From an uncultured Pseudomonadota bacterium (GTDB taxonomy: Bacteria > Babelota > Babeliae > Babelales > UBA12411), in NCBI GenBank assembly GCA_964415095.1, contig CAYPYR010000005.1:1-32654 (forward strand): a DNA stretch of 32,654 nt, read 5' to 3'. Below, piece after piece: positions 1 to 32,654 of this stretch. Each line of letters opens with the position of its first letter. The stretch's first letter is position 1. Made by a program: the position numbers and the translations under genes. The notes under the pieces are model-generated. The model ran no database searches. It worked only from the letters and a program-made list of their open reading frames with translations, and was not told where the DNA came from.

Positions 1-610
1 GACGGACTTTCTCAAGCTCGCGCATTAAATTAACTTTAGTTTGCAATCGACCAGCAGTGTCGATAATAAGATGATCATAGCCTTCTTTCTCGAACATATC
101 ACATGCATCAAATACTAATGATGCAGGATCTTGATCAGGTTTGCCCACTAGCACACGAGCACCAATTTTTTCGCCCCAAGCAACCAACTGCTCAGTAGCC
201 GCGGCACGGAAAGTGTCAGCGGCAACCAATAAAACCTTTTTTCGCTCGTTAACGAATTGTTGTGCAAGTTTTGCACACGTAGTAGTTTTGCCACTGCCAT
301 TGATACCAACCATCAATAAAACGCGTGGACTACCGTTGTGAGCCGGATGTGCCGCAAGAATGGCGAGTAGTTGCTCTTCAAGCAGGCGTTTGATGTCATC
401 GCCTGATGAAATTTTTTGCTGCCTTATTTGTTCACGCACATGGGCCATTATATGTTTCGTGGTGGCAACCCCAACATCAGCGCCAAGCAGAAGTACTTCA
501 AGTTCACGCAAAAATTCTTCGTCTATTGTAGTGCGTGAAAAGAGTGATGCAGCTTTGGTAGTAAAAGTTGTGTAAATTTTTTTGATTTTTTCTTTAATAA
601 AATTAAACAT
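1..610 (-). CDS. ftsY: Signal recognition particle receptor FtsY (C-terminus cut by window edge)
   Basis: The ORF is open to the left edge, so it is absent from the ORF track. My reverse-strand translation from the ATG (rc of 608-610) reads MFNFIKEKIKKIYTTF...MVGINGSGKTTTCAKLA...LVAADTFRAAATEQL...IIDTAGRLQTK. These are the SRP-family GTPase G motifs. The N-terminus is short with no long acidic A-domain. Confidence 0.9.
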   Translation of the reverse strand, partial: MFNFIKEKIKKIYTTFTTKAASLFSRTTIDEEFLRELEVLLLGADVGVATTKHIMAHVREQIRQQKISSGDDIKRLLEEQLLAILAAHPAHNGSPRVLLMVGINGSGKTTTCAKLAQQFVNERKKVLLVAADTFRAAATEQLVAWGEKIGARVLVGKPDQDPASLVFDACDMFEKEGYDHLIIDTAGRLQTKVNLMRELEKVR

Positions 611-618
611 GAATGTTC

Positions 619-1227
619 CTATAAAAGAGATTCAACGCGACCCAAAAATAATTTGAGTCTTCGATAATCATTGCCGCCAAGTAACGTAAATGTTTCGCAA
701 AATTTTTCAAGATGGTTGGTGCTGAGCAATTCTACTGTAGCAAGGTTGCGTAAAAGCGCAAGAAGCAGCTCATCGAGGTTTGGGATTTCTGCCGCGAATG
801 AAAAAAGAAGATACATGTAGTGTGGACTTGCAAAAATAATTTTGAGATCTTCAGTAGTCGCTTTGCCCACAAACGCGTGTATTTTGCACGGCTTTGGCGG
901 TACGACATAATAGATTTTTTCCATTATAGGGGTAGCTTTTTTGTATCCAATGATATTTACCTGAAAAATGGTTTTTAAAAATTCAAAAATTTGTGGCTGC
1001 TCTGCCATCAGTTCTTCTTCAGTTTTTTGATAGGGGAATGGATAACGTAATGGATCCCCAGATCCGGTTTCAATGCCACTCACTACACCATAAACGATTT
1101 GATTATCATGAGTAACTTTTACAATAGATCCAAAATCCGGGTAGCAATTCCATTCCCAGGATTGTGCTTTAAATTGATGCAAGGAGCTTTCTATGACTTC
1201 GGCAAATGCCTGATCTTTATGTATCAT
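619..1227 (-). CDS. Hypothetical protein, 202 aa, family not recognised
   Basis: A long ORF packed on the same strand between the rnhB stop (1260) and the ftsY start (610), with gaps of 32 nt and 8 nt. A GGTGA-like RBS lies just upstream of the ATG at 1227. I can name no catalytic or binding motif. Confidence 0.6.
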   Translation of the reverse strand: MIHKDQAFAEVIESSLHQFKAQSWEWNCYPDFGSIVKVTHDNQIVYGVVSGIETGSGDPLRYPFPYQKTEEELMAEQPQIFEFLKTIFQVNIIGYKKATPIMEKIYYVVPPKPCKIHAFVGKATTEDLKIIFASPHYMYLLFSFAAEIPNLDELLLALLRNLATVELLSTNHLEKFCETFTLLGGNDYRRLKLFLGRVESLL

Positions 1228-1259
1228 GATGTCACCATCTTTTATTTTTTTTAACGTTC

Positions 1260-2024
1260 TTACAGATCATGAGTGGATTGTTCAGGGATCGAATTTTCTA
1301 TCAATAATACCGCAGACTCATCGAAAAGTGAGCTTTGCGATAACGTACTAGTTATGAACTTTCTAAGAAAACGTTCACGATGGATGAATGACTTCCCGTG
1401 TGCTCTCAGTGCTTCTTGATGAGTAGGGGTAGCATATCCTTTATGCCGCTCAAATCCAAAATTGGGAAATGAAGATGCCATGCGGCACATAAGTTCATCG
1501 CGCGTGACCTTGGCAATAATAGATGCTGCCGCGATCGATTTTGAATAGGTTTCACCAAAGGGAAAATGGTAGATCTCGAGCATTTCATGATGCATATGAG
1601 GTGAAAAAGTAAGTGGCATGGCATCCACGAGTAAATATTTAAGTTTAGTAGGGTTATGAGGAAATTGGGTATATACGTTGAGAAATGCCCGTTTCATACA
1701 ACGCATGGTAGCTTGATAGATATTATAACGGTCAATAATCCTATGATTGACTATGGCCGTTGCAACTATGGCATTTTTTCTAATCCAACGTGCTGCGGTA
1801 ACTCGTTCTTCAGGAGAGAGCTCTTTAGAGTCTTTAAGCAGGCGATAGGTGGTATTAATAGGTAGAATAACGGCTGAAACTACTACTGGCCCGGCTAGGC
1901 ATCCCCGGCCAACCTCATCGATGCCACAGGCAAATTCCCCTGCCTCCCAAGCCTGTTTTTCATATTGATGCTTGAGTATTTTGGGGCGCTTGGAGGTCGT
2001 TTTACAGGGAAAACTTGTTTTCAT
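1260..2024 (-). CDS. rnhB: Ribonuclease HII
   Basis: Contains GIDEVGRGCLAGPVVVSAV, the RNase HII active-site motif, plus DSKELSPEER. I trimmed the track ORF (start 2147) to the internal Met MKTSFPC at 2024. The 41-codon extension is AT-rich, low-complexity sequence that runs into the divergent promoter region. Confidence 0.88.
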   Translation of the reverse strand: MKTSFPCKTTSKRPKILKHQYEKQAWEAGEFACGIDEVGRGCLAGPVVVSAVILPINTTYRLLKDSKELSPEERVTAARWIRKNAIVATAIVNHRIIDRYNIYQATMRCMKRAFLNVYTQFPHNPTKLKYLLVDAMPLTFSPHMHHEMLEIYHFPFGETYSKSIAAASIIAKVTRDELMCRMASSFPNFGFERHKGYATPTHQEALRAHGKSFIHRERFLRKFITSTLSQSSLFDESAVLLIENSIPEQSTHDL

Positions 2025-2137
2025 ATAGTAATTATGCTGGTTTTCTATTTGACATGCTCGTATTTTTTGGCAAACTAATAGTATGCGATTATAGCATGAA
2101 TTATTTTTTTTGTAATTATATCTCAGAGGAGCATAGT

Positions 2138-2809
2138 ATGTCATCAACGGGACTACGTGTTAAAGAATTATTACGTGAACGCAATTGGACAACCAAGGTT
2201 CTCGCAGAGAAAACAGGTATGTCTGAAAGCTATCTCACTCATATTAAAAATGGCACGCGTCGTTGGAATGAAGACGCTTTAAAGAAATTGGCAAAAGCAT
2301 TTGAAGTGCACCCAATCGATCTTTTTGCACAACGCAAAAATCGCACTGATAATGTAGATGAAGCGGTGGAAATGCCAGAACAAGCCCAAGTTGAGTTGCA
2401 ACTGCGCGTTGTACCAGTATTGGGAGACATTCCATCAAATCCATCACCATATAATAATCAAATTACTCAAGTGACTACCGGTTATAAAGATGTCTTTGTA
2501 CCAGTATTTAATAGTAAAGATGATTGCATGTTCTGCCTATGCATCGAGACCAATAATATGGCACCTAATTTTGTAAAAGGTGACTATCTTATTATTTCTC
2601 CTGAAGCATGGACCAGATCCGGTGATATTGCTGCGGTAGAATTTGGCAACGACACTCCGCAAAAAGCAATTATGCAAGTAACCTATATGGATGATTTTGT
2701 AGTGCTTGAGTCAGTTAATCACAAGCAATCACCGATTGCGCTGATTCGTGGTAAGGATCATTTCCGTATTATCGGAAAAGTAATCCATCGCTACCAAAAA
2801 TTAGGTTGA
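2138..2809 (+). CDS. XRE-family HTH regulator with C-terminal LexA/S24-peptidase-like domain (catalytic Ser apparently substituted), paralog 1
   Basis: Start MSSTGLRVKELL at 2138 is preceded by the AGAGGA RBS (2125-2130). The HTH segment is WTTKVLAEKTGMSESYLTHIKNG. The C-terminal segment VPVLGDIP...CIETNNMAPNFVKGDYLIISP...IIGKVIHRY follows the LexA C-terminal-domain layout. Confidence 0.8.
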   Translation: MSSTGLRVKELLRERNWTTKVLAEKTGMSESYLTHIKNGTRRWNEDALKKLAKAFEVHPIDLFAQRKNRTDNVDEAVEMPEQAQVELQLRVVPVLGDIPSNPSPYNNQITQVTTGYKDVFVPVFNSKDDCMFCLCIETNNMAPNFVKGDYLIISPEAWTRSGDIAAVEFGNDTPQKAIMQVTYMDDFVVLESVNHKQSPIALIRGKDHFRIIGKVIHRYQKLG

Positions 2810-2820
2810 TAATAAATAGC

Positions 2821-2848
2821 AATCGAACAGGCATAAACCTGTTCGATT
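2821..2848 (+). terminator. Hairpin between the two regulator paralogs (possible weak terminator or attenuator)
   Basis: Perfect 11-bp stem aatcgaacagg / cctgttcgatt with the 6-nt loop cataaa. The T-run (ttttt) begins only 8 nt downstream, so it is not a textbook intrinsic terminator. Confidence 0.4.
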
Positions 2849-2869
2849 GCATCATGTTTTTAGGGACAA

Positions 2870-2878
2870 TGTTATAAA
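2870..2878 (+). promoter_or_regulatory. Extended -10 element (TGtTATAAA) upstream of regulator paralog 2
   Basis: tgttataaa at 2870-2878 matches TGnTATAAT at 8 of 9 positions and lies about 25 nt upstream of the GGAGGTGGG RBS. Confidence 0.35.
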
Positions 2879-2902
2879 ATGGACACATTTGGAGGTGGGC
2901 AC

Positions 2903-3547
2903 ATGATATCAACAGAATTACGTATTAAGGAATTATTACGTCGTCGTCGTTGGACGACTAAAGTACTCGCTGAAAAAACGGGACTTTCAGAGAGTTATTT
3001 AACGCATATAAAAAACGGTACACGTCGTTGGAATCAGGATTCATTAAAAAAGCTTGCTGATGCATTTGAAATGCCACCGTATGAACTTTTTACTCATAGA
3101 AAAGCTCAAAAAGAATCTAAAGAAAATGCGGTTACCCAAGAATTAGTTGGTAATTATACCTTGCAACAAGTTCCGGTAATTGATCATATTCCTAAGGATC
3201 CCTTCGGGCCAGAACGACGCAATGCACAATCTTATGTGCCGGTCTTTAATAGTGAAGATGAGGCGTTGTTTTGTTATAGAGTATCAGAAGATACTTATGC
3301 ACCCGTATTTGAGAAAAACGATTTATTAATTATTTCTCCCTATGGCTGGACACGATCTGGTGATATAGCTGCGGTTGAATGGATGGTCGGTACCGAAATG
3401 TGCCGCGATATCAAACGTATAACCTATATGGATGAATTTATCGTGCTTAACGCGGTAAACCATAAAGGAACACCAATAGCCTTGGTTCGGGGTAAGGATC
3501 ATTTCCAAGTTATTGGAAAAGTGGTCTATCGTTACCAGAATTTTTAA
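2903..3547 (+). CDS. XRE-family HTH regulator with C-terminal LexA/S24-peptidase-like domain (catalytic Ser apparently substituted), paralog 2
   Basis: Start MISTELRIKELL at 2903 is preceded by GGAGGTGGG (2891-2899). The HTH segment WTTKVLAEKTGLSESYLTHIKNG is nearly identical to paralog 1. The C-terminus is VSEDTYAPVFEKNDLLIISP...DIKRITYMDEFIVL...VIGKVVYRY. Confidence 0.8.
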   Translation: MISTELRIKELLRRRRWTTKVLAEKTGLSESYLTHIKNGTRRWNQDSLKKLADAFEMPPYELFTHRKAQKESKENAVTQELVGNYTLQQVPVIDHIPKDPFGPERRNAQSYVPVFNSEDEALFCYRVSEDTYAPVFEKNDLLIISPYGWTRSGDIAAVEWMVGTEMCRDIKRITYMDEFIVLNAVNHKGTPIALVRGKDHFQVIGKVVYRYQNF

Positions 3548-3564
3548 AAAATAGTGGATTTAAC

Positions 3565-3610
3565 GGTAAAATTACCATAGAGATCTTTTGATTTTTGTGG
3601 TAATATTACC
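3565..3610. repeat. Two related 12-bp palindromes GGTAAAATTACC (3565-3576) and GGTAATATTACC (3599-3610)
   Basis: Read directly from the sequence. Centre-to-centre spacing is 34 bp. They lie between the stop of regulator paralog 2 and the hairpin at 3615. They could be protein-binding sites or could pair with each other in RNA (11 of 12 positions). Confidence 0.5.
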
Positions 3611-3614
3611 TTTG

Positions 3615-3642
3615 ATACGCAATGTATGCGTATTATTTTTTT
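3615..3642 (+). terminator. Intrinsic terminator after regulator paralog 2
   Basis: 7-bp stem atacgca / tgcgtat, a 5-nt loop, then tattttttt. Confidence 0.5.
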
Positions 3643-3703
3643 ATATATTGGTACCATTAACCGTATAAATATTAACGGTTATCTCTTTAGGAGAACCATT
3701 CTT

Positions 3704-4147
3704 ATGATGAGTTACGAAGTGCTCATGCTGGTGCGTCCTGACATTACCAGTGATGAGTTTTCTACCCTAGAAAAACAATTCGACCATATTATTTCCGCGA
3801 CAAACGGTAAAATACAGTCTTTTGATCGTTGGGGTAAATACCGTCTTGCATATCCAGTTCGTAAAAATAATTACGGTGTGTATGTATTAGTTCGTTTTGA
3901 ACTTATGCCAAGTGACATTGCTCATGCAATGCGTGAACTTCAATTGTTCTTCCGTATCAAATTCAGTGATATTGTAATGCGTTATGTTTCAAAACGCTTA
4001 CCAAGCGGGGTAGAGCATACCTATAAGAAGCCTGAATCAATTGATATGGGAACTGAAAGCAGACTTGATCCATCATTGAAAAATTTTGCTGAAACCCTTT
4101 TGAACGAAGCAGATAATGGATCATTTGAAGGTCTCACTGAAAACTAA
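3704..4147 (+). CDS. rpsF: 30S ribosomal protein S6
   Basis: MMSYEVLMLVRPDI...DRWGKYRLAYPV...YVLVRFE is a typical S6 sequence. The TAGGAGA RBS is at 3688-3694. The track ORF start (3626) is trimmed. Confidence 0.92.
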   Translation: MMSYEVLMLVRPDITSDEFSTLEKQFDHIISATNGKIQSFDRWGKYRLAYPVRKNNYGVYVLVRFELMPSDIAHAMRELQLFFRIKFSDIVMRYVSKRLPSGVEHTYKKPESIDMGTESRLDPSLKNFAETLLNEADNGSFEGLTEN

Positions 4148-4168
4148 CGAGCATAAAGGACTTTTACC

Positions 4169-4456
4169 ATGGCAAAAAAATTCAAAATAAAAGTTAGCCA
4201 ACGTCTTATTAAGAAAAAAGTACGTAAGCAATCCTATCTTACGCCAAAAGCTTGCCGCTTTTGTGTAAATAAAGACTTAGAGCAAAGCATTGATTATAAG
4301 AATGCAGAGCTGCTCAGAGCATTCATGACAGAACGAGCAAAGATTCTTCCATCACGCGTTTCAGGAAATTGCTATTTCCATCAACGAGCGTTGTCTTGTG
4401 AAATTAAAGTTGCGCGCTCGATGGCATTATTGCCATTCTGCCCAATGCATCATTAA
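4169..4456 (+). CDS. rpsR: 30S ribosomal protein S18
   Basis: CRFCVNK...[33 protein letters not shown]...[11 protein letters not shown] is the S18 signature region. Confidence 0.92.
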
Positions 4457-4480
4457 GCTTTTGTAGTTATTGATGAATAA

Positions 4481-4520
4481 AGAAAATGGCCTATCAAGAT
4501 GTTAGGTCATTTTCTTTTTA
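4481..4520 (+). terminator. Intrinsic terminator after rpsR
   Basis: 12-bp stem agaaaatggcct / aggtcattttct with one G-U pair, an 11-nt loop, then tttt. Confidence 0.65.
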
Positions 4521-4661
4521 TATAAGACTCATCTTGTGATCTTCACAAACTGAAATACTTGCGATATACTAGAGTATATGCTGAATCTCAAAGTATATAA
4601 CTATATTAATTACGTGCATTACCGAAGGGTGTTGCTATAAAGGGCAGCACGATAGATTATT

Positions 4662-6473
4662 ATGACTATAAAAAAACGATCAAATATACGAAATATTGCC
4701 ATTGTGGCTCACGTGGATCATGGAAAAACAACCTTGGTCGACGCATTGCTCAAGCAATCTGGAACACTTTCAGATATGCAAACTGACCGTGTTATGGATT
4801 CAGGAGACATTGAGCGTGAACGTGGTATCACCATTTTAGCAAAAAATACTGCCGTTCTGTTGCCACAAGGTAAAATAAATATTGTTGATACTCCTGGTCA
4901 CATGGACTTTGGTGGAGAAGTAGAACGTACCTTGCAAATGGTTGAAGGCTTCTTGTTATTAGTTGATGCTGCCGAAGGCCCATTGCCAGGAACACGTTTT
5001 GTACTTCAAAAAGCATTGCAACTTGGTCTCAAGCCAATGGTGCTTATTAATAAAGTTGATCGTAAAGATGCCGATGTGGAACGCACAGAAGGAATGGTTC
5101 AAGATCTTTTCCTTGAGCTTGCCGATGATGCATCTCAACTTGATTTTCCAATATTATATGGCGCTGCTCGTAATGGGTATGTATCATTTGATCGTGAAGC
5201 ACGATCAGGTACTATGCAACCATTGTTTGATGCTATCTGGGAATATATTCCTGAGCCAAAACAAACCATGGATTGTTTGCAATTACTCGTAACCAATCTT
5301 GATTATTCAGATTATCTTGGTCGAATTGCTATTGGTCGTATTATTAACGGCTCGATTACCACTGGCAGCATGGTTATTGCTTGCAAAGGTGACGCCCTGC
5401 CAAAACAGATGCGCGTTATAAAATTGTATCAATTCGTTGGGCTTTCTCGCGTAGAAGCACAAACCGCAGAGTTTGGTGATATTGTTGCAATTGCCGGCGT
5501 AGAAGATGATGTTTCAATTGGTAGTACGATTTGCGAAGTTGATAAACCAGCACCGCTTTCATATGTGGCTATTGATGAACCAACGCTGAGCATGTATATT
5601 TCCGTTAATGATTCTCCATTTTATGGTCGTGAGGGTAAATTATTAACGTCACGTCATATTCGGGATCGTTTATTTAAAGAATTAAAAACTAACGTTGCAT
5701 TACGTGTTGCAGATACCGATTCTCCTGAAACATTTAAAGTTTCTGGTCGAGGACAGTTGCATCTTGGCATTTTAGTTGAAACGATGCGTCGTGAAGGCTA
5801 TGAACTTGCACTTTCAAAACCAGAAGTTATTTTTAAAGAAATCAATGGTACACGGCATGAACCAATAGAATTGCTTACGCTTGATATCAATGAAGAGCAT
5901 CAAGGTACCATCATGGAATTGCTTGGCAGACGTAAAGCAATCATGGAAAATGTAACGCATTATGGTGAAAATAAAATTCGCATCGATTTTCGTATTCCAG
6001 CACGTGGACTTCTTGGATTTAGATCCTTGTTCTTAACAGAAACACGTGGTACCGGTCTTATGAGCCATCGCTTCCTTTCGTATGAACCATATATGGGTGA
6101 TATTCCAAGTCGTATAAAAGGTTCACTTGTTTCTATGGATACGGGTGATACCACTGCCTATACACTTGATATGTTACAAGAGCGTGGCGTACTTTTTGTT
6201 GGTCACGGTGTTGAAGTCTATGAAGGCATGATCATTGGTGAACATTCACGAGAAAATGATCTTGAAGTGAATCCAACCAAAAAGAAAAAACTTACGAACA
6301 TGCGTGCTTCTGGAACAGATGAAGCAGCGGTATTGATTCCTCCTCGTATCATGACCCTTGAGGCATGTATGGATTGGATTAATGATGATGAACTTATTGA
6401 AGTAACTCCTCAAACCGTTCGTCTTCGTAAGCGCTATTTAAAACCAAATGATCGTAAGAGATTTGGTAGATAA
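4662..6473 (+). CDS. typA: Translational GTPase TypA/BipA
   Basis: IRNIAIVAHVDHGKTTLVDALLKQSG, DTPGHMDFGGEVER and NKVDR are the G motifs. The 603-aa length and C-terminal domain layout are typical of BipA. Confidence 0.95.
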   Translation: MTIKKRSNIRNIAIVAHVDHGKTTLVDALLKQSGTLSDMQTDRVMDSGDIERERGITILAKNTAVLLPQGKINIVDTPGHMDFGGEVERTLQMVEGFLLLVDAAEGPLPGTRFVLQKALQLGLKPMVLINKVDRKDADVERTEGMVQDLFLELADDASQLDFPILYGAARNGYVSFDREARSGTMQPLFDAIWEYIPEPKQTMDCLQLLVTNLDYSDYLGRIAIGRIINGSITTGSMVIACKGDALPKQMRVIKLYQFVGLSRVEAQTAEFGDIVAIAGVEDDVSIGSTICEVDKPAPLSYVAIDEPTLSMYISVNDSPFYGREGKLLTSRHIRDRLFKELKTNVALRVADTDSPETFKVSGRGQLHLGILVETMRREGYELALSKPEVIFKEINGTRHEPIELLTLDINEEHQGTIMELLGRRKAIMENVTHYGENKIRIDFRIPARGLLGFRSLFLTETRGTGLMSHRFLSYEPYMGDIPSRIKGSLVSMDTGDTTAYTLDMLQERGVLFVGHGVEVYEGMIIGEHSRENDLEVNPTKKKKLTNMRASGTDEAAVLIPPRIMTLEACMDWINDDELIEVTPQTVRLRKRYLKPNDRKRFGR

Positions 6474-6481
6474 AAACTTAC

Positions 6482-6530
6482 TTACAAAAGAAAAGGCGCG
6501 ATCTAAAAAATCGCGCCTTTTCTTTTGTAA
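6482..6530. terminator. Bidirectional intrinsic terminator between convergent typA and the NhaC-family gene
   Basis: Perfect 21-bp inverted repeat ttacaaaagaaaaggcgcgat (6482-6502) / atcgcgccttttcttttgtaa (6510-6530) with a 7-nt loop. It has a GC-rich core and A/T runs on both sides. Confidence 0.8.
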
Positions 6531-6539
6531 AATTTTTCA

Positions 6540-8189
6540 TTAATTGTTGTGAGGCATATCTCTTTTGTGCAGTGAATTGAGTATCGTGAGCATGCCAAAA
6601 CATACTGAAAACCCGACGAGTAATGATGCTATTACCATAACAGCGGCACCTTGTGTCGCTAAAAATCCGGCTACTAAAAAAGCACAAGCAGTGCCAATGA
6701 ATGCTGGCAGTGAATAAATCATCTGAGAGTGCACGTGATCTATATGATGAGCCCCAGCACTGGTAGATGACATATTAGTGGTATCAGAAATTGGTGAGAT
6801 ATGATCTCCAGCGATTGATCCACAGAGTGTTGCGCCAAGCACCGGAAGCAAGATGGTGGCATGATCCAACATAATTGGTGGGTTTGATCCAAGGATTGAG
6901 ACGACCATTGGTATTGCTATCGGAAACATAATTGCCGCGGTGCCCCACGAGGTACCAATTGCCAATGAAATGCCTGCTGAAAATATAAAAAGCATAAATG
7001 GTAAAAACTTAATGGAAGCAAATCCAAGTATTATATTAGCTAGATAAGATCCAGTATGAAGATCATTACGGAGAATATCACCGAGCGTCCAGGAGAGCAT
7101 TAATATCATGATTGCTGATAACATAATGGTAACACCTTCGGCAAAAATGCCGGGTAGCTCGCTCAACGTAAGTTTATTGCGCATGAGATAAAATATAATG
7201 CAGATGCATAATGTCATTATACCAGCAAGCATGAGGCTTTGATATGGATTAGCATGGCGAAATGCATCGAGTATCGAGAGTGATCCACCAAAAAGAAATG
7301 ATCCTCCCGTATATTGAATGCCAAAAAAAATGAATAGAAATAACGCAATAGTTGGCACAAAAAAATCTATCATCGATACTCGTTCTTTATTGCGAATATG
7401 AGCGCCACGGATTCTATAATGTCGCTCTTCTTTGCCGCCATAAAGATTCCCTGACTCAATAGCTATTTTTTCCTGATGAGCCATTGGCCCGAATGATATG
7501 CGTCGTACAACAATAAACCATGCAGTGCCTATAATAATAAATGAATAGAATAAAAAAGGAAAAATTCGGGTATACACTACAAATGGGTCGTCAAGAATCA
7601 ATGTTTGTGATGTTGCAATCCTAGAAACTCCGTTTTCACCAAGAAATCCAATAAGCGCTGCTGCCCAGCTTGATATTGGTGCTAAAATGGCAAGAGGGGA
7701 TGCCATAGAGTTTATGAGAAAAGCAAGTTTTATACGTGGAATCTTATATTGGTCAGTAAGGGGATGCATGACAGAACCAACCGTTAATGCACTAAAATAG
7801 TCATCAACGACGAGTGATGATGAGAGCAACAACGAAGCAATTTCTACCATAAAATTGTTCTTAAGGCGATTTTTTACAAAAACTCCATAAGCGTAAGTGC
7901 CACCGGAATGTCCAATGAGTGTAACAATCACCCCAAGCATACACAAGAAAAAGCAGATAAATGAATTTTTAGCGGTTACCAGTGTTGACCATGATCCATA
8001 GAGATTGATTTCTAAATTATCCCAAAAGTAATGTGCAGCAAGCATGAGAGCGCGATAAGGAGAAGATGGTATGACGATGAGCGCTGCGGTGAGAATGCCG
8101 CACGTGAGTGCTAAATGAACACGACGTGTTGCAAGGCCTAGAATAAAAACAATTATCGGGGGTAATAGAGCTAACCAATGGTCAGGCAT
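6540..8189 (-). CDS. NhaC-family Na+/H+ antiporter-like membrane transporter, copy 1
   Basis: 549-aa polytopic membrane protein. VVDDYFSALTVGSVMHPLTDQYKIPRIKLAFLINSMASPLAILAPISSW and the C-terminal GDHISPISDTT resemble NhaC-type antiporters as I remember them. Substrate is unknown. Confidence 0.75.
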   Translation of the reverse strand: MPDHWLALLPPIIVFILGLATRRVHLALTCGILTAALIVIPSSPYRALMLAAHYFWDNLEINLYGSWSTLVTAKNSFICFFLCMLGVIVTLIGHSGGTYAYGVFVKNRLKNNFMVEIASLLLSSSLVVDDYFSALTVGSVMHPLTDQYKIPRIKLAFLINSMASPLAILAPISSWAAALIGFLGENGVSRIATSQTLILDDPFVVYTRIFPFLFYSFIIIGTAWFIVVRRISFGPMAHQEKIAIESGNLYGGKEERHYRIRGAHIRNKERVSMIDFFVPTIALFLFIFFGIQYTGGSFLFGGSLSILDAFRHANPYQSLMLAGIMTLCICIIFYLMRNKLTLSELPGIFAEGVTIMLSAIMILMLSWTLGDILRNDLHTGSYLANIILGFASIKFLPFMLFIFSAGISLAIGTSWGTAAIMFPIAIPMVVSILGSNPPIMLDHATILLPVLGATLCGSIAGDHISPISDTTNMSSTSAGAHHIDHVHSQMIYSLPAFIGTACAFLVAGFLATQGAAVMVIASLLVGFSVCFGMLTILNSLHKRDMPHNN

Positions 8190-8338
8190 ATATTGTCCTT
8201 TGACAGTAGTAAAAAATATAAAAATTAGTACACATAATTTTATAATAACCTAAACATTCTTTTTGAGTATGTTTAATGTGTAAAATGTTAAAAAAACCTA
8301 AAAACAAAGAGTTTTATAAATTAACAACTATGGGTATT

Positions 8339-9970
8339 TTATGGAAGTTTTTTATTATTATTACATATTGTAAGTAATAATAAACTGATCAAGATACCAA
8401 TAAGATTTGATCCAACAACCATAATCAATATACCATAATTAGCTAAAAAGCCAGTGGCTAGAAATGCGCAACATGTTGCAAAGTAGATTGGTAATGCATA
8501 CGTGACTTGACCTTGTATAAGGTCGTTGTGACGTGCTCCGGTGCTCGTTGATGACATTATTGTTGTATCTGCGATTGGGGAGAGGTGATTACCTGCCACT
8601 GCCCCGGCAAGGACGGCGCCGAGTACGGGAAGAAGCATAAGCACATTATCAAGTGTTACTGGTGGATTCAGTCCTAAGGTTGATACAACCATTGGGATGG
8701 CGATGGAGAACATAAGTGCAGCAGCGCCCCACGATGTGCCAATTGCCATAGAAGTAATGGTTGAGAGAACAAAAAATATTACCGGGAGCAATGTGATTGA
8801 AGCAACGCTTTTCATGAGATTTGCTAAATATACGCCCGTCTTTAAATCTACGCGTAAAATATCGCCGAGTGTCCACGCAAGCATCAACATAATAATAGCC
8901 GGTAGCATCATCTGGATGCCTTCATAAATAATATAAGGTAATTGATGAGAGGTAATCTTGCTTCGTAACAGATAAAAAAGAATGGTGATTGTTAGGGTAA
9001 TGATGCCAGCAATTACTAAGCCCTGATAAGGGTTTGCCGATCGGAAAGCATTAATGATCGTATTCGCACCACCGAAAATCCAAGAATCACCCGTATATTG
9101 TATTGCACCAAGAATGCTACAAAATAAAGTGATAATTGGAATAAGAAAATCAATCAGAGAAGTATGAACTTGTGAGGGCAGAGTGTTTGCATCTGAGGAG
9201 GTTGCTGTCGTAGATTCTCCAAATAAGTTTGCGGTGGTTTGAGCAATGTGTTCATGATTGCCGATTAAGCCAAATGAAATGCGCTTAAGTACAATAAACC
9301 ATGTTGCACTAATCATAATAACCGAGTAAAAAATAAACGGTAAAATGCGTGAGTATACAATAAAGGGATCAGCAAGAATGATAGTTCCGGGTGTGTTAAT
9401 TATTGAAACACCATTTTCACCTAAGAAACCAATAATTGCGGCAACCCAGCTTGAAATGGGTGCTAAAATTACCAACGGTGCTGCCATTGCATTGACCAAA
9501 AAAGCAAGCTTGACGCGCGGGACATTAAAACGGTCGGTAAGCGGGCGCATGACTGAACCGCAAGTGAGTGTGCTAAAATAATCATCAACAAAGATCAGAG
9601 AAGAAAGTAGGAGTGTTGCAATTTCAGCAGAGCGTGTGTTCTTAAGTTTATTGCGCACAAATGAACCATAGGCATGTGCACCACCAGAATATTGAACTAG
9701 TAATACAATAATACCAAGCATGCATAAGAATAATGCAATAAAAGAGTTCTGCGATGTAGTTATGTGATGCCATGATGTATAGTTTGCAAGTTCAAGATTT
9801 TCCCAAAGATAACGAATTGCTAGTGTAAATCCAGCGAGAAGTGATCCTTTTGCGGCTATAAGAGAAGCAGTAACGATCCCACCAATGAGCGATAGCAAAA
9901 CGCGTTGTGTTAAAAAACCTAATGCAAGTACTATTAATGGTGGAATAACCACTAACCAATTATATGACAT
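8339..9970 (-). CDS. NhaC-family Na+/H+ antiporter-like membrane transporter, copy 2 (paralog)
   Basis: Colinear with copy 1 (FVDDYFSTLTCGSVMRPLTDRFNVPRVKLAFLVNAMAAPLVILAPISSW; GNHLSPIADTT). Start trimmed to MSYNWLVVIPP at 9970, because the track start at 10090 would overlap the end of dapF. Confidence 0.75.
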   Translation of the reverse strand: MSYNWLVVIPPLIVLALGFLTQRVLLSLIGGIVTASLIAAKGSLLAGFTLAIRYLWENLELANYTSWHHITTSQNSFIALFLCMLGIIVLLVQYSGGAHAYGSFVRNKLKNTRSAEIATLLLSSLIFVDDYFSTLTCGSVMRPLTDRFNVPRVKLAFLVNAMAAPLVILAPISSWVAAIIGFLGENGVSIINTPGTIILADPFIVYSRILPFIFYSVIMISATWFIVLKRISFGLIGNHEHIAQTTANLFGESTTATSSDANTLPSQVHTSLIDFLIPIITLFCSILGAIQYTGDSWIFGGANTIINAFRSANPYQGLVIAGIITLTITILFYLLRSKITSHQLPYIIYEGIQMMLPAIIMLMLAWTLGDILRVDLKTGVYLANLMKSVASITLLPVIFFVLSTITSMAIGTSWGAAALMFSIAIPMVVSTLGLNPPVTLDNVLMLLPVLGAVLAGAVAGNHLSPIADTTIMSSTSTGARHNDLIQGQVTYALPIYFATCCAFLATGFLANYGILIMVVGSNLIGILISLLLLTICNNNKKLP

Positions 9971-10010
9971 ATAATCCCTGAGTAATAACATGTTAATATT
10001 ATTTGAATTT

Positions 10011-10826
10011 TTATATATTGAGTATATCGAGACTTGCTGAAAATACAAAATATGCAGAAGCTTCTTGCCAAATTGTCCCACCATCATCAATCCATGAGGT
10101 TAGTATACCACCGGGCATAGTAATAAAAATTTTCTGATCTACGTCGATAGTTTCAGTGTGATAGAGCATAGCCATAGCAGCCGCTGCGCCCGAACTGCAT
10201 GCTTGCGTTATACCACAACCGCGCTCATAGACGATCAGCTCATAAGTATTATCTTTTGATTGCTGAGTTAAAGACCCTAAGTTTACGCCGTTTGGAAAGT
10301 ATTGATGATGAGTCAAAACTTTTCCGTAATGTTCAAGTGTAGTGCGTGAAAGTGGTTCATTGATAACAAAATGTGGATTTCCCATATCGACATAAAAACC
10401 ATTTATTGAGCGATCATCAATAACAATAGTTTTAGATACTATCTCAAATGGCTTGCCGATATTTAATGTAATATATTTTTCGTGCACGATTCCGGTAATA
10501 GTGCGTGTGTCCATGCGCACTATAATTTTGTTATCAAAATTATGATATGTTCTAAGATGCAGCAGGGCGCATCGCAGCCCGTTTAAACAAATTTGACCTG
10601 CTGAACCATCAGCATTAAAAACTTGAATTCGCGGTGTTTGATCATGATCTTTGGTAAGCACTAAAATGCCGTCAGCGCCAATACCACGATGTCGATTACA
10701 CCAGGAGTGAATAATAGATTGTGAGTTTGGGACAGAAATAATATGAGCTATTACTCCCGGATTCTCAATACCATCGACGAGTATAAAATCATTTTCAAGT
10801 GAGTGATATTTAAAAAATGGAATCAT
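10011..10826 (-). CDS. dapF: Diaminopimelate epimerase
   Basis: N-terminal FKYHSLENDFILVD, then NADGSAGQICLNGLRC and ERGCGITQACSSGAAA (the two catalytic Cys regions), and GNPHFV. Confidence 0.85.
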   Translation of the reverse strand: MIPFFKYHSLENDFILVDGIENPGVIAHIISVPNSQSIIHSWCNRHRGIGADGILVLTKDHDQTPRIQVFNADGSAGQICLNGLRCALLHLRTYHNFDNKIIVRMDTRTITGIVHEKYITLNIGKPFEIVSKTIVIDDRSINGFYVDMGNPHFVINEPLSRTTLEHYGKVLTHHQYFPNGVNLGSLTQQSKDNTYELIVYERGCGITQACSSGAAAAMAMLYHTETIDVDQKIFITMPGGILTSWIDDGGTIWQEASAYFVFSASLDILNI

Positions 10827-10880
10827 AAGATAACAAGATTTTTATAATTGCTTGAGACAAGAGTACGTTATTAACTAACA

Positions 10881-11846
10881 TTACTTGTTAAAAACTTTAC
10901 TTAAATAGGCACGGCCAGAATCACCCAAAATAACAACCATTACATCTGTTTCGGTTAATTGTGATGCATATTGTTGTGCAACATGAATTACTGCGCCACT
11001 ACTAATGCCAACTAATATACCGTACGAACGTGCAAGATGACGAGTCATTGAAAATGCAGCATGATCGCTGATCGGTATTATCTCATCAATCACTGATCGA
11101 TTCAGTGTATCGCTAATAACATCAACGCCAATTCCTTCGGCTTCATATGCTTTTGGTTCAGGACTTGATAATTTCGAGGTGGCCGCATCAATACCAATAA
11201 TTTTGATTGAAGGATTCTGTTCTTTAAGATATCTGCCAACACCGGAAATAGTACCACAACTTCCCATGCCACAAAAAAAGTGAGTAATGCGCCCTGCAGT
11301 TTGTCGCCAAATTTCTGGTCCTGTTGTTGCATAATGCGCGGTGGGATTGGCAAGATTGTAATATTGATTTGGCATGAAAGCGCCGGGAATTTGCGCTACT
11401 AACTCTTTTGCTTTTTGATGATAGCTATTAGAATCTTCAAGATTATCGGTGTCAGGACATACATATACTTTCGCGCCGTAGGCACGCAGCGTTGCAATTT
11501 TTTCTAAACTGGTACGATCTGGTACAGTCACAATTACATTATATCCTTTAATTGCGCCAATCATCGCAAGTGCAATACCTTGATTTCCCGAAGATGCTTC
11601 TACAATAGTGCCACCTGGTTTCAGCGTGCCATTTTTTTCTGCATCATTAATCATATAGAGTGCCGAGCGATCTTTGATGCTGCCACCTGGATTAAGATAT
11701 TCCAGTTTTGCAAGTAACGTTGGTTTGATGCCAATATTAAGTGCGACCAGTGGAGTATTACCTATGAGATCAAGCAACCCATGATAGTGACTAAAGCCAT
11801 TGTTGTTGATTATCGGGTACGTCGTGTCATTTTTTTCAATATTCAT
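10881..11846 (-). CDS. PLP-dependent cysteine synthase / cystathionine beta-synthase family enzyme
   Basis: NPGGSIKDRSALYMI carries the PLP lysine. Also SSGNQGIALA and GMGSCGTISG (a diverged Gly loop). At 321 aa it has no CBS-pair extension. Confidence 0.82.
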   Translation of the reverse strand: MNIEKNDTTYPIINNNGFSHYHGLLDLIGNTPLVALNIGIKPTLLAKLEYLNPGGSIKDRSALYMINDAEKNGTLKPGGTIVEASSGNQGIALAMIGAIKGYNVIVTVPDRTSLEKIATLRAYGAKVYVCPDTDNLEDSNSYHQKAKELVAQIPGAFMPNQYYNLANPTAHYATTGPEIWRQTAGRITHFFCGMGSCGTISGVGRYLKEQNPSIKIIGIDAATSKLSSPEPKAYEAEGIGVDVISDTLNRSVIDEIIPISDHAAFSMTRHLARSYGILVGISSGAVIHVAQQYASQLTETDVMVVILGDSGRAYLSKVFNK

Positions 11847-12094
11847 GTAACTTTACCTTCAAGCTCGGCGCGATTGGGTAATTTTTTAAACCAATAAATA
11901 TAGTTGTTTTCTAAAAGATATTCTAAATGATCAACAAAAAGTTCTTCGAATGCCGGTGCTACAAAAAATTCTATAATATCTTCAGACGGAGTAAGTGTGC
12001 GATCAAATACCCAGTGATCTTCATTGCGCAATGTTCCGGCAACAAACCATGTTTTTTCACGAACAGCTTTTGCTTGATAATAGGTACAAAACAT
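11843..12094 (-). CDS. Small hypothetical protein, 83 aa
   Basis: The ORF fills the gap between the transporter stop (12101) and the cysK-like start. Its stop overlaps that start codon as ATGA (11843-11846), which suggests translational coupling. I cannot confidently name a family. Confidence 0.6.
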   Translation of the reverse strand: MFCTYYQAKAVREKTWFVAGTLRNEDHWVFDRTLTPSEDIIEFFVAPAFEELFVDHLEYLLENNYIYWFKKLPNRAELEGKVT

Positions 12095-12100
12095 AACGTT

Positions 12101-13369
12101 CTATTCTTGTGCTGAAATTGGTGATTGTTCTATGGCAATTTCTTGATCGATAATCATGGTAACGCAACCATCTGACCAAACATTAAGTGCCGTTTCAACC
12201 ATATCAATAATTGTATAGAAGGGCAAGATGACGAATAATAGTGAGAGGCCTTCTTGTGGTACATTCATACCAACTAAAAATGCAGAAGCAAGAAAGTAGC
12301 AGCCCATCGGAACGCCAGCATTACCAATAGCTGCTAACGTTGCAATAAAGACCCAGGCGATCATCTCGGGTAATGAAAAAGTAAAGCCACTTTTTGATGC
12401 AACGAATAATACCGTAATCAATATAAAAGCCGCACAACCATTCATATTAATTACCGTGCACAATGGAAGCGTGAAGTTTGCTATGCGTTCCTTAACACCA
12501 AGTTCTTTGGTCATGCATTCCATGGTAACTGGCAATGTAGCATTTGATGATTTAGAAAAAAAAGCAACGGTCAGTGCACGCGCCATGCCACGGAACATAC
12601 GAAGAGGAGATATCTTCTTTATTTTAAGTAATAGCGGTAAAAAAATCATGCCTTGCAGCAAGTTAGCAAGTAATATACAGACAATATAGAGTAATAAACT
12701 TTGGACGTCTTTATGATTACTGGTCTTTGCAAGATCGGCAATAAAAATACTAATAAATGCCCACACACCAAATGGCATCAAAAATATGATAAAAGTAGTA
12801 ATTTTTAAGGTTGCAGCAAACAAACTAGCAAAAAAAACTTGCAGCGGCTTCTTTTGTTCTTCATGCAATGAGAGTATTGCAATGCTTAAAAGAGCTGCAA
12901 TAAAGACCACACTCATCACCTTTGTGTTATCACTGAGTGCAGATAAAATATTATTCGGAATGATTTCTAATATAAATGAAAGGTAACTTTTTGATGCAAT
13001 GATTGCCTCAGTTGCCATAGCATTGAGTGCGATTGTGCTTCTGGTTGGATCAATTAAGAGAAAGAGTATTAAACCGATACTTGCCGCTACTAACGTTGTT
13101 AATAAAGTATATTTCAACGTTTTCTTACCCAGTTTTTTCATCTCTTCGAAACTTTCCATATTCGAAATGGTAGCGACGATGGAGAGGAAAATAACGGGTA
13201 AACTAATAAGTTGCATTAAGTCGATGAAGATTTTTGCAATTAATTGAGCACTATTTTGTACGATTGAAGCATATGGATATGCCTGGTAAATATATAGTCC
13301 TGAGATTATTCCCGCAAGTGTTGAGAGCAGCATAATGCTGCCTTGTGATCGAAGTATACGTAGGTTCAT
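12101..13369 (-). CDS. Dicarboxylate/amino acid:cation symporter (DAACS, GltP-like) family transporter
   Basis: 422-aa polytopic protein. SSNATLPVTMEC...TVINMNGCAAF...IGNAGVPMG...DMVETALNVWSD corresponds to the conserved reentrant-loop motifs of the sodium:dicarboxylate symporter family. Confidence 0.82.
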   Translation of the reverse strand: MNLRILRSQGSIMLLSTLAGIISGLYIYQAYPYASIVQNSAQLIAKIFIDLMQLISLPVIFLSIVATISNMESFEEMKKLGKKTLKYTLLTTLVAASIGLILFLLIDPTRSTIALNAMATEAIIASKSYLSFILEIIPNNILSALSDNTKVMSVVFIAALLSIAILSLHEEQKKPLQVFFASLFAATLKITTFIIFLMPFGVWAFISIFIADLAKTSNHKDVQSLLLYIVCILLANLLQGMIFLPLLLKIKKISPLRMFRGMARALTVAFFSKSSNATLPVTMECMTKELGVKERIANFTLPLCTVINMNGCAAFILITVLFVASKSGFTFSLPEMIAWVFIATLAAIGNAGVPMGCYFLASAFLVGMNVPQEGLSLLFVILPFYTIIDMVETALNVWSDGCVTMIIDQEIAIEQSPISAQE

Positions 13370-13480
13370 AAGAATACATCCTTAAAATTTTTGTGTTGAG
13401 GAGATACTTCCCTCGCTAGAGCTTTATTTAAATAATAAAGTATACAGCATCTATTGATACGTCAAACATAATGAGTTTTA

Positions 13481-13508
13481 TTGACAGTTATTGCATGAAT
13501 GCTACGAT
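13481..13508 (+). promoter_or_regulatory. Candidate sigma70-type promoter for the 13570 gene
   Basis: TTGACA (13481-13486), a 16-nt spacer containing TG, then TACGAT (13503-13508). Confidence 0.45.
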
Positions 13509-13569
13509 GTTTGAAGGTGATTTTAAGGGGAGCCAATATTTTAAATGTTACTATTTTCAAGGGATGTTC

Positions 13570-14739
13570 ATGAAAAATCATATAAAATTTATACAAGTAT
13601 TACTCTACAGTCTTGTTTGGTCATGTGGAATAGTGGCTGAAGGTGAGATTGTTTGCAAAGACCAAAAAACTTTTGAGGTCATTCAAAACGAAACGAGTCT
13701 ATATAATTCCAATGGAAAACCAGCAGCTACACTTCTTTACGATGCAGTATATGATTCTACTAATCAGATTATCTATTCAAAAAATCAAATTACTCAAAAG
13801 AGGTTTGAACAATTGCAATTGTCTTTCGAGCATGCTACGCAGCTTCAACAAAATATGATGTTGCGTGATAATAAAAGAGGCAAATCATATGAAAAGATAT
13901 TGAATGCTAGGATCGGATTTGGAGAATATGCGGTTGATACCACAAATAAGATATGCATTGAAGATATAAAATCCTATGATAAAGCAATTAAGTTGGCCTT
14001 AGAGCAAGAGATACAAGAAAAAAGAGAATTTTGTGCAAAGATATGTTTGGCTATGCTTAGTAATAAATCTAATGTTGAAAAGTCAGTAAAATTGTTTAAA
14101 AAATTACTCTTATGTGAATTAAAAGATCACTGGAGGTATTGTTTTGATGAAAACGAATATAAAGAAACATTGATGTTGAAAGATGGCTCAAAACTTTCTA
14201 AAGGTTTAGAACAAATTCGAACCAGTTTAAATCAATTTTTAAGCCAAAGTAAAGACAAATCATTTGAAATCAATGCTCAGCATCTCGCACTCATTGAGAA
14301 AAATTTCAACATTCTTTTAAGCGAACAACAAGCGTTTTTCAAGTTTTTACAGGAACATGATATTCTAAATAGCACCACTCATCTTGAAACTGGAGCTTTT
14401 AACCGGGTTCTTTTTGGAATAGTATCTATTTGTGGTGCTTTTATATGTTTGAATTTTGTTCTGTCAAAGGCAGAGTTTCCGGATCCTATAATAGGTCTTT
14501 TTTTTAAATCATTAGCAGTATGTATTTCTCTCTCAGTCGCTGCAATAGGATGGCATGCAATAGTTGAACCTCCTGCGAGTCTATCTGATGATATTGCTAA
14601 ACGCGAAAAAGAATTGCAAAGACAATACAACAATATTGATGAAAATAAAGTTAAAGAAATTATATCCCAAATTTTCCAAAATCCAGCATGGTTAGACGTA
14701 ATTAATCAAGAACAGATAGAAGCTGTTTTCAGTTACTAA
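13570..14739 (+). CDS. Hypothetical signal-peptide protein with a helical (probably coiled-coil) body and a C-terminal double transmembrane hairpin
   Basis: Start chosen at MKNHIKFIQVLLYSLVWSCGIVAEG (AAGGGA RBS 5 nt upstream; ATGs at 13471 and 13564 also exist). The middle is Lys/Glu/Gln-rich. Two hydrophobic segments, VLFGIVSICGAFICLNFVL and IIGLFFKSLAVCISLSVAAIGW, are separated by only 8 residues. No known family recognised. Confidence 0.62.
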   Translation: MKNHIKFIQVLLYSLVWSCGIVAEGEIVCKDQKTFEVIQNETSLYNSNGKPAATLLYDAVYDSTNQIIYSKNQITQKRFEQLQLSFEHATQLQQNMMLRDNKRGKSYEKILNARIGFGEYAVDTTNKICIEDIKSYDKAIKLALEQEIQEKREFCAKICLAMLSNKSNVEKSVKLFKKLLLCELKDHWRYCFDENEYKETLMLKDGSKLSKGLEQIRTSLNQFLSQSKDKSFEINAQHLALIEKNFNILLSEQQAFFKFLQEHDILNSTTHLETGAFNRVLFGIVSICGAFICLNFVLSKAEFPDPIIGLFFKSLAVCISLSVAAIGWHAIVEPPASLSDDIAKREKELQRQYNNIDENKVKEIISQIFQNPAWLDVINQEQIEAVFSY

Positions 14740-14766
14740 AAATAAAGCAGTACTCATTATTGATGT

Positions 14767-14807
14767 AGAAACGGTCCGACAGCAATATTGGACCGTTTCT
14801 TTTTTTT
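14767..14807 (+). terminator. Intrinsic terminator
   Basis: Perfect 11-bp stem agaaacggtcc / ggaccgtttct, a 12-nt loop, then seven T. Confidence 0.8.
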
Positions 14808-14818
14808 AGAGGGGCATT

Positions 14819-14847
14819 TTGTATTAGAAAAGTCTTTATGATATACT
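14819..14847 (+). promoter_or_regulatory. Candidate promoter with extended -10 (TGaTATACT) for the APC permease gene
   Basis: TTGTAT (14819-14824), a 17-nt spacer ending in TGa, then TATACT (14842-14847). Confidence 0.4.
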
Positions 14848-14907
14848 AGTTTTTTCATAATTTAACAAAAAACATAAGGCAATATTACTGTTTTGAGAGA
14901 ACAAACA

Positions 14908-16107
14908 ATGGATTCAAATTTATCTAAGATAGGATTATGGACAGCAGTGGTCATCGGGTTAAATGCGATGATCGGTATCGGTATCATTTCTATTGCGACA
15001 TCCCTTGCTCATGCTGCAGGGCCTGCTGGGATCTTATCCTTCGTCTTTAGTATCGCCGTGGTATTAATGATTGCACTCTCACTTTCAAATACTGCGCGTG
15101 TATATCCTGGTGAAGGATGGAATTATCTTTATCCATCAAAATGGGGTGGGCATCGCTTAGGGCTGGTTTCAGCTTTTAGTTACTTAGTTGCAGTAATTGT
15201 AGCTATGGGGTTTTTGGTGCAAGAAGTTGGAAGATACCTGTATCAACTGATACCGGTATTAACACCATCAATTTTGAGCATAATAATTTTAGCGCTCTTA
15301 ACGCTCTTAGTCATTGCAGGAACAGAAGTTTCATCTTTAGGGCAATACATTATTTTAGGCTCAGTACTCAGTGCTATTTTGATTACGAGTATCGTTTGTT
15401 GGTACAACGTGGATATTAATTTGTTTACGCCCTTTATGCCTAAAGGGATAGCTTCAATATTTACTGCATCACCAAGTGCACTGTTTGGATTTCTTGGTTT
15501 TGAAAGCATTGCATCACTCTATCTGATTGTACGCAATCCACAAAAGAACGTTGGTCGTGCATCAATCATAGCGATTATTTTAGTTGGCATGCTCTATATG
15601 TTTTTCGCAAGTGGTATCTTATTATCTATTTCGAGTGAATATTTCTTGGGACAGCCAACGCTTGATATTGTATTAACGCGTGCATTTCCTGCATTAAAAT
15701 ATCTTTCTTATTTTGTTATTGTTGGTGTGCTCTTTGGTATCATTGGCACCTTGCATTCGATGATTTGGTCGCTTTCAGTATTGCTCTGTGAAGTTTTGCA
15801 TTATGTAAAAAATAAAACAGTGCATCAGGCAATTACGACAGGCAGATTCAATCCAAAAATTTCTGCGCTCTTAATCGCAAGTGCGATGCTTGGTGTTGCA
15901 TTAATCATGCGTGGAGAAACATTAGTAAATATGACTATTTTCTTTGTCGTACCATCATATATTTTATCAATTGCATCACTTCTATTTATAAAAGAAGAGT
16001 GGACAACAGGGCGCAATATTATTACGCTTCTTGGTTTACTTGGTGGTGGGATTATGATGTATTTTGCAACAAAAATGTTGCTTGCATCACTTATGATATT
16101 AGTTTAA
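14908..16107 (+). CDS. Amino acid/polyamine (APC superfamily) permease
   Basis: Roughly 12 predicted hydrophobic segments. The N-terminal LWTAVVIGLNAMIGIGI and FGFLGFESIASL are typical of APC transporters. The track start at 14893 is a TTG, so I use the ATG at 14908. Confidence 0.78.
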   Translation: MDSNLSKIGLWTAVVIGLNAMIGIGIISIATSLAHAAGPAGILSFVFSIAVVLMIALSLSNTARVYPGEGWNYLYPSKWGGHRLGLVSAFSYLVAVIVAMGFLVQEVGRYLYQLIPVLTPSILSIIILALLTLLVIAGTEVSSLGQYIILGSVLSAILITSIVCWYNVDINLFTPFMPKGIASIFTASPSALFGFLGFESIASLYLIVRNPQKNVGRASIIAIILVGMLYMFFASGILLSISSEYFLGQPTLDIVLTRAFPALKYLSYFVIVGVLFGIIGTLHSMIWSLSVLLCEVLHYVKNKTVHQAITTGRFNPKISALLIASAMLGVALIMRGETLVNMTIFFVVPSYILSIASLLFIKEEWTTGRNIITLLGLLGGGIMMYFATKMLLASLMILV

Positions 16108-16130
16108 AACAGATCTCATACAATCTTTTT

Positions 16131-16184
16131 ACGAGCTGCCTCTGCAAAAGCAGCTCGTGCTTCTTTTCTTGTTTTTCCTTTTTT
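16131..16184 (+). terminator. Intrinsic terminator after the permease gene
   Basis: 9-bp stem acgagctgc / gcagctcgt, a 10-nt loop, then a long T-rich tract (cttcttttcttgtttttcctttttt). Confidence 0.6.
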
Positions 16185-16186
16185 AG

Positions 16187-16216
16187 TTGACCGATGATCG
16201 TTAAAAATGATATACA
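16187..16216 (+). promoter_or_regulatory. Candidate strong promoter for the Cys-rich OMP gene
   Basis: TTGACC (16187-16192), an 18-nt spacer ending in TGa, then TATACA (16211-16216). Confidence 0.5.
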
Positions 16217-16288
16217 GGTTATGTTTTATTAAAAAATTATAAACAGCAACTTGTACTTGAAAATTAAACATCCTCAAAAGGAAACGTT

Positions 16289-17812
16289 ATGATGCAAAGC
16301 CTGTGCCAAATACAATGGAATCGTGCACTAATCAGTCTCTTTTTGATCCTAACGGTTATCGTGCAACAAGGTATGCCACAGCCACCGATCAATAACTATG
16401 TTGATCCTGCAATGACTTATTATGCACGTGGTGCAAATCCTTTTTATCCAGAAACGAATGAATACTTTTTTCAATTTATGCTCTCACCATTTTATCAACA
16501 TGCTGCCGGTGCAAAACCAGGAAAAAATGAACAGAATCAATGTTGTCCAACACCGCCACCAGTAGCTGGGCCTGATGAAACAAGTTGTTGTGCACAAAAG
16601 TGTATTCCAAGTTGTAAAGGTCAAAAAGTTCCCGAAGGTGATCGTCTTGGTCGTTGGAACATGATTGGTCTATTGCAGGGCACTGGTGCTGCACCATGCT
16701 GCCAAATCGTGCAAGATTGTTTACCAAATCTGTATGCAGCACAGCAAGAAATTCTGCCGCTTGGGTTTCTTACTGAAGAATTTAAGGATGGTTTTCAACA
16801 ATTTGGCTATTTCTCAGTACCGGTTAATTATCAAAAAGTAGGCCTGCGAGCAATGGCTCGTTTTTATTTAGGGTATGGTTTTGGTATTACCGCACGAAGT
16901 GGTGTTGCACGCTATCGCCAAGTACCATGTTTTATCGATAAGACCTGTGATGCAAAAGATCAGGCGTATTGTGATTGTGATGGCACCCAAAAAGTTTTTA
17001 CCTGTGACCAAATCAGAGGTGTTGAAAAAGCGCTTATGAGTGCTGAACGTCGTTGTGATATAGCACGTGATATTTGCCTGAATATTGCACCATATAGTCA
17101 TACAGGCCCTGAAGATACTCATGCGCAGATCGATTGGGGCGGTACCTTTCAATATCATAATGATGAGAATGAATTAATGGTTACTGTGTTGCCTTATGCT
17201 GCAGCAGGTATCTGGTTTCCAACTGGTTCAAAACAAAACCCTGATATTGCATTTTCGCTACCACTCGGCGGCAATGGATTTTATGGTGGAACGCTTGATG
17301 CAGGGCTCAACTTTTCCTTCCCGGGAACAGTCGTGTTTGGCATGGGTGCGGCATTGACGATTTATGATAGTAAAATACAGCCATGCCAACGTGTACCAAC
17401 TAACTGTAATCAATCCGGTATTTATCCCTGGAAAACCACTATAAAGCGAAAACCAGGATTAGTCTGGAATGCTCATTTGGACCTTGCTGCCTATAACTTT
17501 ATACCTAAGTTAAGCTTTTTCTTTAATTACATCTATACCAAGCATGAACATGATAATATAGAGCTTGAAAATAACAATTGCCTGCGATTTCCTGACGAAT
17601 ATGGTAATTGTTATACCAATTGCTGCTTCCCAATGTATCACCCTGAAAAGTTGGAAGCCGAATCAGCCTGGGATAGTCAAGTGCTAAATATTGCCTTTGA
17701 GTACGAAGTTACGAAAAAGCTTTTTATAGGGGCTGCTGCACAGGTGCCCATAACCGGAGCACGTGTTTATAAAACCAGTACTATTATAGGTACAATTCAG
17801 TTTAATTTTTGA
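16289..17812 (+). CDS. Putative cysteine-rich beta-barrel outer membrane protein
   Basis: AAGGAAA RBS. The N-terminal h-region is ALISLFLILTVIV. The C-terminus ...TSTIIGTIQFNF ends in Phe with alternating hydrophobics, a beta-signal-like pattern. The body has Gly/aromatic-rich strand-like segments. I count about 23 Cys, including four CC doublets. Confidence 0.68.
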   Translation: MMQSLCQIQWNRALISLFLILTVIVQQGMPQPPINNYVDPAMTYYARGANPFYPETNEYFFQFMLSPFYQHAAGAKPGKNEQNQCCPTPPPVAGPDETSCCAQKCIPSCKGQKVPEGDRLGRWNMIGLLQGTGAAPCCQIVQDCLPNLYAAQQEILPLGFLTEEFKDGFQQFGYFSVPVNYQKVGLRAMARFYLGYGFGITARSGVARYRQVPCFIDKTCDAKDQAYCDCDGTQKVFTCDQIRGVEKALMSAERRCDIARDICLNIAPYSHTGPEDTHAQIDWGGTFQYHNDENELMVTVLPYAAAGIWFPTGSKQNPDIAFSLPLGGNGFYGGTLDAGLNFSFPGTVVFGMGAALTIYDSKIQPCQRVPTNCNQSGIYPWKTTIKRKPGLVWNAHLDLAAYNFIPKLSFFFNYIYTKHEHDNIELENNNCLRFPDEYGNCYTNCCFPMYHPEKLEAESAWDSQVLNIAFEYEVTKKLFIGAAAQVPITGARVYKTSTIIGTIQFNF

Positions 17813-17837
17813 CAAAGTTGCCTATACCACCTATACT
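17809..17837 (+). promoter_or_regulatory. Near-consensus sigma70 promoter for rpsU-rbfA-kdsD-pilD
   Basis: TTGACA (17809-17814, overlapping the OMP stop codon), an exact 17-nt spacer, then TATACT (17832-17837). Confidence 0.6.
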
Positions 17838-17904
17838 AAGACTCTCTTTAATTAGAGCAATGTTCTAAGCAGTTATGACTCCTTTAAGGTGGTGAATACA
17901 AAAA

Positions 17905-18114
17905 ATGGCTAAAACTTTTAATATCGAGATCTCCGTAGATGGAAATCTTGAAAAATCACTCAAACAGCTTAAAAAGAAAGTTGAGCGTGAAGGTGTTGTT
18001 CGCGATATGAAGCGACAAGTATACTTTGAACCGCCAACGCAAAAAAGACGCAAACGCATGATGCGCGCGATTAAAAATAATTTTCTTAAGCTTGCCACCA
18101 ATGAATCACAATAG
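17905..18114 (+). CDS. rpsU: 30S ribosomal protein S21
   Basis: LEKSLKQLKKKVEREGVVRDMKRQVYFEPPTQKRRKRMMRAIKN is typical of S21. AAGGTGGTG lies upstream. Confidence 0.9.
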   Translation: MAKTFNIEISVDGNLEKSLKQLKKKVEREGVVRDMKRQVYFEPPTQKRRKRMMRAIKNNFLKLATNESQ

Positions 18115-18127
18115 TTGAGCTTTTAGA

Positions 18128-18514
18128 ATGACAAATCGAGCAAGCACCATTAAACGTGAAAAACGGAAATCGTTTTATATGCGAGAAATCGCACAGTTAC
18201 TGCAGAGGGCTGCATCAGATGAACCACGCCTTGTGTCCTTGAATGTAACGCGTGTTGATTTTTCACCGGGTGATGGTGCTTGCTACATCTATTTTACCTG
18301 CATAGGTGGGCAAACCGTATTTGATGAGCTTCTTGATGTAATGAAGTTATACCGCTCATCATTTCGTGCTGCGTTAGCACGTGCACGTCAATCACGATAT
18401 ACTCCAGAAATATTTTTTGCTTATGATCAAGAATTGGACGAAGCTTCAACGCTTGAAGCATTGCTTGATCGTGTAAAAGAACAAGAAGAGATTCCTGAAG
18501 ATTCAGTAGAGTAG
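18128..18514 (+). CDS. rbfA: Ribosome-binding factor A
   Basis: REIAQLLQRAASDEPRL..LNVTRVDFSPGDGACYIYFT fits the RbfA KH-like core pattern. The tail is acidic. Confidence 0.78.
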   Translation: MTNRASTIKREKRKSFYMREIAQLLQRAASDEPRLVSLNVTRVDFSPGDGACYIYFTCIGGQTVFDELLDVMKLYRSSFRAALARARQSRYTPEIFFAYDQELDEASTLEALLDRVKEQEEIPEDSVE

Positions 18515-18554
18515 CGAAAACGTTCATAAGAACGGCAATATAAGTAAGGTGGTC

Positions 18555-19547
18555 ATGGAGCACATATCCTGCAATAAAAACAGGTCACCCTTTATATCGC
18601 ACAACATCTGTGCTCAAATACAAACAATCATCGCATTTCAAGCAAAAGCACTTATGTCATGTGCAATTCCCGCAATTGTTTCTGATTTTGTTGAAAAAAT
18701 CTTATCATGTAGTGGTCACGTTATCTTTTCCGGTATCGGTAAATCTGGCCTTATTGCACGTAAGCTTGCAGCGACATTTTCGAGTGTTGGCATTCCGGCT
18801 TTTTTTATGCATCCTACTGAAACTTTGCACGGTGATCTTGGTGCACTACGAGCACAAGATATTTTTGTAATGCTTTCAAAAAGTGGTGTCAGTGATGAGT
18901 TTCACGCAATTATTCCTGTGCTACGTCGTAATAATATTTGCACGATCTTTATTTCGTGCTTTGCTACAGCGCTTACGCAAAAAGCAGATATAGAAATTAT
19001 AATGCCCATTGCGAGCGAAGCCGGTGAGCTTGGCATTGTGCCTACAACGAGTACGCTCATGATGCTTGCGCTTGGCGATGCGATAGCGCTCGTGGTAAGT
19101 TCACTGCGTGGATTAAGTCGCGATGATTTTGCACGATATCATCCAGCAGGATCACTCGGACGAATGTTAACTGCTACGGTTGATATGCTCATGCAACATG
19201 ATAATCTCTCGCTGATTGCACCTGATGCACCATTTCAATCTATTATTAGCATTATAACGGCAAAGAAATTAGGAGTTGGTATTGTAATTGATGATAATCA
19301 GCAGTTATGCGGTATAATAACTGACGGTGATTTGCGGCGTGCCTGTGCGCAAGGGCCTGAGGTTTTTAATGTTACGGCTGAGCAGATAATGTGTAAAAAT
19401 CCACATACCACTTCCCCAAATATTCGTGCACAAGAAGCGCTTTTGTATATGGAGTCACACAAAATTACCTCACTAGTGGTTACCGATCATGGTAAAGTCA
19501 TTGGGTTTATTCACATGCATGATATTGTTCAGGCAGGAATTCGATGA
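18555..19547 (+). CDS. kdsD: Arabinose-5-phosphate isomerase (KdsD/KpsF type; SIS domain plus two CBS domains)
   Basis: GIGKSGLIARKLAATFSSVGIPAFFMHPTETLHGDLG is the SIS motif. The C-terminus has tandem CBS-like repeats (GVGIVIDDNQQLCGIITDGDLRR; ITSLVVTDHGKVIGFIHMHDIV). The start is uncertain: GTG at 18549 or ATG at 18555. Confidence 0.86.
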   Translation: MEHISCNKNRSPFISHNICAQIQTIIAFQAKALMSCAIPAIVSDFVEKILSCSGHVIFSGIGKSGLIARKLAATFSSVGIPAFFMHPTETLHGDLGALRAQDIFVMLSKSGVSDEFHAIIPVLRRNNICTIFISCFATALTQKADIEIIMPIASEAGELGIVPTTSTLMMLALGDAIALVVSSLRGLSRDDFARYHPAGSLGRMLTATVDMLMQHDNLSLIAPDAPFQSIISIITAKKLGVGIVIDDNQQLCGIITDGDLRRACAQGPEVFNVTAEQIMCKNPHTTSPNIRAQEALLYMESHKITSLVVTDHGKVIGFIHMHDIVQAGIR

Positions 19548-20287
19548 TGACACTTATGATCATAGCAATTTTTTCGCTTTGTTTAGGTTCATTCTTGAAC
19601 ATGCTTGCGTATCGGCTAGTACATGATAAATCATTATTAATTCCACGATCATTTTGCCCATCATGTTTTAATATTATTGCCTGGTATGATAACGTCCCCG
19701 TTGTCTCATATCTCATCCTTGGTGGTCGCGCACGATGTTGCAAAAATAATATTTCATGGTTATATCCGATCATTGAACTTATAACGCCATTATTAGTTGT
19801 ATTGCTCTGGTTAAAATATGGTTCTCTTAATCAACACCATTATTTTTTTACCTACTTATTTGCAGTAAGCGCTCTTATTGTGAGTGTTCGTACCGATCTT
19901 GATGCTATGGTAATTCCACAACTTTGTACTTTGTATTTAGTGCCCTGTGGCATATTGTTCTCATATTGTGGCGTGATACCGATTACGATTAATGAAAGCA
20001 TGTTAGGTGCTGCAATCGGTTATGGATCACTATGGTTGGTGAATTTTTTATACAAATGCTATTCCGGGCAAGATGGTCTTGGTGTTGGCGATATGGAACT
20101 ACTTGCCATGATCGGATCATTCTTTGGACCGTTTGCAGTATGGTATGCAATTATGTACGGTTCTTATGTTGGATTACTCATTGGTGGTAGTTATCTGTTG
20201 CTATCGCGTAAAGAATCCTCAACGCCATTGCCATTCGGACCTTCACTTGTTATGGGATTATTTATCTATCTATTCTGGATGATCTAA
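19544..20287 (+). CDS. pilD: Type IV prepilin peptidase (A24 family)
   Basis: CPSCFNIIAWYDNVPVVSYLILGGRARCC is the N-terminal Cys-rich region. VRTDLDAMVIP and GVGDMELLAMIG are the two Asp boxes. The ATG overlaps the kdsD stop as ATGA. Confidence 0.86.
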   Translation: MMTLMIIAIFSLCLGSFLNMLAYRLVHDKSLLIPRSFCPSCFNIIAWYDNVPVVSYLILGGRARCCKNNISWLYPIIELITPLLVVLLWLKYGSLNQHHYFFTYLFAVSALIVSVRTDLDAMVIPQLCTLYLVPCGILFSYCGVIPITINESMLGAAIGYGSLWLVNFLYKCYSGQDGLGVGDMELLAMIGSFFGPFAVWYAIMYGSYVGLLIGGSYLLLSRKESSTPLPFGPSLVMGLFIYLFWMI

Positions 20288-20423
20288 ATTAATCATCTAG
20301 ATTCTATCTACTCAATTGGGCACAAAATATACGAAAAAAGCAAACTATTTTGATCATGTCATTTTGTTTGTTAGCGTAATCAGATATAAATAGTATTCCA
20401 ATCATTTTATGAAGGAGAAGTAT

Positions 20424-21128
20424 ATGAAAAAATTAGTACTTATAGGTTTATTTGCATCTTGTGCTTTTATTGCACCGCATGCAAATCTTGATGCACGAGC
20501 AAAAAAAAGCAAAAAAATGGTGCAGTGCCCGTTAAAAACTAGTGAATTAAAGACAGCTATGCGCAAACTTTGGGAAGATCATGTTACCTACACCAGAAAC
20601 TATATCATCAGTGCGCTTGCTGAACTTGGTGATGCTGATGCTGTTGCGCAACGACTGATGAGAAATCAAGATGAGATTGGCAATGCTATAAAATCTTATT
20701 ATGGTACCGATGCAGGAGATAAACTAGCAAAATTATTGCGCGAGCACATACAACAAGCCGCAGAGGTTGTAAAAGCAGCTAAAGCAGGAAATAAAAAAAA
20801 CCTTGATGCAAAACAGGCGATATGGCATGCAAATGCTGATGAAATAGCCACATTTTTAAGTAATGCGAATCCAAACTGGAATAAAGCAGAGTTAGCTAAA
20901 ATGTTACATGCGCATTTAGATTTAACTACCGATGAAGTAGTTGGCCGGCTTAAAAAAAATTGGGAAGCGGATATTGCTGCCTATGATAAAGGACATATGC
21001 ACATGCTTCAATTTAGTGATATGCTCATTGATGGAATAGCCGCTCAATTTCCTGATAAGTTTGAATGCAAATGTGGCATGAAAAAAGCTCGCAGCATGAA
21101 AAAGCAGCAAAAAGATACTATGCAATAA
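20424..21128 (+). CDS. Secreted helical protein of unknown function (His-rich pairs, basic tail)
   Basis: GAAGGAG RBS at 20411-20417. The signal peptide is MKKLVLIGLFASCAFIAPHANLDA. The body is two similar helical halves (LWEDHVTYTRNYIIS...; HAHLDLTTDEVVGRL...GHMHMLQF). No family named with confidence. Confidence 0.7.
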   Translation: MKKLVLIGLFASCAFIAPHANLDARAKKSKKMVQCPLKTSELKTAMRKLWEDHVTYTRNYIISALAELGDADAVAQRLMRNQDEIGNAIKSYYGTDAGDKLAKLLREHIQQAAEVVKAAKAGNKKNLDAKQAIWHANADEIATFLSNANPNWNKAELAKMLHAHLDLTTDEVVGRLKKNWEADIAAYDKGHMHMLQFSDMLIDGIAAQFPDKFECKCGMKKARSMKKQQKDTMQ

Positions 21129-21154
21129 GTGTAAAATTGTTGAGAAATAATTAT

Positions 21155-21185
21155 GGGGAGATAAAAATATCTCCCCATTTTTTTA
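21155..21185. terminator. Intrinsic terminator between convergent genes
   Basis: Perfect 9-bp stem ggggagata / tatctcccc, the 4-nt loop aaaa, then attttttt. Confidence 0.72.
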
Positions 21186-21211
21186 ATAACAACTAAGCGA
21201 TAGTGTTTGGA

Positions 21212-21880
21212 TTAGGAAAGCAATTCAATGATTGCGGTATTACCAATTTCTTGAGCAGTTTCAAGTGGCGATTTGTGTTTAATTTTTTGAAATGAAGCAT
21301 TAGTTTTTGCATAAAATTTAGAAGTATGATTTTCCCGCTTAAAGATCACAGTGTTTCCATTCTCTGGTTCTATTTGAGTGGAAGCAAGTAACATTTTTAT
21401 TATCTCTCTATGCCCTTTATATACAGCAATCCAGAGAGGGGATATTGATTGGTCTGCATGTGCATTTTTATTGTTGGACTTAAACCCTAAATTTGGATTG
21501 GTACGTTCATCTGCAAGTAGTGCTCTCACGGTTTCTGTATAGCCTTTTTTTGCAGCGATGTATAACGCATTCATACCTTTGCAATTCAATAAATTTGGAT
21601 CAATGTCAGATTCCAACACTCTTTTTATTTCAGCTACGTTATTGAAACGTGCTGCAGTGTGTAGTGGGGTGTCATCTTTTGCTGATTCATACCATGTAAC
21701 AATTTTATGACACAAACCGTTTTTTGGTTGCGGATTGTTAGCTCGATGCTCAGTTTGATCATTTTTGCTAAACGAGTGAGCAACCAAGATACGACTTGGG
21801 TTCGGTAAAACAGTCGCTACAAATAGACTTAAGAAGGTTACAATCAATATATGGTGAACCATGGTATTCTTTCGAATCAT
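21212..21880 (-). CDS. Ankyrin-repeat protein with N-terminal signal-like hydrophobic segment
   Basis: TPLHTAARFNNVAEIKRVLESDIDPNLLNCKGMNALYIAAKKGYTETVRALLA...SPLWIAVYKGHREIIKMLLA...SPLETAQEIGNTAIIELL gives at least 3-4 ANK repeats. The N-terminus is HHILIVTFLSLFVATVLP. An alternative start at Met7 (21862) is possible. Confidence 0.85.
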   Translation of the reverse strand: MIRKNTMVHHILIVTFLSLFVATVLPNPSRILVAHSFSKNDQTEHRANNPQPKNGLCHKIVTWYESAKDDTPLHTAARFNNVAEIKRVLESDIDPNLLNCKGMNALYIAAKKGYTETVRALLADERTNPNLGFKSNNKNAHADQSISPLWIAVYKGHREIIKMLLASTQIEPENGNTVIFKRENHTSKFYAKTNASFQKIKHKSPLETAQEIGNTAIIELLS

Positions 21881-21971
21881 AAAATTACGTAATTATTAAC
21901 AATGCTCTATTAGAATACTCACCAATTATTATAATTTACCTTAAGCTATGTTTTACTTTTTGTAAACCGGC

Positions 21972-22466
21972 CTAGTCATTAAGCCCATCTTGGAGATGAC
22001 GAATAGTACGATTTTGATCCACAACCCAAATATCTGGCTTGCCACCTTTGCGTAGGATCCCTGCAGCAGCGGCAACAAATTGATCTTTATCCGCAAGTGT
22101 CTCGGAAAGTGCTGAGGGTTGAGTACCAAGTTTGCCAACAAAGTAATGAGTGCCTTCTTGACCGCTTGGTGTATTGAAGCCATAGGTATAATAAAAATTT
22201 TGTTCGGTACTATTGCGGGTATAGCCTGCAGGTTGCCAATTTGCACTGTCAGTACCTGAAAGTGCTTCAGTGAACGTACCATGATCAGCCCAATAGAGCT
22301 CTTCAGCAGTGTGCAATGATGCAAGATTCATGGCAACTTCAGCTTGTTTTGCTTTGGCAAGATAGGTCATATAATTGGGGATAGCAATTGATCCAAGCAA
22401 AACAATAATTGCTATAACGATCATTAACTCGACTAACGTAAAGGCAGGGGTTTTGTACTGCTTCAT
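21972..22466 (-). CDS. Type IV pilin / pseudopilin-like protein
   Basis: MKQYKTPAFTLVELMIVIAIIVLLGSIAIPNY is a class III signal peptide with the conserved Glu at +5. A strong AAGGAGAG RBS lies upstream. The globular domain has no Cys. Confidence 0.85.
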   Translation of the reverse strand: MKQYKTPAFTLVELMIVIAIIVLLGSIAIPNYMTYLAKAKQAEVAMNLASLHTAEELYWADHGTFTEALSGTDSANWQPAGYTRNSTEQNFYYTYGFNTPSGQEGTHYFVGKLGTQPSALSETLADKDQFVAAAAGILRKGGKPDIWVVDQNRTIRHLQDGLND

Positions 22467-22499
22467 AAAACTCTCCTTTTTGAGTATATCTTAAATTTT

Positions 22500-23477
22500 T
22501 TATCGTAGTTGTTCTAATACCGGTTTGAGTGCATTGATCGCGTCATCAAGTGGCATTTTAATAGTAACTCCGGAAGCATTTTTGTGACCACCACCACCAA
22601 ATTGCTTTGCAACGGCATTTACGTCGGCCTTTTTTGAACGTAATGAAACTTTAGTTTCTTCTGGTTGCACCTCATAGAATAATACAGCTACATCAATACC
22701 TGCAATTTCTGCAAGAAAATTTACAAATCCACCGAGGGAGGAAAGTTCTAAGTTATATTTTTCAAGATCTTTATGGCTTACTGCTGTCCAGACCACGTTT
22801 TGATGGGGAGAAATAGAGATGCGACCCATTATGTCGCCCCAAAGCTTAATGATGGATGGGTTTTTGTGTGAAAGTAAATCTGTTTTTAGTTCAAATAATG
22901 GTGCACCTTTGTCCATCAAATCAGCGCTGACGCGCAATGTATGTGCACTGGTATTCTGTGTATGAAACACTTGTGTGTCATATAAGATACCATACAATAA
23001 TGCTTGAGCAACTTCTTTGGTAACCAGTTCAGGACACCAATCCTTAAGCAAATTATACAGCACCTCGCAGGCACTTGATGCTGAAGCATCAACGACGTTC
23101 CAGGTTCCGTTGATATTATTACTAATATGATGGTCGATGTTAATTAATGGAATTTTTGCAAACGAGAGCGGATAATACATACGTTCAATATTTGCAATAT
23201 CGAACGCAATCAACAGATCAGGTGTTGCAGTATGCTCGTTGATTTTGAGTGCAGTTGATTGGTACTTCAGTGCAAAATCACAAGGTGTTGGATATACCGT
23301 TTCACTGGTTTTGCCCAGGGCATGCAAAATCTTTTCAAAAGCAGCACAGGCACTGGCACCATCGCCATCGGGCTTAGTATGAGTAAGGAGCATAACATGC
23401 GAAGCATCTAATATTACTTGCCATATATGAGCAATGATTTTTGAGTCGTAGGGATTATTTGATAAATGGTTTTCCAT
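22500..23477 (-). CDS. nrnA: DHH/DHHA1 phosphoesterase (NrnA-like oligoribonuclease/pAp phosphatase)
   Basis: HTKPDGDGASAC, NIDHHISN and GGGHKNASG are the DHH and DHHA1 motifs. Confidence 0.84.
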   Translation of the reverse strand: MENHLSNNPYDSKIIAHIWQVILDASHVMLLTHTKPDGDGASACAAFEKILHALGKTSETVYPTPCDFALKYQSTALKINEHTATPDLLIAFDIANIERMYYPLSFAKIPLINIDHHISNNINGTWNVVDASASSACEVLYNLLKDWCPELVTKEVAQALLYGILYDTQVFHTQNTSAHTLRVSADLMDKGAPLFELKTDLLSHKNPSIIKLWGDIMGRISISPHQNVVWTAVSHKDLEKYNLELSSLGGFVNFLAEIAGIDVAVLFYEVQPEETKVSLRSKKADVNAVAKQFGGGGHKNASGVTIKMPLDDAINALKPVLEQLR

Positions 23478-24108
23478 AAAATTCTTCCAATGTTGTTATA
23501 GGGTATGCGCCCTCACGGAGCACGGATATACGATCAGGATGAGTGCAATCAAGTATCGTTGATGGTAACAAACTTGTTGCTTCAAGATTCTCTGGCTCAT
23601 CGGCAATGATTTTTTGTACATTCTCTTTGAGAAACGGCTCGATTTGTGACCAAGTTTGCGGTGCTGGCTTGCCTGATCTATTTGCACTCGTTGAATAAAG
23701 ACCATCAAAATGTTGCAGCAGAGATAATAATCCAGGATGAGCGGGGCAGCGTAATGCAATAGTATTGCTTGACGAGCACAGATAAGGTGGTAGATCCTCT
23801 CGAGCCTTAAAAACGATTGTTACCGGTCCGGGCCAGCAATGGTTTAGGAGCTGTTTAAGGGAAGGATCGATATTGTTTAGAGCAACAAAAGAGGGTAATT
23901 GCTCACTATTTCTTATGAGTATGACATAGGGTTTACTATCCCTGCCTCCTTTGAGCGTATTTAATAAAAGAAAAGTTTTTTCTGAAATAGTCCCTAAAAG
24001 GCCCCAAATTGTATCAGTACTGCACAAAATGGGATAATCGCGTCTAAGGCAATCAACGATGGCTTTTATATCGTGAGGCTTGTGCCAATCGAGGGTTTGG
24101 GGAATCAT
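23455..24108 (-). CDS. tsaC: L-threonylcarbamoyladenylate synthase (TsaC/YrdC/Sua5 family)
   Basis: CSTDTIWGLLG, KGGRDSKPYVILI and YSTSANRSGKP are YrdC-domain motifs. The 3' end overlaps the nrnA start by 23 nt. Confidence 0.86.
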   Translation of the reverse strand: MIPQTLDWHKPHDIKAIVDCLRRDYPILCSTDTIWGLLGTISEKTFLLLNTLKGGRDSKPYVILIRNSEQLPSFVALNNIDPSLKQLLNHCWPGPVTIVFKAREDLPPYLCSSSNTIALRCPAHPGLLSLLQHFDGLYSTSANRSGKPAPQTWSQIEPFLKENVQKIIADEPENLEATSLLPSTILDCTHPDRISVLREGAYPITTLEEFYGKPFIK

Positions 24109-24165
24109 GACCTAGTCCTATATTTTCTAAATTGTAGATACTGCACCCCTGCAGGTGTTTGATTT

Positions 24166-24195
24166 TTAAGACAAATGGTATATGTTATATATAAT
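24166..24195 (+). promoter_or_regulatory. Candidate promoter for folC
   Basis: TTAAGA (24166-24171), an 18-nt spacer, then TATAAT (24190-24195). An overlapping TGtTATATA is also present. Confidence 0.35.
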
Positions 24196-24279
24196 AGTTA
24201 ATAATAATAGTATAGGAATTTTGGAATAGAACAAGATAGATAGTTAGGTCAAACGAGAGAAATAAAGGAAGGTTTACCT

Positions 24280-25686
24280 ATGGCTTCGTTAATTAAAGAT
24301 AGTAGCCGTGTTCAGGATGGCGTACTTGGTAAGATACGCACCTACGGTGAAGTAGTAGAATTTTTAGATGCCTGCCCAGCAATGGAATATGGCGACGTAG
24401 CCCTTCGCCGTATGCAAGAGCTTGATAAACTTTTTGATAATACCGCAAGCAAATTTGAAACAATTTTGGTTGGTGGTACCAATGGAAAAAGTTCAACTAT
24501 GCACTTTGCGGCAAAATTGCTTATGGAAGAAGGCTTCAAAGTAGGTATTGCCTATTCAACACATCTTTTGACCTATAACGAACGTTGTGTCATGCAAGGT
24601 GAGCAAATTCCAAACAAGCAATTTGCTGAAATTGTTAATGAAGTAATCAATACTGCTCAAATGGCAAAATTATCAGTTACTGCTTTTGAAATACTCACCA
24701 TGGCGCATTTATTATATTTCAAAGCGCAAGGTGTAGATGTTGCTCTTGTCGAAGTTGGCATGGGTGGCGCAAAAGATATCACCACCGTATGTAATCCGAT
24801 TATTGCAGCAGTTACTCGTATTGCAGAAGATCATGCGGATATTTTAGGTAATGACCTTGATCAAATCACTCATGAAATGATTGGTATTACTAAGCCAGCA
24901 TCATGGTTCATTTCAGCAGAACAAAGTAAAATTCGTCTGCAAAAAATGAAAGATTGGGTTGAAGAACGCGAAGGTAAATGGGCAATGCCTATTCGTAAGC
25001 TTGCAGCATTACCATATATTTTTGAACAATTGTACGGACGTTCAGCATCACTCGCAGAACGTATTGCACAAATTTATGTTGAAGATATTAAGGGTAAGTT
25101 CTCACCATTCTTGCGCGGTAATCTATTAGCAACGCAACGTGGACAACGTGGTCGCCCTACTATCGAAGCAAAACGACGAGCTGAACTTAATCCAATCAAA
25201 ACACTTAAAGGTTTCTGGAACGAGCAATTTAATTTGCTACGTGGTCGCTTTGAAGTGCTTGATAAAGAAAAACCAACCATTTTGCTTGATAATGCTCATA
25301 ACGTTGATGCGCTCAATAATGTTTTCTTAGGTATTCGCTTATTGCATTACCAACGATCATTAAAAGGTTTTACCTTGATTATGGGTATTGAGTCACATAT
25401 TGATATGAATGAAGTCATGAAATTGGTTCGTTATCTTTTTAAGAAGGTAAATGGACAAGTATTCTTTGTACCGCTTCCTGATAACAAATTATCATGTGAT
25501 ATTGAAAAACTGGTTGATTTAGCACGAGAACTTAATGTGAAAGCAAAAGCATTCGCGAGTTTTACTGAAGCATTTGATGCTGCTTGTAAAACGGTCGATG
25601 AGCGTTCAGGTTTAGTTGCAATATGCGGTTCCGCGTCGCTTGTCAGCGAGTACTGGAAAGCAAAAGGAATCAAACGATTCAACTAA
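24280..25686 (+). CDS. folC: Folylpolyglutamate synthase/dihydrofolate synthase (Mur ligase family)
   Basis: VGGTNGKSSTMHF is the P-loop. STHLLTYNERC and EVGMGGAKD follow, with overall FolC length and layout. Confidence 0.82.
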   Translation: MASLIKDSSRVQDGVLGKIRTYGEVVEFLDACPAMEYGDVALRRMQELDKLFDNTASKFETILVGGTNGKSSTMHFAAKLLMEEGFKVGIAYSTHLLTYNERCVMQGEQIPNKQFAEIVNEVINTAQMAKLSVTAFEILTMAHLLYFKAQGVDVALVEVGMGGAKDITTVCNPIIAAVTRIAEDHADILGNDLDQITHEMIGITKPASWFISAEQSKIRLQKMKDWVEEREGKWAMPIRKLAALPYIFEQLYGRSASLAERIAQIYVEDIKGKFSPFLRGNLLATQRGQRGRPTIEAKRRAELNPIKTLKGFWNEQFNLLRGRFEVLDKEKPTILLDNAHNVDALNNVFLGIRLLHYQRSLKGFTLIMGIESHIDMNEVMKLVRYLFKKVNGQVFFVPLPDNKLSCDIEKLVDLARELNVKAKAFASFTEAFDAACKTVDERSGLVAICGSASLVSEYWKAKGIKRFN

Positions 25687-25696
25687 AAAAAGTGTC

Positions 25697-25745
25697 ATAA
25701 AGTAATTTATCAATATTATTGAATGCTATTGATAAATTACTTTAT
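25697..25745. terminator. Long AT-rich hairpin between convergent folC and the galU-like gene (probable bidirectional terminator)
   Basis: Perfect 19-bp inverted repeat ataaagtaatttatcaata (25697-25715) / tattgataaattactttat (25727-25745) with an 11-nt loop. Confidence 0.55.
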
Positions 25746-25797
25746 CAGATTTGTATCAGGGGATTTGGAGGTTTTCTGATAATGATATTCGCTTGTT

Positions 25798-26715
25798 TTA
25801 GAAACGTAATTCTTTTTCTTTTTTCCCAAGCATATGCGCTTTTCCTTGCATTACTAAAAATTCACGATCAAGTTCTTGTAAATAATTAAGCATATCATCT
25901 GCATGCAATTGATGCCTAAGCGCCATAGTAATATTAGATTTCAGCAAGGCCATGGTGTCATACGCTTCATAAAGCAGCCCAGAAATTTTATAAGCATACA
26001 CCTTTTCACCAGCTGCAAGTAATTCTTCTATGCAGTCAGTAAAACACATCTCAGTATTGTTTTTGTTATCGTTAACAATATCAAAAATAGTCGGTGATAA
26101 AACAAATCGTCCCACGATTGCTAAATTTGATGGCGTTTCAGTTTGTGATGGTTTATTGATTAACTCTTTCACTTGAAATAATGTTGGTGAGAATTGTTTT
26201 TTGATACGCACTATCCCATAATTATGCACTGTTTCAAGTGGTACTTCACGTACTGCAATGACATTACATTTTTCTTGTTGAGCTATTTTAATCAGTTGTG
26301 CTAAAGCAGGAATTGGATTTATGATAACTTCGCTTGGAAGCATAAAAGCAATTGGATCTGTTGACCGTGCGTGACGTGCTGCGAGCACTGCTTGCATGAG
26401 ATCCTGTGCAGCATGTGCAAAGATGTAGGAAAAATCACATTTTTTGCCAAGAGTACGTGCGGCTACATGAGCAGCAGTTGATTCTTCACTGGCCATAGCA
26501 TCCGGTTGTTGAGAAAAATATTCATCAAAATATATATGAGGTTTTGCTTGTACCATAATACATTGTTCAATACCTGATCGTACTGCTTCATCTATGATAT
26601 AATGGATCAGGGGGCGATCAATCAGTGGAAGCATTTCCTGAGGGAAAGTAGATGATGTCGCAAATCCATGCTGCGTAAAATTCATTGATGGAATGATAGC
26701 TTGTTTGACGATCAT
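25798..26715 (-). CDS. UTP-glucose-1-phosphate uridylyltransferase (GalU)-like protein with degenerate active-site signature
   Basis: PQEMLPLIDRPLIHYIIDEAV, NYGIV and TPSNLAIVGRFVLSPTIF match GalU closely. The N-terminal G-x-G-T-R-x-L-P-x-T-K loop instead reads SMNFTQHGFATSS. An AAAGGAG RBS lies 21 nt after the pheS stop. Confidence 0.78.
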   Translation of the reverse strand: MIVKQAIIPSMNFTQHGFATSSTFPQEMLPLIDRPLIHYIIDEAVRSGIEQCIMVQAKPHIYFDEYFSQQPDAMASEESTAAHVAARTLGKKCDFSYIFAHAAQDLMQAVLAARHARSTDPIAFMLPSEVIINPIPALAQLIKIAQQEKCNVIAVREVPLETVHNYGIVRIKKQFSPTLFQVKELINKPSQTETPSNLAIVGRFVLSPTIFDIVNDNKNNTEMCFTDCIEELLAAGEKVYAYKISGLLYEAYDTMALLKSNITMALRHQLHADDMLNYLQELDREFLVMQGKAHMLGKKEKELRF

Positions 26716-26736
26716 TACAATACTCCTTTTTCAAAG

Positions 26737-27771
26737 TTAAAATTGCTCGAGAAACTTTAATCTTCCGCTGTGTAGCAGGCGAATGTCATTAATAGCATAT
26801 TTAATCATCGCAAGGCGCGTCAGCCCAAAACCGAAGGCAAATCCTGAATATTCTTCAGGATTTATTCCCGCTGCTTGCAGGACATTTGGATGAATAAGTC
26901 CACCAGGAAATACTTCAATCCATGTTGATTTTTTACATACGGAACATCCCGCAGTGCAAAATGGACATTGAATATCGATTTCAACGCCAGGTTCAACAAA
27001 TGGGAAAAAGCCAGGGCGTATTCTTATTTCTAAATTGTCTCGTTTAAAAAAGGCGTGCAAAAACTTTTTAGCCGTTGCAAAAAGATGAGCAAGCGTAACA
27101 TGCTTATCAATTAAAAATCCTTCGCACTGCATAAACATAAAATCGTGTGTTGCATCAGTTGCTTCATGACGGAAGCAACGTCCAGGTGCAATGGCGGCAA
27201 TTGGAAGCGGTTTTTCGCGCATGATATGCGACTGCACCGTTGATGTGTGTGTACGAAGGAGTAAATCGGGGCGATTCATCCAAAACGTATCATACATATC
27301 GCGCGCGGGATGATGCTCGGGAATGTTGAGCGCCGTAAAATTGTTGTAATCATTTTCGATTTCTGGCCCATCAACTACTTGATAGCCCATAGAAATAAAA
27401 ATATTCTCGATTTCTTGTACGATATGAGTATACGGGTGAAGATGACCTGTGGCATCTTCTTTCATATAAGCGGTTACATCAAAATTCATTTTTTTTGAAT
27501 TTTGTTGAGTAGCAGCTTCTTTGATCAGTGTTGCTTCTTTTTCATCAATGAGCAAGGTTGCAATATCTCGCAGTTGATTGATCAGTGCGCCAACTGTTTT
27601 TCTCTCATCACCTGAAAACGATTTTAATGTGGTGAAAAATTCGGTAATGCTTCCTTTTTTTCCTAAAAATTGTACTCGTAATTGTTTAAGCTCTGCAAGA
27701 CTGGTAACCAGCTCTAATGCGTTGTGGAGCTCTTGTTGCGTAATGGAAATTTTAGTTTCTATGGTGGACAT
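26737..27771 (-). CDS. pheS: Phenylalanine--tRNA ligase alpha subunit
   Basis: LRVQFLGKKGSIT, HPARDMYDTFW, LLRTHTSTVQ, PGRCFRHEATDATH, FHQ-like MQCEG and GFAFGFGLTRLAMIKY are class II motifs 1-3. Start trimmed to MSTIET (27771), which has an AAAGGAA RBS. Confidence 0.93.
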   Translation of the reverse strand: MSTIETKISITQQELHNALELVTSLAELKQLRVQFLGKKGSITEFFTTLKSFSGDERKTVGALINQLRDIATLLIDEKEATLIKEAATQQNSKKMNFDVTAYMKEDATGHLHPYTHIVQEIENIFISMGYQVVDGPEIENDYNNFTALNIPEHHPARDMYDTFWMNRPDLLLRTHTSTVQSHIMREKPLPIAAIAPGRCFRHEATDATHDFMFMQCEGFLIDKHVTLAHLFATAKKFLHAFFKRDNLEIRIRPGFFPFVEPGVEIDIQCPFCTAGCSVCKKSTWIEVFPGGLIHPNVLQAAGINPEEYSGFAFGFGLTRLAMIKYAINDIRLLHSGRLKFLEQF

Positions 27772-27827
27772 ATGTTCCTTTTTGCACAATCTGGCAAATA
27801 TATTGGAGCTATTTTAGCATCTTTTTA

Positions 27828-27856
27828 AAGATATTGGCAACCTTTCTTCGCGTCAA
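27828..27856 (-). promoter_or_regulatory. Candidate pheS promoter
   Basis: On the - strand: TTGACG (rc of 27851-27856), a 17-nt spacer, then TATCTT (rc of 27828-27833). Confidence 0.45.
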
Positions 27857-27872
27857 AAAATCCAAATTTCGG

Positions 27873-27901
27873 TTGACATTGTGCCTGATGATCGGTAACC
27901 T
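27873..27901 (+). promoter_or_regulatory. Candidate promoter for the tRNA-Phe/ffh transcription unit
   Basis: TTGACA (27873-27878), a 17-nt spacer, then TAACCT (27896-27901). It lies about 27 nt upstream of the tRNA 5' end. Confidence 0.45.
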
Positions 27902-27928
27902 TTGCTCTGTATCAAGCAATCAAATGTC

Positions 27929-28004
27929 GCCGAGATAGCTCAGTCGGTAGAGCAACAGACTGAAAATCTGTGTGTCGCCGGTTCGATTCCGGCTCTCGGC
28001 ACCA
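27929..28004 (+). tRNA. tRNA-Phe (anticodon GAA), CCA encoded
   Basis: Folded by hand over 76 nt. Acceptor gccgaga/tctcggc, D-arm gctc-agtcggta-gagc, anticodon stem acaga/tctgt with loop ctGAAaa, variable loop gtgtc, T-arm gccgg-ttcgatt-ccggc, discriminator A, then CCA. Confidence 0.93.
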
Positions 28005-28026
28005 ATTAATTTCCAAGGTGATAACT

Positions 28027-29355
28027 GTGTTCGATTTTTTATCGAGAAAATTTTCCGGTATTCTAAGCTGGTTGCAAGATAAAGGCCGTCTTACCGAAGA
28101 AAATATTGCCGATGCAATAAAACAGGTACGCGATGCGCTCATCGAAGCAGATGTCCCGCATGCCTTGGTTGAAACATTCCTTGTAGAAATCGAAAAAGAA
28201 GTTGTCGGCCAAAAAACGCAAAAATCAATTAATCCCGGCCAACAATTTATAAAAATAGTGCATGATAAGCTCCTCTTCTTTTTAGGGGGAAAATCAAGTA
28301 CATCGCTCTCATTTCAGATACCATCTACTATTATGATGCTTGGATTGCAAGGTTCGGGTAAAACCACTACTCTGGCAAAGATAGCCAATTGGCTATCAAA
28401 TGAGGCCAAAAAGCGTCATAAATCGCGACGTATACTTTGTGCTTCGATTGATTTTTATCGTCCTGCAGCAATTGAGCAGCTTGCTATACTTGCAAAACAG
28501 GTTAATATTGATTTCTACCGGGCAATTAGTACAGACCCCGTAAAAGCATCAGCAGAAATAGCCGCGTATGCTAAAAATAATCAATATGAATATCTTTTGC
28601 TTGATACGGCAGGTAGATTGCATATTGATAATACACTGATGACGGAGCTTATTGCCGTTAATTCTGCAATAAATCCTAAATATAAGATTTTGGTTCTCGA
28701 TGCCATGACCGGTCAAGAATCGCTCAATGTAGCGCGAGCTTTTGATCAAACAGTGGGCTTTGACTCTGCAATTTTAAGCAAAATGGATAGCGATACTCGA
28801 GGCGGTGCAGCTTTTTCATTTCGCTATGCCTTGAAAAAACCGATTATCTTTGTTGGTTCCGGTGAAAAAATCGATGATCTTGAGCAGTTTATCCCTGAAA
28901 GAGCGGCAAATCGCATGCTTGGAATGGGAGATATATTAACATTGCTTGAAAAAGCTGATGAAAAGATTGATACTAATACTCAAGAAGACCTATCGCGTAG
29001 GTTTTTGCAAGGAAACTTTACCCTGGATGATTTTGCCAAGCAGCTTGATATGGTTGATAAGATTGGTCCATTAAGCAAAATTTTAAAATATATACCAGGT
29101 ACCCCCACGGTCTCTTCCGCTCATATTGAGGAAGGACAGCGTGAAATGCGTCGCTTTAAGGCTATTTTGTCCTCAATGACCCATAAAGAGCGGTTGTTTC
29201 CGACATTATTAGATTCATCGCGTAAGCAGCGCATAGCTCGTGGATCAGGAACTTCGGTCCAAGAAGTAAATAAATTACTCGCCCGATTTGAACAAAGTAA
29301 GCAATTTGCTAAAATGATTAAAAAGGGTGGGAAGTTCGGTAGTTTTTTTAAGTAA
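28027..29355 (+). CDS. ffh: Signal recognition particle protein Ffh
   Basis: GTG start at 28027 gives (M)FDFLSRKFSGILSWLQDKGRLTEENI, a typical Ffh N-terminus, with an AAGGTGA RBS at 28015-28021. GLQGSGKTTTLAKIA, DTAGRL and a Met-rich M domain follow. The upstream part of the track ORF overlaps the tRNA and is rejected. Confidence 0.93.
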   Translation: MFDFLSRKFSGILSWLQDKGRLTEENIADAIKQVRDALIEADVPHALVETFLVEIEKEVVGQKTQKSINPGQQFIKIVHDKLLFFLGGKSSTSLSFQIPSTIMMLGLQGSGKTTTLAKIANWLSNEAKKRHKSRRILCASIDFYRPAAIEQLAILAKQVNIDFYRAISTDPVKASAEIAAYAKNNQYEYLLLDTAGRLHIDNTLMTELIAVNSAINPKYKILVLDAMTGQESLNVARAFDQTVGFDSAILSKMDSDTRGGAAFSFRYALKKPIIFVGSGEKIDDLEQFIPERAANRMLGMGDILTLLEKADEKIDTNTQEDLSRRFLQGNFTLDDFAKQLDMVDKIGPLSKILKYIPGTPTVSSAHIEEGQREMRRFKAILSSMTHKERLFPTLLDSSRKQRIARGSGTSVQEVNKLLARFEQSKQFAKMIKKGGKFGSFFK

Positions 29356-29372
29356 CGATACGAAAGGGATAA

Positions 29373-29630
29373 ATGGCTGTCAAAATTCGTTTAAGCCGTG
29401 TAGGTAAGAAAAATAGTCCAGTAAGCCGCATAGTTGCTATAGATTCACGCAAAAAACGTGATGGCGAGTTCTTAGAGAACTTAGGAACTTATGATCAAGT
29501 GCATCATAGTATTGTTCAATTACATGTTGAACGTATTAATGCATGGGTCGCACAAGGTGCAATTTGTACACCAGCAGTGCTCAAGATTGTAAAAATGCAT
29601 AAGCGTACTGCAACTGAATCAGCATCATAA
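29373..29630 (+). CDS. rpsP: 30S ribosomal protein S16
   Basis: MAVKIRLSRVGKKNSPVSRIVAIDSRKKRDGEFLENLGTYD is typical of S16. Confidence 0.93.
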   Translation: MAVKIRLSRVGKKNSPVSRIVAIDSRKKRDGEFLENLGTYDQVHHSIVQLHVERINAWVAQGAICTPAVLKIVKMHKRTATESAS

Positions 29631-29648
29631 TAGTCAAGGAATAGACGG

Positions 29649-29882
29649 ATGCTCATACAATTAGTGGAATATGTTGTTGCAAAACTTGTTGATGATGCAT
29701 CTCGCATTCAAGTTATTGATGCAGTTGATGGCGATGTGCATATCATTAGAGTTTCGGTTGCGCAAGAAGATCTTGGTAAGATAATTGGGAAAGACGGCAA
29801 TACTGCTCGTGCGCTCAGAACTCTTATTCAAGCAGCAGCAGCACGAGATAATATTAAAGCTGGGCTTGAAATCGTAAAATAA
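29649..29882 (+). CDS. KH-domain RNA-binding protein (YlqC/UPF0109-like)
   Basis: LVEYVVAKLVDD...EDLGKIIGKDGNTARALRTLI contains the GxxG KH motif. It sits in the conserved position after rpsP. Confidence 0.85.
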   Translation: MLIQLVEYVVAKLVDDASRIQVIDAVDGDVHIIRVSVAQEDLGKIIGKDGNTARALRTLIQAAAARDNIKAGLEIVK

Positions 29883-29884
29883 CC

Positions 29885-31258
29885 GTGAAAATATCAATTA
29901 TTACGGTTTTTCCGGAACTGTATACTGCATTTCTTAATACTAGTCTCGTAGCTCGTGCTAAAGATGCGGGCCTTGTTTCATTTTCAGTGACTGCATTTTC
30001 ATCAGTATGTGATCCCAAAGAGCGTATTGATGAAGCGACGTGTGGACCAAGTGCTGGCATGATTTTAAAGCCAGTAGTGGTAGAGCGAGCAATTGCAGCA
30101 GTGGAAGCAGAACATGGTCCTGGGTTTCGCATATTCTTTTCGCCGCAGGGCAAGAAACTTTCTCAACGATTATTACATGAGTTATATGATGAATTACACC
30201 ATGTACATAATCAATTTGACGAATCTCAAAGTAGCAATGCTGATATAAATGCGCATATTATTTTAGTATGTGCTCGTTATGAAGGTATTGATGCACGGGT
30301 TGAAGAAGAATGCGCAGACTTACTGCTCTCAATTGGCGATTATGTGCTGATGGGAGGAGACCTTGCAGCACAAGTATTTTTAGAAAGTTATATGCGCCTT
30401 ATTCCGGAAGTTATTGGTCGCGTGCAATCAGTAGAAGAAGATTCTTTTAGCGGTCCTTTTCTCGATTACCCTGAATATGGATTGCCGGTTGAATGGCATG
30501 AGAAAAAAGTTCCCGACATTATTCTTTCGGGAAATCATGGTGCTATAAAACAATATCGTACATCGCGTGCTGCACGCAGAACAATCTTGCAACGATTTGA
30601 TTGGTTTCGATCATCGGGTATGACCAAAGATGAGATGCTGAGTGCTAAAGAGCATATTCCTGCTCACTACGTGGTGCTCATGCATGATCAGGTATATGTG
30701 AAAGAAGATGAGGTTGGTGTAACATCAATCACCTCTATTGATTTGCATGATATTGCACGTTCAAGCGCAACCTACGGGGTAAGTGGTTTTTTTGCCGTAT
30801 CATCGCTCAAAGACCAACATATGATCATGCAGACATTTATTGATTTTTGGAGCTCGCCGCGGGGGAAAAAATATAACCCGTCACGTTATCGAGCAATGGC
30901 ACTTTTAAAGCCGGCCTTTTCTTTTGACGAAGTGCGCGAGTGTATTCGAGCAATTGAAGGGAAAGATCCCTTGATTGTTGCTACCTCAGCCAAAACGTCA
31001 GAGCAGGCTCCACTGATTGATTATGCTGCCCAAGGAACTGTTTGGAAGCATGATAGACCTGTTTTATTGGTATTTGGTACCGGACGAGGTCTTTCGGATG
31101 CCTTGCTTGCTCAATGTGATTATTTGTTAGCCCCTGTTTTAGGTATGACTGATTATAATCATCTGTCGGTACGCAGTGCCGTTGCCATTATTTTAGACCG
31201 TTGGCTAGGTCTTAACCAATCCTTACCTGGATTATTGCTTGAAAATAGGCGAAAATAA
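29885..31258 (+). CDS. trmD: tRNA (guanine37-N1)-methyltransferase TrmD fused to a C-terminal second SPOUT-like domain
   Basis: GTG start 2 nt after the KH-gene stop. The TrmD motifs are ITVFPELY, CARYEGIDARV, SIGDYVLMGGDLAA and ILSGNHGAIKQYR (aa 1 to about 250). A further 200 aa or so follow (HYVVLMHDQVY..GVTSITSIDLHDIARSSATYGV..LLVFGTGRGLS..DYNHLSVRSAVAIILDR). Confidence 0.88.
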   Translation: MKISIITVFPELYTAFLNTSLVARAKDAGLVSFSVTAFSSVCDPKERIDEATCGPSAGMILKPVVVERAIAAVEAEHGPGFRIFFSPQGKKLSQRLLHELYDELHHVHNQFDESQSSNADINAHIILVCARYEGIDARVEEECADLLLSIGDYVLMGGDLAAQVFLESYMRLIPEVIGRVQSVEEDSFSGPFLDYPEYGLPVEWHEKKVPDIILSGNHGAIKQYRTSRAARRTILQRFDWFRSSGMTKDEMLSAKEHIPAHYVVLMHDQVYVKEDEVGVTSITSIDLHDIARSSATYGVSGFFAVSSLKDQHMIMQTFIDFWSSPRGKKYNPSRYRAMALLKPAFSFDEVRECIRAIEGKDPLIVATSAKTSEQAPLIDYAAQGTVWKHDRPVLLVFGTGRGLSDALLAQCDYLLAPVLGMTDYNHLSVRSAVAIILDRWLGLNQSLPGLLLENRRK

Positions 31259-31327
31259 AGGTATAGTTATTTGTATAGTATAAGATTTTAATGATTGAAT
31301 GAGACGTTCTCAGAAGGAAATGCACTT

Positions 31328-31756
31328 ATGAAAGCTACAACACTCACCAAAGAAACCATAACCGATCTTGGCGTAATTGATCGCGGGTTTCCAGATTTTC
31401 GAGTTGGCGATACGATTGAAGTAATGATCGTGGTTAAAGAAGGTAATAAAGAACGTTTGCAAGCATTTGCTGGTGATGTGATAACATTCAAACGTAAGGA
31501 TATTACTTCAGTATTTACCGTACGTCGTATTGGTGCAAATGGTGTAGGCGTTGAGAAAATATTTCCTTACTTCGCCCCAACAATTGACTCGATCAAGATT
31601 TTAAAACGTGGTCGTGTACGTCGTGCAAAACTTTACTACGTTCGTGAACGTATTGGTAAATCTGCGCGCATACAAGAGCATGTGCTTACTAAAGAACAAA
31701 AATTACAAGCACAAGCAAAGTTACAAGAATCACGTGATGAGTCACAAAATTCTTAG
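31328..31756 (+). CDS. rplS: 50S ribosomal protein L19
   Basis: FPDFRVGDTIEV...ERLQAFAGDVI..KR......FTVRRI..GVGVEKIFP..AP.I..I.I..RG.VRRAKLYY.R are L19 hallmarks. ATG at 31328 with an AGAAGGAAA RBS. The track start at 31295 is a TTG. Confidence 0.92.
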   Translation: MKATTLTKETITDLGVIDRGFPDFRVGDTIEVMIVVKEGNKERLQAFAGDVITFKRKDITSVFTVRRIGANGVGVEKIFPYFAPTIDSIKILKRGRVRRAKLYYVRERIGKSARIQEHVLTKEQKLQAQAKLQESRDESQNS

Positions 31757-31766
31757 TAGTGATACT

Positions 31767-32291
31767 ATGATAAATCAAAAGAAGGTCAAAGCAATTTGGC
31801 CTTTTTTTATTGTGTTCTTTTTCTGTGTGTTCACCGGATGTGCTCATCGTTCTGAATCGATAAATAATGACAGGCATTATAATCGTTCAAAAGATTTGTC
31901 TGATCTCACAAAAAATAATGTTGATGATGCCACATTACTCGAACAAGCATTTGTTTTATTAGATGATATTTCTATCCCGGTTGGATTTGTGATAGACTCC
32001 GTAGATGAAACAATGCAGGCGCTTTCTTATAGTGGTACACAAACAATCACCGATGTTATAGCTTACATGAATCAACACCTTGAACGTCTTGGTTGGGATA
32101 TAGAAATGTTTAGTATGTTAGATGAAACAGTGGTCATTGCACATAAGCCGTTTAAGTCGTGTGCAATTGTTTGTCGTACACTTGATCAAAAAACAATTAT
32201 TTCGATCTGTATTCATAATCAAGAACTAACGTATATGGATGCCATGCTTGATGTTAACTCAAAGATGATTCCAGATATTATTGAAGGTTAA
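31767..32291 (+). CDS. Putative lipoprotein, 174 aa, unknown function
   Basis: MINQKKVKAIWPFFIVFFFCVFTGCAHRS has a lipobox-like FTGC after a hydrophobic segment. The upstream part of the track ORF (31608-31766) overlaps rplS out of frame and is rejected. Confidence 0.62.
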   Translation: MINQKKVKAIWPFFIVFFFCVFTGCAHRSESINNDRHYNRSKDLSDLTKNNVDDATLLEQAFVLLDDISIPVGFVIDSVDETMQALSYSGTQTITDVIAYMNQHLERLGWDIEMFSMLDETVVIAHKPFKSCAIVCRTLDQKTIISICIHNQELTYMDAMLDVNSKMIPDIIEG

Positions 32292-32296
32292 ATTCC

Positions 32297-32479
32297 ATGA
32301 TTATTGTATTAAAAGTATTATTATTATCCGCAATAATTTTCTTTATAGTCCCGCTCGTATTTTTTTTAGTAATTGGTCTTGGTGGTCGTTTCTTTGCAAT
32401 TACTATAGATAAAAACTCCCCTCTTGCTCAAAGCAATCGCTGGTGGGTTCGCGCAATTTTGCGTAAATTTATTGCATAA
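32297..32479 (+). CDS. Small hypothetical membrane protein, 60 aa
   Basis: Starts 5 nt after the lipoprotein stop. One long hydrophobic segment (VLLLSAIIFFIVPLVFFLVIGLG) is followed by a basic tail. No RBS is obvious. Confidence 0.4.
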   Translation: MIIVLKVLLLSAIIFFIVPLVFFLVIGLGGRFFAITIDKNSPLAQSNRWWVRAILRKFIA

Positions 32480-32489
32480 TCGATTTTGT

Positions 32490-32518
32490 TTGTCTCTTTT
32501 TTTATGACATGATATAAC
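32490..32518 (+). promoter_or_regulatory. Candidate promoter with extended -10 (TGaTATAAC)
   Basis: TTGTCT (32490-32495), a 17-nt spacer ending in TGa, then TATAAC (32513-32518). Confidence 0.3.
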
Positions 32519-32579
32519 CTAACTGCACGGTTAAATTTTACGTGATTAATAGGTTGTTTTCTATTTAAGAAAGGGAATT

Positions 32580-32654
32580 GTGTTGCAATATAATTATAAA
32601 TTTTTAAGCTTGTCGCTTATGTTATCATGTTCATTTGCTATTGTATCACTACAT
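32580..32654 (+). CDS. Possible 5' end of a secreted-protein gene (partial; runs off the window)
   Basis: GTG at 32580, preceded by AAGGGAA, opens a frame reading VLQYNYKFLSLSLMLSCSFAIVSLH, which is signal-peptide-like. Only 25 codons are visible. Confidence 0.25.
   Translation, partial: MLQYNYKFLSLSLMLSCSFAIVSLH

Follow-up and report, generated by a model that had tools for sequence, protein, structure and literature searches.

A cysteine-rich predicted outer-membrane beta-barrel protein conserved in Dependentiae and its probable distant relation to COG4313/FapF channels

Dependentiae are widespread and known almost only from metagenomes, and their cell envelope is poorly understood. The Babeliales of this phylum (Dependentiae/TM6) are obligate intracellular parasites of protists. 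The window analysed here, a 32,654-nucleotide stretch of DNA (GCA_964415095.1, contig CAYPYR010000005.1), contains a gene for a 507-residue protein in which 23 residues (4.5%) are Cys, the highest fraction among the open frames of at least 150 aa in the window (others 0-3.9%). What kind of envelope protein does this gene encode, and what could so many cysteines do in it? The explanation that we favour, with reasonable though far from full confidence, is a phylum-conserved barrel channel of the COG4313/FapF type whose enlarged loops would be stapled by disulfides.

The gene, its signals and its genome position

The gene and the signals that surround it are listed below.

16130..16184, forward strand: intrinsic-terminator-like hairpin (10-bp stem, 16130-16159) with a T-rich tail, ending the upstream amino-acid permease gene
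16187..16216, forward strand: putative promoter, -35 TTGACC at 16187-16192, 18-nt spacer, extended -10 TGaTATACA at 16208-16216
16276..16284, forward strand: RBS AAAAGGAAA, 6 nt before the ATG, with AAAAGG/AAAGG kept in the three closest relatives
16289..17812, forward strand: coding sequence from ATG (16289) to stop (17812), 507 aa, 23 Cys, predicted 12-stranded beta-barrel outer-membrane protein
17809..17837, forward strand: promoter-like site of the next gene, rpsU, TTGACA-17-TATACT, with 11/12 consensus matches, overlapping the stop codon and marking the end of the unit

The sequence-only reading of this DNA had described a 507-aa ORF with about 23 Cys, four CC doublets and a CDCD motif, preceded by a TTGACC-18-(TGa)TATACA promoter and a good RBS within a terminator-flanked unit. 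The coding features were all found in the sequence, with Cys at positions 6, 85, 86, 100, 101, 105, 109, 137, 138, 144, 214, 220, 228, 230, 239, 256, 263, 366, 373, 431, 441, 445 and 446 and with the motifs QCCP, SCCA, PCCQ, NCCF, CDCD, CCPTPPPVAGPDETSCCAQKCIPSC, GYGFGITARSG and LPLGGNGFYGGTLDAGLNFSFPG. The promoter and the RBS are present as described. No other match to the promoter pattern occurs in the window, its TTGAC, TG and TATA.A bases show no change among the three closest relatives (L022-L024) although the remaining intergenic DNA has diverged, and in 13 of the 24 related loci the orthologue is preceded by the same promoter motif. A promoter that is both near-consensus and conserved suggests strong expression of the barrel gene. 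The barrel suggests itself as a target for antibodies, for the sorting of cells and for proteomics of the mostly uncultured Dependentiae. The terminator-flanked unit held up on one side: the upstream hairpin folds with -16.2 kcal/mol (z = -2.84, 200 shuffles), whereas no significant hairpin was found downstream, at 17805-17905 (z = -0.8). It is to be noted that a consensus terminator scan missed the upstream hairpin because its loop measures 10 nt.

Related loci were collected with an alignment of 10 closer sequences, and those with a name belong to Babeliales/Dependentiae MAGs. The gene is an outer-membrane beta-barrel gene conserved throughout the phylum Dependentiae at the same genome position, as observed in the 24 related loci examined. 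The order amino-acid permease, barrel gene, rpsU, rbfA, pilD is kept in most of these loci; a KpsF-like gene is the other neighbour recognised in the window or the 24 loci. There is one copy of the barrel gene per locus, and none of the 24 loci contains tandem paralogues. The whole family amounts to 982 representatives at E<=1e-3, ranging from about 430 to 690 aa, and in the sources that name proteins every relative is a hypothetical protein. The base composition of the gene is native, since neither its GC nor its GC3 departs from what is typical of the window, and a foreign origin was therefore rejected. The nearby 422-aa orphan ORF (13471-14739) was likewise rejected as a paralogue (hhalign probability 0.2%).

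Predicted fold and remote relatives

The protein features used in this and the following sections, with topology taken from the secondary structure of the model, are these.

16289..16372, forward strand: signal-peptide-like N-terminus, aa 1-28, Arg12 followed by a hydrophobic core (13-25)
16373..16465, forward strand: conserved segment before strand 1, aa 29-59, motif PP.NN..DP, candidate lumen plug
16508..16825, forward strand: predicted loop L1, aa 74-179, 9 Cys, with a Pro/Cys-rich clade-specific insert (aa 76-118) and conserved GDRLGRWNM (117-125)
16922..17092, forward strand: predicted loop L2, aa 212-268, 7 Cys including CDCD, two helices at 239-261
17219..17284, forward strand: predicted loop L3, aa 311-332, PTG (311-313) and LPLGGNG (324-330; family consensus LP[T/F]GN[D/N]G)
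17546..17668, forward strand: predicted loop L5, aa 420-460, 4 Cys (431, 441, 445, 446)
17780..17809, forward strand: C-terminal strand ...IIGTIQFNF, BAM beta-signal-like terminus

Both general features of a BAM-dependent barrel, a signal peptide (judged by hydropathy) and a C-terminal aromatic beta-signal, were found. The signal-like N-terminus noticed earlier consists of Arg12 and the stretch ISLFLILTVIV (mean Kyte-Doolittle 3.1, a hydropathy heuristic), and by the same heuristic a similar segment is carried by 143 of 164 family members. The N-terminus of the 507-aa protein has no lipobox and its sole -3/-1 cleavage candidate sits within the hydrophobic stretch; close homologues have A|QPP-type cleavage sites at the aligned position. 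The model places a helix at 5-22, with low confidence at 19-28. The mature protein would comprise about 479-480 aa and 22 Cys. At the other end, the proposed BAM-type C-terminus IIGTIQFNF is present, and of 175 family members 136 end in Phe and 16 in Tyr (together 152/175).

The beta-barrel suspected from the letters was recovered by structure prediction. AlphaFold models of the window protein (pLDDT 82, pTM 0.80) and of P0009, an orthologue with a single Cys (pLDDT 88, pTM 0.84), both have 12 long strands, a count inferred from secondary-structure strings and Foldseek matches. On these models the window protein is a beta-barrel outer-membrane protein. The best PDB matches in Foldseek were FapF (E 2e-11, target-normalised TM-score 0.72) and Pput2725 (E 3e-9, 0.66) for the window protein, and again FapF (E 3e-19) and Pput2725 (E 6e-18; target-normalised TM-score 0.72-0.74 for both) for P0009, well ahead of FadL, autotransporters and porins. 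FadL came next for P0009 with E 1.5e-11 and a TM-score of 0.30; TM-scores of 0.25-0.31 and the lack of a Pfam match argue against membership in the FadL / Toluene_X group. FadL is a 14-stranded barrel, and FapF and Pput2725 are 12-stranded. A search of a viral structure library returned generic barrel matches only.

Sequence searches gave far fainter signals. In Pfam, PF13557 was matched neither by the window protein at E<=10 nor by 29 members; Chlam_OMP (PF01308) and Legionella_OMP (PF05150) were absent from all scans (E<=10 for the window protein, E<=1 for 118 relatives), in agreement with the earlier statement that the protein does not resemble chlamydial MOMP or Legionella OmpS. Faint matches to PF13557, short of the gathering score, appeared in 2 of 90 members (best E 0.018) and to OMP_b-brl in 6 of 90. 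Scans of the window protein against Pfam and NCBIfam stayed at chance level (Antiholin E 0.096, QH_gamma E 0.066), profiles built from 29 and from 150 members found nothing among PDB sequences except Nop58 (E 0.7), and a second word-indexed protein search with an alignment of distant members recovered proteins that were already known and no Pfam-annotated relative. With hhalign, the family aligned to the FapF/PF13557 alignment over 146 columns, in the C-terminal half only, with a score of 40.8 and P 1.7e-4 at a probability of only 49%, against scores of at most 29.5 in 22 reversed or block-shuffled controls. This alignment superimposes PTG on PTG and LP(T/F)GN on LPTGNG, the two PTG motifs of FapF, in the same loop. 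Against the single FapF sequence the alignment was off-register (probability 1%). We conclude from fold, motif and profile-profile comparison that the family is probably a very distant, unannotated branch of the COG4313/FapF (PF13557) 12-stranded barrels. The new OMP family proposed by the sequence-only reading thus stands as far as Pfam, NCBIfam and PDB sequence matches and the hypothetical status of its named relatives are concerned; on the same evidence from fold, motif and profiles it would be a remote branch of a known class, extending that class well outside proteobacteria and giving a fold assignment to a single-copy Dependentiae outer-membrane barrel absent from Pfam/NCBIfam.

Two elements are conserved in the family. 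The segment before strand 1 has no regular secondary structure (pLDDT 81-90 over aa 31-50, 69 over 51-60) and keeps D39 in 155 and P40 in 119 of 168 members; by analogy with Pput2725 and FapF it probably occupies the barrel lumen as a plug (PMC4493636, PMC5557850). In L3, 112 of the 168 members have the P of columns 311-313, 89 have the T and 125 the G, while G327 is kept in 162 and N328 in 152. FapF (PDB 5O65/5O67), the Pseudomonas functional-amyloid transporter and best structural match of both models, likewise forms a 12-stranded barrel after an N-terminal segment and carries two PTG-type motifs in its beta5-beta6 loop (PMC5557850). It differs in size, with about 320 residues in its barrel domain against about 480 mature residues here, in lacking the greatly enlarged, Cys-rich L1, L2 and L5, and in sharing no threshold-level sequence match with the window protein. 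The COG4313 channels (Pput2725, PDB 4RL8; SphA; TcpY; annotated 'MetA-pathway of phenol degradation') are the second-best match (TM-score 0.66-0.74) and resemble the family in a PTG conserved in L3 and followed by a conserved Asn (PMC4493636). Their mature forms of 270-320 aa have short loops (PMC4493636), whereas the window protein has about 160-210 more residues, nearly all of them in loops; in addition, they are proteobacterial, and the present family occurs in Dependentiae and outside any catabolic operon.

Cysteines of the predicted surface loops

Conservation of the cysteines depends on the range over which it is considered. Across the family, conservation stays below 90% at every Cys position, and the Cys count of orthologues at the same genome position runs from 0 to 34, with some at 0-1. 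Cys is thus not needed for the core function, because some orthologues have none or one. Within the four-member clade of the window protein, all members share 12 of the 22 mature Cys, as compared to 31% of the other loop residues; the L1 cysteines kept in 4/4 are 85, 86, 100, 101, 105, 109 and 144. Conservation of the Cys, on which the sequence-only reading had staked its proposal, therefore fails at the family level and holds in the protein's own clade. Cys positions turn over fast between close relatives, and Cys-rich forms are found in separate branches of the family.

Predicted outward loops, which make up about 50% of the residues, hold 96% of the mature Cys in the window clade and 75% in other Cys-rich members, where the cysteines are concentrated in L1, L2 and L5, and L2 has the highest Cys density of the loops across the family (4.2%). 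From the models we infer that the Cys-rich loops point outward; the clade-specific Cys-rich inserts, including that of L1, are modelled with pLDDT <50. Of 168 members, only 57% have an even number of mature Cys and about 43% an odd one, a poor fit to purely intramolecular pairing, and parity is in itself uninformative as a test of such pairing. Co-occurrence of Cys between alignment columns yielded one suggestive pair, close to residues 267 and 457 (phi 0.77; 24 sequences with Cys in both columns), on which we do not build, as kinship and loop misalignment are uncontrolled. A Dependentiae VKOR homologue exists, so that periplasmic oxidation is plausible (bioRxiv 10.64898/2026.03.05.709764). 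Disulfide-stapled surface loops appear to us the likeliest reading of the cysteines, and the series of orthologues with 0-34 Cys offers natural material on surface disulfides in a bacterium whose life shifts between the cytoplasm of a host and the environment.

Proposed role and alternatives

In the explanation that we favour, the signal peptide would export the barrel protein and BAM would insert it as a 12-stranded barrel of the COG4313/FapF type, with the N-terminal segment of about 30 residues probably in the lumen and the PTG / LP(T/F)GN cluster in L3. A plug and an L3 cluster in such a barrel would most likely make it a gated or laterally opening outer-membrane channel. To our knowledge, barrels with 12 strands and a plug do not act as general porins. 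Uptake would be likelier than secretion. In L1, L2 and L5, greatly enlarged relative to the known relatives, lie almost all of the 22 mature Cys; these would most likely form disulfides that hold the loops together as a stiff cap as long as the cell stays outside its host, and the disulfides could be reduced in the host cytoplasm. Plug, PTG cluster and Cys-rich loops are hereby opened to testing.

Uptake of hydrophobic or amphipathic host molecules (lipids, sphingoid bases) in the manner of the COG4313 proteins SphA and TcpY, entering by a lateral opening close to the L2-L4 cluster of conserved residues and with the cysteines as structural decoration, is a possibility that we regard as real but doubtful. 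It draws on the COG4313-like fold and the conserved PTG cluster (PMC4493636) and on the strong host dependence of Dependentiae, which seemingly have no complete metabolic pathways (PMC6561590). An outer membrane devoid of LPS should, however, already let hydrophobic molecules pass, which would remove the usual need for such a channel (our inference from PMC4493636 and PMC6561590), and what is conserved next to the barrel gene is an amino-acid permease rather than a gene for the handling of lipids.

It is rather unlikely, in our view, that the barrel is the major component of a chlamydia-like envelope, as the sequence-only reading had suggested, in which intermolecular disulfides join its copies among themselves or with further Cys-rich proteins of the envelope, yielding a rigid extracellular infectious particle whose disulfides are reduced after host entry. 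The comparison is an obvious one, since the chlamydial MOMP/OmcA/OmcB complex also contains a Cys-rich outer-membrane barrel in an obligate intracellular bacterium with an extracellular stage, and by this analogy redox-dependent behaviour of the window barrel is plausible. The window protein has 22 mature Cys where MOMP has 7-10 (PMC3561449), the odd Cys counts of about 43% of members mean that unpaired Cys are common, and the strong conserved promoter would suit a major component. A survey of Dependentiae genomes furthermore failed to find any of the four known systems for tethering the outer membrane (bioRxiv 10.1101/2021.05.31.446380), Babeliales have no LPS synthesis genes (PMC6561590, PMC4776705), so that another means of stabilising the envelope is needed, and free Chromulinavorax particles show a condensed nucleoid reminiscent of a developmental cycle (PMC6561590). 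MOMP itself belongs to a different barrel class, and Chlam_OMP is not matched by the window protein. Against the envelope reading, the cysteines lie in loops predicted to point outward instead of into the periplasm, no second Cys-rich secreted protein is encoded in the window and no OmcA/OmcB-like partner was found; the spread of 0-34 Cys among same-position orthologues means that a disulfide network is not a phylum-wide principle. A narrower form, in which some Dependentiae build a redox-switchable, disulfide-crosslinked envelope on an unrelated COG4313/FapF-type scaffold with enlarged Cys-rich surface loops, we hold to be improbable. If true, such crosslinking would offset the missing LPS genes and outer-membrane tethers of the phylum and could act as a gate on the channel when the bacterium moves from one stage, extracellular or intracellular, to the other.

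Binding of Zn, Cu or Fe by the CC, CxC and Cx3C clusters of the loops, for metal capture or in a metal-stabilised surface domain, seems highly improbable. The spacing CC-x13-CC-x3-C-x3-C and the CDCD motif resemble metal-binding clusters, but no metal-binding family was matched (QH_gamma remained at chance level, and zf_Rg and zf-piccolo appeared in 1 of 90 members each), oxidation is favoured by a location outside the cytoplasm and by the VKOR pathway of the phylum, and the fast turnover of Cys positions also speaks against it. Export of an unfolded peptide or amyloid subunit in the manner of FapF, the best structural match and the protein with which the double PTG motif of the beta5-beta6 loop is specifically shared (PMC5557850), has the least to recommend it, as neither the window nor the 24 loci contain, next to the barrel gene, fap-like genes (fapA-F operon), a C39 peptidase or a candidate substrate, their recognised neighbours are housekeeping or type IV pilus genes, and neither model has a helix between signal peptide and strand 1 that could form the N-terminal periplasmic coiled coil.

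The PomS/PomT proteins of Protochlamydia amoebophila offer a last comparison. PomS has two Cys only and is an anion-selective porin by experiment, whereas the family described here is known from sequence and models; the likeness is that of a lineage-specific OMP family which, in an amoeba-associated intracellular bacterium, replaces the usual major porin (PMC3561449).

Gene, promoter and chromosomal position

The open reading frame at 16289-17812 (+) encodes a protein of 507 aa with 23 Cys (4.5%), the highest cysteine fraction of all open frames of at least 150 aa in the window (the rest range from 0 to 3.9%). As the sequence-only reading had described, these include four CC doublets (QCCP, SCCA, PCCQ, NCCF), a CDCD motif and the stretch CCPTPPPVAGPDETSCCAQKCIPSC. 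The signal-like N-terminus reported there has Arg12 ahead of a hydrophobic core of 13 residues and lacks a lipobox; the sole -3/-1 cleavage candidate lies within the hydrophobic core, and close homologues carry A↓QPP-type cleavage sites at a position aligned to the window protein. The C-terminal end (...IIGTIQFNF) is aromatic as claimed, Phe or Tyr being the final residue in 152 of 175 relatives. The following elements surround the gene:

16130-16184, 10-bp hairpin plus T-tract (z = -2.8) that ends the upstream permease gene
16187-16192 (+), -35 promoter element TTGACC, followed by an 18-nt spacer and TGaTATACA (last base 16216)
6 nt 5' of the ATG (+), ribosome-binding site AAAAGGAAA
17809-17837, rpsU promoter-like site TTGACA-17-TATACT (11/12 consensus matches), overlapping the stop codon of the window protein gene
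17905-18114, rpsU, 3' of the window protein gene

Both the promoter and the ribosome-binding site had been proposed earlier and were recovered here. No second site of the TTGACC-18-TGaTATACA type occurs anywhere in the window, and the promoter at 16187-16216 escaped our consensus scan because the latter accepts -10 hexamers only with a final T. The three closest relatives of the window protein (about 50% identical at the protein level) have diverged in their intergenic DNA but keep TTGAC, TG and TATA.A invariant, and TTGACN-15-TGNTATA(A/T)A precedes the orthologue in 13 of the 24 related loci (21 genomes plus the contigs of the three closest relatives). The description of the unit as terminator-flanked was only half right, because the upstream hairpin is significant whereas the one 3' of the gene is not (z = -0.8), the rpsU promoter-like site being found there instead. 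Given this near-consensus site, the window protein gene and rpsU seem to be transcribed as separate units, without an intervening terminator. Except for the downstream terminator, the earlier observation on this reading frame is confirmed.

The taxonomically named members among the 21 genomes carrying relatives are Candidatus Babeliales or Dependentiae MAGs. Most of the 24 loci keep the order amino-acid permease, window protein gene, rpsU, rbfA, (kpsF-like), pilD, with one copy of the window protein gene per locus, and its GC and GC3 are typical of the window (GC 38%). From this conserved order, single copy and typical composition we conclude that it is a native, core gene of the Dependentiae phylum at a fixed position.

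Predicted barrel and its relatives

The AlphaFold2 model of the window protein, built with a 29-sequence alignment (pLDDT 82, pTM 0.80), displays 12 long strands in its secondary-structure string, with short turns on one side of the barrel and long loops on the other:

Strands and long loops of the window protein (residues, AlphaFold2 model)
60-73, strand 1
74-179, L1
180-193, strand 2
198-211, strand 3
212-268, L2
269-284, strand 4
296-310, strand 5
311-332, L3
333-343, strand 6
349-368, strand 7
369-381, L4
382-405, strand 8
408-419, strand 9
420-460, L5
461-475, strand 10
478-491, strand 11
496-506, strand 12

In outer-membrane proteins the long loops are usually the outward-facing ones, and by this rule L1-L5 would face outward. 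A Foldseek search of the PDB ranked FapF chains first (E 2e-11, target-normalised TM-score 0.72) and the COG4313 channel Pput2725 next (E 3e-9, 0.66), with autotransporters, FadL and porins behind at much weaker scores. As an independent check, the single-Cys orthologue P0009 was modelled (pLDDT 88, pTM 0.84) and gave the same fold more strongly (FapF E 3e-19 and Pput2725 E 6e-18, both TM-scores 0.72-0.74; FadL behind at E 1.5e-11, TM-score 0.30), so the barrel is independent of the cysteines. The models thus bear out the proposed outer-membrane beta-barrel and show a predicted 12-stranded barrel of the FapF/COG4313 type.

A word-indexed search with the window protein returned 31 relatives, all devoid of Pfam domains, the few named ones being called hypothetical protein, and an exhaustive profile search collected 982 representatives (clusters at 50% identity) at E<=1e-3; with the cutoff at E<=1e-30 there were 299. 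The window protein itself had no meaningful match in Pfam or NCBIfam. Scans of 29 and 90 family members gave faint matches to OMP_b-brl (up to 6/90, best E 0.002-0.003) and Phenol_MetA_deg/PF13557 (2/90, E 0.018); Chlam_OMP and Legionella_OMP were never matched in the Pfam scans of the window protein or of either member set, in agreement with the claimed lack of similarity to MOMP and OmpS. Profile searches with the family against PDB sequences found no match. We found no description of the protein in papers on Dependentiae; those reporting genomes speak only of "surface antigens of unknown function".

Pput2725 forms a 12-stranded barrel as a monomer; an N-terminal segment occludes its lumen, and its conserved cluster includes Pro119-Thr120-Gly121 in L3 (PMC4493636). 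The window protein's family likewise carries PTG in L3: this loop, between beta5 and beta6, opens with PTG (P 112/168, T 89/168, G 125/168) and closes with LP(T/F)GN(D/N)G (G327 in 162/168, N328 in 152/168), the window protein reading FPTGSK...LPLGGNG. A 150-member family alignment was compared by hhalign with an alignment of 32 FapF relatives, for which the FapF sequence came from Table 1 of PMC5137466 and in which PF13557 was confirmed. The match (probability 49%, P 1.7e-4, score 40.8, 146 columns) is restricted to the C-terminal half and places PTG on PTG and LP(T/F)GN on LPTGNG, in a FapF alignment of low diversity; 22 reversed or block-shuffled controls scored 16.9-29.5 as compared to 40.8. 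On this moderate evidence the family probably belongs to the PF13557 superfamily as a highly diverged branch.

The overall earlier interpretation is partly supported. An outer-membrane beta-barrel that lies behind a strong promoter and has no relation to MOMP or OmpS is supported, and the "new OMP family" is new in lacking any family model; structurally, and probably evolutionarily, it belongs to the already known FapF/COG4313 barrel class.

Cysteines in the enlarged loops

Cysteine conservation, proposed earlier as a check, was found within the window's clade (four sequences including the window protein) and not across the family. No Cys position reaches at least 90% conservation in either family alignment, and the number per member ranges from 0 to 34 (n=175, median 8, 15 or more in 39 members), or from 1 to 22 in positional orthologues of the 21 genomes. 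Within the clade, 12/22 mature Cys are kept in all four sequences and 14/22 in three or more, whereas just 31% of non-Cys loop residues are identical in all four; lineage-specific Cys of the window protein are 137/138, 256, 373 and 441-446. Predicted outward-facing loops hold 96% of the clade's mature Cys, mainly in L1, L2 and L5, as compared to 75% in other Cys-rich members and 21% in Cys-poor ones, these loops accounting for some 50% of residues irrespective of group. The Cys-rich inserts 76-118 and 432-446 are low-confidence parts of the model.

Clustering separates a large Cys-rich group (medians 14-17) from a large Cys-poor one (medians 2.5-5). Since the window's clade (20-24 Cys) groups with members having 2-12 Cys only, and since its L1 Cys sit in an insert missing from most of the family, sequence comparison suggests that cysteines were gained separately in different branches; some L2 positions (220, for example) are nevertheless common to a wider part of the family. 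Only 57% of 168 members have an even number of mature Cys; unpaired Cys are therefore common. Cysteines near aa 267 (end of L2) and aa 457 (end of L5) co-occur with a phi of 0.77, uncontrolled for sequence kinship and loop misalignment (both in 24 sequences, one only in 12), a pattern that might reflect a disulfide between L2 and L5 in the large Cys-rich clade; neither column holds a Cys in the window protein.

What emerges is a native core gene, preceded by a conserved promoter of its own, whose product is a predicted 12-stranded FapF/COG4313-type barrel with three enlarged loops that bear the cysteines. The conserved residues 29-59 (pLDDT 81-90 over aa 31-50, 69 over 51-60) would plug the lumen as in the structural relatives, and passage through the barrel would require either that this plug move or that the barrel open laterally close to the PTG cluster. 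The enlarged loops would be exposed outward, and their cysteines would be oxidised in the periplasm ahead of insertion; a VKOR homologue is present in Vermiphilus (bioRxiv 10.64898/2026.03.05.709764). Loop disulfides would stiffen a surface cap in the extracellular stage and, given that replication takes place within host cells, could conceivably be reduced following host entry.

The sequence-only reading had instead proposed that this may be the major, redox-crosslinked envelope protein of the organism; an envelope held together by intermolecular disulfides of this kind we consider unlikely. Such an envelope would suit a phylum in which no known outer-membrane tether was found (bioRxiv 10.1101/2021.05.31.446380), the missing LPS synthesis genes of Babeliales (PMC6561590, PMC4776705) and the condensed nucleoid of free Chromulinavorax particles (PMC6561590); however, orthologues with 0-1 Cys exist, so a crosslinked network cannot hold for the phylum as a whole. 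Uptake of hydrophobic molecules is possible by analogy with COG4313 channels, but the need for such uptake is less evident with an LPS-free outer membrane. A FapF-like secretion role is highly improbable, operon support being absent at the window and related loci.

Other features of the neighbourhood

In four Dependentiae loci (L009, L012, L015, L017) the distance from the outer-membrane protein gene to the downstream rpsU is 4-6 kb, versus about 100-250 bp, with an insertion before rpsU other than a second copy of that gene. The window contains housekeeping genes and several further features:

Translation and RNA genes: rpsF, typA/bipA, pheS, tRNA-Phe, ffh, trmD, rplS, rpsU, rbfA
Cell-wall genes: Mur ligase, DAP epimerase
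Surface and host-interaction genes: ankyrin protein, pilin-like protein, prepilin peptidase
2015-2809 and 2879-3547, adjacent genes each with HTH and Peptidase_S24 domains (LexA/CI-like repressors), a tandem pair unusual for a reduced genome
6540-8189 and 8339-10090 (-), tandem paralogues of the Na_H_antiporter (NhaC-type) family
13471-14739, 422-aa orphan ORF without Pfam matches, at 31.8% the GC minimum of the window, rejected as kin of the outer-membrane protein family (hhalign probability 0.2%)
20409-21128, 239-aa protein without Pfam matches, its N-terminus resembling a signal peptide, encoded between the prepilin peptidase and ankyrin-repeat genes
29885-31258, 457-aa ORF fusing TrmD (tRNA m1G methyltransferase, aa 23-237) to Methyltrn_RNA_4 (aa 262-441), a second RNA methyltransferase domain

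The tRNA-Phe gene (27929-28004) adjoins pheS (26737-27789, - strand). The ffh start as mechanically listed (GTG 27970) overlaps this tRNA, so the true start must be further downstream.
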